From the IMG/VR virus record IMGVR_UViG_3300032315_001715, positions 310,001 through 374,000 of that record: a stretch of DNA of 64,000 nucleotides. One strand, 5' to 3'. The notes beneath the pieces were generated by a model. That model worked only from the letters and a program-made list of their open reading frames with translations, ran no database searches and had not been told where the DNA came from. The translations under genes and the position numbers were made by a program. How positions within the stretch are numbered: position 1 is the stretch's first letter; each line of letters starts with the position of its first letter. Positions 1 through 64,000 of this stretch are shown here, piece by piece.

Positions 1-174
1 GGCCTCAAACAGGATGGATCCAGGACGATCATCACCAAACCTCTCCCTGCACCATGCTCGCATGTCTCCGATCTGCGTCATGCGTTCCTTGGGGATCGAC
101 ACGCAATGTCCCAACACATATCGAATGAGATCTGGCCGGGAATACCCGGTGAAATCGTCCCGTTCGGTTTGCAT
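1..174 (-). CDS. hypothetical protein, partial (runs off left edge)
   Basis: ATG at 174 overlaps TGA of upstream gene (TGATG); open to base 1: MQTERDDFTGYSRPDLIRYVLGHCVSIPKERMTQIGDMRAWCRERFGDDRPG; not in ORF track. Confidence 0.55.
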   Translation of the reverse strand, partial: MQTERDDFTGYSRPDLIRYVLGHCVSIPKERMTQIGDMRAWCRERFGDDRPGSILFEA

Positions 175-1322
175 CACAGGAACCAGTGCGGTACCACGCG
201 GCTGCGATCACGAACGATCTCCCGATCATGATCACGAACGATCATGCCGGCGGATTTGTTACCTACCACCCAGCTACCAATCACCGCATGATTACCGTCC
301 TGCTTGAACAGGTTGGCACGCTGCTGATAGATCCTGCGGCCCTGGTAAATGCCATCGGTCTTGTCCACTACTTGCCCAGAGCTAACAATGTCAATGTTTG
401 CGCCCTCGCGGCTCAGCAGAGGCTTGGCAACGTAATCCGTGGTCATCTCCTCGGCGGTCCACTTGGCCGGCAGGATGTTGGGGTGGTCCGGGAACATCTC
501 ATGTAGGATTGGCAGGATGCCCTTGTTGCTAAGGATCATCTTCCAAACGGGCTCAACGATACCGCTGACGTCGTTGCGTGTATAGCTGCCGAAGTCATCG
601 TCCGTCATCCACTCCCAGGGATAGAGCTTGAACCAATACTTGATCTGACGATCCTCTAGGTCCACGAACTTGCCATCCAGCCAGCCGATCTTGGCAAGAT
701 CGATGAAATCCGTGTCCATGCCGGCCTGCGTGGCCAGGTCTTGTAGATACCGACAGGTTTGGCGCTCCTCCTCGTTTTCCTCGTAGCCAGCAAAGTAAAA
801 GCGCTCACCCGGGGTCATGATGGTGCGAAGCTCACCAAATCGTTCCTGTAGCTTTTCGTGCAGGCTGTTGAACTGATCGCAGCCCTTGTGGGTGTCCTGC
901 AACCAGAACCACTGCATCAGCGCGCTTTCAATCACCATAGTGGGCGTATCGGCGTTGTATTCCAGCATCTTGGGCAGCGACTTGCCATCGTAGGCAAAGT
1001 CAAAACGCCCATACAGGCTCGGATCCTGACGAGCCCAGCTCCACTGGATGTAATCGTGATAGAGCACGGGAATGCCCATCTTTTTCATGAGGTCGGTGTC
1101 CTTGAACACACGATCCACGGCTTCGATGCAGCGATCATGGCACTCTTCCGTGGCAGCTTCAAGCTCGTCCACTTCAGCAGCGGTGAACTCATAGGCCACG
1201 CTTTCGTCCCAATAGGTGCCATCGCCACCGTCGGCTGGCAATCCAGCCGTGTGGTAGGTAAACCCGATTTCTTCAGCCCGCTCGGTCCAATTAGCCCGAG
1301 GCTTAACCACATGTCGCTTCAT
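174..1322 (-). CDS. glutathionylspermidine synthase family ATP-grasp ligase (YjfC/YgiC-like)
   Basis: LYGRFDFAYDG, KMLEYNADTPT, FKLYPWEWM, KPLLSREGANI motifs; start moved to 1322 (AGGAG RBS, follows stop of upstream gene). Confidence 0.92.
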   Translation of the reverse strand: MKRHVVKPRANWTERAEEIGFTYHTAGLPADGGDGTYWDESVAYEFTAAEVDELEAATEECHDRCIEAVDRVFKDTDLMKKMGIPVLYHDYIQWSWARQDPSLYGRFDFAYDGKSLPKMLEYNADTPTMVIESALMQWFWLQDTHKGCDQFNSLHEKLQERFGELRTIMTPGERFYFAGYEENEEERQTCRYLQDLATQAGMDTDFIDLAKIGWLDGKFVDLEDRQIKYWFKLYPWEWMTDDDFGSYTRNDVSGIVEPVWKMILSNKGILPILHEMFPDHPNILPAKWTAEEMTTDYVAKPLLSREGANIDIVSSGQVVDKTDGIYQGRRIYQQRANLFKQDGNHAVIGSWVVGNKSAGMIVRDHDREIVRDRSRVVPHWFL

Positions 1323-1323
1323 G

Positions 1324-1941
1324 TTATGCTCCTGCTGCTCCCGAGCCTGCTCTGCCAAATCCACCACGTGCGGCTGCGCTCGGCGCTGCTACCGCTGCTC
1401 TACCTGCTGCAGGTGCGGGTGAACTGATGCCTGATCGCGCTGCACCTGAGCTCATACCGCTACCAAGGCTGCCAGAGGAGTAAGGAACGCCACCGCCGTG
1501 GAAGCTGCCGACAAACACCGCTGATCCGCCCGACCGTGTACCACCTGCTACCACCTGGCGACCGTCGCGTTCACGATCCGTGGCAGGATTTTGATATCCC
1601 TGCAGGTACACAGGCCTCGTGGTGTCTAATGCGCGGCCAACCATGAAACCGACCATGGCGGGAAGCCAAACGTCAGTTGAACCGGTGCTGACATTGTTGC
1701 AGCGCTCATGTCCGCGGTCCATGCAGGATTCCTGGCTGGAATATCGTGGACCAGTTGCGATGTGATTTCCAAGGGCTTGGGCATATCGTGTATCGCAATC
1801 AGTGCCGCCTGACGATCGACACTGTTCGATGGATTCATAAATGGCCTGTCCTTCTCGAGGGGTGTCGTCATTGCATGCCGCAAGGGCAACCGCACTGACA
1901 GTCCCAAGAAGTACCAAGGCAATCTGTCTTGAATGTTTCAT
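1324..1941 (-). CDS. DUF1190 family lipoprotein (YjfM/YgiB-like)
   Basis: Lipobox ALAAC, Cys pairs, WLPAMVGFMVG, Gly/Ser-rich tail ending RGGFG; adjacent to GSP synthase as in yjfMC. Confidence 0.85.
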   Translation of the reverse strand: MKHSRQIALVLLGTVSAVALAACNDDTPREGQAIYESIEQCRSSGGTDCDTRYAQALGNHIATGPRYSSQESCMDRGHERCNNVSTGSTDVWLPAMVGFMVGRALDTTRPVYLQGYQNPATDRERDGRQVVAGGTRSGGSAVFVGSFHGGGVPYSSGSLGSGMSSGAARSGISSPAPAAGRAAVAAPSAAARGGFGRAGSGAAGA

Positions 1942-1958
1942 GTTGTCTCCGTAGTGCT

Positions 1959-1986
1959 ATTATAGCAGGTTCCTGCTTTCGGTCAA
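1959..1986 (-). promoter_or_regulatory. sigma70-type promoter
   Basis: TTGACC-N16-TATAAT then GGAG RBS before 1941. Confidence 0.75.
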
Positions 1987-1990
1987 TGGT

Positions 1991-2386
1991 TTAATAGACC
2001 AAACAAGCAGCTTGCAGGATCCCAATGGCCATGCTGCCACCACCCAGCATCACGGCATTGGCCATGCACTCGTCCGATGCGATCTTCTTTTGCAGGTTAC
2101 CAAACACAAAGTTCAGCAGTTCCCACATGCCTAGCTGAACTACCAGGCTGATGGCGCACCAAACGAGCTTGTCCGTCCATCCGGTGCTGTGGATGATCAC
2201 GCTGCTCATGGCGATCACCATGCCCACGGCAGTGCCTAGATAGCTGATGGCCGCCGCGGTGTTGCCCTCGCGGATCAGCTTGATCTCGTCATACGGCGTG
2301 ACCAGCTTGTATGCGTAAAGTGCCAGTGCCAACATGGCAATGCTGGAAAGGAAATAAATGAGGAAATTTGGCAGTGTGCTGAGCAT
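1991..2386 (-). CDS. DUF350 family membrane protein (YjfL-like)
   Basis: Four hydrophobic segments; TPYDEIKLIREGNTAAA motif. Confidence 0.88.
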   Translation of the reverse strand: MLSTLPNFLIYFLSSIAMLALALYAYKLVTPYDEIKLIREGNTAAAISYLGTAVGMVIAMSSVIIHSTGWTDKLVWCAISLVVQLGMWELLNFVFGNLQKKIASDECMANAVMLGGGSMAIGILQAACLVY

Positions 2387-2408
2387 GATTGTCTCCTTTG
2401 TGCTCGTT

Positions 2409-2651
2409 TTATGCCCAGGTTAGCTGGGCTAGAAAAATGTACGGTCCAGTGGTCATCAACAGTTCGTCATAGGGTTTCATGCCTAGCTTTGATGAACTAA
2501 CACGCCTGATCCACCATGATCGAACGCCCGGGCCGTGGCTACGACCTATGTTAGCTCGACACCAGGTTTTCAATGCTTGCAATTCATCACGATCATCCGG
2601 ACGAAAGACCAGCACCGGCAACCCTTGATAAGTGTCCGAATAGCTTTTCAA
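2409..2651 (-). CDS. hypothetical protein (WCxxxxG small-protein type)
   Basis: 80 aa ORF in co-directional chain with overlapping stop/start. Confidence 0.6.
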   Translation of the reverse strand: MKSYSDTYQGLPVLVFRPDDRDELQALKTWCRANIGRSHGPGVRSWWIRRVSSSKLGMKPYDELLMTTGPYIFLAQLTWA

Positions 2652-2836
2652 AAGAACGGCTCTCGGCGCTGCGTCGGCAGTTTCCCGCGGAATTTACGGT
2701 CAACCCATCGGCGAAATCGTCCAAGGGTTTGACCAAAAGCACGGCTTCCCATCCACATCATACCGATCGCCATGCCAAGCAACGGCGGCATCGCTAAAAA
2801 CATCGCCATTAACAACCAATTAGTCATGGCTGTCAT
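2648..2836 (-). CDS. small hypothetical membrane protein
   Basis: N-terminal hydrophobic helix, basic tail, overlaps neighbours. Confidence 0.55.
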   Translation of the reverse strand: MTAMTNWLLMAMFLAMPPLLGMAIGMMWMGSRAFGQTLGRFRRWVDRKFRGKLPTQRREPFF

Positions 2837-3038
2837 TCCATCTGAGTATTGCTAGGGTGCGATCAAAATCACACATGGCAAAGTGCTCGGCTTGCTTTCT
2901 CAAATTTTGGTCATAAATCAGGCACAGCAACTCCGGTCGAGTCGTCTCGAGATTGCCGGCTACCTTGCTGTCGTAGACCGCATCAATTGCCCGACCTAGA
3001 TCATCATCTGACATGGCTAGCAGCCATCCATTAAGCAT
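2820..3038 (-). CDS. hypothetical protein
   Basis: TGATG coupling to ligase stop. Confidence 0.55.
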   Translation of the reverse strand: MLNGWLLAMSDDDLGRAIDAVYDSKVAGNLETTRPELLCLIYDQNLRKQAEHFAMCDFDRTLAILRWNDSHD

Positions 3039-4441
3039 CAGATCTTCTCCCCCGGTTCCCAGCCACGGAATTGCATGAACACCGGAAACCGCAGGCTCCA
3101 GCTATCGCCCTTTTGGCTCTTGGTTAGTGCATCTCCCTTGATTTCAACGATACGGCCCAAGACGGCGTTGCGATCAGCCCAGATCGCATCTCGCAGCTCT
3201 TCACTATAACCGCCGCCAACCGTTACCTCGACCAGCTTGCCTTGATCTGTGCCTCGGCAAATCAATCCGCCCAAAGTGTTGGCAAACTTGCTTTCAGGCT
3301 TGCCGGGTTCAAATCCAATCACTTCTAGATCAACGGTGATCCATGGCTTGATCTTTAGCCATGCATCGGTGCGCTTGGTTCGATATGTGGACGACGGGTC
3401 CTTGATCATCACGCCCTCATAGCCAGCCTCGATGGTCTCAGCGTTGAACTCCTTGAGGGCCTGTTGGCCTTCCTTGGTATTGAGATCAACCCTAAGCTTG
3501 GGTACCACGTAGATAGCACCGCTAGAAATCTCATCCAGTAATGGCTGGAATTCCACCAACGCTTCATGCCGTTGTGTTTGCGTAAGATTGCACTCTCCGG
3601 CAAGGAAATCCGCCATGGGTAAGCAATCAAACAGCGCGAGCTTGGCATCCTTGGTATCGGCCTTGCCCTTGCCTCGATTGAGCTGCTTCATCAGGGCCTG
3701 GAAGCTGCGGCTGGTCATCTCGCCGTCTAATACCATGCTACACTTGAGGCTAGGTAACAGCTTGGCTTGCATGGCTGCGATATGCTCAAAATTGGTGTTG
3801 ATGCGCCCTTCTCGAGTGTAGTGTGTGACCTCGTTGCGCTCCTTGTCGAGGAAGCTCAACACCCGCACACCGTCGAGCTTGATATCAATCAGCTTGGAGC
3901 CGATCATTTTCTTGGGATGGTCTTCGCCGTTCTTAGCCAACTGGCAGCTGAACTCCGGGATGATATAGGGTTCAGCTGCGGCGCCGTTTTTGCCCAAGAC
4001 CTTGTTGATGGTGCTGTCAGTGCAGCCGCATTTGAAATCCTTCAGCAAAACGCGGCGATAAAACCCGTTCCAATCCCGAACGTTGGCGGTATCAGATGCG
4101 GCACGCAATGCATCTCGAGCGGCATTGCCGCTGAGCTCACGGGTTTCTAGCTTGGCCGCGATCGCCTTGAAATCATTCCAGGTGAATGTGCTGGCTGGTT
4201 GTGGCGCATCGTCCTCATCGGTGATCAACGGGGCCTTTCGCACGCCATATGTGCGCAGCGCATCATACGCCATGAGAGCTCCTTCAAAGAACTCAATCAA
4301 TCCTGCATCCCAAGCTGCTTGGATGATGTGCTCCTTGTGACCACGAGCAGAGACCGATTCCAGCGCGTAGATTACATCGGCAGCGGTGAGCAGATTTAGC
4401 GAGGATGGATCAAAGTCGTCGTCGGAATGGGCATCGGCCAT
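3038..4441 (-). CDS. lig: ATP-dependent DNA ligase
   Basis: KLDGVR (motif I), LDGEM, EGVMIK, WLKIKP, C-terminal OB fold with SLRFPVF. Confidence 0.95.
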   Translation of the reverse strand: MADAHSDDDFDPSSLNLLTAADVIYALESVSARGHKEHIIQAAWDAGLIEFFEGALMAYDALRTYGVRKAPLITDEDDAPQPASTFTWNDFKAIAAKLETRELSGNAARDALRAASDTANVRDWNGFYRRVLLKDFKCGCTDSTINKVLGKNGAAAEPYIIPEFSCQLAKNGEDHPKKMIGSKLIDIKLDGVRVLSFLDKERNEVTHYTREGRINTNFEHIAAMQAKLLPSLKCSMVLDGEMTSRSFQALMKQLNRGKGKADTKDAKLALFDCLPMADFLAGECNLTQTQRHEALVEFQPLLDEISSGAIYVVPKLRVDLNTKEGQQALKEFNAETIEAGYEGVMIKDPSSTYRTKRTDAWLKIKPWITVDLEVIGFEPGKPESKFANTLGGLICRGTDQGKLVEVTVGGGYSEELRDAIWADRNAVLGRIVEIKGDALTKSQKGDSWSLRFPVFMQFRGWEPGEKI

Positions 4442-4466
4442 GTTATTCTCCTTGTTGCGTTGCTAG

Positions 4467-4494
4467 ATTATAGCACGGATTGCAGCATGGTCAA
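4467..4494 (-). promoter_or_regulatory. sigma70-type promoter
   Basis: TTGACC-N16-TATAAT then AAGGAG RBS of ligase. Confidence 0.8.
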
Positions 4495-4534
4495 GCGATT
4501 TAATCCTGGATGGTGCGGCACCGCATGGATCCGT

Positions 4535-4995
4535 TGGATGGATTACGCTGTGTTTGCGGTTGGCTGGGGTCATAGACCATATCTCCCCCGCGGTTAAATG
4601 GGGGAGATGTATCGTGGCTGCGTACAGGCAGTTTCCACAGACCGAATTTTCATGCTGCTTATTAAAGCGTCTGGCGGTTGTCCGGTACCAGAATCACATG
4701 CACATCTTGGATTTTTTTTAATCCAACAGCGGGGGAGCAAAGCAGGGTATTCGATCAACCTGCTTGCGCTTGATCGTTAACAACGTCAGTTAGAGCGATC
4801 CGTTTTGTCAGCCGGCTTCACCGGAGAAGATAATTTCGTGACCTCGATGCCGCCTTGATCAACTATACCGAGCTCGGGCTGGGGAGATTTATACGTTGGC
4901 ACAGCCGTGCTTCTCGGTCGCCCGCAGCGGGCATTTGTTCGCGTTCCTGACGGTAACCGTCCCTTCCGCGAGTGGATTCAGTACCACCATGTCAT
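4535..4995 (-). ncRNA. large structured ncRNA, unassigned family, copy A
   Basis: Intergenic; shares identical 11-16 nt blocks in the same order, plus covarying hairpins, with 54870-55330; ends approximate. Confidence 0.8.
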
Positions 4996-5056
4996 GTCTG
5001 CTATATGAAGTTTGTGATGTTACCGGCATTTGAGGTTTGGTTACAAATGATAAAAT

Positions 5057-5084
5057 AGAAAGCGGGCCAAAAGGCCCGCTTTCT
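5057..5084. terminator. intrinsic terminator, probably bidirectional
   Basis: AGAAAGCGGGCC-AAAA-GGCCCGCTTTCT with A/T-rich flanks. Confidence 0.8.
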
Positions 5085-5090
5085 TTTGGT

Positions 5091-5960
5091 TTATCCTTTC
5101 CAGTCGGATGGAGGTTTGCATCCGCTGGCATCATATGCAGGAAATGGATTAGCCTGGTATGACACATCACGCTTCTTTCGAAGCCTGATGCCCATTTTCT
5201 CCAGGTTCTTGGCCGTGTTGTAATACATGGCCAGCACAGCATCCGGTTGGTTTGGATTAGCCCTGCTGAACTGCGTGGTCTGCGTTTGCCACGTCGTGGC
5301 ATTGCCGAATCCGGTGCCAACATCCTGTGTTACCGGGCTGCTGGTTAGGCTTTGCTGCATTGCGGCGCCGATGATGCCGCCACTGGTCTTGACCTCGGCA
5401 GAATTCATGGGCATTGCCGCAGCAGCAGATTTTACCATGCTGGCATTGATGCGCCGATCGCTTGATTCGGTTAACGCTGCGCCCACCCATGTGTTATTGA
5501 TGGATGATATCTGTGACCCGTAACCTATAAGTCCTCGCGTCATGTAGTAGTCTTCGTGCCGTGTTGGTTCGACATATTCCGAAAATACCATCGCACCAAT
5601 GACCCCGGTATTGGAAGTGCTGCCGCCTATGGCATTAACATAGCTGTCCCTGCTGCGGCTGAAGAAGAACTCCGCAGCTTCTTGGTTGCTGATCTTCCAC
5701 CCAGGAATGCTGATGGTATCCTGTGCATTGACAACGTATCCTTGGCTGCTTGGACCGGCAGGCTTGCCTTCCAGTATGTCAAGTCCGTCAACACTCAGTA
5801 TGAACAATGCACGCGATTGCGTGTTGTTCCTGATATCGATGGTATAGTTGTTGCCTTCCCTGCCTTCGATCCAGACAGCACCATTGTGATAGTATTCATC
5901 GGCAGGGGTCCGACCCCTAGGACGCACGATCATCTCGTAGCGCCTTGCGTTGTCTAGCAT
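5091..5960 (-). CDS. conserved hypothetical protein (vWA-associated)
   Basis: 289 aa; LSVDGLDI, GYVV, IPGW, GVIGAMVF, GTGFG motifs; directly downstream of vWA gene. Confidence 0.75.
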   Translation of the reverse strand: MLDNARRYEMIVRPRGRTPADEYYHNGAVWIEGREGNNYTIDIRNNTQSRALFILSVDGLDILEGKPAGPSSQGYVVNAQDTISIPGWKISNQEAAEFFFSRSRDSYVNAIGGSTSNTGVIGAMVFSEYVEPTRHEDYYMTRGLIGYGSQISSINNTWVGAALTESSDRRINASMVKSAAAAMPMNSAEVKTSGGIIGAAMQQSLTSSPVTQDVGTGFGNATTWQTQTTQFSRANPNQPDAVLAMYYNTAKNLEKMGIRLRKKRDVSYQANPFPAYDASGCKPPSDWKG

Positions 5961-5971
5961 GTTGCTGCTCC

Positions 5972-6736
5972 TTACTTCATCGACTTCAGTTCGTCGGTGG
6001 TGTAGAGACCAGTGCTGTAAAGCTCTGCCGTTGAAACGCCTGCTGACTTTGCCATGCGCATGCGCGAGGTGCTAGCACTGACCGAGGCCATCGTTGCACC
6101 CATGTTGGCGGTAGAGTAGTTAACGCTGTTCGCCGCGCTCATGCCAAACCTGCTACCAACGCTGAATGCGTCGATGTTGGCACCGAGGAACGTAAAGGTC
6201 CAGTCAGCCTTTTCGGCCGCAGCAACCATGTCCTTGATCTGTTGGTTGTTGAACCTGCGAGAACTGTTTTCCTCACCATCGGTCATTATGGTGATGATCA
6301 CACCGGGGCGGTCCTTCTTTTTGCTAGCAGCAAGCACCGCATTGACGCTGTTGATGGTTTCGCCAATGGCATCCAACAGATTGGTGCCGCCCGCTGGGGT
6401 ATAACCGGCATGATCAAGCATTGGAACTTCTGAAAGAGGTCGTCCTTGATAAACGGTATTAACCTTATAGCCTTCGAATTTCACCAACGTAAGATAACCA
6501 GCTCCGGCAGTTGCTTCAGCGGCCTTTTGCCCTTGGACGAATTCGTTGAATCCGACGATGGTGGTGTCTCGGCAGATCCCCATGCTGCCGCTTTCGTCAA
6601 GAACGATGGCGATCAAGGTACCGTTCTTGCCGGCCTTCTTGAACTTGATCGGATTTGATTGTGCATCGGGGGTTGAGATCTGGACTGCGGCATTAACATT
6701 GACGGCAAGGCCAGGAAAAGGATTTGGTAAGTTCAT
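5972..6736 (-). CDS. von Willebrand factor A domain protein
   Basis: MIDAS DESGSM, GGTNLLDAIG, IMTDGEENSS. Confidence 0.9.
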   Translation of the reverse strand: MNLPNPFPGLAVNVNAAVQISTPDAQSNPIKFKKAGKNGTLIAIVLDESGSMGICRDTTIVGFNEFVQGQKAAEATAGAGYLTLVKFEGYKVNTVYQGRPLSEVPMLDHAGYTPAGGTNLLDAIGETINSVNAVLAASKKKDRPGVIITIMTDGEENSSRRFNNQQIKDMVAAAEKADWTFTFLGANIDAFSVGSRFGMSAANSVNYSTANMGATMASVSASTSRMRMAKSAGVSTAELYSTGLYTTDELKSMK

Positions 6737-6745
6737 GTTTTACCT

Positions 6746-6816
6746 TCGAGGGCTTTACTGCCGAGAATCACCTCTCGGTCTTTCTGCCTCAGATATGTGA
6801 GCACCATTGCTCACAT
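6746..6816 (-). promoter_or_regulatory. structured 5' leader of vWA gene (two hairpins)
   Basis: TATGTGAGCA-N4-TGCTCACATA, then stem CCGAGA/TCTCGG with AGAAA/AGTAA internal loop. Confidence 0.45.
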
Positions 6817-6916
6817 AATATTATGCACAAATGTAGGTTAACTTTCAATAAATATTGATGCGATTCACGGGATGGCAGTCCCTAATCGCTCTATAACTTG
6901 ATAGGAGTTACAGCAA

Positions 6917-7058
6917 ATGGATGCTAATCCATATTTATCAAACAAGTATTCTAAATGGTATTATCAAATAGTTGATCAAGCATGATGGATTAAGAAAACA
7001 ATTTGCAACGGATCCCGGGGATGGTTGGATTTTAGGTAAGGGCAAAACCAAGATCTAA
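6917..7058 (+). pseudogene. internally deleted homing-endonuclease-like gene remnant
   Basis: AGGAG RBS + MDANPYLSNKYSKWYYQIVDQA* (6917-6985), then in another frame DGLRKQFATDPGDGWILGKGKTKI* (to 7058); these resemble N- and C-termini of phage HNH/NUMOD proteins. Confidence 0.55.
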
Positions 7059-7060
7059 GA

Positions 7061-7678
7061 TCAACCTATTGTTGGAAAAAGTATCTCATTCATGAATTCG
7101 TCTGCACGTTCGGTCCCAAGGAGATTGACCAATGCCTTGCGGGTATGTTCATTTCGACGCTGTTGTAGACAATATCTATTCTGTCCAGCAACGATCGCCG
7201 TACGATCTCCCAAGCTGCCCAGGGTTGGTAGATAATGGACCAGCACTCGAACGGCTTCGTCGCCGATCAACCGCATCTCGTCGGGCGACGGTCGACATGC
7301 TAGCCAGTGCGGAGAAAAGATGTCTCCCCAGTCGGGCCGTTCGCGTGCGCGACCAACATCGATTTCTAAAAAAGGGTTGGTCGGTGCCGCCACCGGACTG
7401 AGATCCATAAACACGCCGGTGATCTTGTTTTCACCGGCGATCACATCAAAACCGTAGATCGGTGACGGGTCGTTTGCATGGGGAAACACGCAGCAATGCA
7501 CCACGCAGAAACGATCTTGGTTGAAGATTTCGACATGTGCTAGCCTAAATCGAGGGCTGCGGAATCTATGGTTTTCCCAGCCATAATCCGGTGTTGGTAT
7601 TGGAACAGCACCATGCTGATGCTCAATGACCTTGAGCAATCGTCGAGCTATTATCTCGACGAGATCAATGCAGCTCAT
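7061..7678 (-). CDS. pcyA: ferredoxin-dependent bilin reductase, PcyA-like
   Basis: RLAHVE, VVHCCVFP, PIYGFDVI, MDLSP, PDWGDIFS, QNRYCLQQRRNEHT; start moved to 7678. Confidence 0.88.
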   Translation of the reverse strand: MSCIDLVEIIARRLLKVIEHQHGAVPIPTPDYGWENHRFRSPRFRLAHVEIFNQDRFCVVHCCVFPHANDPSPIYGFDVIAGENKITGVFMDLSPVAAPTNPFLEIDVGRARERPDWGDIFSPHWLACRPSPDEMRLIGDEAVRVLVHYLPTLGSLGDRTAIVAGQNRYCLQQRRNEHTRKALVNLLGTERADEFMNEILFPTIG

Positions 7679-8231
7679 AGAGCTCGTTATAGATCTTGAT
7701 GGAATATTCGAATGCTTTTTTGGCTTCGACCGCATCTCGATCCCAAACCATGTTTAGCACGGTTTTTCGAACATAATCAACACATGCTCGGGGATCTCGG
7801 AATTCAAGATGCTTTTTTGGGAGGAATTGCAGCTTCTTTGCAATCATCTGTCCGCCATATAACCAACCAAGATAATGTGTATAGATATGCCCGTTGAGTT
7901 GTCCATGTAGATGTGGAAGATAATGGGTATTCAGATACCTGGCATATTCCAATGTGGACGGGCATGCAGTGACGCTGCATGCAGGACCGTTGGCAATATC
8001 TTGAACCAGAAGATGTCGGCGATTGAGATCGCTTGGGAACTGCATCTTGGTTTCAATGGCATCGGCAATCAAATATAGCTGATAACAATAGTTCTTGTAG
8101 ATTAGAGGATCTATTGACGCGTTGAGCAAGTCCTGTGCAAGCCGAGTGTGCTCAGCTTGATCGTGTAGATCGGCGCACGAGCTGCGCAGGTCTTGTTGTG
8201 AGATAGATTCCATCCAAAATAATGTTTTCAT
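7665..8231 (-). CDS. heme oxygenase
   Basis: LHDQAE proximal His, HIYTHYLGWLYGGQMI, EAKKAFEY. Confidence 0.88.
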   Translation of the reverse strand: MKTLFWMESISQQDLRSSCADLHDQAEHTRLAQDLLNASIDPLIYKNYCYQLYLIADAIETKMQFPSDLNRRHLLVQDIANGPACSVTACPSTLEYARYLNTHYLPHLHGQLNGHIYTHYLGWLYGGQMIAKKLQFLPKKHLEFRDPRACVDYVRKTVLNMVWDRDAVEAKKAFEYSIKIYNELYELH

Positions 8232-8791
8232 TTCTTGGATAATTTCAAGTTCATTCTGTCAAGAATTTCCATTAAAGTGACCATGCGCTGATACTCTACC
8301 TTTTTGTAGCTTTCTGGTAGAGAATCCCAGTCCTTGCATGTTGGGCTGGTCTTGTCTCGATGGCTGTGTTTTTGTCCATATCGCCAACCTTCGTCGGTTC
8401 GTTTCCGCAACCAATGGTTATGGTTCATCTTAGCAGCTTCGAGAGCAATGGCCTTGACCAAATCCTCGGCTATCTCATTAGACCGAGTATCAGCCACCGG
8501 CTCTTGGCTCCAGTGTATGGTAAAATCACCGTCTGGGTTGCGATCACTATAGCTTTTAGCGATATCGGTTGCTTCCTCAGCGGTGAGATCCCTGGCGAGC
8601 ACCGCAACATAATGATTGGTTTTACCGTCCTTTCTTCGATAAAAAGATATCTGTCCGTCGGTTGGCATGGTTTCCGTTGAGGCTGAAATTCCGGGAGGAC
8701 CAGCGTCGCTAATGCAGCGAATCCAGCATATTAGCGATTCATCGGGCAATTCGTAATTAGTATCGAGGCAGATGTACGGATGGTTGAACAT
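8228..8791 (-). CDS. RyR-domain protein
   Basis: C-terminal NHNHWLRKRTDEGWRYG...KTSPTCKDWDSLPESYK matches the RyR repeat pattern. Confidence 0.75.
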   Translation of the reverse strand: MFNHPYICLDTNYELPDESLICWIRCISDAGPPGISASTETMPTDGQISFYRRKDGKTNHYVAVLARDLTAEEATDIAKSYSDRNPDGDFTIHWSQEPVADTRSNEIAEDLVKAIALEAAKMNHNHWLRKRTDEGWRYGQKHSHRDKTSPTCKDWDSLPESYKKVEYQRMVTLMEILDRMNLKLSKK

Positions 8792-8798
8792 CCTTTAT

Positions 8799-9431
8799 TT
8801 ACCAAGTGGTGCCGTCCCAGCCGACCCTTTTCCAAATATTGGTAATTCCGTCATATGTGCCTGAACACCAATAAAAATACCCAACGCTGAAAGCGATCTT
8901 GTTTAGCACGTCGCCCGGTTGCCCGACGGATGATGATGGCACCGATGCAACGAACACCGACGCTGGCCCGGTTGGCCCGGTTGGGCCACCGGGATTACCC
9001 CGTGGTCCGGTCGGCCCAAGAGAACCTGGTGTACCAGCTGGACCAGTAATGGCTGATCCTGTTAAGAAATGCACTATATCTATGGTAGCGTTTTCTATCG
9101 GTGCCGTGCTAAAGTTTATTTGATTGCCAATGATTGAATAGTTGGTCACTGCGGTCTGGACAAGACCATCAACGTTTACGATCATGTTGTAAACGCTAAC
9201 CGGAGTTAGGCTCATGGTAAATGTGGACGTTATACCGTTGCCTAAGAAGGTGTCAACCGTGAGTGCTGTTAAGAGAACTCCAGCCGGACCTTGTGACCCA
9301 GTTGGACCAGACGGTCCGGTTGGCCCAGTACGGCTCATGATCCATGCTTCTTGTGCTTCGCTGTATGTCCAGCTTCGGCTACCAAGGGAATATATCTGAC
9401 CGTCAGATGGACTCGAAGGAAATGCTGTCAT
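8799..9431 (-). CDS. collagen-like repeat virion/fibre protein
   Basis: GPT repeats, FPSSPSDGQIY N-terminus, TAAATA upstream. Confidence 0.7.
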   Translation of the reverse strand: MTAFPSSPSDGQIYSLGSRSWTYSEAQEAWIMSRTGPTGPSGPTGSQGPAGVLLTALTVDTFLGNGITSTFTMSLTPVSVYNMIVNVDGLVQTAVTNYSIIGNQINFSTAPIENATIDIVHFLTGSAITGPAGTPGSLGPTGPRGNPGGPTGPTGPASVFVASVPSSSVGQPGDVLNKIAFSVGYFYWCSGTYDGITNIWKRVGWDGTTW

Positions 9432-9481
9432 TGTGATCTATTTATTGGTTTTGCTACCACTAAATATCGTGTTCTATTAGC

Positions 9482-10300
9482 ATGGAGAAACATCTAATGA
9501 TGATGAGATTTTTGTTAGCAGCAATGCTAACAATGGCGGTAATACCTGTGGTCGCCGCACAACAGTTGCCCCCAAGGCAGCCAGCATTGTGCGCTGAGCA
9601 AGCACCTTACGGATTTCCTCAGGTTATGCGCCCAAATTCGTCGCTGATATGCAGAACCGCATATATTCTTCTTCATGATAACGATGCGCGTGTTGCACCG
9701 TGGGTAGCATACACGCTTACGGCTGAGAATGTGCTTGGATGTGAACCTCGGGTTAATGCGTTTTCTCCGGATCAAAGCCTGCATCGTGGACAGCGGGCAG
9801 AGTTGGTTGACTATGCGAACAGCGGTTTTGATACCGGGCACATGGCTAATAACGCTGATATGAGCTGGAATCAGCAGGTTGCTCGCGAAAGCTTCATACT
9901 CAGCAACATGGCCCCGCAGATACCAGCCCTCAATCGCGGGGCATGGAGACAGCTTGAATCAGCCATCAGGGGATGGGCGTTTAACAGCAATCATAGCTTG
10001 ACCATTTACACCGGATCGATATATGATCTAAACGGTCGCAGGATTGGGCCAAATGGGGTTGTCGTTCCTCGGGCATTTTACAAGATAGTGATTAATAACG
10101 CAACGCGCCAAAGCCTTGCATTTGTTTTTCCGCACCAAGATATCAACGATTTTCGAACCGTGCAATCTACGGTAGCCGATGTTGAAACTTTGTCAGGCAT
10201 TCGATTTTTCGTGCCAGATGACAAAGCGATTCGCCACGGTGTATGGCCGGTCGAAATGGCACCTCTGATGGCAGCTAGGCGAGCACGCTGTAGGAGTTGA
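9482..10300 (+). CDS. DNA/RNA non-specific endonuclease (NucA/EndA family) with signal peptide
   Basis: DTGHMA (DRGH-type), ESFILSNMAPQ, LNRGAWRQLE, VPRAFYKIV; hydrophobic N-terminus. Confidence 0.9.
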   Translation: MEKHLMMMRFLLAAMLTMAVIPVVAAQQLPPRQPALCAEQAPYGFPQVMRPNSSLICRTAYILLHDNDARVAPWVAYTLTAENVLGCEPRVNAFSPDQSLHRGQRAELVDYANSGFDTGHMANNADMSWNQQVARESFILSNMAPQIPALNRGAWRQLESAIRGWAFNSNHSLTIYTGSIYDLNGRRIGPNGVVVPRAFYKIVINNATRQSLAFVFPHQDINDFRTVQSTVADVETLSGIRFFVPDDKAIRHGVWPVEMAPLMAARRARCRS

Positions 10301-10325
10301 CCTTTTCGACGCCTTGTGATACGCT

Positions 10326-10802
10326 TTGATCATGTTGTATAGATCTCCAGACGCCCTTCCCTGGGTTTTCCAAGCCTCATCGATCTTCATCGCTGGAGGT
10401 ATCAGTGATTGCCCGGACTGGCAAACCGAACTGGTATCCATGATGGATACCGACAAGCATGACGTGGTTAATCCACGAAGGATTGGCGGGTTTGATAAGA
10501 CCGGGGCCACGGCCGAGGAGCAGATTAAATGGGAACATTCGGCACTTGCCCACGTGGAAAACTGCATCTTTTGGTTTCCAAAAGAAACACTGTGTCCTAT
10601 AACCCTGTTTGAGCTTGGAAAGATGCTTGAAAAGGCACGAAAGGATCCCATCATCAAGCTGGCTATCGGATGGCATCCCGAGTATGCCCGTGCGTTTGAT
10701 TTGCAGGTCCAGATTTCACTCATGGGCATGAAAAAGCAGATCATCCATGCTGCTCCCGGTTGGGACGAACTATGCAGTGTGATCAAGACAACCTGGGGCT
10801 AA
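10326..10802 (+). CDS. nucleoside 2-deoxyribosyltransferase-like protein
   Basis: IFIAGGI, DWQ, NPRR, EQIKWE, FWFP, CPITLFELG. Confidence 0.8.
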   Translation: MIMLYRSPDALPWVFQASSIFIAGGISDCPDWQTELVSMMDTDKHDVVNPRRIGGFDKTGATAEEQIKWEHSALAHVENCIFWFPKETLCPITLFELGKMLEKARKDPIIKLAIGWHPEYARAFDLQVQISLMGMKKQIIHAAPGWDELCSVIKTTWG

Positions 10803-11017
10803 CCGCCCGATGGGTTAACTGTCAATTCTATGGTAAAAATCGCTATTGGATCCATCATGCGAAACAATGGTGCGTGGAAAAGTTTGGAGAATCCTCCAAA
10901 TCTGGACAGTGGATCATGTATGTAACACCGGCTAAAATGACATACGACTCGGCACGAGTGGTGACTTTCTTTAAAAGTCAACAAGACATGGCGTGGTTCA
11001 ATCTAACATGGGATTGA
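10760..11017 (+). CDS. hypothetical protein (WCxExFG small-protein type)
   Basis: KQWCVEKFG...W, FFKSQQDMAWFNLTW; start uncertain. Confidence 0.6.
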   Translation: MGRTMQCDQDNLGLTARWVNCQFYGKNRYWIHHAKQWCVEKFGESSKSGQWIMYVTPAKMTYDSARVVTFFKSQQDMAWFNLTWD

Positions 11018-11042
11018 CACTCCGCTGATGATGTGTTAAATT
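11014..11042 (+). promoter_or_regulatory. sigma70-type promoter for tRNA pair
   Basis: TTGACA-N17-TAAATT just upstream of tRNA 1. Confidence 0.55.
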
Positions 11043-11050
11043 CACTAAAT

Positions 11051-11125
11051 GCTTTGCTGTGCTGGTGGACAGCCGGAGGCCTCTAAAACCTCGCAGTGAT
11101 GGTTCAATTCCGTCGCAGAGCACCA
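11051..11125 (+). tRNA. tRNA with CUA anticodon (amber suppressor-type), discriminator A73
   Basis: Acceptor GCTTTGC/GCAGAGC + ACCA; anticodon loop CT-CTA-AA (11083-11085); T arm GATGG-TTCAATT-CCGTC. Confidence 0.82.
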
Positions 11126-11130
11126 AGTTT

Positions 11131-11206
11131 GCTTCCATAGTTCAGTGGTCAGAACGGAGACCTCTAAATTCTCTTGTCGCAGGTTCGAATCCTGCTGGAA
11201 GCGCCA
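11131..11206 (+). tRNA. tRNA with CUA anticodon (amber suppressor-type), discriminator G73
   Basis: Acceptor GCTTCCA/TGGAAGC + GCCA; D arm GTTC/GAAC; loop CT-CTA-AA (11164-11166); T arm GCAGG-TTCGAAT-CCTGC. Confidence 0.9.
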
Positions 11207-11272
11207 ACATAAATAGGAACGATGATGAGCGAGCTGTAGAACCACCTTAAGACACACATCGATTTAACCTTG

Positions 11273-11304
11273 AACCTGCATGGCTTCTGTCATGCAGGTT
11301 TTTT
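11273..11304 (+). terminator. intrinsic terminator after tRNAs
   Basis: AACCTGCATGG-N6-TCATGCAGGTT followed by T run. Confidence 0.7.
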
Positions 11305-11332
11305 CTTGACCTCAAATCCAAAGGAGAAACAA

Positions 11333-11719
11333 ATGGAGGAAATACTCGAGGAAATACGCGGTATAGCACCGGGCTGGGCCGGGCCAACTACCAAAGCACC
11401 GAACCCTTGGATAGTGGAGAATTTTGAAACCATTATTGCAAGGCATCTTCATTCGGTTCGAAATCCTGATGAGATTGAAATTGATCCAGATGACGGTGCA
11501 ATAACGATTTACTGGTCCAGTCGTGAGCTCAAGCAAACCTTCTCATTATCGTTCCAGTCTAGAACAACGATCATTGGGGTTCTAACGGATCTTCACAATT
11601 ACACGGGATATCCACCGTGGCGACTGCCAATTGAGGATTTGGGATCCATACAAGAAAAGCTAAATCACCCCGCGGTTAAAATACTAACAACCATTGCTAA
11701 CCACAACAGGAGCGAATGA
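11333..11719 (+). CDS. hypothetical protein
   Basis: AAGGAG RBS before ATG 11333. Confidence 0.65.
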   Translation: MEEILEEIRGIAPGWAGPTTKAPNPWIVENFETIIARHLHSVRNPDEIEIDPDDGAITIYWSSRELKQTFSLSFQSRTTIIGVLTDLHNYTGYPPWRLPIEDLGSIQEKLNHPAVKILTTIANHNRSE

Positions 11720-11720
11720 T

Positions 11721-12305
11721 ATGACCACAGAAATCGCATGCAAGGACGCTATTTTCCATTTTAACAAGCATCATTTAGTGGATCCAACCACTCCGCCGTG
11801 GACCATCAAGACCGGCGGCAAGACCTATTACGTGAATCACGTTGAGTGTAACTTACCTTGGAGCACCAAGGAAACACCTGATAATGCCAGCACCAAGGGC
11901 GCAATCAAGATCAAGAAAGCGCTGCTGATCATCAACGACAGCAACGACGCCGAGCTTCGACAGCTTACCAACGGAGATCTTTCAAGGATACGGGCCAACA
12001 AAAGAAACTATGCCAGGATCCTTGTCAGCAGCCGCAAGGACGAGATCAAGGAGTATCTCAAGAAAAACTCCATCTCTCACGGTAAGATCGTACCGGTCTC
12101 TGGTAGCTGCGGATCTTCGTTTGATTTGATTGATATCAAGAATAAATCGGACATGGTGCTGTTATCCCTGTCATTCCATGATTGTTATCGTATCCTTCAA
12201 CCAAATGAAGTTTACTACAAGGTCTATGACGATCCTGATCTTCTTGCTCGCCTCGATGCTGACGATTACTATGACGGCGACAATGATGACGACTCTGAAG
12301 AATAA
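11721..12305 (+). CDS. hypothetical protein
   Basis: AGGAG RBS; FHFNKHHL..PPWTIK..YYVNHV motif; acidic tail. Confidence 0.7.
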   Translation: MTTEIACKDAIFHFNKHHLVDPTTPPWTIKTGGKTYYVNHVECNLPWSTKETPDNASTKGAIKIKKALLIINDSNDAELRQLTNGDLSRIRANKRNYARILVSSRKDEIKEYLKKNSISHGKIVPVSGSCGSSFDLIDIKNKSDMVLLSLSFHDCYRILQPNEVYYKVYDDPDLLARLDADDYYDGDNDDDSEE

Positions 12306-12317
12306 CTAGACCGTGCC

Positions 12318-13184
12318 ATGTTTACATCGCAAAATACAGTCATGAAACCAAAGATATTAACAGTAGGGCATGCTTGCCTAGATATCGTGCATACCGTCCA
12401 GCTGATACCAAAATCAAACACCAAGGTTGCTAGCGACAGGGTGCAGATACAGGTAGGGGGTAATGCGGCTAATGCTGCGGTTGCACTGTGTGATCTAGGA
12501 GCTAGTGCTGATCTATGTACGGTGCTTGGTCGGGATTCACACCCTTTCACCCGGATACTGTTAGCATTGCTAAAGGAACGATGCGTTGGCGTCAATTACT
12601 GTCGATTTGACGAGGTCCAGGATTGCCCGAATTCAACCATCATGGTATTGCCAAATGGTGAACGGGCTATCGTAAACTGGCAAGCAGATGAAATACGATC
12701 TGCCGTGTCAGCACCGGCATCTCTAGACCCATATCAAATGGTCATTGCCGATGCATATCGATTACCAATGATTCGACAGATATTTGCCCTGGCTCGAAGC
12801 AAGGGTGTGCCGACCATGCTTGATGTTGACGGAGTGTTACCTGACATTGGACTGCTACCTTCGGCTGACCATATATGGTTTAGCCAAGAAGCGTGGCGAT
12901 GCCAGCGGATATCATTATCGGATTTACAGGCTAGATTTGGAGGCATCGTTGGTGTAACCGACGGCGATCGTCCGGTAACCTGGATTGATCGAGATGGCAA
13001 GATACGATATCATCAGCCGCCCCAAGTTATTGCTAAAAATACGCTTGGGGCAGGCGACGTGTTTCGAGCTAGATTAGCTCTTGGGCTTTGCTTGAACGAA
13101 TCCGTCAAAGATGCGATTAATGCCGCTTGCATAACCGCAGGTGAGCACATTATCGAACAACCGCTAACTAGGACCATCCAATGA
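12318..13184 (+). CDS. PfkB family carbohydrate kinase
   Basis: GGNAANAAVAL, NTLGAGDVF. Confidence 0.9.
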   Translation: MFTSQNTVMKPKILTVGHACLDIVHTVQLIPKSNTKVASDRVQIQVGGNAANAAVALCDLGASADLCTVLGRDSHPFTRILLALLKERCVGVNYCRFDEVQDCPNSTIMVLPNGERAIVNWQADEIRSAVSAPASLDPYQMVIADAYRLPMIRQIFALARSKGVPTMLDVDGVLPDIGLLPSADHIWFSQEAWRCQRISLSDLQARFGGIVGVTDGDRPVTWIDRDGKIRYHQPPQVIAKNTLGAGDVFRARLALGLCLNESVKDAINAACITAGEHIIEQPLTRTIQ

Positions 13185-14032
13185 AAACCCTAACCAGCAA
13201 CGTTGATTCCAGCGTAAATTTCATCGAAAAGGAATTAACTGGGTTCATCGAAAGCCGATATGTCAGGCGGCGTCGAGAATATTTCATTGCGTATCTCAGC
13301 AGCCAGACCGGTTGCAATCGAGGATGCAAGATGTGCCATCTCACCGCTACTAAGCAAACGCAATCCACAAATTGTGATCTGCAGGATTTTGTTGATCAGC
13401 TTGAAACAGTGTTTGCACACTACGACAAGGATTTACCTGCCGATTACATCCATGTAAACTGGATGGCTAGGGGAGAACCACTGGCTAATCCTACTGTTAC
13501 AGAGACTGGCACCGAATTGCTGATTAGATTGGGACAAATGGCTAGATCCAGGAATCTGCCTATCAAGTTCAATGTATCTACCATCATGCCGTTGACCATG
13601 AGAAAATCGTTGGTTGAGGTCTTCCCCGTGATAACACCGACCATTTATTATAGCATCTATTCGGCTAACCAGGACTTCCGTAACAAGTGGTTACCCGGAG
13701 CAATGCCGATTGATCGATCACTGAAAATGCTGGCCGAATATCAAAGATTCAGCAAAAAGATCATCAAATTTCACGGCGCGTTTATCAAGGACGAAAATGA
13801 TCGAGAAAAAGATGTATTAAATATGCTCACAGCCATACAACAGCACGGCATAGTTGGGGAATTCAACATCGTGAGATACAATCCATTTAGCGATGATCAG
13901 GGTGTTGAAAGTCCGTATCTAAAGCAGATCATGCAGTTGATCGCCGAGCGCATGCCATGCAAGATCATCCCTAGGGTTGGCGAGGATGTTTATGCCAGCT
14001 GCGGAACGTTTGTCGGAGAGGGTACCATTTGA
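13181..14032 (+). CDS. RlmN/Cfr-like radical SAM protein (divergent)
   Basis: SSQTGCNRGCKMC (CxxxCxxC), MARGEP (cf. MGMGEP), C-terminal ASCG. Confidence 0.8.
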   Translation: MKTLTSNVDSSVNFIEKELTGFIESRYVRRRREYFIAYLSSQTGCNRGCKMCHLTATKQTQSTNCDLQDFVDQLETVFAHYDKDLPADYIHVNWMARGEPLANPTVTETGTELLIRLGQMARSRNLPIKFNVSTIMPLTMRKSLVEVFPVITPTIYYSIYSANQDFRNKWLPGAMPIDRSLKMLAEYQRFSKKIIKFHGAFIKDENDREKDVLNMLTAIQQHGIVGEFNIVRYNPFSDDQGVESPYLKQIMQLIAERMPCKIIPRVGEDVYASCGTFVGEGTI

Positions 14033-14268
14033 TGATAACGATACTATCAACTACCCCTGATATGATCCATACTGGCATTAAGGATGGCAATGATGGAAAG
14101 CAGATATGCATAGCCATGGCACAGGATGTTGTTGACGCCATACGCTGGGTGCAAGAACATCGCAAGAAAATGGAAGCAGAAATTGAGCTTCGTAACAGCA
14201 CCCCAGCATTGGCCAGTGCGTGGGATCAGTATCAGGTCATGCTTCGCATAGTGATGGACGATGTCTAA
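14029..14268 (+). CDS. hypothetical protein
   Basis: TPALASAWDQYQVML motif; coupled to upstream gene. Confidence 0.65.
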   Translation: MMITILSTTPDMIHTGIKDGNDGKQICIAMAQDVVDAIRWVQEHRKKMEAEIELRNSTPALASAWDQYQVMLRIVMDDV

Positions 14269-14285
14269 CAGATATAAATACTAAT

Positions 14286-14864
14286 ATGTTTAGTGGACTA
14301 ACCAGCAAGCTGTTAATAGCGCAGATGGTAGTGATCATTTGCATGGCTACGGCAGGATATTTTTATTTTAATCATAGCCAATCGGTTATTACTGGTCTAA
14401 CGGCTGATAAAACACGACTAGAACTAGCTGTACAAACCCAAGAAGCAACAATCGCCGCTCAACAAGAGGCAGCAAGCCGGCAGAATACCGAAAGCGTTCA
14501 GTTACAACGACGCCTTGTTGATGCCGAGACCCAACGACGCACACTGGAAACAAGGCTTAGAAGCCAAAATTTAGAAGCCATGGCTAGGACTAACAGCGCG
14601 GATCTCGAACAGCGTATTAATAGAGCAACAACGCAAGCCTTCCGTGACATTGAAAATCTAACAAGACCAACTGACAGACCGGTGCCGGCAGCAACACCGC
14701 CGCAGCCCACAACCTTGCCGGCAACGTCTCAGCCGTCTGGTTCAACCAATCCTCGGATCGCGCCAGCGGCGATAACACAGCCGACGGTCCTTCCGGCAAC
14801 GTCTCAGCCGTCTGGTTCAACCAATCCTCAGCCTCCACCGAGGCCGCCGAGGCAATACCCATGA
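14286..14864 (+). CDS. putative inner-membrane spanin (Rz-like)
   Basis: N-terminal TM helix + coiled coil; TATAAATA at 14273; followed by lipoprotein gene. Confidence 0.65.
   Translation: MFSGLTSKLLIAQMVVIICMATAGYFYFNHSQSVITGLTADKTRLELAVQTQEATIAAQQEAASRQNTESVQLQRRLVDAETQRRTLETRLRSQNLEAMARTNSADLEQRINRATTQAFRDIENLTRPTDRPVPAATPPQPTTLPATSQPSGSTNPRIAPAAITQPTVLPATSQPSGSTNPQPPPRPPRQYP
14718..14829 (+). repeat. 37-bp exact direct repeat (14718-14754, 14793-14829)
   Basis: CCGGCAACGTCTCAGCCGTCTGGTTCAACCAATCCTC twice, period 75 nt, in frame. Confidence 0.9.
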
Positions 14865-15223
14865 TGAAATCCCTAATATCCATAGCATCTATTCTTTTTC
14901 TAACCGCATGTTCATCGTCGGGTAACATCAGAATAACTTCTAGACCACTTGAAATTGATATTACTAGGACCGCTGATCCGACCGGGATACAAATGCTTCC
15001 GGTGAATTTCAGGGTGGTTACCCGAGAAACTCTTGCATCGTTTATGGATGAATTGTCCAGAAGCCAGGGAAATTCATCCCCGGTTTTTATCGCCATTACC
15101 ACCAGGGATTATGAAAATCTAAGCTTGAATCTTTCAGATTTACGGCGATACATCGAGCAACAACAAGCGGTAATCATTTACTATCGACAGCTGACAACAC
15201 GTAATCCAACCGGTAATCAATGA
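14861..15223 (+). CDS. putative outer-membrane spanin lipoprotein (Rz1-like)
   Basis: Lipobox FLTAC; overlaps end of i-spanin. Confidence 0.65.
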   Translation: MMKSLISIASILFLTACSSSGNIRITSRPLEIDITRTADPTGIQMLPVNFRVVTRETLASFMDELSRSQGNSSPVFIAITTRDYENLSLNLSDLRRYIEQQQAVIIYYRQLTTRNPTGNQ

Positions 15224-15287
15224 GCATTTAATTATATCCATACCGACCTTTAAATATCATTATTAAGTTAAAAGGTCCAGATGTAAC

Positions 15288-15788
15288 ATGCCAATTTCCG
15301 GTACAAATAATATGCCACCGATCGATGAGGCTGATCCACAGCCTCGCCGTACTGCTCAGGACGAAATCGATCTGATGGATCCACATAATACCACATTATC
15401 GGGAAGTTCTAACTCGGTGCAATCTTCGTCTGAGGCCCAACAATCGGGAGCCACAATGTCTTATACCCAAAATCAACGATCAGATTCGCCAGGCCAGATC
15501 AACATTGACCATTCCATGAAAATACAAGAAGAACACTGGATCAAATCATATTGGAGACCTGCCATGGGCTGGCTGTATATGTTGATTTGTTTTGTGGATT
15601 TTGTGGTGTTTCCGGCGTTGGCCATGTTTTTACCGGCCTTTTTCTCCGGAGTTGGTATTACAATGCCATATACCGCATGGCAAAGCCTGTCGTTAAGCAA
15701 CGGTGGATTGGTCCATGTTGCCTTTGGTGCGATATTGGGTGTTACAGCATGGAGCCGAGGCCAGGAAAAGCTTAATGGTACTAGATGA
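15288..15788 (+). CDS. putative holin (3TM-type)
   Basis: WRPAMGWLY...FVVFP...GAILGVTAWSRGQEK; next to spanins. Confidence 0.65.
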   Translation: MPISGTNNMPPIDEADPQPRRTAQDEIDLMDPHNTTLSGSSNSVQSSSEAQQSGATMSYTQNQRSDSPGQINIDHSMKIQEEHWIKSYWRPAMGWLYMLICFVDFVVFPALAMFLPAFFSGVGITMPYTAWQSLSLSNGGLVHVAFGAILGVTAWSRGQEKLNGTR

Positions 15789-15802
15789 TGTGTTAGGATT
15801 GG

Positions 15803-15907
15803 TTACTTGTAGATATACGGATCCCTCTTTCTCATTTCCTTTAGTTTACGCTTAAAAGCAAAATGATCCTGGATCTTTTGATACAATCTAGCTATGAAAT
15901 TAAACAT
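15803..15907 (-). CDS. 34-aa conserved small phage protein
   Basis: MFNFIARLYQKIQDHFAFKRKLKEMRKRDPYIYK; KRDPxIYK ending recalled from T4-like phages; not in ORF track. Confidence 0.55.
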   Translation of the reverse strand: MFNFIARLYQKIQDHFAFKRKLKEMRKRDPYIYK

Positions 15908-16856
15908 GTTGCTTCCTTTCTAACGGTAGAAGATCTTTAAATCTTCTCTTTTTAATTGAATTTTTTTGATTTGAAAGATGTTGATGCAGATATTCTGCCC
16001 ATGCGCCGTGACTGATGGGGCTTGGATGCCAATTGATCATGCGATCATTTTTATCCACGTATTGATCGATGTATGATTTGAATGACCCTTGATCCTTGAG
16101 TATGAACCGTTCCTTGATCATATCCCATTGGAGCTTTAAGATGTCGATCTTGTTTTCCCAGTTATTCAACGGATCAGTCCAGCCTCCGAACTTGGATATA
16201 TCCCACGATTCAATGGTATCTTTGATGTTCACCGATTTCCACATCGATGGATTTGCGGATGGTGTTTCGTAAAACGCATTGAAGCAATGATAGTTGATCT
16301 TGTGGTGATCACAAAATAGCTTTAGATTATGATTTTGTTCAATAAATCTAGAGATGTATTCAGCTTCGGTCCAAAGATGTCGAACATGCATTTTAAAATA
16401 GCTCTTGGCTGCACTAGATACATAATAGGATGTTTCCCGCATGGCCGGCCATATGGTTTGCATGTATGTGTAACCATTTTCGTCGATGATCACATTTTTT
16501 CGTTCAGGGCTTGACCATCCGATCATTACCAGTAAATCGTTAGTAGGTCTTCCAGGTATGACATAGTTCTTTAGTAACCATGAAATGGTTGACTCGTATA
16601 TCCCATCGTTGCTTCTAGCTGGCCAGCCAAGATTTACGTTTTCGCATCCAATTTTTTCTGCTAGGATGGTCGGCCAAATTCTTGGTATCCGATAGTAATC
16701 ATTTTCTTGATCTGTATCAAACCGCCCTTTTTTGTAACGGTTGCCCATGCCGTAGCCTTTTTTTCCCGGACCAGCAAGAAATTCCGGAGCCATGATTTCG
16801 CTGCCGTATGTCCAACTGTCGCCATTGGTTACCAATGTTCGGATCGTATTAAGCAT
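15900..16856 (-). CDS. SGNH/GDSL-like hydrolase or acyltransferase
   Basis: LVTNGDSWTYG, ARSN, MIGWSSPER, WHPS..SHGAWA. Confidence 0.65.
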   Translation of the reverse strand: MLNTIRTLVTNGDSWTYGSEIMAPEFLAGPGKKGYGMGNRYKKGRFDTDQENDYYRIPRIWPTILAEKIGCENVNLGWPARSNDGIYESTISWLLKNYVIPGRPTNDLLVMIGWSSPERKNVIIDENGYTYMQTIWPAMRETSYYVSSAAKSYFKMHVRHLWTEAEYISRFIEQNHNLKLFCDHHKINYHCFNAFYETPSANPSMWKSVNIKDTIESWDISKFGGWTDPLNNWENKIDILKLQWDMIKERFILKDQGSFKSYIDQYVDKNDRMINWHPSPISHGAWAEYLHQHLSNQKNSIKKRRFKDLLPLERKQHV

Positions 16857-17529
16857 GTAAACCTCCCATGATCGATATGTTTCGTATTGCGGCCCATTTC
16901 CATAACAACGCTCCTAGACTGGCGGTTTGATAAGCCGGATCTAGATTAGAGGTTTGTACCATTTTCCACAATGACTCGTCGTCATATGCCAGTGAAACAC
17001 GCGACATGGTATCAATGTCAGCTGACCGGCCAACAAACATCGAGTCGTTAATTGACCATAGCCCGTTGCCAAATACGTCCTTTTTGACAGCTGATCGTAT
17101 CACACCGCCCCATTCGACTGAATTTCTCTTACCGAGCATTATCCTCGACGTCATTTCGGTTGACCGCAGACCTTGCAACGATCTAACCATAACTAAATCA
17201 AAACGTTGATTGTTTTCAATCTCATGGTTTTTCTTGTTGAGAATTGAAAGATACATTGCTCGAAGATGATCGGTATGTTGATATAGATGTGCGTCGGTGA
17301 TGCCTGGCCCGTGATTAACGATGTCACCTAGGTGATGTCGCCGAGGATTTCTCGTTGGTGATGATCTAGTAACATTGAAATTCATCGGGAAAACCCCAGT
17401 ATCGTTACCAACAACATGGGTAAAAATGGTGATAGTCGCATTGTCAACGGGTGGTAACGGCTCGATCTCCGATCGAGAGTCGTCGGATACACCATATATA
17501 CATACAGCAATGTTGTTATATGATTTCAT
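16849..17529 (-). CDS. putative glycosyltransferase-like protein
   Basis: IAVCIYG, FDLVMVRS, INDSMFVG; resembles neighbour. Confidence 0.5.
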   Translation of the reverse strand: MKSYNNIAVCIYGVSDDSRSEIEPLPPVDNATITIFTHVVGNDTGVFPMNFNVTRSSPTRNPRRHHLGDIVNHGPGITDAHLYQHTDHLRAMYLSILNKKNHEIENNQRFDLVMVRSLQGLRSTEMTSRIMLGKRNSVEWGGVIRSAVKKDVFGNGLWSINDSMFVGRSADIDTMSRVSLAYDDESLWKMVQTSNLDPAYQTASLGALLWKWAAIRNISIMGGLHA

Positions 17530-18286
17530 AGTTGTCGATTCGCCCCTTGAGATCGACATAGTCTTTTGATCTCATGACTTTGATATTTGGCCAGGATGAC
17601 CGAATGAGTAATCCGCAGCTTTTAAAGTAATAATATAAGGCTAATTCTGGAGGATAGTCTAGTTTGTTCGGATCGTTGTTTATGTAATCAGCTTCAATGA
17701 ATGGTAGATGATCATGAAATGCCGCTGCTTGATCATAAGTTGCACTGTCTGCCCAGAAAAATATGTCGCTGATCCTAAATGCATTCCATTCCTTCTCCCA
17801 AAATGGATGCGTGATATAAACCGTATTTGGTTGCGGTGGTTTGATATCAATGGGGATGGTGAAAAATAGATCGGATCGCATCCTTATCACCACGTCGTAC
17901 CGTGTATTGGTACTTATTTCGTGTTGCCTTTTTAGATGGGCACATTTCATTAGGCTGTTGAATTGATCCAATGACCAACAGCATATGGGATTTTTGACCT
18001 CATAAAATTCGCTAGGCACGGATAGCTTTGATTCAAACACGAATGATTTTGGTTTTAGTGTTTGTATTATTTCGGCTTTTTCTTCGTTTGTTAGTAACAC
18101 AGGATCAAATGATAATGCATGTCCATTTTGATTGCTGGTCCAAATCTGCCTTGGCATGGAGTTGTAGTCCCAAAAATGAAAGAAAACATCAATATTTGCA
18201 TTGAGATGGGACAGGTTATCAAACCAATTTTGATAACAGGTTTTCCACTGCCTAGCTTGACCACTTAAACATAGAGCTATTTTCAT
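17516..18286 (-). CDS. putative glycosyltransferase
   Basis: MKIALCLSGQAR, DVFFHFW, YDVVIRMRSDL, ISDIFFW; start moved to 18286. Confidence 0.65.
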   Translation of the reverse strand: MKIALCLSGQARQWKTCYQNWFDNLSHLNANIDVFFHFWDYNSMPRQIWTSNQNGHALSFDPVLLTNEEKAEIIQTLKPKSFVFESKLSVPSEFYEVKNPICCWSLDQFNSLMKCAHLKRQHEISTNTRYDVVIRMRSDLFFTIPIDIKPPQPNTVYITHPFWEKEWNAFRISDIFFWADSATYDQAAAFHDHLPFIEADYINNDPNKLDYPPELALYYYFKSCGLLIRSSWPNIKVMRSKDYVDLKGRIDNYEII

Positions 18287-19269
18287 CGGAAATTCTCCGT
18301 GTAATCGTCTAGTAATCCAGTTACGGTTGTTTGTAACATCGATTGATAGCCGGTTTGATCGATCTTTAACATTTCGTTGACGAGATTTGAGTTCTGATGG
18401 TAGTGGCCGGCAATGATGGTCTTCCATGCATTGTCAGCATCGGTGCTTGACAGCCATCGTTGCCATTTATCTCCGTTAATAACCTCGTTGGAAAATTGAT
18501 TCCATAGTTTCGACAGTTGATTACGACAACAATGTGTGTGTAGAACCCGGGTTTGCATGGCACCTAGTTGTGGAGCAATATTCATGGCATCAACTCCGGC
18601 CTTGGCCCTTGATCTTATTTGATCATTGGTTAGATAATCAGCGTTGTGTTCCTTGAATAGAAACCCACGCTCATGGACCATGTCTGTTAGTTTCTTAACA
18701 CGATCAACATCAAATGTCCCGACCTGCTTATCCTTAACAAGGCTACCGGTCTGTGCGACCACAAATCGGATATTGTTCCGGTATGGTTCTAGTAGATCAA
18801 GGTCCTTGGATAGGGTCTCGTCGATGCATGCTTCTCCGATGTTTTCTTCTGAACCGTATTCAAGCATCATGTGTGGTGCTTGCTTGAGAATGTGTTCTAT
18901 CAAGGATATTGCGGTTCGTTCTCTCTGATACAGAACCTTGCTTGGATCCACATGTATGAGATCTATTCCGTTATCAATGTCAGTATCAATGGTTCTCATG
19001 ACTTGGGCAATGGCTGCGGCCTGATCCAACCCTTGATCAGCATTCTTGAAATATGGTCCGCAGTGATCTCTGCATACCAGCACATTTGCTCCTGAGCTGC
19101 GAACCCTATTGATTAGTTCAGCTGTAGTACAAACATACCCGCCCTGATAATCTACCTGATTCCTGGACGCAACCATCATAAATGGTTGATCTTTCAATTT
19201 GGAATAATCACAGATGATGTCGATGAGATCTAGGCTCATCGGACCAAGTCCCAGCTTAGGTAGTTCCAT
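18283..19269 (-). CDS. GatZ/KbaZ-like (tagatose-bisphosphate aldolase-associated) TIM-barrel protein
   Basis: ASRNQVD, CRDHCGPY, IHVDPS, EYGSEE, KEHNADYL, NIAPQLG. Confidence 0.7.
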   Translation of the reverse strand: MELPKLGLGPMSLDLIDIICDYSKLKDQPFMMVASRNQVDYQGGYVCTTAELINRVRSSGANVLVCRDHCGPYFKNADQGLDQAAAIAQVMRTIDTDIDNGIDLIHVDPSKVLYQRERTAISLIEHILKQAPHMMLEYGSEENIGEACIDETLSKDLDLLEPYRNNIRFVVAQTGSLVKDKQVGTFDVDRVKKLTDMVHERGFLFKEHNADYLTNDQIRSRAKAGVDAMNIAPQLGAMQTRVLHTHCCRNQLSKLWNQFSNEVINGDKWQRWLSSTDADNAWKTIIAGHYHQNSNLVNEMLKIDQTGYQSMLQTTVTGLLDDYTENFR

Positions 19270-19996
19270 GGGTAAGTTCCTTCTCTAGCCTATCAAATTC
19301 GTTTGGATCGATTGATATACCGGTATAGATATTAAATTGTCGTATGAACTGATATTTATAAAAGATTAATCCTCCAACATAATCAGTACCGGTTGTTAAA
19401 CACTGATTGGCTAGGGATCCGGGCTTGGTGGCAAGATCTATGACCAATCTGGATCCTGGTATCATTTCTAATGGCGACTCTGGGATAGATGTACCGGCAG
19501 CGGTTGCATTTATGATCACATCGGCCGGTTGGTGTCTTTCTTCCCAGTTACCCAAGGATCTAGAAAACATGGTTGCTCGGCCATTAATCATCCGATGTAT
19601 CATTGATCCTATGGATCCGTTACCTAGTATGGTTACTCGATCATTGTCATTAATCATCGAAAGAACATGCTCAGCTCCGGCGAGATCAGCGTTGTATCCA
19701 ATTAATTTCCCGTTATCAACTAACACGGTATTGCAAGTATTGTGCTGCTTGACAGAATCGTCGACCTTGTTAAGCAAGGGTATTATCGTTTTCTTGAACG
19801 GCATGCTGATGCTGATACCGCACAGATGTCCCTGTGCAATCTCGGTGTTAATGGTGGACTGTAGATCTACACACGCAAGGGCGGTGTAATGATGTCCTGT
19901 CAGTTGGAAGTCATTGAAAAACCTGTTGTAAAAATAAGTTCCGGTTTTTCCTGGATGGGATGCTAGACTAATGAATCTATGCATTTGACAGTTCAC
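19256..19996 (-). CDS. shikimate dehydrogenase-like oxidoreductase
   Basis: ISISMPFK, CNTV, GYNAD, ILGNGSIG, IINATAAG. Confidence 0.75.
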   Translation of the reverse strand: MNCQMHRFISLASHPGKTGTYFYNRFFNDFQLTGHHYTALACVDLQSTINTEIAQGHLCGISISMPFKKTIIPLLNKVDDSVKQHNTCNTVLVDNGKLIGYNADLAGAEHVLSMINDNDRVTILGNGSIGSMIHRMINGRATMFSRSLGNWEERHQPADVIINATAAGTSIPESPLEMIPGSRLVIDLATKPGSLANQCLTTGTDYVGGLIFYKYQFIRQFNIYTGISIDPNEFDRLEKELTHGTT

Positions 19997-21509
19997 TGAA
20001 TAACTTTAGACCTAGGCACCATAGCAGATCGTTAAATGGCGGGGCATGCAACGGTGCCATGTTCCAGAAAATCAACGGCACCAACTGTTCAACTTTTTTG
20101 GTATCCATGCCCATATCTGATGTAAAAGCTAGAATGGTATCCCTGGCATTCTCAATATCAACACTTGGGACGGTGAGTTCGTAGTTGCCTTTTCCGTCAT
20201 TGGTAACTGAAAATTCGTTCTTTTTGATTTTCGAATAATCAATGATGCAGCCGCCTAACAGCTTGGATAGGTCATAATAGATATCACCGGCAAAGCTTTC
20301 CTGTCCGAAGCGTGGACGCCAGTCGATCGCACGCAATCCGCCGTCTGGTTTGACTATTATGTTATCAAACTGTAGATCGCCGTGTATCCATGCGGGTCGA
20401 TTTTCCGTAGCGAGATATTCCCAATTTATCGAGCTGAGATAGTCGCTCCAATTACCAACTACCACACCATTGACGCTTTTCGCGTGTAGCACCGGCCTGT
20501 GTTCGTTAACAAATACCAGTATTCGATCCCTGGATTTAGTTCGATAGAATTCCATGCAAGAATCTCGAAAGTTACCGGTCGGTACGGATTTCCACACGTC
20601 GGTCTTGAGCCACGTGAGCACGCGAGGTAACAGGTCCGGCGACATTGAGTGATACGCGGTGTCGCCGTCGATCTTATCATACACCAACATCTGATCAACG
20701 AATTCGACGTTTTGTGGTACCACAGTATCTCCGATCTTTTCGGCACGGATTTTCCGCTGCTTCATGTGTTCCCAGATTGCAGCCCATTTCAATACCTTAC
20801 CGTTGACCATCCATATCATTTCATCCTTCTTGGTGAAATCATAGGGTTCTGATTTTCTCACGGCTGTAAGATAGTCATCTCTGTTCCCCATGTCAATCCA
20901 GCTTTTCAGCGGATGCAGCTCGCCGCCAGTGTTCAACGAATCTATGAATTCCGTGGATTCAGTTTTGATCAATCGATCGAAAAACCCTCGATGATCGGCA
21001 ATGTACATCAATCCGGTAAATGCGGTCCAGTCCTCATTTTGCGTCTGCTTAAAGGATATTTCCAGTTTGTGGTTTGATTTCCTAAACATGGTGTATAGGT
21101 CTGATCGATCTGTTGGGACCAATTTGGTAAAATAGGTATCCTTGGATAATTGACCGATCGGTAAGCTGTCATTGAAATACGTGTCACATGCAACATACCA
21201 GAACGGACTGGCAATGCTGGCTTGGCACTCGCGCAAGGTGTGTGCGGTACCTGCACTTGCTCCCTTGTAATTTTCGATCTCAACAAATTCAATGGAACGA
21301 TCCTGATACATGGCTTGGATCAGAGATTTCACTTGCCAGTTATAGTGACCAATGGGTATTATGAACCTGGTATCGTGCGGAAACGCATCAATGATATGTG
21401 CAATGATTGGCTTACCGAGATATGGTAGCATGCATTTGTGCATGCGATCAACGAGATTGCCCATCCTAGATCCCGTACCAGCAGTTGGTATGACAACGGT
21501 TTCAGGCAT
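19977..21509 (-). CDS. nucleotidyltransferase fused to aminoglycoside/choline-kinase-like domain
   Basis: VIPTAGTGSRMG...KCMLP N-domain; IHGDLQFDNI and IDWR kinase motifs. Confidence 0.85.
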   Translation of the reverse strand: MPETVVIPTAGTGSRMGNLVDRMHKCMLPYLGKPIIAHIIDAFPHDTRFIIPIGHYNWQVKSLIQAMYQDRSIEFVEIENYKGASAGTAHTLRECQASIASPFWYVACDTYFNDSLPIGQLSKDTYFTKLVPTDRSDLYTMFRKSNHKLEISFKQTQNEDWTAFTGLMYIADHRGFFDRLIKTESTEFIDSLNTGGELHPLKSWIDMGNRDDYLTAVRKSEPYDFTKKDEMIWMVNGKVLKWAAIWEHMKQRKIRAEKIGDTVVPQNVEFVDQMLVYDKIDGDTAYHSMSPDLLPRVLTWLKTDVWKSVPTGNFRDSCMEFYRTKSRDRILVFVNEHRPVLHAKSVNGVVVGNWSDYLSSINWEYLATENRPAWIHGDLQFDNIIVKPDGGLRAIDWRPRFGQESFAGDIYYDLSKLLGGCIIDYSKIKKNEFSVTNDGKGNYELTVPSVDIENARDTILAFTSDMGMDTKKVEQLVPLIFWNMAPLHAPPFNDLLWCLGLKLFSELSNA

Positions 21510-21942
21510 GTTCAGATGCGATCCGCCCATTACCTCGCCGAGAATCATCTTGCAGCCTGATCACATCGTCTAGCTCTGGTGTGCTGGCCTCGATAAATAC
21601 CAAGTCGCTAATAGCAATAACCCGATGTATGGTGCCCGGATTGATGTCGAAGCTCATGCCTGGTTTGAGATCATGTGCGGTAACATCTTCTAGATACCAT
21701 TCGAGGGTTTCAGCAGTTAGCCGGCCTCCGAGGTAATCGTTGATCGGAAATGGACGATTTCCTAAAATTAGAATACCTTCTCCACTTAGCACATAGTTGG
21801 TTTCTTTCTTCTGTTGATGCACTTGCAAGCTCGATCGATGACCAGCGGTGAACAGTATTTTCTTAAGGGCGTATGGCATTCTAATACCGTCGGAGATCCA
21901 TTCCTCTTGTCCCCATGGTTTTGAAACTATCTTCGGTGTCAT
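21502..21942 (-). CDS. cupin-domain protein
   Basis: KPWGQE, SLQVHQQKKET, HRVIA, EASTPELDDVIRLQD. Confidence 0.85.
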   Translation of the reverse strand: MTPKIVSKPWGQEEWISDGIRMPYALKKILFTAGHRSSLQVHQQKKETNYVLSGEGILILGNRPFPINDYLGGRLTAETLEWYLEDVTAHDLKPGMSFDINPGTIHRVIAISDLVFIEASTPELDDVIRLQDDSRRGNGRIASEHA

Positions 21943-22742
21943 GACTGGATTACCTCATTTTTTGTTGTGAGCACAGGTTCGTATATCCTTAGGTATGCTT
22001 GATGCAAATATGTAGCCCAAGTTTGGTGACCTTTTATCATGGGATGATGGCATTGGCTCAGCGGTATGTTGTTATCGACACAAAATTTTAACATGCTGGA
22101 ATTTTCGTGCATATCAACAAATCTAGCATCATTTAGATATGCAAATTCCGTGGGAAATTCTTTCAAATGGTCTATACTGCTATTCGGAAAACACATGCCA
22201 CCGATGCTATTGAAAAATAAGAATTTAATTTGAAGATTTTCCAGAATATTAGCCATTACATAGACGTTTTGCAAATGTTTTCTGATGCATTCTCGTTCAT
22301 CAGTTAGATACTGATTTTTGATGTTCTGATACAGATCCAACTGGTTTTTAAGAAAGGATGGAAAGGAATTAGCAGCCCACTGATTTGAAAATTTTTGCCA
22401 AGTATTCATGTTACACCAGTTTCTGGTGTTTCGATATGACACAAATACCTCATCTCGTTCAATCGATGTCCATCCCAATACCACCAATAGTTCGTGTCGT
22501 TGATCGGTTGGCCAGTTGCGAATAAATTCGATGGTTCGCCGCATCATCCGTGTGTTGCTGCCGCCTCCATATCCGTCATTAACATGATCGGCATTCATCA
22601 GGGCGGCCAGTCGTTGTGGCCACGACAACAGCCGCTGCACATTTTCTACCTTATCAGGTGATGATGCGGCGATCATCGGGTCCGATTCGATGCCATTACC
22701 CGCCGTCCAGCTGCAACCATTTGCATAGATAAACTTGATCAT
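21939..22742 (-). CDS. SGNH-like protein
   Basis: YANGCSWTAG, GGSN, LGWTSIER, HHPMIKGH..WA. Confidence 0.6.
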   Translation of the reverse strand: MIKFIYANGCSWTAGNGIESDPMIAASSPDKVENVQRLLSWPQRLAALMNADHVNDGYGGGSNTRMMRRTIEFIRNWPTDQRHELLVVLGWTSIERDEVFVSYRNTRNWCNMNTWQKFSNQWAANSFPSFLKNQLDLYQNIKNQYLTDERECIRKHLQNVYVMANILENLQIKFLFFNSIGGMCFPNSSIDHLKEFPTEFAYLNDARFVDMHENSSMLKFCVDNNIPLSQCHHPMIKGHQTWATYLHQAYLRIYEPVLTTKNEVIQS

Positions 22743-22756
22743 CGGAGCAACTTGTA

Positions 22757-24151
22757 TTATTTCACAACAATGGTTTTGCAAAGTTGATAAAATTGCGCAA
22801 GCTCGGGGAATGTACTGATGAAGTTGGTACCTCTCCTCTTGTCGTGCTCATCAACAAATACTGCAAAGTCTCTTCTAGCGGCATTGATGCTGATGTTTTC
22901 ATTTCGATGGGGCGGAGCCTTGGTAAAGTTTATTAGCCGCTCGAGGTGTAGGATTTCATAGTGCATGAAATGTCCGGCCTTGGAAGTATCAGTGTTGGCC
23001 TTCATGAACTCCATTGCAGGATCAAGATCATTTTTATGCTCGTTGGTTAATATCGAAAGGCACTGATGATGTGGGTATCGCAGGATGGATATGTCGAGGC
23101 TTAGTCTGGTAGTACCATGCTTGGCCTTCAACCCCAGCAGATCAGATAACAGCGTGGTATATGTGGTGATGCTAAACACGTTGGCGGTGCTCATTATGGT
23201 CACGCGACAATCTGGTATTTCGGTTAAAAATTGATCTATCGTTGCGTACCATCTCTTATAATCAAGACCAAACCTTCCATATTCTGCTGCCGCTCCGGCA
23301 GCATCGACGCTGGTAAACAGATTAAAGCTCTTGATCTTTTTTTCGACTATTAGATGCTTCACCTTCTCCATGAATGGGTTAAGCTTTGAATCCGGTACAC
23401 ATGCATTGGTGTTTACAGCAAGCTCGAGCTGTGGTTGTGGACGTTCACTTAGGAAATCCAACACCTTGAAAGTATCATTGGCCAGCAGCGGCTCACCACC
23501 TGTTATGCGGAAGATTCGCAAATCCTTGACCAATGAGGGCCACCAATCCCAGAACGCTTCAACATAGGGATTATGCTCCTTGTGATGTATCGGCATTTCC
23601 TTGTTAGCTCGATACCACTCGAGATTATTAAATTTGCCGGAAGTTGGATACGGTCCGTGGTGTTCTATTTCTTCGGTCCAACGGCTTGAATAGACCGGAG
23701 AACAATACGAACACTTGAAATTGCAAATGTTGCTGAAGCTTACTTCTACATATGATGGGTTGATGTTACGCTCGGGAACATTATTGACGATTTCTCCCAT
23801 GCGATCGGCGCTCCATGGAGCAGCTGACTTGGCTACGCGATCGGAAAAGAATTCGTCCTTGTCGTAGTTTGGTAGATCCTCGACATTCCAGCAATACTGG
23901 CATTCGGTCGGTCTTTTGCCGTCGATCATGTCTTTTCTTTGCTGTTTTTTGAACTGTGTGTTGTGCAGGGCAGATGGGTCCTTTGCAAGCTCGTCAAGTG
24001 GTACCAGATGTGTTCTCGGGTGGTGGCAGCTATGGGTCCGTCCATTGTGGAGATGAAGGGTTACTTGGGTCCATTTTGCCGCACAAAAGCTAGGGCTCAC
24101 GTTGTTTAAGTCCTTCTTAACCTCTGCATATGCATCTTTTGGGTCTCTCAT
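22757..24151 (-). CDS. radical SAM protein with N-terminal Cys-rich (twitch-like) domain
   Basis: FCAAKW...SCHHP...CQYCW; CNFKCSYC; ITGGEP. Confidence 0.85.
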   Translation of the reverse strand: MRDPKDAYAEVKKDLNNVSPSFCAAKWTQVTLHLHNGRTHSCHHPRTHLVPLDELAKDPSALHNTQFKKQQRKDMIDGKRPTECQYCWNVEDLPNYDKDEFFSDRVAKSAAPWSADRMGEIVNNVPERNINPSYVEVSFSNICNFKCSYCSPVYSSRWTEEIEHHGPYPTSGKFNNLEWYRANKEMPIHHKEHNPYVEAFWDWWPSLVKDLRIFRITGGEPLLANDTFKVLDFLSERPQPQLELAVNTNACVPDSKLNPFMEKVKHLIVEKKIKSFNLFTSVDAAGAAAEYGRFGLDYKRWYATIDQFLTEIPDCRVTIMSTANVFSITTYTTLLSDLLGLKAKHGTTRLSLDISILRYPHHQCLSILTNEHKNDLDPAMEFMKANTDTSKAGHFMHYEILHLERLINFTKAPPHRNENISINAARRDFAVFVDEHDKRRGTNFISTFPELAQFYQLCKTIVVK

Positions 24152-24282
24152 GGATTTCTTACCTGTTCAATAAATTTAGTATATGATACTGGCCTAGACG
24201 GACGATCGTCAATGTTCCTCTGATTGACCATCCGTAATGATCAACGTTAACATGCTTTTAACGTCTAGGAGCGCAGAATGAT

Positions 24283-25776
24283 ATGATCGTTTGGGGAACA
24301 AGCTTTGGTAGCCATGATGCTGCACTATCGGTGATAGACCTGGCGACGGATCGTATCGTTTTTGCCAGCCACTCCGAAAGATTTTCCGGCCGAAAGGACG
24401 ATCCTAATCTTTGCCAGGAGTTAATTGATCACGCGGTGACTTCCTACGGACTGCCGCACAAGATATTTTATTATGAGAATCCGTGGAAAAAGAAGCTGCG
24501 ATATCTAGCAAGCGGCCAAATTAGGCATATTTTTGAAGATAGTCCAAAAACCAGCATGGTTAAGCTCGGTATTGATGCACCGATACATTATGTTGATCAT
24601 CATCATAGCCATGCTGCTGCTGGTTATTACACATCTGGATATAGCAACGCAACGATCGTTGTGGTTGATGCTATCGGTGAGCTAGCAACACTAACCATTT
24701 GGGACGGTGTTGGCACGACACTAACCTGCCGATATCAACAGGATTATCCCCATAGCTTGGGCCTGTTTTACAGTGCCATGACCGAGGCAGCGGGATTCAA
24801 ACCGGTCGGTGAGGAATACATTTTCATGGGTAAAGCTGCCTATGGAGATCCGTCAGTGATGTCTGATTTTTTGCAGGAAAATTTCCTTGATTTTGATAAT
24901 AATCGGCGTATCGTTGGACTTCGACACAACTTACATGCAGGTGCGAGACATCTGCTACCAACCGATATTTCTCCTGAGGATCTGGCTGCAGGTGCCCAGC
25001 ATGTTTACGAGCTAGCGTTGCATCGAGCATTAACATGGGCATGGCAGAATCTATCCAGCTCTAACTTGGTCCTCATGGGAGGGTGTGCCTTAAACTGCGT
25101 AGCCAATACAAATATTTCCAAGTGGCACGGTTGGCGCAATGTTTGGATCATGCCGAATCCCGGCGATGCCGGCAGTGCGATTGGTGCGGTGTTAGCCCGT
25201 ACCAGACGTTCGATCATCTGGGATGGCCCGTATCTAGGGTACGAAATCACCGGGGATTATCCGATAAAATCCGCATTGTCAGCATTGAATACCGGTGGTA
25301 TTGCCGCCGTGGCCAATGGCCGCGCTGAATTTGGTCCCCGAGCACTGGGAAATCGCAGCATTCTCGCTGATCCACGGATACCTGACATTAAATTGCAAAT
25401 GAATTGGTTGAAAAAGAGAGACCAGTTTAGGCCATTTGCGGCAGCCATACCAGAACATCTAGCCCACGAATACTTTGTAATCCCCCAGAACACATCAAGT
25501 CCATACATGCAATATGTGTTCGAGGCCAAGGATCGATCCAGGTTTCCTGGAATGGTGCATGTTGATGGCACTTCGAGGATACAAACCGTTAATCATCAAC
25601 AACATCCGAAATTTTATCAGCTATTGATGGAATGGTATAATGAAACCGGTTGTCCGATGTTGATCAATACCAGCTTAAACATCAAGAATCAGCCGTTGGT
25701 CAACACGGAGCAACATGCCCAAGATTTCGGCCTAAAATACGGTATCCCTGTATTAACCAGGGATATATCGGTATAA
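24283..25776 (+). CDS. carbamoyltransferase (NodU/CmcH family)
   Basis: HDAA, HHHSHAA, VVDAIGE, GGCALNC, EFGPRALGNRS, FRPFA, NTSLN. Confidence 0.93.
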   Translation: MIVWGTSFGSHDAALSVIDLATDRIVFASHSERFSGRKDDPNLCQELIDHAVTSYGLPHKIFYYENPWKKKLRYLASGQIRHIFEDSPKTSMVKLGIDAPIHYVDHHHSHAAAGYYTSGYSNATIVVVDAIGELATLTIWDGVGTTLTCRYQQDYPHSLGLFYSAMTEAAGFKPVGEEYIFMGKAAYGDPSVMSDFLQENFLDFDNNRRIVGLRHNLHAGARHLLPTDISPEDLAAGAQHVYELALHRALTWAWQNLSSSNLVLMGGCALNCVANTNISKWHGWRNVWIMPNPGDAGSAIGAVLARTRRSIIWDGPYLGYEITGDYPIKSALSALNTGGIAAVANGRAEFGPRALGNRSILADPRIPDIKLQMNWLKKRDQFRPFAAAIPEHLAHEYFVIPQNTSSPYMQYVFEAKDRSRFPGMVHVDGTSRIQTVNHQQHPKFYQLLMEWYNETGCPMLINTSLNIKNQPLVNTEQHAQDFGLKYGIPVLTRDISV

Positions 25777-25808
25777 ATACCACGTTAATCCAAAAGGAGG
25801 ATATAATA

Positions 25809-25997
25809 ATGAGCGTTCATGATCAAATTGTTGCGCATTTCAATGCGTATCTATCAGAGCATACCAAGTTTGAAGACAAGGGTGTAAAGGCATCTGCTGC
25901 GCGGGCTCGCAAGGCCCTCGGTGAGATTGGCAAGCTTTCCAAGGCACGCCGTGCTGAAATCCAGGAATCCAAGAATTCTGCTGCTCCAAAGGAGTAA
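25809..25997 (+). CDS. small basic histone H1-like (Hc1-type) protein
   Basis: KGVKASAARARKALGEIGKLSKARRAEIQE; TATAAATA and AGGAGG upstream. Confidence 0.7.
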   Translation: MSVHDQIVAHFNAYLSEHTKFEDKGVKASAARARKALGEIGKLSKARRAEIQESKNSAAPKE

Positions 25998-26000
25998 TCG

Positions 26001-26645
26001 ATGCTGGATACAATCTGTGACGTCTTAAAGGCCTCATATTCCCGTGGATGGATAACCACCAGAGACGGCAATGCTAGCCTGCGACGTCGCAGCCAGCCGT
26101 GGATGTATGTAACTCCGACTGGTGCGCGAAAGCAATCGCTCACCAGCGAGCAGATGCTCAAGTTACAATTCCCTGATTCTGACGACGGGCTAGAACAGCC
26201 GTGGGAACACATGTCCCGGGTCGACGACGAATATCAGCGTAAGATCGTCGGTCTTAATCCGACCGGGGAATTACCATTCCATTATTTGTTGCAAAGCAAG
26301 CTGTCGACCAGCAACCGAGTGGTGGTTCATTTGCATTGTACCTACACCGTAGCTGCTATAAGACGCGGGATTGATCTACAAAACCTGCGCAATGACTTTC
26401 CCGAGCTCAACGGCTTGACCCGTGTTGGTCCAAATGTTCCGTTTTTGGATGCTAGGACCGAAAATCTCGGTAGATCCGTTTACCGTGCGTTTTCGCCGGA
26501 TGAGAACGGCAAGCTAAAATACGACATCGTGGGCGTTGTCGGGCATGGTGTTGTTGCGGTTGATATTGATCCGTGGCGGGCCTTTGAGCACGCAGAACGC
26601 CTGGAGCATATATCTCAGATAGTGTTAGCGTCCGGCGTTTGGTAA
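26001..26645 (+). CDS. class II aldolase/adducin family protein
   Basis: DGNAS, TPTG, PTGELPFH, HLH, GHGVVA. Confidence 0.85.
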   Translation: MLDTICDVLKASYSRGWITTRDGNASLRRRSQPWMYVTPTGARKQSLTSEQMLKLQFPDSDDGLEQPWEHMSRVDDEYQRKIVGLNPTGELPFHYLLQSKLSTSNRVVVHLHCTYTVAAIRRGIDLQNLRNDFPELNGLTRVGPNVPFLDARTENLGRSVYRAFSPDENGKLKYDIVGVVGHGVVAVDIDPWRAFEHAERLEHISQIVLASGVW

Positions 26646-26654
26646 ACTCCGGTC

Positions 26655-26682
26655 TTGACAACGACAATCAATCTGCTATATT
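26655..26682 (+). promoter_or_regulatory. sigma70-type promoter
   Basis: TTGACA-N16-TATATT upstream of phosphoesterase-rpoD. Confidence 0.7.
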
Positions 26683-26734
26683 TCCCTAGCTCTCAGACCA
26701 ACTCTCTGGATTTCACGGGGACCGATCAAACAAC

Positions 26735-27313
26735 ATGGTAAACATTTTTCTCGTCAGCGACACTCACTTCGGTCATAAGAACATCTGTCTGTTCAACGGA
26801 CCGGACGGAAGTCCACTGCGTCCATGGGATGATCCCGATGAGATGGACGAGGCCATGGTCGAAAGATGGAACGGTGTGGTTAAACCAAATGACGTGGTTT
26901 ATCACCTCGGTGACGTGGTGATGAACCGCCGATGTCTTGCTACCGTTGCCCGGCTCAACGGAGACAAACGGCTAATACTCGGTAATCACGATATTTTTGA
27001 TCACAGCGACTATCTCGTGCATTTCAAACGGTTGCACGGTAGTTACAAGCTGGACAACTTCCTGCTAACCCATATACCGGTGCATATTGACTCAGTTGCC
27101 CATTGGACTGAATGTAACATCCACGGGCATGTACATGCCCACGATATTCCCAGTGGCAAGTATTTCAACGTCAGCGTGGAAATGATCGGCTACACGCCGA
27201 TTAGCCTTGAGGATGCTAGGGTTCGAATCAGGGAAAAGCAGGAAAAATATAAGGTTGACATGCAGCAGAATGATGCTAATTTGCCAATTGAAAATAGGAG
27301 AACTGCCGAGTGA
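26735..27313 (+). CDS. calcineurin-like metallophosphoesterase
   Basis: SDTHFGH, LGD, GNHD, THIP, HGHVH. Confidence 0.9.
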   Translation: MVNIFLVSDTHFGHKNICLFNGPDGSPLRPWDDPDEMDEAMVERWNGVVKPNDVVYHLGDVVMNRRCLATVARLNGDKRLILGNHDIFDHSDYLVHFKRLHGSYKLDNFLLTHIPVHIDSVAHWTECNIHGHVHAHDIPSGKYFNVSVEMIGYTPISLEDARVRIREKQEKYKVDMQQNDANLPIENRRTAE

Positions 27314-28767
27314 CAACACCTACCGCTACTAAAGTTCGTTCAATTCGTCGCGACGAGGGCTATCAGGATCCAATCAAGCTTTATCTCAAGGATGTGGGCA
27401 AGGCTCCATTGCTGACCCATAAGCAAGAGATCGAAATTAGCCAAACCATCGAAGCTTCGAAGCAGGCCATCACTGATCGGCTTCTTGGGATCCCCTTGAC
27501 CATTGCTACCGTTACATCCTGGATTGATGCTGCACGCATCAATGGACAGGATGCCCTCGAGGTGTTTGATATTGAACTGGATGATACCGACTCGGTTAGT
27601 CCAGACTTTCTAATACAGCTCGATCAGGTCAAGGAACTTTGTGAACGCTATCATACCGACGTGTCGAATATCGAACTGAGATCCCAGTTGGTCGAAATGT
27701 TCAACGAGCTTCCGTTGAATCCTGCTAGCATTGGCCATCTCATGGAGCAGATGATCGGCTTTAACAAGCAGGTCGTAACCATTGACGGTGAAATGCTGCG
27801 CCTGGCCGAAAGCTGCGGGATCAAGCGAGAGGAATGGCTCAAGGACTATCTGTTGAATGACGATCTTTCATGGATCGAGGCTTGTGCCGGGCGATCGTAC
27901 GAACTAATGCGAACGACATATCATGAAAAAATGTCCACCATTGCAGATCGAATCAATGAGATCAACGGTCTTACCGGGATGAGCCTTCGAGAGCTCCGAG
28001 AAACCGTCAAGGATTTGCGGGTACAAGCCAAGATCAAGGAAGCCGCTATCCAACGAATGGTTACTTCCAATCTGCGTCTCGTGGTTAGCGTGGCCAAGCG
28101 ATACAATCAAAACAACCCAACAACCCTGCTCGATCTAGTGCAGGAAGGCAACATCGGCCTGATCAAGGCCGTTGAAAAGTTCAAATGGCGCCTAGGCTAT
28201 CGGTTTAGCACATATGCTACTTGGTGGATTCGCCAGGCTATCATCAAGGCTACTACCGAACACAGCAAGACCATTCGGGTGCCTAGCCACGTTCTTGATG
28301 CGATCAAGAAGATCAATCGGGCTGCCAAGGAATATGTGAGCTCACACGGTTACGAGCCAAGTGATGCTGAGCTTGGCAAGCTGGTTGGCATGGATCCCGA
28401 AAAGGTCAATCGCATGCTACAGGTTGCCAAGGATCCGATCAGCCTCGAAACTCCGGTCGGTGATGATGAGGACTCAAACATCGGCAACTATATCGAGGAT
28501 CATTCCGCAATTGATGCCATTGAAAAGATCAACGATGACGATGTTGCTCGTGTGGTGGCCGAAGCACTCGGCACGCTAAACAGTCGAGAAGAGCGCGTAA
28601 TCCGCATGCGGTTTGGTATCGGTACCATGGACGAGCACACCCTGGAGGAGATTGGTAAGCGGTTTAACGTAACCCGTGAGCGGGTTCGACAGATCGAAGC
28701 CAAGGCCTTGCAGCGCCTGCAGACCCCGCAGCGCCTCAAGGAGCTCGAGTCGGCACTCGAGGACTAA
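27310..28767 (+). CDS. rpoD: RpoD-like primary sigma factor lacking region 1.1
   Basis: DPIKLYL (1.2), long non-conserved region, SNLRLVVSVAKRY, DLVQEGNIGL, STYATWWIRQAI, TLEEIG...TRERVRQIE. Confidence 0.95.
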   Translation: MTTPTATKVRSIRRDEGYQDPIKLYLKDVGKAPLLTHKQEIEISQTIEASKQAITDRLLGIPLTIATVTSWIDAARINGQDALEVFDIELDDTDSVSPDFLIQLDQVKELCERYHTDVSNIELRSQLVEMFNELPLNPASIGHLMEQMIGFNKQVVTIDGEMLRLAESCGIKREEWLKDYLLNDDLSWIEACAGRSYELMRTTYHEKMSTIADRINEINGLTGMSLRELRETVKDLRVQAKIKEAAIQRMVTSNLRLVVSVAKRYNQNNPTTLLDLVQEGNIGLIKAVEKFKWRLGYRFSTYATWWIRQAIIKATTEHSKTIRVPSHVLDAIKKINRAAKEYVSSHGYEPSDAELGKLVGMDPEKVNRMLQVAKDPISLETPVGDDEDSNIGNYIEDHSAIDAIEKINDDDVARVVAEALGTLNSREERVIRMRFGIGTMDEHTLEEIGKRFNVTRERVRQIEAKALQRLQTPQRLKELESALED

Positions 28768-28782
28768 ATGTCCGACCATGAT

Positions 28783-28814
28783 TCTCTGCGGTTGATAGCG
28801 ATCAACCGCAGAGA
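28783..28814. terminator. 14-bp perfect hairpin between convergent rpoD and sod
   Basis: TCTCTGCGGTTGAT-AGCG-ATCAACCGCAGAGA; no U-tract, so role uncertain. Confidence 0.5.
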
Positions 28815-28876
28815 TGCGGCAAATCACATGTCTTATGGTGGAGCAATATCTGGCAGGATCGCGATCGACGTAATAT

Positions 28877-29425
28877 TTATATTGAAATATTCAATCGATC
28901 ATTGATGACATTCCAATTGATGCAACGTAAAATACCTCTAATATATTTTCGTTTAGCATCACCACCCTGATAATCGAGCAGATACGCATGCTCCCAGATG
29001 TCCAAGGGCATGATCACGTCGTTCTTCCAGCTTTGATTCTTTAGGGTTTTGATCGCCCCATCTCGGGCCATGTAAACCCATCCACTGCCCTGGAACTTAG
29101 CAGCTTCTTCTACCAATGCATCCCTGAAATCTTCAAAGCTGCCGTGTATTTTTTCAATCAGCTCGAGGCTAGCTCCCTTGGCTTGATTGTTAACCTTTGG
29201 TGGTTGTAGCTGTGGCCAAAATAGGTTATGCAGCATCGCACCTGCACGATTGAACTCGGGATCGCCCTCGCCCTTGTTAAACCTATCAACGTATCCACGA
29301 CTCAACACGTCGTAGTGCAGCTTAACGGTTTCTCGACCCATCACCGGTTCAAGCGCATCGTGCTTGTACGGGAGATCAACCAGGGAGAGAGTTTCCTTGG
29401 CTTCTAATATGTGTTGGAATCTCAT
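28877..29425 (-). CDS. Fe/Mn superoxide dismutase
   Basis: LPYKHDALEP, LHY, HNLFW, QGSGW, DIWEHAY. Confidence 0.9.
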   Translation of the reverse strand: MRFQHILEAKETLSLVDLPYKHDALEPVMGRETVKLHYDVLSRGYVDRFNKGEGDPEFNRAGAMLHNLFWPQLQPPKVNNQAKGASLELIEKIHGSFEDFRDALVEEAAKFQGSGWVYMARDGAIKTLKNQSWKNDVIMPLDIWEHAYLLDYQGGDAKRKYIRGILRCINWNVINDRLNISI

Positions 29426-29500
29426 GTCATTATTTACCGATTATTGACCCGAGTTAATAACTACCAATATAATTCGATATCCATTATAGGGGGTAACAGC

Positions 29501-29722
29501 ATGGGCAGGCGCAGCACCATTGAAAAAAATAGAGTTTATGTTGAATGTACCGATGCTTACCGTCGAGTTAAAGGGCAGATAATATCCAGGGACGAAAATG
29601 TGCTGACCGTTGAACTCCCGACCGGGGCTGTCATGGAATTAACTCGTCGGAATCACAAGGGAATATATGCATTCCAAGCTGGGTTGTTGGAATTTATCTC
29701 GGACGGCAAGTTAGTGGTTTAG
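29501..29722 (+). CDS. hypothetical protein
   Basis: GGGG RBS, upstream TTGACC-N18-TATAAT (29444-29473); resembles 38196-38417. Confidence 0.6.
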   Translation: MGRRSTIEKNRVYVECTDAYRRVKGQIISRDENVLTVELPTGAVMELTRRNHKGIYAFQAGLLEFISDGKLVV

Positions 29723-29727
29723 AGCCA

Positions 29728-30078
29728 CTAGATCGGTGTGATTTGACCGGTAAAAATAAAATTGCTGGTACCGTTGTTGCTTGTTACTACAACAGAATCG
29801 TTGGAATTAATACAGATCTGTTGTAGATACAAGCTATGCCCATAGTGCAACGTTGATTGGTAAGCTATGTAACTTTCAGAAGACAGAACGTTACCGCTGG
29901 TTACAAGTGCAACGCTAACGGTATCATTCTCGGTTCCTTGGTTCATGCAAAAGATCGTGCCGATCGCAGTTTCATTCTTTGGTGGGCCAATCATGGATGG
30001 TATCGTGGTTGGCTGATAGAGAACACTAGGAATTCCTGCGATTGGCTTGATTTCCTTGAGCACCGGTTGCTTTGGCAT
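29728..30078 (-). CDS. hypothetical, probably virion-associated protein
   Basis: Beta-rich 116 aa; TAAATA upstream; ends in TAG. Confidence 0.6.
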   Translation of the reverse strand: MPKQPVLKEIKPIAGIPSVLYQPTTIPSMIGPPKNETAIGTIFCMNQGTENDTVSVALVTSGNVLSSESYIAYQSTLHYGHSLYLQQICINSNDSVVVTSNNGTSNFIFTGQITPI

Positions 30079-30095
30079 AGCGTATTTATGCCATG

Positions 30096-30746
30096 TTATT
30101 TCATGGTTCGAGCTAGGTCGAACTTAGTCGTCCCAAGATGGCGTATCTCTCGGCTTAGATCGGTGTCGATCTGTATGGTATAGCCAGCAGCCCTGGCCTT
30201 GGTGCAAAAATAAAAGTCCTCACCTATGTGATCATTAAACTCGTCGTGCCACGACACTTCAAACCATGGCTTGTCAAGGCTCTTATGTACTTCGGTTTTA
30301 ACCAGCATGCATCCCATCCCGACTCCTTCAACCTCAACCAGTTGATCACCTTGGACATTGTATCCGAGCCAGCTGTCCCAATCGCCGATAGAACGATATG
30401 CTACACCCTTGAATGGATAGGTTCGGGTGGAATAGTTGCAAGCAACAATATCCGTGTTGTGTGATAACAGAGTCTCGATGCAGTTAACCGGAAACATCAT
30501 ATCACTATCAAGCCACATGATGTGCGTTGCATCACTTGATATGGCCGTTTCAGCAAGACGCTGTCTTTGTTTAGAAATCAAGCTGCCCGTTTCCATTAGG
30601 ACATTGACCTTGATGCCAACACTGTTGCAAAATTGGACCAATTGTATCAGATTATAGGCAAATAAGCTGTGAATGCTGTCGCGGCATGGCACGCATATCG
30701 AGATCTTGCTGCTCTTGCTGTTCTTGCTGTTTAATTTAAGTTTCAT
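30096..30746 (-). CDS. GT-A fold glycosyltransferase-like protein
   Basis: ISICVP, MWLDSDM (DxD), GVGMGCML, GEDFYFC. Confidence 0.75.
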   Translation of the reverse strand: MKLKLNSKNSKSSKISICVPCRDSIHSLFAYNLIQLVQFCNSVGIKVNVLMETGSLISKQRQRLAETAISSDATHIMWLDSDMMFPVNCIETLLSHNTDIVACNYSTRTYPFKGVAYRSIGDWDSWLGYNVQGDQLVEVEGVGMGCMLVKTEVHKSLDKPWFEVSWHDEFNDHIGEDFYFCTKARAAGYTIQIDTDLSREIRHLGTTKFDLARTMK

Positions 30747-30748
30747 CG

Positions 30749-31276
30749 TTAACCGTTCGGAACACCGTTGGTGTTTACGCCAAGCGTTTCTTCAACCTCA
30801 GCGGTTGTATTCTTGATCAATGCTGCATATCGAATGCAGATTCGAGCAGCATCCTCAAATGCATCAACTGGCAAGCATGTCATCTTGTCCATGGTATCTT
30901 TGGTGGTCCGCCCGATGGTCATCAGTTCTAACGCTGCCTGTCGTCCGAGATAATTGGACCAATATTCAGACTCCTGATCAGAATATTCTGAAATGATAGC
31001 GTTTCTCATATCAGGGTCGATGTCGCTGTACCATGCAACCGCTTGTTGATACTTTTGATTGAGCTCTGTAATGGTCCGCCGGGTATCTATGTGACTATCA
31101 TCGTAAGAGCCTTCCAATTTATCAATCTGCGCACGTAGCTGTTCTATTTCTTTCATCACCGCGACAATTTGTCGCGCCGGGGTCGGATAAGCCTCTAGAA
31201 AGAAATGTTCAAATTCGTAGTCAGATCGTCCGGTTGGAATAGAATTTAGGATTTTGATAATTTCGGTGATGTCCAT
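30749..31276 (-). CDS. hypothetical helical protein
   Basis: 175 aa, co-directional chain. Confidence 0.65.
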   Translation of the reverse strand: MDITEIIKILNSIPTGRSDYEFEHFFLEAYPTPARQIVAVMKEIEQLRAQIDKLEGSYDDSHIDTRRTITELNQKYQQAVAWYSDIDPDMRNAIISEYSDQESEYWSNYLGRQAALELMTIGRTTKDTMDKMTCLPVDAFEDAARICIRYAALIKNTTAEVEETLGVNTNGVPNG

Positions 31277-31326
31277 GATAAGGTCCTTTCCAATAAATTG
31301 TATGGAAACCCTGTTGAACGATCAAG

Positions 31327-31524
31327 TTAAATGTAGTCGTACGGGCCGGTGCGTCCGCCAAACGTGGATGACAGCGTGATTGTTCCGGATGATACACCTA
31401 TATACGACCCTAGAGTTGCTCGTAGGCTGACATTAGATCCAGCTGACGCTGTGATATTGGTATAGGCTTTATACACTCCGCCCATTCTAATGGCTGACCC
31501 GGTGTTTGGAATCGCAATTGGCAT
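31327..31524 (-). CDS. small virion-type protein
   Basis: PNTGSAIRMG...LSSTFGGRT; TAAATA upstream. Confidence 0.6.
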   Translation of the reverse strand: MPIAIPNTGSAIRMGGVYKAYTNITASAGSNVSLRATLGSYIGVSSGTITLSSTFGGRTGPYDYI

Positions 31525-31553
31525 GATCTATTTATCAACCTTTTATGATTTTA

Positions 31554-32531
31554 TCAAGAACTTCTGCTGGCAATGTATTGCCGAACGCTGCCAACTGTTA
31601 CCAGCCCATCGGGTCCTCGTAAAATTGGATTAGCTCGCGCTACCGCCTGGGGGCTGAGATTTGGATGATTTCCAATGACATAATCATCTGGCTTACCAAC
31701 TGCGGCTGGATAAAAAGTTGAAAGATATAGATCACCGGTGGTTGGATTGGCCGGTAGTCGAACGCTGCGGTAATACTGGGTGACCGGTCCGCACATCTGT
31801 TCCCCAGGTGACATCTGCAGGATTTGTTCGGTGCTGTACCCCAGGCCTCGTGCGGTACTCGGCATTATCTGTATTAATCCGGCAGCCTGTGTACCAGGAT
31901 TCAATGCAGTCACTCCGTTTCTACCGCCAGGTGCATAATTGGTCCCCAAGCCGCTTTCTATCTGCATGATCGCAAGTATGCTGTCGGCTGGAACATTCTT
32001 TTCCTTGGCAAGATTATCAAGGCATTCCATGAATCTAGCATCGTTGCGATAGTTTTCTGGCAATCGGGCGCGCGCCGCATCGCTGATTGGTTGGTACCCA
32101 ACACCGTCTCCTCCCGGAGTAATGCGATTGGCCGGTGTGGTCGACACAGGCTCTCCTGGGCTACCAGCGGTGGCATTTTGTATTCCACCACCACCCGACC
32201 AGCTTCCGGTCCCGGTATCGCGAGGATTGGTCTGCGGGCCACCTGGTAGCTCTATCGACACAGCAGCACGGCTTGGTGCAAGTTCTAGGGCAGCGGTTTC
32301 TGGCACCGGCGTTTCTCGGTAATCAATTAGCTCGACCTTGGTTTCAAATCCACCAGGAGTTTTGACATATATCCCGTTGTCCCCTGCCCTGATTTCCCAA
32401 TTACCGCCTAATACTATCTTGTCAGCATACAAAACTGCACCCTGGCCGCCTACACCGCCAAACGAATTGGCCTGTACCTGATTAGCGGTTATTTGATTGG
32501 CGGTTATGCTGTCAGCATTTACATCGGTCAT
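31554..32531 (-). CDS. lytic transglycosylase (SLT-like) domain protein
   Basis: AIMQIESG, AAGLIQIMPSTARGLG in C-half; Pro/Gly linker. Confidence 0.75.
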   Translation of the reverse strand: MTDVNADSITANQITANQVQANSFGGVGGQGAVLYADKIVLGGNWEIRAGDNGIYVKTPGGFETKVELIDYRETPVPETAALELAPSRAAVSIELPGGPQTNPRDTGTGSWSGGGGIQNATAGSPGEPVSTTPANRITPGGDGVGYQPISDAARARLPENYRNDARFMECLDNLAKEKNVPADSILAIMQIESGLGTNYAPGGRNGVTALNPGTQAAGLIQIMPSTARGLGYSTEQILQMSPGEQMCGPVTQYYRSVRLPANPTTGDLYLSTFYPAAVGKPDDYVIGNHPNLSPQAVARANPILRGPDGLVTVGSVRQYIASRSS

Positions 32532-32579
32532 GATTTTTCCTCGGTCTTATGGTATTTAACGACCCGTTAACCGGTATCT

Positions 32580-32957
32580 TTAGAATAGCTCTGGATGTTT
32601 CTTGCTGTATAGACGCATTATTTGACCAGCAACAGAATTGGCCTCGTCTTCTTGGGGGCTGCCTGTCTTACCAGAATCCTGTGATAGCTCTCCGTTTAGA
32701 TCCTGCCGATAATGTACCAATTCATGTGCGAGGCTTCTAAGAACGTCCAATATGTGCCGATGTTTTGGATACAGATGTATTCGTTTATTGCCAGGGCTAT
32801 AAGCTGCAAAGCTGTTTGATTCTTTATTGGTTATATGACGATCTATGAGGCGCACGTCTGGTACGGTTTTGAGTTCCAGATGCTCGCACGCAAATCGAAT
32901 GAAATCGATCAGGGTCGACGCAGGATTTTCACCATGTATTAGATCCATCATTTTCAT
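32580..32957 (-). CDS. HEXXH metallopeptidase-like protein
   Basis: LAHELVHYRQ...EDEANSVAG. Confidence 0.65.
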   Translation of the reverse strand: MKMMDLIHGENPASTLIDFIRFACEHLELKTVPDVRLIDRHITNKESNSFAAYSPGNKRIHLYPKHRHILDVLRSLAHELVHYRQDLNGELSQDSGKTGSPQEDEANSVAGQIMRLYSKKHPELF

Positions 32958-33048
32958 CGTATGGTATTTATGGTTGACGTGCCGATTCTATAATGCAAAC
33001 TACTGAGACGGATCAATGTTGTATTTTTATCATCGAGGAATCAAGACA

Positions 33049-33198
33049 ATGCTAGGGCTAATTTATTATGTGCTGTTACTTGTGGTGGTACATCAATTGG
33101 TAGTATCAGCAGCAACTGGCCACTACCTTGTGGTGTTTTTGTGTGCGATAATTGGCGCTCTGCTTACGACGATCAAGCAGCAGAGCGTCAAATCTTGA
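33049..33198 (+). CDS. small membrane protein
   Basis: Two hydrophobic helices; GAGG RBS. Confidence 0.5.
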   Translation: MLGLIYYVLLLVVVHQLVVSAATGHYLVVFLCAIIGALLTTIKQQSVKS

Positions 33199-33208
33199 AC
33201 TAAAATAA

Positions 33209-33508
33209 TTAGACCGATGTGCTAGTCAGACTTGATGCCTTGCTCTTACGAGGAGATCTCGCCTTCTTTTCTGCTGGCACCGCTGTTGGATCCTTGGGTT
33301 TCTTGGTCCTGGGAGATTTCTTTTTTGATTCAGCGACCGGTGCAGGAGCAGGATCAGCACTAAGAACTACATATCGCGAATCAGCAATGATCGTAGCTGG
33401 TTGTGATGCTGCAACAACTGGTGCTGGGCTGCTTTCGACTGGCTTGGCAGCCGGCGGCGGAGCTGGGGTTTCGGATAACCAGTTTAGCAGTCGTTTGAAT
33501 ATATTCAT
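33209..33508 (-). CDS. Pro/Lys-rich hypothetical protein
   Basis: AGGAG RBS; low complexity. Confidence 0.55.
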   Translation of the reverse strand: MNIFKRLLNWLSETPAPPPAAKPVESSPAPVVAASQPATIIADSRYVVLSADPAPAPVAESKKKSPRTKKPKDPTAVPAEKKARSPRKSKASSLTSTSV

Positions 33509-33583
33509 GGGTATTCTCCTCCTTGTATTCCATTATATATCCAGGTTTTTTGATTGTATAATCAAAATATTTGAATTGACCCA

Positions 33584-33612
33584 TTGACCCACCGATTTCC
33601 GATATCTACAAT
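33584..33612 (+). promoter_or_regulatory. sigma70-type promoter
   Basis: TTGACC-N17-TACAAT. Confidence 0.7.
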
Positions 33613-33659
33613 GGAGATCTTAGCAACGGGACCACGATCCCAATCACAAGGAGAATAAC

Positions 33660-33896
33660 ATGACCAAAATCACTGCAAATGCCAAGACTCGTCTGCTGTC
33701 CTATCTGAAAAACGGCAAGACGTTGACCGTAGCCCAGGCCCGCAGCCGATTCAAGATTGCCAATCCGACCGCTCGAATTTCTGATCTACGTGCTGATGGT
33801 GCAAACATCGTCACCGAGATGCGCGAAGGTCGCGATGGTATTGAGCGTGCAGTGTACAGCCTGGCGCCGACGCGCCGGGTCCGCGCTCGCGCCTAA
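33660..33896 (+). CDS. helix-turn-helix DNA-binding protein
   Basis: LLSYLKNGKTLTVAQARSRFKIANPTARISDLRADG. Confidence 0.8.
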   Translation: MTKITANAKTRLLSYLKNGKTLTVAQARSRFKIANPTARISDLRADGANIVTEMREGRDGIERAVYSLAPTRRVRARA

Positions 33897-33913
33897 TCGG
33901 TAACACATTATCG

Positions 33914-33948
33914 AACAGAATGCCCGGAGAAATTCCGGGCATTCTGTT
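33914..33948. terminator. hairpin terminator
   Basis: AACAGAATGCCCGGA-GAAAT-TCCGGGCATTCTGTT. Confidence 0.7.
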
Positions 33949-33963
33949 GATCAGAGGAGATTA

Positions 33964-34239
33964 ATGGAAAGCTACCAGACCTGGATCACCAACTGTCCGG
34001 CAGATGATGCGTTTGAACGATTGGTTAGGTATTGCCACGAGGATCCAGATGGATCTTATACGATCGGTCCGCCACATGAAACGGTTTCTTTTTGCCAAAA
34101 TGGATCATACATATATTATTCTGGAATTGAAATTATATCTGATCGTTCACGGGGCTGCACGGTTTCTGAGCTCGAAAGCATGGATTATCGTGGAATATAC
34201 AAATGTTTACCAACTAACCCTACTAAAGTTGATATATAA
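33964..34239 (+). CDS. hypothetical protein
   Basis: AGGAG RBS. Confidence 0.5.
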   Translation: MESYQTWITNCPADDAFERLVRYCHEDPDGSYTIGPPHETVSFCQNGSYIYYSGIEIISDRSRGCTVSELESMDYRGIYKCLPTNPTKVDI

Positions 34240-34270
34240 TCAGGTTTAGGCACAGGGAGAACTGACCAAC

Positions 34271-34495
34271 ATGGCATTTGAACGAAAAGGATTAAAAACA
34301 TTGGTCGAAGGATCTCCCAGGATCCTAAGCTACATAACCGATGATACCGCAACAACGGTATCAAAACGCTATTATTTTCAGGATATCAGAGATAATTTAG
34401 CGTTTGGAGATTGGATCTTTGTTACCACTAGCACCGGTGGTGTTATTTTGCATGTGGATGAGATCGACCCTCTTGAACTGGGATCGCCTCGATGA
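34271..34495 (+). CDS. hypothetical protein
   Basis: GGAG RBS; YITDD...YF...GDWIFV. Confidence 0.6.
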   Translation: MAFERKGLKTLVEGSPRILSYITDDTATTVSKRYYFQDIRDNLAFGDWIFVTTSTGGVILHVDEIDPLELGSPR

Positions 34496-34785
34496 GCGCC
34501 AACAGTTTTGTTAAATCCATGTTGTTTAACGAGCTCCGCTGGAGGACTAGATTAACTGATGGGGATATTACCATCATTGTTGATTCATTCATGGAACAGA
34601 TCGAACGGCGCCGGCACACCATTGTACCGACATACCTCACTGATAACATGTACGAAACACAAAAATACATCGATCCGGATATTGAATTCAACAAGGCGAA
34701 CAGCCTTTATAAATCGGCACTGGCAGAATACAACAAACAGTCGGCTAGGCCTGCTGATTTGGATGAAACAAGCGGATTTTGGTGA
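34492..34785 (+). CDS. hypothetical protein
   Basis: ATGA overlap with upstream gene. Confidence 0.55.
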   Translation: MSANSFVKSMLFNELRWRTRLTDGDITIIVDSFMEQIERRRHTIVPTYLTDNMYETQKYIDPDIEFNKANSLYKSALAEYNKQSARPADLDETSGFW

Positions 34786-34872
34786 TTCGTGCTCGAGGAT
34801 TGATGTTTATTGCTACACCGATCATCTTGTGATATTATAAATTTCACCATCCATATCATAATAGGAGACAAC

Positions 34873-35463
34873 ATGAAGGGTATTGGAGAAAAGATTGCAC
34901 CGTTCCAATTCGTTGGCGTAAAGCCAAAGTTTAACAATCATGAGGAAAACGGCGAATCTGCATTTGAAACCATAACGGAATCTAGCTTCCCGGGAAAGTG
35001 GAAGATCATTTACTATTACCCAAAGGATTTTACCTTTGTCTGCCCAACTGAGATCGTCGCGTTTGATCAGCTAGCTGCTGACTTTGCCGATCGAAATACC
35101 GTACTTCTAGGTGGCAGCACCGATAATGAGTTTTGCAAGCTAGCATGGCGACAGGCACATCCAGATCTAAATCGTCTAGGGCATTGGAGCTTTGCTGACA
35201 CGCTGCCCCCGTATGGATCGGCTCCGACGGATGAAGGATTTTATCGAGGGAACCTAATCGATCAGCTTGGTATCAGGGATCCTACTGCCGGTGTGGCCCT
35301 GCGTGTTACCTATATCGTTGATCCGGATAACGTCATCCAGCATGTCAGTGCTAACAATCTCAACGTTGGTCGAAATCCGGCGGAAACCTTGAGAATCCTC
35401 GACGCCCTTCAAACCGGTGAGCTATGTGGCTGTAATCGAGACGTCGGCGGCTGTACCCTTTGA
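34873..35463 (+). CDS. ahpC: 2-Cys peroxiredoxin
   Basis: YPKDFTFVCPTE, RILDALQTGELC; start moved to 34873 (AGGAG). Confidence 0.93.
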   Translation: MKGIGEKIAPFQFVGVKPKFNNHEENGESAFETITESSFPGKWKIIYYYPKDFTFVCPTEIVAFDQLAADFADRNTVLLGGSTDNEFCKLAWRQAHPDLNRLGHWSFADTLPPYGSAPTDEGFYRGNLIDQLGIRDPTAGVALRVTYIVDPDNVIQHVSANNLNVGRNPAETLRILDALQTGELCGCNRDVGGCTL

Positions 35464-35480
35464 TCAATTAGTTGATTTTT

Positions 35481-35516
35481 AAATAAAAGCAGGCAGTGGT
35501 TGCCTGCTTTTATTTT
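35481..35516. terminator. bidirectional intrinsic terminator
   Basis: AAATAAAAGCAGGCA-N-TGCCTGCTTTTATTTT. Confidence 0.8.
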
Positions 35517-35522
35517 GATTAG

Positions 35523-35551
35523 TTGATGCAATCATCTTCAGGTCTTATAAT
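35523..35551 (+). promoter_or_regulatory. sigma70-type promoter
   Basis: TTGATG-N17-TATAAT. Confidence 0.65.
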
Positions 35552-35579
35552 TAAATCAACAGCATCATTGGAGAAATAA

Positions 35580-36134
35580 ATGGCCAAGGAAGACGCGTCG
35601 TCTATGGATCTAGAAGATCACAACATACATCTTTTCATGGATGACTTTGACAGCAAAACCGTAAAACCTGTCATTGAATTCATCATGCAGAAGAATCTCC
35701 TACCAACTGCTAAACGACCCAAGCATCTAACCCTGATGATCAACAGCCCTGGTGGCGATCTCAATGCTGCATTTGCATTAATAGATATCATGCGAGGCAG
35801 TTCAATTCCGGTACATACCGTTGGTATTGGGCAAATTGCCAGTTGTGGATTGCTGACATTCATGAGCGGCAAAAAGGGCAAAAGAATGCTCACCCCGAAT
35901 ACCAGCATACTCAGCCATCAATATAGCTGGGGCGGTTATGGCAAGGAGCACGAGTTATTTGCTAGGGTTCGAGAGTTTGAACTAACGAGCGAACGGCTCA
36001 TGGCACACTATCGCAAATGTACCGGTCTTGATGACAAGGTCATCAAGAAATTGTTGCTGCCTCCTGAAGATGTTTGGCTCGATGCCGAACAAGCTGTTAA
36101 GTATGGCATAGCTGACGAAATCAAGGAAATCTAA
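35580..36134 (+). CDS. clpP: ClpP-like protease
   Basis: INSPGG, IASCG (catalytic Ser), SHQ (His), WLDAEQAVKYGIAD. Confidence 0.88.
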   Translation: MAKEDASSMDLEDHNIHLFMDDFDSKTVKPVIEFIMQKNLLPTAKRPKHLTLMINSPGGDLNAAFALIDIMRGSSIPVHTVGIGQIASCGLLTFMSGKKGKRMLTPNTSILSHQYSWGGYGKEHELFARVREFELTSERLMAHYRKCTGLDDKVIKKLLLPPEDVWLDAEQAVKYGIADEIKEI

Positions 36135-36135
36135 C

Positions 36136-36783
36136 ATGGCATCATTTTTTGATCAAACGGTGTCGGCCGTCACCGAAAGGCCTACGATGGTCTACGGGCT
36201 GAAATTTTTTCCAAATCTCGAGCCCATCGTGGATAATAATCAGGATACTCCGGCATTTGGATGGCCGTCCGGACCAGAGGTCTCAGATTGTAATCTGTCC
36301 GTGGTCTCCGATGTGATCAAACGCCTTGGGAATCGCTGCCGAGTGATACTGGAAATTGGTGTGCATCGAAATGAAGGCCGAAGCATGACCAACATATTAA
36401 TGGACAATCGACCAGTTGGATCAACGTATATCGGGGTGGATATTAACGATAAAAGTTATCTAAACGACCAGTCCACGGGCATTTATACCATTCGATCCAA
36501 TAGCCACGATCAACAAAAGATCCGTGCAGCATTGATGGAAATCGGTGTTCAGCAGATAGATCTGCTGATGATCGACGGCTGGCACAGCGTTAATACCTGC
36601 GTGAATGATTGGGCTTATACCAATCTCCTAAGTGATCACGGTGTGGTCATCCTGCATGATACCAATGCACATCCCGGGTGTGTTGCATTGTTCCATGCGG
36701 TTGACGAGGATTTGTTTGTCAAGTCTAGATTTTGCGACGACGATAACGACATGGGCATTGCTACGTTTTGGAAGAAAAGCTAA
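36136..36783 (+). CDS. class I SAM-dependent methyltransferase
   Basis: ILEIGV, GVD, LMIDGWHS, ILHDT. Confidence 0.75.
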   Translation: MASFFDQTVSAVTERPTMVYGLKFFPNLEPIVDNNQDTPAFGWPSGPEVSDCNLSVVSDVIKRLGNRCRVILEIGVHRNEGRSMTNILMDNRPVGSTYIGVDINDKSYLNDQSTGIYTIRSNSHDQQKIRAALMEIGVQQIDLLMIDGWHSVNTCVNDWAYTNLLSDHGVVILHDTNAHPGCVALFHAVDEDLFVKSRFCDDDNDMGIATFWKKS

Positions 36784-36842
36784 GAACACTTGATTTCTAC
36801 TTGCGATAGTGTTAAAAAGCATTCTCAGCAAGGAGATATAGC

Positions 36843-37052
36843 ATGTTTTTCCAGCGTGATACGAAGTTTTACATCGGTCCTCTTTCTGACGTGCAGATTG
36901 ATAGCTTGCAAGCACGTCCAGAGCTGCGATCAAGTGGAATCGCATGCATGGCTTGGGACGGTAAGGTTGAGACGTATCTAACCATCCCTGCTATTGAGCC
37001 GAATCTAGAGATCCTGCGCGATCTCAAACGGATGGACATAATCAACACATGA
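36843..37052 (+). CDS. hypothetical protein
   Basis: AAGGAG RBS. Confidence 0.6.
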   Translation: MFFQRDTKFYIGPLSDVQIDSLQARPELRSSGIACMAWDGKVETYLTIPAIEPNLEILRDLKRMDIINT

Positions 37053-37477
37053 CGATGCATATGGTCCACCCGGGATTAACCACCCTCAATACCAGAAAGA
37101 CCAAGAAAAAGCCTTCTGTTAAACAGCAACAGGTTACAGCCAAGCACGATGCTTGGCTGCGTGCCCAGGGAGTGCATCCGGAGCAGCTTGCAATGCGCAA
37201 GGACTCAAAACCAAATAAACTACAATTAAATCTTTCAGTTGATCGATCTGGCCCACAGTGCAATAACGGGTTTGCGCCAGCAGGCGCCAAGAACAGTGTG
37301 TTTGACAGCCAATGGAAAAAGACGTATGACGACGATCCATCTATGGCAGCTAGGGAAGAAACCGCCCTTAAAAAGGCTGAGGCCAAGACTAAACGGATAG
37401 CACCAGCCTATTCAAAAGGCGCATACCAATACATTACATCAACTGACAGTTTGCAAGATATTGGTAAGAAAAAATAA
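37049..37477 (+). CDS. conserved phage hypothetical protein
   Basis: MHMVHPGL...IAPAYSKGAYQYIT. Confidence 0.7.
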   Translation: MTMHMVHPGLTTLNTRKTKKKPSVKQQQVTAKHDAWLRAQGVHPEQLAMRKDSKPNKLQLNLSVDRSGPQCNNGFAPAGAKNSVFDSQWKKTYDDDPSMAAREETALKKAEAKTKRIAPAYSKGAYQYITSTDSLQDIGKKK

Positions 37478-37650
37478 CATGTTGCTCCTTTGAAGCGATA
37501 GAGTAGTCAGGGACTGCAATCCCGTGGACTACATTTATTTATAACAATATACAACTTATCACTTGACGGTAGTGCCCGCTACTGCTATATTCTTTGAGAG
37601 TCAATATGACCAATCTCAAGGAAGGTAACGGTCGCGGCCGTACCTAGATC

Positions 37651-38127
37651 CTACAAGGTGGTCAACCATTCTTCAAACGCCAGTCGGTCGTCGACTGGCT
37701 TTTTTGCGCCAGCGATCATTCGGTCCGGCATGAATTCCTGGAATTCATTGATAACACAGCACTTCTTGGGCCAGGTATTGGTAACAAACGTTTCTTTGAT
37801 TTTTTTTGAGATCTCAACTGAATGCTGATCTAGAAAACTGCGGGAATCAATGCCGTTGGATTGATTCCAGTTGGCATGTGCGGCTTGATATCTGCAAATG
37901 CCTGGACTGGCTTTCCACGAACCTATGTGTTCACTCAACTGAAACTCCCACAAGGAGTATCTAGTCAACAGATTTTCAGAATATCGATCCTCATATTTTT
38001 TTACAAACGGTATGAATAACTTATAATAACCGTGGGTATTTTTTTTATATTCGTCGACATTGAACTGCTCATAAAAGCCAACGTTGGTGCTTTTTCTAAA
38101 ATCGACTCTCATCATTAGGTACATCAA
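37651..38127 (-). CDS. hypothetical protein
   Basis: 158 aa ORF, AAGGA RBS; ends in TAG. Confidence 0.5.
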   Translation of the reverse strand: MMYLMMRVDFRKSTNVGFYEQFNVDEYKKNTHGYYKLFIPFVKKYEDRYSENLLTRYSLWEFQLSEHIGSWKASPGICRYQAAHANWNQSNGIDSRSFLDQHSVEISKKIKETFVTNTWPKKCCVINEFQEFMPDRMIAGAKKPVDDRLAFEEWLTTL

Positions 38128-38195
38128 TCAATCCTTGACATTTGGTCTATCATGTGTTATTTAATAATAATACACGTAAGCTGAAGGTGTAAGCA

Positions 38196-38417
38196 ATGCG
38201 ATATTCGAATCCAGTTCAACGAGATCAACCAGTTAAGGTGACCTGCATTGACAACGGGAAAACCATTGATGCGATCCTAGTGGATCGATTCCAGGAGAAG
38301 ATTGTCGTTGAACTACCTGGTGGTATTCGAATGACCATGCATAGACATCAAACGCAAACGAATATATACATTACAAACAACAGTGGGATGGAATTCCAAT
38401 GCAAACTAACAACGTAA
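38196..38417 (+). CDS. hypothetical protein
   Basis: TTGACA at 38136 upstream; similar to 29501-29722. Confidence 0.6.
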   Translation: MRYSNPVQRDQPVKVTCIDNGKTIDAILVDRFQEKIVVELPGGIRMTMHRHQTQTNIYITNNSGMEFQCKLTT

Positions 38418-38710
38418 ACGCAGCAGCCAATACCACACCGGCTACTTTTCCGAAACCGTTGTTTTCTTATATCGGTCGAATGTACCATGCCGTGGTTGCC
38501 GCAGGGATACCGGTTGGTTCTCTTAATCGAGATCGTGCTGACACGGTGGTAAGGGATCTATCAAGGACCAATTGGAAGAAAGATAATCTTGACATACACG
38601 CCATGTGGAACAGCGGTGGTGATACGTGGGGACAACTGATCAAGGATGTTAAGAGCTATGCAAAGGATGTAAGCAAGCACCAACGATCGGAAAAATCGAC
38701 CAAAACCTGA
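38399..38710 (+). CDS. hypothetical protein
   Basis: 103 aa, overlaps upstream gene. Confidence 0.55.
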   Translation: MQTNNVNAAANTTPATFPKPLFSYIGRMYHAVVAAGIPVGSLNRDRADTVVRDLSRTNWKKDNLDIHAMWNSGGDTWGQLIKDVKSYAKDVSKHQRSEKSTKT

Positions 38711-38789
38711 CTGCACCGGCAGTTGCATCCTCCATGAACATAGATTGATGTTATCGACGATCTATAAACATAATTTTGGAGGATGTGAA

Positions 38790-38876
38790 ATGTTACGATA
38801 TATTGAAATACGTGCCGCTGAAGGCGGTGATGATAGCAAGCTGTTTGTTCGAGATTTGGCTAATATGGTCCGTTGA
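38790..38876 (+). pseudogene. truncated class I peptide chain release factor-like gene
   Basis: GGAGG RBS + MLRYIEIRAAEGGDDSKLFVRDLANMVR*, matching the LEVRAGTGGDEAALFAGDL motif of RF1/RF2/PrfH; not in ORF track. Confidence 0.7.
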
Positions 38877-38887
38877 TAAATAACTAC

Positions 38888-39850
38888 ATGCTGCTCAATG
38901 AAATATGGCCAGATGATGATTTAATAGATCTTACCGAGGCTGGCATCAAGGATCGCCTCGGTAAGTTTGCCATGGCTGGTGCCCTGGGCGCAGGATTGCT
39001 AGGCGGCGGGTACGGCGTTGGAAAATTGATAGGCGGAGCAGGCAATGCTCCGCAGCCTGCGGCAATTAGTTCTAACCCGTCGGTATCATCTCCCGAAACC
39101 CCCGATCCAACCGCGAATCGCCCATCTACTCAGACCGCTGCTTTCGGGGGTAATCAGGTTCGTGCAGGCGGTGATCCGCACGCCGGCTATCCGAGCGCGC
39201 TGCATTCACAGTCGTCGGCACAACGTCTCGATAGAATTAGAAATTTTACCAATTCGTTGAGACCGTTGATGCAACATGCTAATTCAGTCATACTGGCTGA
39301 CAGGAATAAGCTGATTAGGATTTCGGCTCTTGGTAATCGCGCTACCAACAATGATCGAGCTTGGCTGACCCATCAGATGCAGAGATATGATGTGGAACAG
39401 ATCGGTGCAAATGGTCAACGACGGCCCATGTCTGAGCTAATACGAGACCTGCTGATGAGGATTGACATCATTCCGGATGATCTAGCCATGGCACAAGCTG
39501 CATTGGAAACTGGATGGGGAACGAGTGATCTTGCTAGACAAGGCAATAATTTGTTCGGGCAAAAAGCCACCGGACGGCACCAGGATGCGCAGAAAATACG
39601 CAACGTTGACGGGCTTGATTATAGATCGTACACCAATCCTAGTCTCAGCATCCAAAGCTACACCCATAACCTCAATACACATCCGAGATATGCGGATTTT
39701 AGGCAAGCCAGAGCGCAGCTACGTCGTCAACAGGGAATGAACCCGCAGCTCATGGCAAGGGAATTATCAAAACATCTGCAGGCCTATAGCACCAGCCCAA
39801 CCTATATGGCTGATTTAAATCGAGTGATGAACACCTTGCGTGGTATATGA
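38888..39850 (+). CDS. glucosaminidase (GH73/Bax-like) domain protein
   Basis: AMAQAALETGWG, NNLFGQK, NLNTHPRY, YSTSPTY; start moved to 38888 after ATAAATA. Confidence 0.82.
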   Translation: MLLNEIWPDDDLIDLTEAGIKDRLGKFAMAGALGAGLLGGGYGVGKLIGGAGNAPQPAAISSNPSVSSPETPDPTANRPSTQTAAFGGNQVRAGGDPHAGYPSALHSQSSAQRLDRIRNFTNSLRPLMQHANSVILADRNKLIRISALGNRATNNDRAWLTHQMQRYDVEQIGANGQRRPMSELIRDLLMRIDIIPDDLAMAQAALETGWGTSDLARQGNNLFGQKATGRHQDAQKIRNVDGLDYRSYTNPSLSIQSYTHNLNTHPRYADFRQARAQLRRQQGMNPQLMARELSKHLQAYSTSPTYMADLNRVMNTLRGI

Positions 39851-39888
39851 TTATTGATCATTTTGTAGAAATTTGATTAAAATCAATA

Positions 39889-40275
39889 ATGATCGATATC
39901 AGCATTATCACCGGAAAAATATTCACATCAACTCCGAGCCCTAGCAACGCTAATCCCAAAAGGATGTATGTTAAAATATTTCCTGGCTCGTTTAGCTTGC
40001 AAGCACCTCGGCCCAAGAAGGCAAAGGTGTTGTCTGGGGAACTATTAGTACGATACAGTGGTAGGGAGTGGCCTATCAAGAAAAATGGTGAATTGGTTGG
40101 TGATCAAGGTTTCCTTCAGGGAATATCAACATTGCTTAGGACCGCTAATCTGATAAACGTTGAAGATATCGTGTGGAGCGATAGTCAACGGACAATCAAG
40201 GATACCGTAACCATTAAGGTTGGTAGCAAGCTAGCCCAGGAGATCATTGATCGAGGATGGGCTCAACTGGAATAA
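39889..40275 (+). CDS. hypothetical protein
   Basis: 128 aa ORF. Confidence 0.6.
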   Translation: MIDISIITGKIFTSTPSPSNANPKRMYVKIFPGSFSLQAPRPKKAKVLSGELLVRYSGREWPIKKNGELVGDQGFLQGISTLLRTANLINVEDIVWSDSQRTIKDTVTIKVGSKLAQEIIDRGWAQLE

Positions 40276-40303
40276 ATATCACTTGATATAACGGGGATGT
40301 TCC

Positions 40304-40747
40304 ATGGATAATCTAGTAAACGGCCTTAAGGTGCTCCTAGCATCAGATTTTGTTTTGTATCTCAAGACACATTCGGCACACTGGAATGTAAAGGGCATGT
40401 TTTTCAAAGAGCTGCACGAGCTGTTTGGAGATCAATACCAAGATCTCTGGAACAACGTTGATACCATTGCCGAAAAAATACGCATGCTAGATGCCGAAGT
40501 TACGCTAACACCCCAGGAACAACAAAGCCTATCAATAATTGAGCCAGATCAGCTGATACAAGACGGTGTTGGTTATTGTAAGACCCTGCTAAATGATCAC
40601 AACCGCATGATCATGCTGCTAAACAAGGTCTTTGTCCTTGCCGAAGCTGATCGGAATCAAGCGGTGATGAATTATATCGCAGATAGGCTGGATGCCCATG
40701 CAAAGCATCGTTGGTTCTTAAAAGCGACAATTGATCGCGCAGTTTGA
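40304..40747 (+). CDS. dps: Dps/ferritin-like protein
   Basis: HSAHWNVKG..FKELHELFGDQY, DTIAEKIR, HAKHRWFL. Confidence 0.9.
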   Translation: MDNLVNGLKVLLASDFVLYLKTHSAHWNVKGMFFKELHELFGDQYQDLWNNVDTIAEKIRMLDAEVTLTPQEQQSLSIIEPDQLIQDGVGYCKTLLNDHNRMIMLLNKVFVLAEADRNQAVMNYIADRLDAHAKHRWFLKATIDRAV

Positions 40748-40775
40748 CAATTAATCTAAACATATATTATAAATA

Positions 40776-40868
40776 CCTTCTGACAGGGTTAGAAGGGGTC
40801 CCAAAGCTAAAACTCCTTCCATAGGGTTGAAAGGCCCGCTGTGGGTTAATAGCCTCCAAATTGGAAGG
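40776..40868 (+). promoter_or_regulatory. structured leader upstream of speD
   Basis: TATAAATA 40768-40775; hairpin 40776-40796; three-way junction 40815-40868 closing over the RBS region. Confidence 0.5.
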
Positions 40869-40876
40869 GTAGATAG

Positions 40877-41296
40877 ATGGACTGTTTTGAACACTTTATC
40901 CGTGATGCCGGTAGCATCTATGTCGGCAATCATCTCATCGTGGATCTATGGGGAATTGAAAACCATTTCAATCCGGATGAAATTACCGAGACTTTTATAC
41001 ATTCATGCCAAGATGCTGGTGCAACCGTCTTATTCAGCCATTGTCATCCTTTTGGACCAGATTGCGGAACTACCGGGGTCATAGTATTGGCTGAAAGCCA
41101 TCTAAGCTGGCATCATTATCCAGAGGTCAACATGATCAGCATAGACATTTTCATGTGCGGCGTTGCTGATCCAACGAAAGCCATGCCTCGGATCAGGGAT
41201 TTTTGGCGTCCAACCCATATGGACAAATCCAATCTTAGGCGAGGATGCGTTGAGGAGCACAAGCTGGTTAAGCGATTGACAGGTGCTGATTCGTAG
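40877..41296 (+). CDS. speD: S-adenosylmethionine decarboxylase proenzyme
   Basis: GNHLIVDL, GTTGVIVLAESH (E|S cleavage), HHYPE, DIFMCG; ends in TAG. Confidence 0.92.
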   Translation: MDCFEHFIRDAGSIYVGNHLIVDLWGIENHFNPDEITETFIHSCQDAGATVLFSHCHPFGPDCGTTGVIVLAESHLSWHHYPEVNMISIDIFMCGVADPTKAMPRIRDFWRPTHMDKSNLRRGCVEEHKLVKRLTGADS

Positions 41297-41304
41297 TGTA
41301 TGAT
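41276..41304 (+). promoter_or_regulatory. sigma70-type promoter
   Basis: TTGACA-N17-TATGAT. Confidence 0.65.
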
Positions 41305-41332
41305 GCATTGAGAACCATCGGAGCAATGTCAC

Positions 41333-41671
41333 ATGTTAACCTCACGGTATTCGATACAATGGGTTGGTCGCTGTCGCTATCAAACTGAGAGAGAAAAATC
41401 AGACAAGGTCTGGGGATGGTTTTATTATGTCGATCCTACCGCACCAGACTCGCGACAAACCTATGCCTATGTATTTTGGGGACCCACAGGTAAGACCCTG
41501 AATTTCAAGCGTCACGATGCTAGCCTATTTTCAATGACCAAGTTGGTTAGATCCAAAATTGATCGTAAATACCAAGAGATCACCGTCGACGAGTTTCAAT
41601 CTCTATGGCCGGATCTTTACGAAACCGTAAATAACAAGTTCATTTTCCATCTACTAGCCAACGACATATAA
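41333..41671 (+). CDS. hypothetical protein (WGR-like)
   Basis: KSDKVWG...VFWGPTGK...K..RKYQ. Confidence 0.6.
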   Translation: MLTSRYSIQWVGRCRYQTEREKSDKVWGWFYYVDPTAPDSRQTYAYVFWGPTGKTLNFKRHDASLFSMTKLVRSKIDRKYQEITVDEFQSLWPDLYETVNNKFIFHLLANDI

Positions 41672-41675
41672 ATCC

Positions 41676-42011
41676 ATGCGCGATATTGTTAAAATCACCA
41701 ATGCTGCAAAAAGATACATCAATCAACGATGTGATGGCATTAATTCCGTCGTTGGCATACGGATCAACGGGAAAGGGTGTTCGGGCCATGCTTACGAATA
41801 TTCCCTTGTAGACCCGGCATCGGTTGGTCCAATGGACGAACTTATCACATGGAATGGTGGCGGATTGACGATTTCTGCCCTTAGCGTGATGTACATGATC
41901 GGATCTACCCTTGATGTGAAATCGTCCGCAATGGAAGAACATCTATATTGGACAAATCCCAATGCAGCTGATCATTGCGGCTGTGGTGAAAGTTTTTCAT
42001 TGAAATCGTGA
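41676..42011 (+). CDS. iscA: IscA/HesB Fe-S assembly protein
   Basis: GKGCSG, NPNA..HCGCGESF. Confidence 0.9.
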   Translation: MRDIVKITNAAKRYINQRCDGINSVVGIRINGKGCSGHAYEYSLVDPASVGPMDELITWNGGGLTISALSVMYMIGSTLDVKSSAMEEHLYWTNPNAADHCGCGESFSLKS

Positions 42012-42046
42012 TTGCATGAGCTCACTCCGATTGATATAATTAACGG

Positions 42047-42685
42047 ATGAGAACCACCTATACAAGCCGATTGTTTTACAACAAGTATCCGTACAAGATA
42101 GTGTTTGTGCGCAATGCAACCATCGGTGACCCGGACTATCATCTAGGCTGGACGATACATAACTGCAAATGTTGGCTAGACATCAACAACATCGATCATC
42201 GGATGTATAATCGGATACAATATCTTGGTCGACATGATCACCCAAAGACCAAGGTGGTTGTAACTGGTATCGTGTTTTTGTCATCAAAAAAATCATTTGA
42301 TAAAGTTATTAGGAAGTGGAAATCCGTTGTTGACAGCGTGGTCATTCCGTATGATCAATCCCACATTGATGTTTTAAAAAACAACACTAAAATATTGATT
42401 AGATCAACATATCTTTACAATAGATTCAAATACGTTGTTACATTTACTCGGGCATGGGAAGAATCGATAGACGATCTATCTGAGTGGATTGAGAACAGCT
42501 TTCTTGACAGGGATCAGGCTGACGGAGAGATAAAATATGCTAAAAACGGATGGAATCCGCGCATATATCTAACTTCCGAAGCCGATTTGGTCTTAACAAA
42601 GCTTACCTGGGGGGAGCGCATCAAGGAAATCACCGTTGTATGCACGATAGATGAGCTGGAGTCTAGCAAAAATCCCAAGCCATAA
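42047..42685 (+). CDS. hypothetical protein
   Basis: LFYNKYPYK motif; TTGCAT-N17-TATAAT upstream (42012-42040). Confidence 0.7.
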   Translation: MRTTYTSRLFYNKYPYKIVFVRNATIGDPDYHLGWTIHNCKCWLDINNIDHRMYNRIQYLGRHDHPKTKVVVTGIVFLSSKKSFDKVIRKWKSVVDSVVIPYDQSHIDVLKNNTKILIRSTYLYNRFKYVVTFTRAWEESIDDLSEWIENSFLDRDQADGEIKYAKNGWNPRIYLTSEADLVLTKLTWGERIKEITVVCTIDELESSKNPKP

Positions 42686-42712
42686 ATATGCGATATTGTT
42701 TGGACGATATCG

Positions 42713-45307
42713 ATGGATCTTCCTAGTTGGGTAACACTACCAAATCTTGGCACATATTCGCAGGACTATAGCTTTGACCTAAATCCATTGGTCATAAGTT
42801 TTTCCGCCGGATCAAATACCAATGTTGTTCTATTAAATGGGTCGTTGCCAATTGGGCTTAAATGGGTACAGGATGATGTTTCAAATTTCGTAACGATAAG
42901 CGGTGTTGCCCATCCGATCACGTCAACCATCAACGGGCAGTTCACATTTCGAATCATACAAACCGACGGTCAGTTGGCTGACCGAACATTTTATCTACAG
43001 CTTAACCCGTTGCCGGTATTGCCGAGCTGGGAAAATCAAGAAGGGTTTCTCGGATATCAGGGCAATGTTAATCCGAGCTCGTATCAATTGCTAGCAACAC
43101 CGCCGGCCGGTCAACACGTAACATATGGGTTGCTGACAACACCAACCGGTATGTCAATCAATTCGATCACCGGGTTGTTGACCTATAATGCCAGCGTTAT
43201 CAGCACCAATGCTTCGGTGATATTCAATGTTAGGGCATATGCTAGCTCTACGAGCAGCGACAAGGATTTCAGCATCGACGTCGTGGTAAATCCGTTAGCA
43301 CCAAAATGGACCACATCATCTGGGTCGATTGGCACCTACTACGGAAACGATTTCATCGAATTTAATTTTGAAGCCACTGATGTAACCGGTGCCGGTATAA
43401 CATATTCTTTGGTGTCAACCCCACCCGAATTCTCCCTAAGCCTATCATCGACCGGCGTTCTATATGGTCGATTTGAGAATCCAGTTGCTGAGACCACGTG
43501 GGCGTTCACGGTTAGGGCCGCCAGCACCAACGGTAACTCCGATCGAACCTTTTCGGTAACATTGGTACCGTCTGATCTGTACAGCTTGTTGGTCTGGGAG
43601 ACCAACGCAGATCTAGGCGAGATATACGAGGGGCAATACATTGAGCTGCTGATCAAAGCCCGAACCGAACGAAGAACCACGATAGTTTACAGTGTCGTCG
43701 GAGGATTGTTACCACCACATCTGATGCTGAATTCGACCGGCGCATTGATGATGGGATATGTTGACTATCATGCCATTGGCAAGACCTACATGTTTGATAT
43801 CCGAGCAACGGACGGATATCAAACCATCACCAGGCAGTTCGTGCTTAGGATCGAAAAACGATACAATGATCAGTTTTTTGGCGCATACATACCGATAACC
43901 GGTGAGCTGAGAGAAGCCTGGGCGTCGGATGTTTCCAACATCCGGGCCAGGGAACCCGGTACCGTGACGGTTAACAACATCATTGATATCATTGATCCGC
44001 CATTCATGAACATCGTCAACGGTGTTGTTACCGGATATAAAACACCGGATCAGTTGGTTGATCAAGCGTCTCCGTGGTTGCATACCATGGACCTTCGTTT
44101 AGGTGCGGTTAATAACTCCCATACCATCACGTCATCAATAGTACAAACATCGGACAATGTTGCCGTTCTAAGCACATTGTATCGAGAAATCGTTGACCAA
44201 CAAAATGGAGCAAATGTATCGGTCTATAGCCAGTCGGTTTACAATACCAACGTGCAAACCAATGGGATGGTCTATCCCATTAGTATTGAAAATCTAAGAA
44301 AAGCCTTCGTCGACGATCGCGGATATATCACCGGTGGTAGCGGCTCAGGATTGGTGTTGCAACCGGTATTGGACTGGAACACGGGTGCGTTAATCGACGC
44401 ATTGATCATAAAAAACGGCACGGGATACAAGAGCCCGCCGCAGCTAACCATTACCGGATCGGGTACTGGAGCAGCCGCTGCTGCCATTCTTGGATTGATT
44501 GATGTTAGCATAGTAAATGGTGGCCAAAATTGGCAGATCGGTGATATCATTAGCATACCAGGTAATCCATACGGCGGATTGGCCAAGATTTTGGTAACCC
44601 AGATCGGAACCAACGGGTCAATCGGCGCGGTATCGATCATCGATGCAGGTGATTATCGTCAGGTGCTTGCGGTCAATACCATCTCAATATACCAAGACGG
44701 CATCGCAGTATGTGTCATACAACCGACCTGGGGTATCGTTGCCGTAAACATTGCGTCAGGCGGAGCTGGGTATGGCTGTGGAATCAACATCGTAACCATC
44801 GGCGGAGAGATATTGCCTCCATGGCAGTCAACATATTTCCCGGCCATGGAGATCGGTAAGACACCGGTGGTCACCGCCAATCACGCCGCTGGCATCCTAA
44901 ACTACGAAACAGGATCTCTATGGGGGTCACCATGGACACCAAACTATCTGGTATTCAAATGGGAAGGCCTTAGATGGGTTGGTAGCACCATATTTGAAAG
45001 CGATGAAACCGGTTTTGATGGGGACACCACACAGTTTGAGGAAACCGAGGACGCCCGACTTACGGTCTTTGACAATCAACTGACGATCTTTAACACCGGA
45101 TCGGTGACGTTTGATTATTATGATCCGTTATATTACGACCTTTGGCAAACATGGGGAGGTACTCTCATCGATGAAGGAACCACCGTGTTTGATCTGTATT
45201 CAACGATATTTGATGCACTGAGACCTCGCCGATCGAGCAATACCTTGGTACAAAAATGGATCACCATGCAACATCGAGTCTACTCGGGCAACAACGCGGT
45301 TTGGTGA
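42713..45307 (+). CDS. large virion structural protein with Ig-like repeats (baseplate-type)
   Basis: Repeated P.W....G.LG...F.A...Y.L..G.L..TG units; ATAAATA upstream. Confidence 0.7.
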   Translation: MDLPSWVTLPNLGTYSQDYSFDLNPLVISFSAGSNTNVVLLNGSLPIGLKWVQDDVSNFVTISGVAHPITSTINGQFTFRIIQTDGQLADRTFYLQLNPLPVLPSWENQEGFLGYQGNVNPSSYQLLATPPAGQHVTYGLLTTPTGMSINSITGLLTYNASVISTNASVIFNVRAYASSTSSDKDFSIDVVVNPLAPKWTTSSGSIGTYYGNDFIEFNFEATDVTGAGITYSLVSTPPEFSLSLSSTGVLYGRFENPVAETTWAFTVRAASTNGNSDRTFSVTLVPSDLYSLLVWETNADLGEIYEGQYIELLIKARTERRTTIVYSVVGGLLPPHLMLNSTGALMMGYVDYHAIGKTYMFDIRATDGYQTITRQFVLRIEKRYNDQFFGAYIPITGELREAWASDVSNIRAREPGTVTVNNIIDIIDPPFMNIVNGVVTGYKTPDQLVDQASPWLHTMDLRLGAVNNSHTITSSIVQTSDNVAVLSTLYREIVDQQNGANVSVYSQSVYNTNVQTNGMVYPISIENLRKAFVDDRGYITGGSGSGLVLQPVLDWNTGALIDALIIKNGTGYKSPPQLTITGSGTGAAAAAILGLIDVSIVNGGQNWQIGDIISIPGNPYGGLAKILVTQIGTNGSIGAVSIIDAGDYRQVLAVNTISIYQDGIAVCVIQPTWGIVAVNIASGGAGYGCGINIVTIGGEILPPWQSTYFPAMEIGKTPVVTANHAAGILNYETGSLWGSPWTPNYLVFKWEGLRWVGSTIFESDETGFDGDTTQFEETEDARLTVFDNQLTIFNTGSVTFDYYDPLYYDLWQTWGGTLIDEGTTVFDLYSTIFDALRPRRSSNTLVQKWITMQHRVYSGNNAVW

Positions 45308-45350
45308 TATCGCTTGCCGATAAATAACACAAACACGCGGCGGAACGAGC

Positions 45351-47108
45351 ATGACATCAAATATCAACACATTCGGAATCAATGTTAATTTTCCGGTAAG
45401 CGGACTAAGCAACAACAGCCAGGGTTTTCGCGATAATTTCTCGGTTATCAAGGCTGGACTTAACATTGCCGGTGCTGAAATAACGGCATTGCAAGCCATT
45501 GCCACCAGCGGTATTACCGGTCCACAGGGACCGACTGGCCCCAATGGAGGTCCAACTGGTACTACCGGTCCGACCGGAACCATCGGATCGACCGGCCCTA
45601 GGGGGTTGCAGGGAATCGTTGGACCCCGAGGGGAAACTGGTTGGACCGGTCCGAGTGTTACCGGTCCGACAGGATCGACGTCGACGGTAACCGGTCCGAC
45701 CGGTTATACTGGCATTACTGGTCCAACCGGAAGTCTTGGTGCAACTGGCAACCAAGGTCCGACCGGGGCAGCATCAATCACGACAGGGCCAACTGGCAGC
45801 CGAGGTTTAACCGGATATACCGGCCCAACAGGTCGAGGATTCACTGGCCCGATCGGATCAGCAGGCGCTAGAGGCCCCACTGGTCCATCTGGACCTCGGG
45901 GTATCGTTGGTGCAACTGGTCCCAGAGGCATTGCTGGTCCAACGGGCAGGGTAGGTCCAAGCGTCACCGGTCCGATCGGACCGCCGGGCATTACCGGCCC
46001 GACCGGATCAAGAGGGTTGCTAGGAAGTACCGGCCCGGGTGCCAGCTTGCAAACTTCTTATAACTCCAGTGTCACCGGCGTAATAACCTTAAATGCCAGC
46101 GTGGGTCCTCTGACCGTAAAGGATGGATCTCCAACGGTCAGTGACCTTTTCAAGGTCACTGACTCAACCGGATCAATCGTTTATCTAGGTGCAAGCACGT
46201 CGGCGGTGTCGATAAACACAAACGTTGCAGCATCATTGACCACCGCTTGGAAAGTTCCGGGATACAACAGCAACCACCTGTTTAGCAACGAGATTGACGG
46301 TGCATCAAATACTAACACATTATATCTACAAAGCGCTGGCAACTTCAATGACGGCGGGCAAATTGTTTTTGGTACTGGATATCCAAACAGTGACGGCCGC
46401 CGAGAGGAATCAGCTAGGATCAGCCCGCAGGGATATGTTGGCATCGGGACAACAGACCCTGCACACAAGATTGACATCTACGCTCCAACAACCGCAAGCA
46501 TGAGGATTGGTACCGCCAATTCGTTGGCGGTATTTTCGGTATCAAGCGGACAGCTATCAATTAGTACCAATCCGTTGCACAACGTTAGGATTGGCGGAAC
46601 AACACTGGTTGTTAACACCGCCAGTGGCAATGTGGGAATTGGCACATCGTCTCCGATCGCAACATTGCAGATTAACAAAAGCAATCCAGGTGGTGTTGGA
46701 CCGATTTTAAGCCTTAGGAACGCCACCGGAAACGTCGGAGATACGGCACAAATACGATTTGATGTTGGTGGACTGTTACCGAACGGTACGATAGATTGGG
46801 TAACAGCAACCGGCGGTGATAGCCGCATGTCAATCAGCACCACCAGCAGCGGAGTTCTCGGTGAGAGATTGAGAATTGACGATGCGGGCAATGTTGGCAT
46901 AGGCACGACCGTGGCCACCTCGTCGTTGACGGTTGGCGGATTGATCGAAACACTCATCGGAGGCGTGAAGTTCCCCGATGGATCAGTACAGGACACATCA
47001 GCACTGGAATACACCATGGGCAATGTGATGAATTGGACCAGCAACGTTTACACGGTTGCCGATGCACTGGATCAGATTGCTGCTAGGATAACCGCGCTGG
47101 GCGGTTAA
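45351..47108 (+). CDS. collagen-like tail fibre protein
   Basis: [11 protein letters not shown]-terminus, long G-X-Y (GPT/GPR) tract, G.VGIGT repeats. Confidence 0.8.
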
Positions 47109-47155
47109 TGTAATGTTTTCAATAAATATCGTCACGCAGAAATTGGAGGATCATA

Positions 47156-50100
47156 ATGGCCATACGTAAGTTTATTAGCAAGGAAATATCCATTAGGGGC
47201 AGCGAATACGTTGGTCACCCGGCAGAGGTATGGATCGACGACGACGGTACCAGGCTACGTGTTGGCGACGGCGTCACGCCCGGTGGTATCAACGTTGTTG
47301 ACGGTCTCGCCAACAACGGCAATTCTGTGGTGCTTGGCACCAATGGCGTGCTATCCGTTCCCGGCAGCATTTCCCTGCCGAACACCACCACCATATCTGG
47401 AAATTCCATCATCGTCGGTGAGGACGCTGCAAGCCCCTATTGGTATTCAACCCTAAACGGCACGACCCTTCCTGCGGCAACCGTTGCATCGGCCACAGCC
47501 CCGGTAGGCGGTCCACCGGTTGTCACGCTAACTGGTCAGCAGCCAGCTGCTGACAGATCAAGGGTTCGCATCGTTGGTGCCATCGGAATGACCGGCCTCA
47601 ACGACTACTGGTACACCAAGGCCACCAACAATGCAAACGAATATGAGCTGTGGGATAACTATGATCTTGACGCCTACACGGATCTCAGCGGGGAAGATCC
47701 GTATGTTGCCAATTCAGCAAGCCTAAGCTACTACGGTTACCAAGCAGTAACCCAGGGAGTGGCACATGACGCCAACGGCAACGTGTTCACGTCTGGCTAT
47801 ACCGAAAGCCAAGGAGACGATCGTGCATTTGTTGCCAAGTATAGCAGCACCGGAACCCTGCTATGGCAGCGAGTCTTCGAGGATAGCCAAAACCTCAGCG
47901 GCTGGGGCATGGCGGTAGATCCAAGCGGCAACGCATTTGCCGTGGTCAATGATGAGGAGCGGATACACATCGTCAAGCTCAACGGAGCTACAGGCGCGTT
48001 GATGTTCCAAAACGCCATAACCAGTCCTACCGGTGAATATGGTTACTATTGCGAGATCGCAAGCGATGGCCATGTTGTGCTTGGCGGTCGCATATATGAT
48101 GCTGTCACCGGTACCGATGATTTCTTGCTTGCCAAGGTCAGCAGCACCGACGGGACGCTGATATGGAGCAAGCAGCTTGGAACCACGGTTAACGAGGAAG
48201 CATTTGGTGTAGCGTGCGACCCGCGTGGACCGATCACGGTGGTCGGTGCCATGTACGATGACACGGATACGATACTTGTTGCTCGTTATGAATCCGATGG
48301 AACCCTGATATGGCAGAAAACCATTGCAAACGTTGATCCGGACTATTCAGTGGTCGGTGTTGATGTTGCCATTGACAGCCGCGGAAATGCATATCTTGCT
48401 GCTAGCACCAGTTTCGCGGAAGGCCCTGGCGAGTCGGCCGCACTAGTGATCAAGCTCAATACCGCCGGCACGGTGCAGTGGACCAGAAAGATTGGTCCGG
48501 GCGCTTGCTACACGGTTGGATTGAGCATTGCTGTTGATTCCAACGACAAGATCTACATGCTGGCAGCAAATGGGCAGCAAACGACCGACGTTCCACAGTT
48601 TGATTTCGTGCTAGCATGCTATGATGCCAACGGCGCGGTCCAATGGCAGCGCTACTGGGGCAGCAAGAACGCCTGGGAAAATGGAGCCTTTAACAATCCT
48701 GCTTCTGGTCAGTTGATCTCGCTGCATGGCAACTACATGGCGGTTGGCGGTTGGCAGTGGTTTGTTGACGACGACGGTTTCCCCTTATCAGAAATCAGTG
48801 CCGCGTTCGTGGCACAGCTTCCCAAGGATGGATCGCTGATCAGCATCGGTCAATGGACCATGCGAGCGAGCCGCTTTGCCGGTGAATTCGTCACCACGAC
48901 CTCGGTCAATTCGGAACTTACCAGCATTGACAATCCGTTGGAGCAGAGCAGCGCGACCTTTGCGATCAACGCGGGCCTGATGACATCAACCCTAACGACG
49001 GATTGGCCAACGGTTCCGCAGGAGTGGACCTTCAATGCCGACGGTAGCACCAACGTTGCCGGCGGCGTTAACCTGAACAATACCGCATGGGCCGAGGACA
49101 TTTGGAATGGTCCAGAGGTTTATTTCGTCAAGCACAATGGTGGCGATGAGATAGATGTGATCGATACTGATTTAGAGATCGCACGGGAATGGGACAGCGG
49201 AATCTATAATTTTGCGCTCGAAAATGATTATGACAGCTTTTTCAGTCCAGAGGGTACGGAATGGAACAGCGACGGTTGGAGTGATCTCAGCAACGTTACG
49301 GACCGTAGCTACGAGACCTGGGAGGATGTTGTGTACTCCTTCAGCGGCATCATAGGTCGAGAGCTGGTGATGCATGACACGATAAATGACAAGTATTACA
49401 CCATCAAGTTTCTCAGTTGGCAGTCAGGCTCCGTGGGCGGAGGATTCAGCTATGTTCGCAGGCAGATCAACACTGCTGCATACTTCACCAAGACATCCGA
49501 GGGAAGCGAGATTGATCAGATAGACATTGGTCTGAGCATCACTCGCGGAGACTATGGTATCATCTACAATCCGGCAGCAGGTGAGACCGACTACGACAAT
49601 GACTACAGCCCCTTAAACACCCTGTGGAACGGTGACGGCTGGAGCGATCTAGGCAACCTAGAATCACGCCAGTGGTTGAGCTTCTACGGCATCATGGGGG
49701 GCAACAACGTTGGCAAGCGAATTCTTGGTCGCGAATGGATCATGTGGGATACCAACAACAACGAGTACTACGCCATCGAGTTCACCAACTGGCAACCCGG
49801 TAGCAACGGCGGTGCATTCAGCTACATCCGTCGCAAGGTCAGCAAGACCAACTACACCACGGGTGTCACGTTTGCCGACGGTACCACCCAAACAACGGCA
49901 TTCGATGAGGCAGCAGCAGGCATACTTCCGCAGAAGAAGTATGACGTTGATGACGATCGCTGGTTGAACATCGACGATGTTGGCAAGCACATCCTGATCA
50001 CGCAAAGTGGTACTGATCTAGAACTACCCGATGCGCAGGACCAGCCGTGGAGGATTGGTCACACCATAACCATCGTGAACCGCAGCGGTGGTAGCATATA

Positions 50101-50290
50101 TCTCAACAAGGATAACGACAATGAAAACGGAACCATTTATGGCGCAGGTACTGCTGACAGTTCCACAAGTTGGGAAATCCCGGATACGGGCGGCGGCAAC
50201 ATCTGCACGCTGATATGCATTGAAATGTACGGCTACGATAGCCAGACCGTGAACTGGATGCTGAGTGGCCCTGGAATAGTGACGAACTAA
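47156..50290 (+). CDS. tail/adhesin protein with beta-propeller and duplicated domain
   Basis: LRVGDGVTPGG head motif; repeated K.ss.GtliW blades; two ~110 aa repeats. Confidence 0.72.
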   Translation: MAIRKFISKEISIRGSEYVGHPAEVWIDDDGTRLRVGDGVTPGGINVVDGLANNGNSVVLGTNGVLSVPGSISLPNTTTISGNSIIVGEDAASPYWYSTLNGTTLPAATVASATAPVGGPPVVTLTGQQPAADRSRVRIVGAIGMTGLNDYWYTKATNNANEYELWDNYDLDAYTDLSGEDPYVANSASLSYYGYQAVTQGVAHDANGNVFTSGYTESQGDDRAFVAKYSSTGTLLWQRVFEDSQNLSGWGMAVDPSGNAFAVVNDEERIHIVKLNGATGALMFQNAITSPTGEYGYYCEIASDGHVVLGGRIYDAVTGTDDFLLAKVSSTDGTLIWSKQLGTTVNEEAFGVACDPRGPITVVGAMYDDTDTILVARYESDGTLIWQKTIANVDPDYSVVGVDVAIDSRGNAYLAASTSFAEGPGESAALVIKLNTAGTVQWTRKIGPGACYTVGLSIAVDSNDKIYMLAANGQQTTDVPQFDFVLACYDANGAVQWQRYWGSKNAWENGAFNNPASGQLISLHGNYMAVGGWQWFVDDDGFPLSEISAAFVAQLPKDGSLISIGQWTMRASRFAGEFVTTTSVNSELTSIDNPLEQSSATFAINAGLMTSTLTTDWPTVPQEWTFNADGSTNVAGGVNLNNTAWAEDIWNGPEVYFVKHNGGDEIDVIDTDLEIAREWDSGIYNFALENDYDSFFSPEGTEWNSDGWSDLSNVTDRSYETWEDVVYSFSGIIGRELVMHDTINDKYYTIKFLSWQSGSVGGGFSYVRRQINTAAYFTKTSEGSEIDQIDIGLSITRGDYGIIYNPAAGETDYDNDYSPLNTLWNGDGWSDLGNLESRQWLSFYGIMGGNNVGKRILGREWIMWDTNNNEYYAIEFTNWQPGSNGGAFSYIRRKVSKTNYTTGVTFADGTTQTTAFDEAAAGILPQKKYDVDDDRWLNIDDVGKHILITQSGTDLELPDAQDQPWRIGHTITIVNRSGGSIYLNKDNDNENGTIYGAGTADSSTSWEIPDTGGGNICTLICIEMYGYDSQTVNWMLSGPGIVTN

Positions 50291-50294
50291 CGCC

Positions 50295-51014
50295 ATGAGA
50301 GCCATACAAACAATCATCGCAGGAACATCATACATACGTGGAGGTGCTGCACCGGATCTTAACTATCCGGTGCCAGGGTCAGGAGCATATCGCACCGCTG
50401 CTACAGCGTTGTCGGGTATTTCATATGCAGACATAGGCGTGCCAGCGGCGGCAACCGGTGGTGTAAATGACGTAGCCGACGGCGTAAACGGATTATGGAG
50501 ACGCAAGTACGACGGGAACTTCTGTGCAGGTTCTGCCGATACCGTGGGCAGCTACGATCTAAATTGGTTCACAGGCAAGACACCCTTGCAGTCAGAGTAT
50601 GACGGCCACCTGAGTTGGGGATTCCAGCTTGACGGCCCCGGTGTGGGCCAGCATAACTTCAGCATGGAATGGCTGGGTTACATACAGCTCTCCACCCAAA
50701 AGTGGAACTTTTATGTGGAGAGCGACGATACCTGTGCCGTGTGGATAGGTGCGGATGCTGTTAGTGGATTTAGTGCCGTAAACTGCCTGGTATCCAGCTC
50801 TAACAAGACACTGCCTGGATCTGCTACCGATAGCCAAAGCAGCAACAGCCTTAGCTTTGATGGTACCAAATATTATCCCATAAGGATTTGGTTTAGTGAG
50901 TTCACCGGCGGCTGCAAATTCCAATTATATGCACTGGGCGAGGATGGCACAAAAATGGCTGGTAATGACATGGGCAGATTTGTCAATAACACCACCAAGG
51001 GTTTCAACCCATAA
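50295..51014 (+). CDS. PA14-domain protein
   Basis: FSMEWLGYI, ESDD..AVWIG, YYPIRIWFSEFTGG. Confidence 0.7.
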   Translation: MRAIQTIIAGTSYIRGGAAPDLNYPVPGSGAYRTAATALSGISYADIGVPAAATGGVNDVADGVNGLWRRKYDGNFCAGSADTVGSYDLNWFTGKTPLQSEYDGHLSWGFQLDGPGVGQHNFSMEWLGYIQLSTQKWNFYVESDDTCAVWIGADAVSGFSAVNCLVSSSNKTLPGSATDSQSSNSLSFDGTKYYPIRIWFSEFTGGCKFQLYALGEDGTKMAGNDMGRFVNNTTKGFNP

Positions 51015-51043
51015 CATACCCCACATGCAATTGACCTAAGATG

Positions 51044-51076
51044 AAAACGGTAAGATAGCGCATATCTTACCGTTTT
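51044..51076. terminator. intrinsic terminator
   Basis: AAAACGGTAAGATA-GCGCA-TATCTTACCGTTTT. Confidence 0.75.
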
Positions 51077-51159
51077 CCATGGATATATGTTCTGACGGAA
51101 CTTGATGTTGGGCCCATGGTTGATTGACGTTGCACGGTGGTAGTTAGCATGCTTGCGCC

Positions 51160-51366
51160 ATGCTGACATTGATCAAGATAGAAATCACGCTGTTCGTGAT
51201 CACCGCCGCCGTTATATTGATTTGCTACATGGCATCCAATGGGTGTGATCCGTCCCGTGAGAAAGGACGCCAGCAGATGTTACAGCACCTTGGACGATAT
51301 GCGATATTTTTTACAATGGTCTTATTTGTTGTGATTCTCGTCACGGCAATTTGGACGTTTGTTTAA
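51160..51366 (+). CDS. small two-TM membrane protein
   Basis: Two hydrophobic helices. Confidence 0.5.
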   Translation: MLTLIKIEITLFVITAAVILICYMASNGCDPSREKGRQQMLQHLGRYAIFFTMVLFVVILVTAIWTFV

Positions 51367-51370
51367 TAGG

Positions 51371-51399
51371 TTGACGCCGCAACACAGATATCTTATAAG
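51371..51399 (+). promoter_or_regulatory. sigma70-type promoter for NAD salvage operon
   Basis: TTGACG-N17-TATAAG. Confidence 0.7.
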
Positions 51400-51465
51400 T
51401 ATAAGCAAGGAAGATGGGATAGACCCTAACACCGGACTACACAACAGCCAGATAGGAGCTATCAA

Positions 51466-52563
51466 ATGGCACACAAGTACGATATGGCCGTATTCATCGG
51501 CCGATTCCAACCATTCCATCTAGGTCACCGAGCGGTGATCGAACAGGGGCTTGAACAAGCAGACCACGTCGTGGTGCTTGTTGGCTCCGCCCGCAGCCCG
51601 CGTTGCCATCGCAATCCGTTCAGCTTTGCCGAGCGCAAGGAAATGATCCTCGGTGCATTTTCCGGTGAGGTTCGCGATCGGGTCATCGTCCTGCCACTCG
51701 AGGATGCTGCATACAATGATGCGCAGTGGGTCCTCAATGTGCAAAAGCAGGTAGAGCAGGGTGCATGGTACGCCGGTCTGGCTGGTGCTACACTAGGTAC
51801 AATTTCCGAGAAGGTCCGCGTTGCGCTCATCGGTCACAGCAAGGACGCAACCAGCTACTATCTCAAGCTGTTCCCGCAGTGGGATAACATTGAGGTGTCC
51901 AATTTCCGAGATCTCAACGGCACGCTGATCCGCAGCACGTTTTTCAGCAACATCGGACACATGTGGGTCAAGGACGCTGACGGTCACCGCGCCGGCGATC
52001 TCCCGCGTGATGCAACCATCACTGGCAACGTGCGAGAGTTCCTCGAAGGATTCATTGACACGCCAGAATACAAGCTGATCCGGGATGAAAACGAGTTCAT
52101 CCGCAAGTACCGTGCGAGCTGGGCATCAGCGCCTTACGCACCGACATTCGTTACCGTGGATGCCATCGTGGTGCAGAGTGGACATGTGCTGCTGGTGCGC
52201 CGAGGTGCCAACCCGGGCAAGGGACTGTGGGCCATGCCTGGCGGGTTCATCAACGCTGATGAACGCATCCGCAATGCCGTGATCCGCGAGCTTCGTGAGG
52301 AAACCGGCATCAAGGTGCCTGATGCGGTGCTGCGTGGTAGCATTGTTGAACAGGACGTGTTTGACGATCCCAATCGATCGGCACGTGGACGCACGATCAC
52401 GCATGCGTTCCTCATCAAGCTGCGTGACGAGACCGCGCTGCCCAAGGTCAAGGGCATGGACGATGCTGACAAGGCACGATGGGTTCCCATCAGCCAGCTC
52501 AAGCCCGAGGATTTTTTTGAAGATCACTACCATATAGTGATGTCAATGTTGGCTCGGATCTGA
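51466..52563 (+). CDS. nadM: bifunctional NMN adenylyltransferase / ADP-ribose pyrophosphatase (NadM-Nudix)
   Basis: GRFQPFHLGH, RNPFSFAER; Nudix box GGF...AVIRELREETG. Confidence 0.95.
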   Translation: MAHKYDMAVFIGRFQPFHLGHRAVIEQGLEQADHVVVLVGSARSPRCHRNPFSFAERKEMILGAFSGEVRDRVIVLPLEDAAYNDAQWVLNVQKQVEQGAWYAGLAGATLGTISEKVRVALIGHSKDATSYYLKLFPQWDNIEVSNFRDLNGTLIRSTFFSNIGHMWVKDADGHRAGDLPRDATITGNVREFLEGFIDTPEYKLIRDENEFIRKYRASWASAPYAPTFVTVDAIVVQSGHVLLVRRGANPGKGLWAMPGGFINADERIRNAVIRELREETGIKVPDAVLRGSIVEQDVFDDPNRSARGRTITHAFLIKLRDETALPKVKGMDDADKARWVPISQLKPEDFFEDHYHIVMSMLARI

Positions 52564-52566
52564 ATC

Positions 52567-52938
52567 ATGTACACCGTGCAAGAAATGCGCGACATCGTCG
52601 CCCTGTGCCGGTTCGAGGAGTGGAACATCGTGGTTCGCATGGATGGAACTCGGCCGTATCTCCAGGTACATGCACCCAATGGACGGGATGCTGAAACCGG
52701 CTTGCCCATGCCATGGACCGGTCGCAAGTGGATGCTGAGTCCCCATATGTGCAAGAACGAGATCGTCACCACGGCTTTCAAGGCGGTGATGACTGCCATG
52801 GAGCATGAGGTCCGTGAGAGCTTTCGTTATCGCGGTGTAGCGATCTTCAATCCGCACCAGGACCCGGATAAGCTCGTTGACTTTGTCAGCGATGATGCTA
52901 ATATGCAAGAGAGAACTAACGTGGCGTTTGCCGCGTAA
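52567..52938 (+). CDS. conserved phage hypothetical protein
   Basis: WTGRKWMLSPHM...AMEHEVRESF; lies between NAD genes. Confidence 0.75.
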   Translation: MYTVQEMRDIVALCRFEEWNIVVRMDGTRPYLQVHAPNGRDAETGLPMPWTGRKWMLSPHMCKNEIVTTAFKAVMTAMEHEVRESFRYRGVAIFNPHQDPDKLVDFVSDDANMQERTNVAFAA

Positions 52939-52995
52939 TCCAATACTACCCCGTGGGGATAGACCCCGCGGACAACAAAGCAAAGGAGATTTGCA

Positions 52996-54387
52996 ATGCG
53001 TTATAATCTACTGTTGGATACCGACAGCTACAAGGCAAGCCATGCCTTCCAGTATCCGCCGAACACCACCCGGGTATTCAGCTACATCGAAAGCCGAGGT
53101 GGCGAATTTGATCGCACGGTGTTCTTCGGCCTGCAGATGTACCTCAAGCAATACCTGTCCACGCCCATTACCCAGGACATGGTCGATGAGGCCGCAGAAT
53201 TCTGGGCCGCACACGGCGAGCCCTTCAATCGCGAAGGCTGGGAATACATCGTCAATGCACACGGCGGTCGCCTGCCGGTGGTGATCAAGGCCGTTCGCGA
53301 GGGTGCGGTGATCCCGACCCGCAACGTCTTGCTCACCATAGAAAACACCGATCCGCGGTGCTTCTGGCTCACCTCCTTCCTGGAAACCGCGTTGCTGCGT
53401 GCCGTTTGGTACCCGACGACGGTGGCCACGCTGAGCTGGCACGGCAAGCAGATCATTCGGTCCGCCCTGGCAACGTCCGCCGAGGACGTTGAGGGCCAGC
53501 TGCCGTTTAAGCTGCACGACTTTGGTGCCCGCGGTGTAAGCTCCCGGGAGAGCGCCGGTCTCGGTGCCGCTGCCCACCTGGTGAACTTCATGGGATCGGA
53601 CACCGTCACCGGTGTTCTCTACGCCCGGGAATTCTATGGCGCTCCCATGGCAGGGTTTTCCATCCCCGCTGCTGAACACTCGACCATCACCAGCTGGGGT
53701 CGCAGCCGTGAAGCTGACGCATATGCCAACATGCTGGCACAGTTTGGCAAGCCCGGTGCGCTGTTTGCCGTGGTCAGCGACAGCTATGACATCATGAACG
53801 CTGCGCGGGAGATCTGGGGCGGCGACCTCAAGCGGTCGGTGATGTCCAGTGGTTCCACCCTGGTGGTGCGTCCGGACAGCGGCGACCCACTGACGGTGCC
53901 GGTGGATGTCGTGGAAGCACTGGGCGAGCGGTTCGGCTACACCCTGAACTCCAAGGGGTTCCGCGTGTTGCCGAGCTGCGTGCGGGTGATCCAGGGAGAT
54001 GGCATCACCATCAACAGCCTGCCCAAGATCCTGGGCAATCTGCTCGGTTGTGGTTGGAGCGCGGACAACATGGCGTTTGGCATGGGCGGCGGGCTGTTGC
54101 AGCTGGTCAACCGCGATACGTTGAAGTTTGCCATGAAATGCTCGGCTGCCATGATCGACGGCGAATGGGTTGACGTGTTCAAGGATCCCATCACCGACGC
54201 TGGCAAGCAGAGCAAGCGGGGCCAGCTGATGCTGACCCGGGAGACCGGCAAGTGGGAGACCATGCGACTGGGCAGCGGTTTTGACTGGGCCAACAGCCTG
54301 CACACCGTGTGGCAAAATGGCGAGCTTGTGCGGGATTGGACCTTTGATGAGGTGCGTGCGGCCAGCAACGAGCCCGTGCTTGATTAA
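52996..54387 (+). CDS. nadV: nicotinamide phosphoribosyltransferase
   Basis: DTDSYKASH, LHDFGARG, IPAAEHS, VSDSYD, RPDSGDP, IQGDGI, FGMGG. Confidence 0.96.
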   Translation: MRYNLLLDTDSYKASHAFQYPPNTTRVFSYIESRGGEFDRTVFFGLQMYLKQYLSTPITQDMVDEAAEFWAAHGEPFNREGWEYIVNAHGGRLPVVIKAVREGAVIPTRNVLLTIENTDPRCFWLTSFLETALLRAVWYPTTVATLSWHGKQIIRSALATSAEDVEGQLPFKLHDFGARGVSSRESAGLGAAAHLVNFMGSDTVTGVLYAREFYGAPMAGFSIPAAEHSTITSWGRSREADAYANMLAQFGKPGALFAVVSDSYDIMNAAREIWGGDLKRSVMSSGSTLVVRPDSGDPLTVPVDVVEALGERFGYTLNSKGFRVLPSCVRVIQGDGITINSLPKILGNLLGCGWSADNMAFGMGGGLLQLVNRDTLKFAMKCSAAMIDGEWVDVFKDPITDAGKQSKRGQLMLTRETGKWETMRLGSGFDWANSLHTVWQNGELVRDWTFDEVRAASNEPVLD

Positions 54388-54413
54388 CGGCCCTGCATAA
54401 TTGAATTGAAAAA

Positions 54414-54437
54414 CCCGGTTGGTGTATGCCAACCGGG
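54414..54437. terminator. hairpin terminator between convergent genes
   Basis: CCCGGTTGG-N6-CCAACCGGG with A/T flanks. Confidence 0.65.
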
Positions 54438-54453
54438 GATTTTCATGATCGAG

Positions 54454-54750
54454 TTAGATATTTTCTCGAGTCGATGTTGTCACTATGTTGTGTTCTAGAT
54501 TATGTATATTTTGATCTATCCGACCCTCACGGGCCACGGGGTCATTGACCCATTCGTCAAATGCACCATCCTGCCATACGGTAAATCCAGACATGGTTAG
54601 CTGATCCTCTGATATCGTCGAGCCGCGATCAATGATTTTTCCGGTTTCTCGATATAAACTGTTGGTATGGTCTGCGATCGGCTTTGGCCATGTGTACCAC
54701 GGTGTATCAATGGTTGGCCGAGTTGCGGTGTAGATGATCTTCTCTGGCAT
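54454..54750 (-). CDS. hypothetical protein
   Basis: GGAG RBS, TAAATA at 54783-54788. Confidence 0.65.
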   Translation of the reverse strand: MPEKIIYTATRPTIDTPWYTWPKPIADHTNSLYRETGKIIDRGSTISEDQLTMSGFTVWQDGAFDEWVNDPVAREGRIDQNIHNLEHNIVTTSTRENI

Positions 54751-54869
54751 TATAAATGCTCTCCATAATATTGGCTATCAAATATTTATCCACATGGATG
54801 GATATCATTTGGTTATTTGATCGACGCACCGATGGATACCGCAACACACTCAACAACAAGATGGTGCTG

Positions 54870-55330
54870 ATATCGTGGTAATGTATCCACGTGCGGAAGG
54901 GTTGGTTTCCAACAGGAACGCGAACAAACGGATGAACCATCCATTCGACCGGGAAGCACGGCTGTGCCTATTGACATGAATCTCATCGGCCCGAGCCCGG
55001 ATATATTGACAGCAAATGGCAATCGCTGTCGCAAATCATCTTCTCCGGTGAGGCCGGACGACAAAATGGATCGCTCTATCTGGTCATGGATAACGATCAG
55101 GACCAACAAGGATTAGCGTGTTTTCCTGGTTGATTTGCCGCTGCTGGACCGTGTTGGTCCGAGATGTGCATCGTGATGCTGGTACCGGGCAACCGCCAGC
55201 GACCTAGAATGGTCTAGCATGTAACACCCTGTGGACGCTGCCTATATGCAGTTTTCGTTTACATCTCTCCCAGAATATCGGGGGAGAGTATGGTCAGTAG
55301 CCAACTACCGGCTGCAAACTGCCGTGTGAT
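54870..55330 (+). ncRNA. large structured ncRNA, unassigned family, copy B
   Basis: Intergenic between divergent genes; collinear homolog of 4535-4995 with compensatory changes; GCAA tetraloop supports + strand; ends approximate. Confidence 0.8.
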
Positions 55331-55387
55331 CGAATGACGCAGGTAAATACCACACAAACAAATATCCCATCTGCGGAGCTCCGTGCA

Positions 55388-57256
55388 ATGACTGATTTTT
55401 TCAAACCAACCAATCGACCTTCCAATCTGCATGAGACCCTGCAATACAGCAACGTTGGTCTTGCTGAAATGCGTGTTGCAGCAATGGCTGGTCCAGATGC
55501 TCCGCTGCATGTGTTCGTGGACAATACTGAACCCATGCCGGTGACGCTGGGATCAGAAACCATAACCATCATAGGTAACATCGCCGTACCCACCACGGTG
55601 AATGTTACATCCACGCCCACCGATCCCGTGCATGTGCATCTAACCGAGGTTGGATCCAGTGGGTTGCTCGACGTGGCTTATCTACCGGTTGGGCAATCTA
55701 CCTCACCATGGATCGTAGTTGGCAATGTGAACATAGCCACCACCAATGGTGGTATTGAGGTCAACAACGACACGGGTAATCCGTTGCGCATCATCGGCAA
55801 TGTCAACACCACGGTCATTAGCACGGTTTCTGTCACACAGGGAACCTCTCCTTGGGTGGTGATCGGCAACACCAACATCACCAATACACCTACCGTTGCG
55901 CTATCAAGCAACGCGGTCACGGCTACGCAGGGAACATCTCCTTGGGTGATGTCAGGCAACGTGAATGCCAGCATCACGGGCACGGTGACAACGACCGTCG
56001 TGGCAGGTGCCACGGATGCGTTTGGTAGGTTGAGGACCTCTGATGGGTTCACCCTGGGAGACTACAAGCATACATATGGAATTGATCCGAATTTCAGGGA
56101 CACCCTTATTAACGGCGGTACCGTCACCCACATACCCAACCAAGCAGCCGCAAGGCTTGCCACGAGCAACAACGTGGCCAGCCGTGCCATACACCAGACC
56201 AAGATGTACCACAACTACATGCCCGGTAAGAGCCAATTGATCGAAAGCACCATCAACTTTTACGAGGCCACGGCCAACGTGACCAAGCGCACGGGCTATT
56301 TCGACGATCTCAACGGCATCTACTTTGAGCAGACCGGTATCGGCGAGCTGGCATTTGTGATAAGGACCAACACCAGTGGCACTCCCAGCGATGTCCGACG
56401 GGTTACGCAATCCCAGTGGAACCAAAATACCTGCAACACCGCGATCGCGGGCACGTCAACCGACGGGTCTAACTACGGGGTATTTGGTACATGGAACCTG
56501 GATATCACCAAGACGCAGATATTCTGGACCGACTTCCAGTGGTTGGGCGTTGGGCGCGTGCGTTGTGGGTTCATCCACAACGGTGAGACCGTCGTAGCAC
56601 ATGAGTTCTACAACAGCAACAACCTACCAGTGGTGTACATGGCCAATCCAAATCTGCCCATTCGCTGTGAGATATTGAACACCGGTGTCACCGCAGGAGC
56701 GTTCTTTGACCAGATATGCTCCACGGTGATATCCGAGGGCGGATATTCGGAAAGTGGGATAGACTTTAGTATCAACTCTGGTACAACAGGTCAAGCAGTG
56801 ACCCTCGCCAACGGGGTGTATCCCATACTGGCCTGGAGGTTGAAGAACACGTTCAGGGGCTATCCTAACCGCGTGGTGGTTCGTCCCGGAAACATGAACA
56901 TCTATGCCGAAAACCGTCCTGCTTACTGGACGCTGATCAAGCTGGATAGCCTGAGCAACATAACCCTTGGTAGCAGCACCTGGACCAGCGCCGACGACGA
57001 CTCTGCCGTGGAATACAACCTCACCGCCACGGCATTCACCGGCGGCGACAGAATGGATGGAGGCTTACTGGGAACCACCAGCCCAGGCGGCAGGGGCACT
57101 GGTGTTGCTCCTATCAATAATCCTAGCTTGGCCAAGAAGAACTTCATCGCACAGAACCAGGATTCAACCAATAGCGAGATATATGTCCTGTGTGCCCAAG
57201 CAATTGGCGGCACGACCACGGTTTGGTGTGACGTTCAGTGGCGCGAGATCTACTAG
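55388..57256 (+). CDS. virion structural protein with VTQGTSPW-type repeats
   Basis: Repeats then conserved DAFGRLR...YMPGKSQ...DFQWLGVGRVRCGF domain; start moved to 55388 (TAAATA 55344, GGAG); ends in TAG. Confidence 0.7.
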   Translation: MTDFFKPTNRPSNLHETLQYSNVGLAEMRVAAMAGPDAPLHVFVDNTEPMPVTLGSETITIIGNIAVPTTVNVTSTPTDPVHVHLTEVGSSGLLDVAYLPVGQSTSPWIVVGNVNIATTNGGIEVNNDTGNPLRIIGNVNTTVISTVSVTQGTSPWVVIGNTNITNTPTVALSSNAVTATQGTSPWVMSGNVNASITGTVTTTVVAGATDAFGRLRTSDGFTLGDYKHTYGIDPNFRDTLINGGTVTHIPNQAAARLATSNNVASRAIHQTKMYHNYMPGKSQLIESTINFYEATANVTKRTGYFDDLNGIYFEQTGIGELAFVIRTNTSGTPSDVRRVTQSQWNQNTCNTAIAGTSTDGSNYGVFGTWNLDITKTQIFWTDFQWLGVGRVRCGFIHNGETVVAHEFYNSNNLPVVYMANPNLPIRCEILNTGVTAGAFFDQICSTVISEGGYSESGIDFSINSGTTGQAVTLANGVYPILAWRLKNTFRGYPNRVVVRPGNMNIYAENRPAYWTLIKLDSLSNITLGSSTWTSADDDSAVEYNLTATAFTGGDRMDGGLLGTTSPGGRGTGVAPINNPSLAKKNFIAQNQDSTNSEIYVLCAQAIGGTTTVWCDVQWREIY

Positions 57257-57313
57257 TGGCAACGGCAAGCCCGTAACAAGTTGTACATGCGTTGATCAGG
57301 TTGATAAAAGTTC

Positions 57314-57341
57314 TTGACCGATTGATCATTTGTGCTATAGT
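57314..57341 (+). promoter_or_regulatory. sigma70-type promoter
   Basis: TTGACC-N16-TATAGT. Confidence 0.7.
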
Positions 57342-57374
57342 GATCCATGTAACGATGGGAAAGACCGCAAGCTG

Positions 57375-57647
57375 ATGCACGACAATTCACATGACGCCAC
57401 GGAAAGCCGCGTGGCACAATGGATCAACGCCAGGACAGGTCTGGGTAGCGGGAACGATCCAGTTGGTTTTGTGCTGGCCAGCTACGATCTCAAGATCCAG
57501 GAAATGGCTGAGATGCGGACAAAGCTTGCAGCCCTTGAAGAAATACTAGCCATGACGGCAAAGGTCTGCGGTCGCAACAACTGCAACTGCCCTCGATCCG
57601 ACCAGGTTAAAAAGCTGGTAAACGCATACATGGAGAAATTCGCATGA
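57375..57647 (+). CDS. hypothetical protein
   Basis: Start after promoter; coupled to rpiB. Confidence 0.55.
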   Translation: MHDNSHDATESRVAQWINARTGLGSGNDPVGFVLASYDLKIQEMAEMRTKLAALEEILAMTAKVCGRNNCNCPRSDQVKKLVNAYMEKFA

Positions 57648-58126
57648 ATCTTGAGGAATATCGCAATGACACCAATCGTGGGTTCATCGTGGCCGTGGCC
57701 AGTGACCATGCTGGCGTTGACATGCGGGTGGCGATCAGGGATCTTTTGAGAAGTACCGGAGCTCGCGGTCATTACGTGATTGATTTTGGTCCGATGCCCG
57801 TCGACGGTCGTGTTGACTATCCGGATTATGCGGCCAAGGTGGCGGAGAGCGTGCTCTCCGGTGAAGCTGATCGAGGCATCCTCATCTGCGGATCCGGCAT
57901 CGGCATGAGCATGGCAGCCAATCGGCACAAGGGTATCCGTTGTGCCATGGTCAGCGATGTCACCTCTGCACGTCTCAGCAGGCAACACAACAATGCCAAC
58001 ATCCTTGCGCTTGGTGCTCGGCTAATCGGCCCTGATCTTGCCTGGGCAATCGTAGAGGAATGGCTCAAGACACCATATGAGGGCGGCAGGCATGACCAGC
58101 GCATCGCCAAGATGGATGTTATGTGA
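57644..58126 (+). CDS. rpiB: ribose-5-phosphate isomerase B
   Basis: SDHAG, DYPD, ICGSGIGMSMAANR, HNNANILALG, GGRH..RI. Confidence 0.95.
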   Translation: MNLEEYRNDTNRGFIVAVASDHAGVDMRVAIRDLLRSTGARGHYVIDFGPMPVDGRVDYPDYAAKVAESVLSGEADRGILICGSGIGMSMAANRHKGIRCAMVSDVTSARLSRQHNNANILALGARLIGPDLAWAIVEEWLKTPYEGGRHDQRIAKMDVM

Positions 58127-58437
58127 TGACCTCGGTAACGGAATGGCCAAAGCCCGTGTCGGACGAACTGGTGGCACGACAGCGTGAGCATTTGGAAAAT
58201 ATTGGTGGCAAGGTCACTGAAGGCCTGCGCAAAGCATTGGGGGCAGCACCCATCCCAACATCAACCAAAGCTTCACGGATGAAAGAGCTGCGTGATACGC
58301 TTGGTATCAGCGTGCAAGAAGCCAAGCGACAGGTGATCAGGGAAGACACACTTGCTGCCATTGATGGTGCTGAAACCATGGAAGATGTCAAGGCCATGCT
58401 CAAGACCATCGTGGAACACTGGCACATGAAATCCTAG
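58123..58437 (+). CDS. hypothetical protein
   Basis: Overlap-coupled; ends in TAG. Confidence 0.6.
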   Translation: MMTSVTEWPKPVSDELVARQREHLENIGGKVTEGLRKALGAAPIPTSTKASRMKELRDTLGISVQEAKRQVIREDTLAAIDGAETMEDVKAMLKTIVEHWHMKS

Positions 58438-58444
58438 GTGGTTT

Positions 58445-58864
58445 CTAGCGAAACCATCCAACTGGCAGTCCATTGGCAATTCTGTGCTGCCATTCTTCCA
58501 CGGTGCCGGGATATCTCCAAGCCCACACTGCTACCATCAGCATGAACGCACCTAGGCCTGCGACCAACAAGATGTTACCCGTGGTCAAATAAAGCGTGAT
58601 CAAGCTGATGTCCATTGTTATCACCATCATCCACTTGGCACGGGTGGGAAACACACGCTTTTCGCTCCAGTTCCTGAGGAATGGACCAAACAGCCGATGA
58701 TTCATGATCCAATCGTGCCATCGTTTTGAACCCTTGGCAAAGCAAAATGCTGCCGCAACGGTGGGAGTGCTCCAGGGTATCCCCGGCGTTATAATACCGA
58801 TGTATGCAATGCCTAGGAAGATGAATCCAAGGCACATCCAGAAAATCTTTTTGATTCGTTCCAT
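58445..58864 (-). CDS. DUF454/YbaN family membrane protein
   Basis: IGIITPGIPWSTP..AAAFCFAKGSKRWHDW..NH..FGP; start 58864 after TAAATA. Confidence 0.85.
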   Translation of the reverse strand: MERIKKIFWMCLGFIFLGIAYIGIITPGIPWSTPTVAAAFCFAKGSKRWHDWIMNHRLFGPFLRNWSEKRVFPTRAKWMMVITMDISLITLYLTTGNILLVAGLGAFMLMVAVWAWRYPGTVEEWQHRIANGLPVGWFR

Positions 58865-58941
58865 GTGTGTATTTACGATGTTGTTGACAACCATCGAGAT
58901 GCGTGCTTTAATCTACATGGATATCAATCGTAGGATTACAA

Positions 58942-59691
58942 ATGAAACCTCTCTATAACATCAACGGCCTTGTCCATTGGACGCAACGTGAAATCTCAAT
59001 GCGGGAAGCCATGCAAGAGAGATTTGCCGCGGAGGTGTTTGAGTGGCTTCGTGGAACCAATCCTGCTTGGCGGTTCGATCGCGTGGAAGCGCCCATCATG
59101 ATTCCCCGCACAATGATCAACCCTAACTACACCAACGACGATCTCTGGGTGTTTGAACGGCACGACGAGCACGAGCCTGAGCTGGTGGCACGACCAGAAA
59201 CCACACCCAGCACCTATGCCTGGATGGTTGACCAGCTGCAAGGCCACAACGGCATCCGCCTTCCCTGGTGCGTGTGGCAAAGCGGCAAGAGCTTCCGTGC
59301 TGAGCAGGACCAGGTGCTGAAGAACATGCGCCTCAAGGAATTCTACCAGATGGAATTCCAGTGCGCTTACTCCTCGGACACCGCCAACGACTATCATGCC
59401 GACTGCCTTGAACCCATGCGCAAGATGCTAGGGTCGGCGCTGGGCCTGCCCACCCGCGTGATTGCCAGCGACCGGCTGCCCAGCTACAGTGAAATCACCA
59501 TGGACGTGGAGGTGGATACCGGTGAGCGTTGGATGGAGGTTTGCTCTATCAGCCGTCGCACGGACTTTCCCATCAGGAACCGTTACCAGGGCAAGAAGGG
59601 CATCGTGGAGACCGACATCATGGTGCTTGAGATCGCCATTGGACTTGATCGCTGCGTGAACGCACGTACCATCGCTAACAGTCTGATCTAA
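58942..59691 (+). CDS. alpha2-type glycyl-tRNA synthetase-like catalytic core, no anticodon-binding domain
   Basis: ARPETT, motif 2 QSGKSFRAE...RLKEFYQMEFQ, WMEVCSISRRTDF, motif 3 EIAIGLDR, then ends. Confidence 0.8.
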   Translation: MKPLYNINGLVHWTQREISMREAMQERFAAEVFEWLRGTNPAWRFDRVEAPIMIPRTMINPNYTNDDLWVFERHDEHEPELVARPETTPSTYAWMVDQLQGHNGIRLPWCVWQSGKSFRAEQDQVLKNMRLKEFYQMEFQCAYSSDTANDYHADCLEPMRKMLGSALGLPTRVIASDRLPSYSEITMDVEVDTGERWMEVCSISRRTDFPIRNRYQGKKGIVETDIMVLEIAIGLDRCVNARTIANSLI

Positions 59692-59700
59692 GGAAAACAA

Positions 59701-60093
59701 GTGATGAGCAAATGGATTATCTCTCCTGCCGTGAAGAAGAACATTGAAGAAAACTCCATGTGGACTAAAAACGGCCAAACGATCTGCAGGATCGAATGGT
59801 ATCGCTGGGGATCATGGAGCATGGAATCAGATCAACGCCCTGATGTTGATCTGGACAATCCCGATGGCTACGATGTCTATGGTTCCGATTACGATTGGGA
59901 GCTGGTTGATATGACCGACGGGGTCTCCGCGGAATGGGAATTCCCCGATGATATGGACGCTGCTGAACAAACTCGGATAGAAGAGCTCTACGACGAAGAG
60001 GGGTATTCGGGGCTTGAGGAGGATGGCTGGGATAATTCAGAAACCGAGGTTTTCATCCACGGGCTGCTTGAACTCACGGTCGAAACCGATTGA
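59701..60093 (+). CDS. acidic hypothetical protein
   Basis: AAGGA RBS; Trp/Asp/Glu rich. Confidence 0.65.
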   Translation: MMSKWIISPAVKKNIEENSMWTKNGQTICRIEWYRWGSWSMESDQRPDVDLDNPDGYDVYGSDYDWELVDMTDGVSAEWEFPDDMDAAEQTRIEELYDEEGYSGLEEDGWDNSETEVFIHGLLELTVETD

Positions 60094-60118
60094 CAATTCT
60101 GCGCATGCGTGTTATTGT
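60090..60118 (+). promoter_or_regulatory. sigma70-type promoter
   Basis: TTGACA-N17-TATTGT. Confidence 0.65.
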
Positions 60119-60145
60119 CATGCTTGAGAACATAGGAAGAACAAC

Positions 60146-61402
60146 ATGAGCACATTTTCCTGCCCGCTGGTTCGGGTATCCGAGGTCATTGACCATCCCA
60201 ATGCCGACCGGCTCAGTATCGTCAAGCTGGAAGGTCTGGGTTATACCTGCATCAGCGGCAAGCTGGAGGACGGTAGCCCGCGCTACAAGGCGGGAGACTG
60301 GGTGGTTTACATTCCCAGCGCCGCCATTTTGCCTGAATACCTGCTCAAGGAAATGGATTTCTGGAATGCAGAAACCCGCAAGGGTATGCTAGCAGGCAGC
60401 AACGGCGATCGGGTAAAGCCTCTCCGTTTGCGAGGCATCTTCAGCGAGGGTGTGCTGTATCCAGCATCAGTCACTGTGAATGACAACACTGAGATGATGC
60501 CTGAAGGTTATCTGCGCCGATACTGGCAAGTGGCCCTAGGAGAAAGCGATGGCGAGCTTTTGATGCGCATCGTGCGGCTCATGCCCGTGAATAAGCTGGA
60601 GGCTGTTGAGAGTATTGCCGGGCGCGATATGAGCGAACGTCTGGGCATCACCAAGTACGAGCCGCCCATCCCAGTCCACATGGCGGGTGAGGTAGCCAAC
60701 CTGTTTGACCACACCGTGCGCTACGATTTTGAGCGACTGGAGAGCGTGCCTGACATGTTTGCTTCAGACATGACGGTAACGGCCACTGAAAAGCTGCACG
60801 GAACCTTTTGCGCCATTGTCTATGAGCCTGGGCTAAACCACGCCGAGATGTTTGGCACCAACGGTGACATCATCGTCCACAGCAAGGGTCTCGGTGGTCA
60901 GGGCCTGGCGTTCAAGAACAACGCAGCCAATGACGGTAACCTCTATGTCAAGACCCTGCGCAAGCTGCTTGGTGACGGTCTGGAAGATCGCTTTCGCACC
61001 CTGGCCACCAGCTATGCTGGCAAGCGTTATGCCATCCTGGGCGAGATCTATGGAAAGGGTGTGCAGGACCTAGCCTATGGCACCAAGGAGCCTGAGTTCC
61101 GCATGTTTGATGTGATGGTGGATGATATCTTCCTACCACAGGACGAGCTGGGATTTGATCATTCATTGCATGGCATCCCGTTTGCACCCGTCCTCTACAA
61201 TGGACCGTTTAACATTGAGGCGCTTACCGCGGTGCGAGACGGCAAGACAACTGTAGGCGGAGATAACATCCGCGAAGGCATCGTGGTGCGTGCGGGTTGG
61301 TGGCAGCGCCATCCCATTCATGGTCGTCGGATCGCCAAGATGATCAGCCCTGACTACCTCTTGCGCAAGGTCAAGGGTGGCGAAGCAACGGAATATACCT
61401 AA
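60146..61402 (+). CDS. RNA ligase (DRB0094/Rnl5 family)
   Basis: HPNADRL OB-like N-domain, LRGIFSEG, TEKLHGT, GEIYG, FDV, REGIV, KMISPDYL. Confidence 0.9.
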   Translation: MSTFSCPLVRVSEVIDHPNADRLSIVKLEGLGYTCISGKLEDGSPRYKAGDWVVYIPSAAILPEYLLKEMDFWNAETRKGMLAGSNGDRVKPLRLRGIFSEGVLYPASVTVNDNTEMMPEGYLRRYWQVALGESDGELLMRIVRLMPVNKLEAVESIAGRDMSERLGITKYEPPIPVHMAGEVANLFDHTVRYDFERLESVPDMFASDMTVTATEKLHGTFCAIVYEPGLNHAEMFGTNGDIIVHSKGLGGQGLAFKNNAANDGNLYVKTLRKLLGDGLEDRFRTLATSYAGKRYAILGEIYGKGVQDLAYGTKEPEFRMFDVMVDDIFLPQDELGFDHSLHGIPFAPVLYNGPFNIEALTAVRDGKTTVGGDNIREGIVVRAGWWQRHPIHGRRIAKMISPDYLLRKVKGGEATEYT

Positions 61403-61635
61403 TGGCAGGGAAAGGCACGGTCCTTGTGTGCGACGGAGACGGATACGGCGATTGCGGTGAGCCTGCGCTTTATGTCAGGCACACGCAGTTCGCCGGTAGC
61501 CACCCTTTCTGCATGTTACACGCCTTGGCCGAACGGGATTTCATGCAGTCTGATTCATACCAGTTCTGGGAAAAGCTTGGTCCTGGAACGGAAACCAACC
61601 AACAGACAGATGATGGGAAAAAAGACAGATGCTGA
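61402..61635 (+). CDS. small Cys/His-containing hypothetical protein
   Basis: C..C...TQFAGSHPFC..H. Confidence 0.6.
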   Translation: MAGKGTVLVCDGDGYGDCGEPALYVRHTQFAGSHPFCMLHALAERDFMQSDSYQFWEKLGPGTETNQQTDDGKKDRC

Positions 61636-61877
61636 CCGTCAAGGAACTCATTGCCGAACTATCACTGCTTGATCCAGACGCCGTGGTGATCATGCAGCGC
61701 GACGGCGAGGGCAACGGCTACTCACCATGCTCTGGTGCCGAGGGCAATGGTGCATGGGATCGCAAGGAGCGTGAGTATGGTTACGCAACCCTTACTCCCG
61801 CGCTTGAAGAATCCGGATACTCTGAAGAAGATGTCATCGCCGGGGTCCCTGCGGTGGTGATCTATCCGGCATATTAA
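61629..61877 (+). CDS. hypothetical protein
   Basis: MLTVKELIAELSLLDPDA...DGEGNGYSP, common phage family. Confidence 0.7.
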   Translation: MLTVKELIAELSLLDPDAVVIMQRDGEGNGYSPCSGAEGNGAWDRKEREYGYATLTPALEESGYSEEDVIAGVPAVVIYPAY

Positions 61878-61923
61878 GATGGCTGCTGGTGTTTGATAAG
61901 ATTTTTATATTGTTGGGAGCAAC

Positions 61924-62376
61924 GTGATGAAGAAGAAAGCTGTGATTAAAACTCTCAGTGCTGGGGTGATTGTCACCGATGGTGCCCAACTGCTGCTAGG
62001 ACATGTTACCGGATCTCGCCATTGGGACATTCCCAAGGGCAAGGTGGATCCTGGCGAATCCGAAATTGATGGTGCGGTGCGCGAGCTATACGAGGAAACC
62101 AGCATGGTGGTTGACCCCGCCGTGCTGGTAGGGCTCGGTACCTTTCCTTACAAGCGAACCAAGGATCTCAGCCTTTGGCTGTATCGCACTGACATCATGC
62201 CTGATCCCAAAACATTGGACTGTCTCAGCACCTTTGACTCTGGCAAGGGCGCAATGAAAAAGGAAATGGATGCGTTTGCGGTGGTGTCATGGGATAATGC
62301 CCGAAATTACGTGATCCCGGACATGTGGGCGGTGCTGGAAAAGGTCAAGGCACTGATCGATGGCAAGAAAGCCTAA
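61924..62376 (+). CDS. NUDIX hydrolase
   Basis: WDIPKGKVDPGESEIDGAVRELYEET. Confidence 0.9.
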   Translation: MMKKKAVIKTLSAGVIVTDGAQLLLGHVTGSRHWDIPKGKVDPGESEIDGAVRELYEETSMVVDPAVLVGLGTFPYKRTKDLSLWLYRTDIMPDPKTLDCLSTFDSGKGAMKKEMDAFAVVSWDNARNYVIPDMWAVLEKVKALIDGKKA

Positions 62377-62887
62377 AACTTCCCCGTCGACGCACGCATT
62401 TATTGTGTTAATGGGATGCGTGATACTGCATTTTCAGGTGGCTATGTTTGCACCAGATACTGTGTTTTGGTCGATTGTTTACGTAAGCCTAGCAGTTATT
62501 ACCATGATCCTAGCGATAGCTCCTTTTGTTGTCTCACGACGATGGGCAGTTTTGATCCTATCATGCTTTTATAGAAACTCCGTTCCGGTAGAGCTCATTG
62601 ACCATGAAGGTGATCGGTATTATAGCCTTGCTGGTACCGATTCTGATGGACGGCTCGCGGCCCCGGTTCATTGGTCAACAAACATTGGGCATTGCATGCT
62701 CAATGACGATGGCCGTGTTGATCCACGAAGCGACTCCTCATATGTGTATCTTTGGGCTCCGTTGCGGCGGAAAGAGCGTGTCTTCCATATGCTGCGGAAT
62801 GATTTTCCCGACCTTGCCCAGCTGGACGAGCTTGACGTGCAGGAATGCCGTGTTATTATGAGGAACGCTTACAAAAACGGAGATTAA
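62360..62887 (+). CDS. membrane hypothetical protein
   Basis: Two N-terminal TM helices. Confidence 0.6.
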   Translation: MARKPKTSPSTHAFIVLMGCVILHFQVAMFAPDTVFWSIVYVSLAVITMILAIAPFVVSRRWAVLILSCFYRNSVPVELIDHEGDRYYSLAGTDSDGRLAAPVHWSTNIGHCMLNDDGRVDPRSDSSYVYLWAPLRRKERVFHMLRNDFPDLAQLDELDVQECRVIMRNAYKNGD

Positions 62888-62889
62888 CG

Positions 62890-63702
62890 ATGATCGGTGA
62901 TGCACTTGGCGACCGCATGAAAACCTACGAAGCACAGGAAACCGCCCGTCGGTTCCTTCCTGGTTTGCCCATTTATGCCCGCATTGACGGGCGTGGATTC
63001 AGCAAGTTCACCAAGGGCATGCAACGTCCGTATGATCCTCGCATGAGCGCTGCCATGGTCGACGCTACCAAGACGCTGGTTGAGCAAACCCATGCAACCA
63101 TTGGATATGTGCAAAGCGACGAGATCAGCCTCGTCTGGATCCCCACGGAGAACGGACACGGGTGGTTTGATGGCAAGACCATGAAGATGGCCAGCGTTCT
63201 AGCCGGCCTCACCACGGCGTCGTTCATCGGGGCAATGGCGGATCATTTTGATGACTGGGAAATGCTGTTGTTCAAGCTGCCGCACTTTGACGCCCGCGTG
63301 ATCAGCATGCCTAGTGAAACGGAAGCGGCTAACATGCTGCTGTGGCGAAACCTCGATGCTACCAAGAATGCCGTTAGCATGGCCGCAAGCCACTACTACA
63401 GCCACAAGGAGCTACACGGCAAGAACGGCAGCGAAAAGCAGGAGATGCTATTCCAAAAGGAGGTGAATTTCAACGATTATCCCTTTTTCTTCAAACGTGG
63501 AACGTTTGTTCGTCGGATGGCCACGGAGCGCACGCTCACTACCGACGAACTTGCTCGCATCCCGGAGAATCATCGGCCGTCAGCCGATCAACTCCTGGTG
63601 AGGACCGAGGTTGTTGATTTTGATCTTCCTCCTCTCAATCGGATCTCAAACCGTACCGATGTTTTGTTCCGTGCTGCCGATGTGGTGGTAAATATCGGGT
63701 AA
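62890..63702 (+). CDS. thg1: tRNA-His guanylyltransferase-like protein (Thg1/TLP)
   Basis: GDRMKTYE, RIDGRGFSKFT, YVQSDEISL, FDAR, KNAVSM. Confidence 0.92.
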   Translation: MIGDALGDRMKTYEAQETARRFLPGLPIYARIDGRGFSKFTKGMQRPYDPRMSAAMVDATKTLVEQTHATIGYVQSDEISLVWIPTENGHGWFDGKTMKMASVLAGLTTASFIGAMADHFDDWEMLLFKLPHFDARVISMPSETEAANMLLWRNLDATKNAVSMAASHYYSHKELHGKNGSEKQEMLFQKEVNFNDYPFFFKRGTFVRRMATERTLTTDELARIPENHRPSADQLLVRTEVVDFDLPPLNRISNRTDVLFRAADVVVNIG

Positions 63703-63854
63703 CACAACCAGAGGACAACGCCGTGCATGCAACATCACCTAGCGTAAACCCGTTGACATGGTCATAACGCTAGGTCGATCTCTATGGAAAATCGCGTTTA
63801 TCCAACATATATTTTCAATGAGATCAACAAGTTAATCTCAGCACCATCTAGCTC

Positions 63855-64000
63855 ATGCAGCATGGTAGCAATGTGACTAATCATACATCCTCAACCTGGT
63901 GCGGTCGCTTGTTTGGTGACTACCTGATGAATTGGTCACAGGGACAGTGGAGGTCCTGCTGCAAGATGCCCTGGGATGTTGTTCAATCTCACGGCACTTC
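63855..64000 (+). CDS. partial ORF, possible twitch-type radical SAM N-terminus
   Basis: TWCGRLFGDYLMNWSQGQWRSCCKMPW resembles the N-terminus of 22757-24151; runs off right edge. Confidence 0.4.
   Translation, partial: MQHGSNVTNHTSSTWCGRLFGDYLMNWSQGQWRSCCKMPWDVVQSHGT

Follow-up and report, generated by a model that had tools for sequence, protein, structure and literature searches.

A Glycyl-tRNA Synthetase-Like Catalytic Core without tRNA-Binding Modules in Jumbo Phages and Some Bacteria: a Candidate for Anticodon-Independent Glycylation of tRNA

What can a class II synthetase still do when nothing but its catalytic core is left, and to which acceptor would it pass its amino acid? The question is raised by a gene in a 64,000-nucleotide stretch of DNA (positions 310,001 to 374,000 of IMG/VR record IMGVR_UViG_3300032315_001715; here called the window) from a phage genome whose record is 452,799 bp long and estimated to be complete. 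An earlier note, made from the letters of the window, described a 249-residue product with the catalytic motifs of an alpha2 glycyl-tRNA synthetase (GlyRS), ending about 10 residues after motif 3, and suggested that such an anticodon-blind enzyme could charge two suppressor tRNAs with a CUA anticodon encoded by the same phage, rescue tRNAs cut by nucleases, or make nucleotides of the Ap4A type.

A 249-residue protein with a GlyRS-like fold

The open reading frame (ORF) occupies exactly the position described, 58942..59691 on the plus strand, with an ATG start and an AGGA ribosome-binding site, as read from the sequence, 6 nt 5' of it (58932..58935, plus strand), and it encodes a stand-alone alpha2-GlyRS-like class II catalytic core. 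The Pfam domain PF00587 (class II core G/H/P/S/T) covers residues 74 to 240 with a score above the cutoff (E value = 4e-10), and the top NCBIfam match is to the GlyRS model PRK04173 (E value = 5e-14). The curated score for a GlyRS is not reached, at 52.1 bits against a cutoff of 312 for PRK04173 and 24.6 bits against a cutoff of 243 for TIGR00389. Among PDB sequences, the best matches to the single sequence are the mycobacterial and Nanoarchaeum equitans alpha2 GlyRSs (E value = 1e-5), and a profile of 54 family members matched alpha2 GlyRS at 4e-13, followed by PylRS at 2e-5 and then by ProRS. No family for the protein was found in PHROGs or PADLOC, nor an NCBIfam model specific to the family, and the phage collection gave no megablast match to the region. 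In public reads, the stretch was found in its probable source metagenome only, and no RNA run contains it.

An AlphaFold2 model built on the 54-member family alignment had a pLDDT of 90.2 and a pTM of 0.89. Its top Foldseek match was alpha2 GlyRS (E values of about 1e-15 to 2e-15; TM score of 0.70 to 0.74 on the query), and VIA-align likewise ranked GlyRS first (Z score of 22.6 for N. equitans and 21.5 for human), ahead of ThrRS, the amino acid:carrier-protein ligase Bll0957, SerRS, and ProRS, all with Z scores of about 20. The chain stops 12 residues past the motif 3 arginine, R237. The earlier description of the protein and of where it ends is confirmed.

The protein is predicted to form a homodimer through motif 1 (residues 44 to 55, 59071..59106, plus strand), whose region, with the invariant residues E49, P51, and P55, forms the center of the interface (ipSAE of 0.78, against 0.00 in the best of three controls). 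Agreement of contacts between runs was at least 98%, with a partner pLDDT of at least 88. The same mark was passed by 20 of 30 solved homodimers and by 1 of 23 solved single chains, counts that apply only roughly here because our own alignment was used, and the pass may stem from the model's memory of class II dimers.

Retained ATP site and glycine pocket

Ligand contacts in the GlyRSs of Mycobacterium tuberculosis (Mtb; PMC12208437) and human (PMC4938167) were transferred to the family through HMM alignments, and the motif 3 correspondence was taken from a profile alignment to the N. equitans enzyme. Three glutamates hold the amino group of glycine in those structures. The first, E86 (Mtb Glu165, human Glu245), lies in the segment RPETTP, residues 84 to 89 (59191..59208, plus strand). 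Motif 2 (FRxE...R..EF.Q.E, residues 115 to 141; 59284..59364, plus strand) contributes the second, E138 (Glu216, human Glu296), together with R119, E121, F134, and Q136 of the ATP site (Mtb Arg197, Glu199, Phe212, and Gln214). A GlyRS-specific segment comprising the lid and ribose/metal contacts, residues 177 to 210 (59470..59571, plus strand), carries DRLPxY with the lid tyrosine Y182 (Mtb Tyr264), followed by E199 (Glu284) and by R206 in R206-x-D-F (Arg291), the last two again in the ATP site. Motif 3, VLEIAIGLDR, residues 228 to 237 (59623..59652, plus strand), brings the third glutamate, E230 (Glu324, human Glu522), the small residue A232 that excludes larger side chains and hence larger amino acids (Mtb Ala326, human Ser524), and the ATP-binding arginine R237 (Mtb Arg331).

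All of the mapped ATP and glycine residues are invariant in the 54-sequence alignment, which holds phage and bacterial members, and two buried positions are conservatively changed (Mtb Glu218 to Q140 and Thr209 to L131). The C-terminal 55 residues, searched alone against the PDB, returned only noise. Two features that mark a GlyRS, the class II core with motifs 1 to 3 and the glycine pocket, are both recognizable in the sequence, and alignment and models together show a site of the GlyRS type for adenylate formation, an acidic pocket that would fit glycine, and a dimeric class II architecture.

Class II synthetases, GlyRS included, are capable of Ap4A synthesis, and the core might have been kept as an Ap4A/Np4N synthase that serves nucleotide signaling or the chemistry of RNA capping and does not transfer acyl groups. 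Genes for NUDIX proteins are close by, a hydrolase at 61924-62376, between the RNA ligase and Thg1-like genes described below, and a NadR-like NMNAT-NUDIX protein at 51466-52563. NUDIX genes are common in jumbo phages, however, and they are not conserved as neighbors of the GlyRS-like gene. Condensation of ATP with ATP alone would not be expected to constrain a glycine pocket, and E86, E138, E230, A232, and Y182 are invariant in phage and bacterial members alike, which argues for amino acid activation, not glycine-independent Ap4A synthesis, as the selected activity; we regard such a synthase as highly unlikely. Still less credence can be given to a noncatalytic role, as a HisZ-like regulator or as a decoy for a host factor or toxin. 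Regulators derived from aminoacyl-tRNA synthetases (aaRSs) do exist, and HisZ matches the model with a Z score of about 17 to 18, but HisZ-type proteins have lost their catalytic residues, whereas here the arginines of motifs 2 and 3 and the adenylate-binding residues, the catalytic arginines and glutamates among them, do not vary. A HisZ-like paralogue was rejected on these grounds and for want of a conserved partner.

Loss of the tRNA-binding modules

The protein lacks three parts of GlyRS. Neither the insertion domain that follows the first core strand nor the insert that precedes motif 3 is present, and RPETTP comes only about 25 residues after the motif 1 strand. The C-terminal HGTP anticodon-binding domain is missing as well. 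In Mtb/Mtr GlyRS, the insertion domain (Phe83 region) helps to hold the acceptor arm and A76 (PMC12208437). Sequence and model show that the accessory tRNA-binding modules of GlyRS are all missing. A loss that extends to the parts with which GlyRS grips the acceptor stem and A76, the insertion and anticodon-binding domains, is a point against tRNA glycylation.

A missing module could be supplied by another gene. In the whole 452,799-bp genome, there was no match to PF03129 (HGTP_anticodon), PF01588 (tRNA_bind), or PF02092 (GlyS beta subunit), no other tRNA-binding module was found, and the gene is the single one with PF00587. The view that the enzyme is anticodon blind therefore holds up, both for the core itself and for a separate anticodon-binding subunit, which was sought genome-wide and not found.

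A conserved family centered on jumbo phages

A word-index search yielded more than 1,100 homologues, nearly all of 240 to 260 residues, and an exhaustive profile search yielded 794 clusters at 50% identity (E value ≤ 1e-3), 110 of them with E values ≤ 1e-30. Among the best 150 of the 794 clusters, none exceeded 352 residues, none contained PF03129, and none was fused to a known domain. In the few longer members, an insert of 60 to 85 residues occupies the place where GlyRS has its insertion domain; the insert has no Pfam match and is unrelated to that domain. The family proteins are acidic (pI of about 5.4 to 6), another point against tRNA glycylation.

These numbers bear on whether the gene is simply what truncation or decay has left of a full-length GlyRS gene. 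Short length, and nothing else, favors this reading. The close homologues have the same length by the hundreds, the 110 clusters at E values ≤ 1e-30 are all short, conservation runs from end to end, and the model is confident and compact. The ORF directly 3' (59701-60093; 130 residues, acidic) has no aaRS similarity, and downstream there is no anticodon-binding domain, either in frame or frameshifted. A remnant is hardly tenable; the gene is no fragment but belongs to an uncharacterized, conserved family. Our literature search found no description of it, biochemical or otherwise, and the jumbo-phage genomics and huge-phage papers searched do not mention it.

Among cultivated jumbo phages, homologues are encoded by those that infect Sinorhizobium (Phosso), Xanthomonas (XbC2), Caulobacter (CcrBL9, as gp230, and its relatives), and Brevundimonas, where the labels range from “aminoacyl-tRNA synthetase” and “RNA synthetase class II” to “serine-tRNA synthetase” and “hypothetical protein.” Further homologues are on 60 IMG/VR contigs, the majority longer than 200 kb. 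They were also found in at least 129 GTDB species, chiefly of Rhizobium, Devosia, and Phenylobacterium. In a FastTree phylogeny, midpoint rooted and indicative only, 79 bacterial sequences formed one shallow clade (support of 96), from Rhizobium, Devosia, and Phenylobacterium chromosomes, within a far deeper phage radiation, with the window protein and that of locus L091, and that of L116, nearest to it. Most of the family's diversity, as judged from these sequences, is in jumbo phages.

Within Rhizobium, the gene is present in 76 of 151 sampled species, with a few copies decayed, compared with 3 of 251 in the rest of the taxonomic family. The bacterial copies are solitary, and their neighbors change from genus to genus: no carrier-protein gene adjoins them, no neighbor is conserved across genera, and tRNA searches of 80 12-kb loci gave four doubtful calls of about 93 nt, none with a CUA anticodon. 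This want of tRNA neighbors or of a conserved partner gene is likewise a point against tRNA glycylation. One neighbor seemingly shared by phages and bacteria (8 viral and 50 bacterial loci) proved to be an artifact of antisense ORFs over the gene, which single-linkage clustering had joined to a Rhizobium D-Ala-D-Ala carboxypeptidase.

Gene neighborhoods in phages

Downstream of the gene, the window encodes an ATP-dependent RNA ligase of the DRB0094 type with an N-terminal OB domain (60146..61402, plus strand) and a Thg1-like tRNA-His guanylyltransferase, of a family that repairs tRNA 5' ends (62845..63702, plus strand). The main tRNA array, of about 40 genes, begins 9 kb past the GlyRS-like gene, and the genome encodes 43 tRNAs in total. 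In the Phosso-like clade, the gene belongs to a conserved module, in which it is preceded, in this order, by genes for an Rnl1 RNA ligase, an R2K ATP-grasp protein, CysRS, and a tRNA and followed by those for peptidyl-tRNA hydrolase (Pth) and a polynucleotide kinase/phosphatase.

Of the 43 distinct viral loci for which both 8-kb flanks were complete, 30 have a tRNA gene in the flanks and 18 have five or more. By an estimate from tRNA coordinates, about 18% of positions in the window's genome are within 8 kb of a tRNA gene, so that 30 of 43 is a large excess; yet related phages are not independent samples, and synteny with tRNA arrays is in part inherited, so that the loci cannot be counted as independent. 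Among tRNAs close to the gene, tRNA-Gly is the most frequent (28 of about 214, a raw count from which no specific linkage is claimed). It is not consistently the nearest, nor is any other single tRNA species across the viral loci.

Such company suggests tRNA as the substrate, and it is our main reason for preferring tRNA glycylation to a non-RNA acceptor. Under the latter reading, the protein would be a glycine ligase that uses Gly-AMP to modify a protein, carrier thiol, lipid, cell wall precursor, nucleic acid base, or small amine. Several observations would fit: the loss of every tRNA-recognition module, the bacterial copies that stand alone with no tRNA context, and the dispensability of the gene in Rhizobium, where half of the sampled species lack it and some copies have decayed. 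There are precedents as well in the amino acid:carrier-protein ligases, EpmA/PoxA, AsnA, and GluQRS, and the fold of Bll0957 comes close to that of GlyRS in its match to the model (Z score of 20.1, compared with 22.6). On the other hand, neither phage nor bacterial loci contain a conserved gene for a carrier protein, an EF-P-like protein, or a biosynthetic partner; the family lacks the zinc site of the carrier-protein ligases and does not match them at the level of sequence; and the phage neighborhood is one of tRNA arrays and tRNA repair genes. We consider a non-tRNA acceptor possible rather than likely.

CUA tRNAs and the suppressor idea

The two CUA tRNAs of the window, as called by ARAGORN, lie side by side at 11051..11125 (plus strand; discriminator A73) and 11131..11206 (plus strand; discriminator G73, acceptor stem GCUUCCA), 48 kb from the GlyRS-like gene and outside the main tRNA array. 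Both have an encoded CCA, and the first, like the second, folds into a canonical cloverleaf with a normal D-loop GG and T-loop; the tRNA-Pyl label given by ARAGORN was rejected because it reflects the anticodon only. The earlier note had pointed out that both carry G1:C72 and C2:G71, which belong to the glycine identity set (PMC9976931). This is confirmed, but the same combination occurs in 9 of the 43 phage tRNAs, and the CUA tRNAs have U3:A70 and A73 or G73, while the phage's own tRNA-Gly has G3:C70 and U73. The GCUUCCA stem is also that of the gene-adjacent CUA tRNA at locus L109.

The proposal that the enzyme is dedicated to charging these suppressors, probably with glycine, for readthrough of UAG draws on the arrangement in some relatives. 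In the Phosso-like phages (n = 9), the sole tRNA adjacent to the gene is a CUA tRNA, located between CysRS and the GlyRS-like gene. Five of these genomes were searched in full and have 52 to 59 tRNAs, mostly in distant arrays, with the CUA tRNA 50 to 1,900 bp upstream of the gene; four more loci, with flanks of up to 8 kb only, have the same arrangement. In the deep and unrelated lineage L147/G022, three CUA tRNAs and no other tRNA lie within 10 kb of the gene. Phages with operons that couple a suppressor tRNA to an aaRS have been described, in the form of TrpRS:tRNA-UCA pairs (PMC12636597).

Co-occurrence across phages nevertheless upholds the proposal in part only, for the Phosso-like clade and L147. 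Of the roughly 27 large records that carry the gene, 12 gave no CUA tRNA, among them the complete genomes of CcrBL9 and Domovoi, in a pattern search that was checked with ARAGORN and has a sensitivity below 100%. In others, the CUA tRNA is 22 to 300 kb from the gene. Even where the tRNAs are adjacent, their acceptor stems differ: of nine, seven have G1:C72 and five have C2:G71, and only G73 is constant. More broadly, the discriminator of a CUA tRNA is either G73 or A73, with both kinds often present in a single genome, and similarity comparison assigned no parent isoacceptor to these tRNAs; huge-phage CUA tRNAs have been reported as substrates of Escherichia coli GlnRS (PMC12636597). In the window's genome, as in the loci whose CUA tRNA is adjacent, TAG is an ordinary if uncommon stop (10 to 14% of stops) and readthrough brings no gain; recoding of TAG was rejected there. 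Finally, Rhizobium, Devosia, and Phenylobacterium retain the gene with no regular tRNA neighbor in their 12-kb loci. Suppressor pairing cannot be the general role of the family, and dedicated suppressor charging is unlikely as an account of the enzyme, while a private enzyme-suppressor pair in some lineages is possible. The more specific picture, of a natural synthetase of about 250 residues with neither insertion nor anticodon-binding domain that in some jumbo phages is privately paired with an adjacent amber-suppressor tRNA and places glycine at selected UAG codons under an otherwise standard code, is in our opinion quite unlikely.

Proposed function and significance

The reading that we prefer is that of a homodimeric GlyRS-derived core that glycylates tRNA without reading the anticodon, as part of a phage tRNA toolkit; we would put its probability at roughly 45%. 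The homodimer would consist of nothing but a catalytic core derived from alpha2 GlyRS, a core that keeps the whole ATP site and the glycine pocket with its three glutamates. In a first step, it would make glycyl-adenylate (Gly-AMP) from glycine and ATP, which we hold to be probable. In a second step, glycine would be passed to the 3' end of a tRNA through contacts near the acceptor end alone, so that the anticodon would play no part; for this transfer, we see about an even chance. In phages, the enzyme may belong to a self-supplied toolkit (43 tRNAs, RNA ligases, and the Thg1-like enzyme) that would keep tRNAs intact and charged during infection. The default acceptor would presumably be phage or host tRNA-Gly; in some lineages, it may be the neighboring CUA suppressor tRNA.

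Should the protein charge tRNA, it would rank with the smallest aminoacyl-tRNA synthetases in nature, and the “catalytic core plus acceptor-stem code” model of early synthetases would have a living representative. It would also reveal a phage route to tRNA charging without anticodon reading, and orthogonal translation systems might gain a compact scaffold from it. Should it use another acceptor, it would represent a new GlyRS-derived class of ligases common to jumbo phages and rhizobia. Either way, the database labels of the family (“glycyl-tRNA synthetase,” “serine-tRNA synthetase,” or “hypothetical protein”) are to be taken as unproven, and the family, whose carriers include cultivable phages and rhizobia, is a natural test case for the minimal protein that a class II synthetase needs.

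Comparison with known systems

With the alpha2 GlyRSs (M. tuberculosis, 8T5N; Thermus thermophilus, 1ATI; N. equitans, 5Z5E; human, 2PME; EC 6.1.1.14), the family shares the class IIa fold, motifs 1 to 3, the motif 1 dimer (predicted here), the ATP-binding residues, the glutamate triad, the Ala/Ser pocket residue, the lid tyrosine, and the R-T-D-F segment. Those enzymes have 440 to 690 residues compared with 249, and the protein differs from them in its lack of the insertion domain, of the insert that precedes motif 3, of the beta-hairpin linker, and of the HGTP domain and in its buried Gln140 for Glu218 and Leu131 for Thr209. Judged by its sequence, it therefore falls outside GlyRS proper on the insertion domain, the anticodon-binding domain, and the curated score, while the catalytic chemistry appears to be kept.

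Amino acid:carrier-protein ligases originate from SerRS of the methanogen type and have a zinc in the active site and an adjoining carrier-protein gene. They resemble the family in being stand-alone class IIa cores (about 300 residues) with no tRNA-binding domain, in their occurrence in Rhizobiales (Bll0957 and Atu2573; Mocibob et al., 3MEY), and, for Bll0957, in the high structural similarity to the model noted above. Some of them prefer glycine, according to a statement cited in PMC9437257. The GlyRS-like protein differs in its GlyRS ancestry, in the absence of the zinc ligand set (the family has only one invariant Cys), and in the absence of a carrier-protein gene from its bacterial and phage neighborhoods; the family profile found no sequence match to 3MEY or 3MF1 among PDB sequences at E values ≤ 1.

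PylSc, the catalytic half of split PylRS, is a class II core of about 270 residues that charges a CUA tRNA without reading the anticodon. PylRS is the second-best sequence family, far weaker than GlyRS (2e-5 compared with 4e-13), the pocket is the small acidic pit of GlyRS, unlike that of PylSc, and the CUA tRNAs of the window are canonical, not tRNA-Pyl; identity with PylSc was rejected for the closer match to GlyRS and the normal D-loop GG and T-loop of these tRNAs.

EpmA/PoxA (GenX), AsnA, HisZ, and GluQRS (YadB) follow the same pattern, in which a synthetase retains its catalytic core, sheds the anticodon-binding domain, and takes on another acceptor or role. They descend from other parent synthetases and match the model less well (Z scores of 14.5 for GenX, 14.7 for AsnA, and about 17 to 18 for HisZ), and the partner genes of such paralogues (those for EF-P and HisG) are not associated with the GlyRS-like gene. 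It is its GlyRS-derived parentage, as read from the sequence comparisons, that sets the family apart from the known stripped aaRS paralogues.

RNA-related genes in the window and the whole phage genome

A short distance downstream of the GlyRS-like gene (window positions 58942 to 59691, plus strand) is a small tRNA-repair neighborhood, which consists of an RNA ligase gene (60146 to 61402) and a gene encoding a Thg1-like tRNA-His guanylyltransferase (62845 to 63702, plus strand; phrog_4717, E value = 3e-79). Auxiliary genes around the GlyRS-like gene encode, on the plus strand, an NadR-like NMN adenylyltransferase fused to NUDIX (51466 to 52563), an RpiB/LacAB sugar-phosphate isomerase (57644 to 58126), and a second NUDIX hydrolase (61924 to 62376), as well as, on the opposite (minus) strand, a DUF454 membrane protein (58445 to 58894).

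Outside the window, the phage genome (G000) carries a second RNA ligase, of the Rnl1 type, on the minus strand at about 263,570 to 265,400. It is recovered as two matching pieces with a gap of about 750 bp; possible causes of this split are an insertion, the presence of an intein or intron, and a frameshift. ARAGORN predicted a phage-encoded tmRNA (111,695 to 112,033, also outside the window; tag AANDNAAFENELLAA) and 43 tRNAs in G000, the majority of them within a single array at 378.8 to 414.5 kb.

CUA tRNAs

Two CUA tRNAs are encoded on the plus strand of the window (11051 to 11206), one with discriminator A73 and the other with G73. Both kinds occur in several jumbo phages (the window phage and those of loci L161, L162/L166, and L163/L167), which suggests two different suppressor identities. 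The genomes with both kinds keep TAG as a stop codon, at 10 to 14% of stops. The G73 tRNA (11131 to 11206) has the acceptor stem GCUUCCA/UGGAAGC in common with a CUA tRNA (L109:6892-6965) that adjoins the family gene in a Phosso-like phage unrelated to the window phage; outside this stem, the two tRNAs differ.

Family members in bacterial genomes and members with an insert

An identical family protein is encoded by a 20.7-kb contig of a MAG labelled Gammaproteobacteria (L020) and by a 455-kb IMG/VR phage (L092), and the MAG contig probably derives from a jumbo phage and ended up in a bacterial genome through binning. In some Rhizobium species (G355, G362, G286, G293, G367, and G318), gene copies are decayed, being frameshifted, stop containing, or fragmentary; therefore, at least some hosts can do without the gene.

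A minority of the family, with members of 300 to 352 aa (P0121, P0122, P0125, P0131, P0144, and L147:8001-8903, the last from a deep lineage), carries an insert of 60 to 85 aa, for which no Pfam match was found. The insert lies at the exact position of the acceptor-binding insertion domain of GlyRS and may be either what remains of that domain or a substitute for it.
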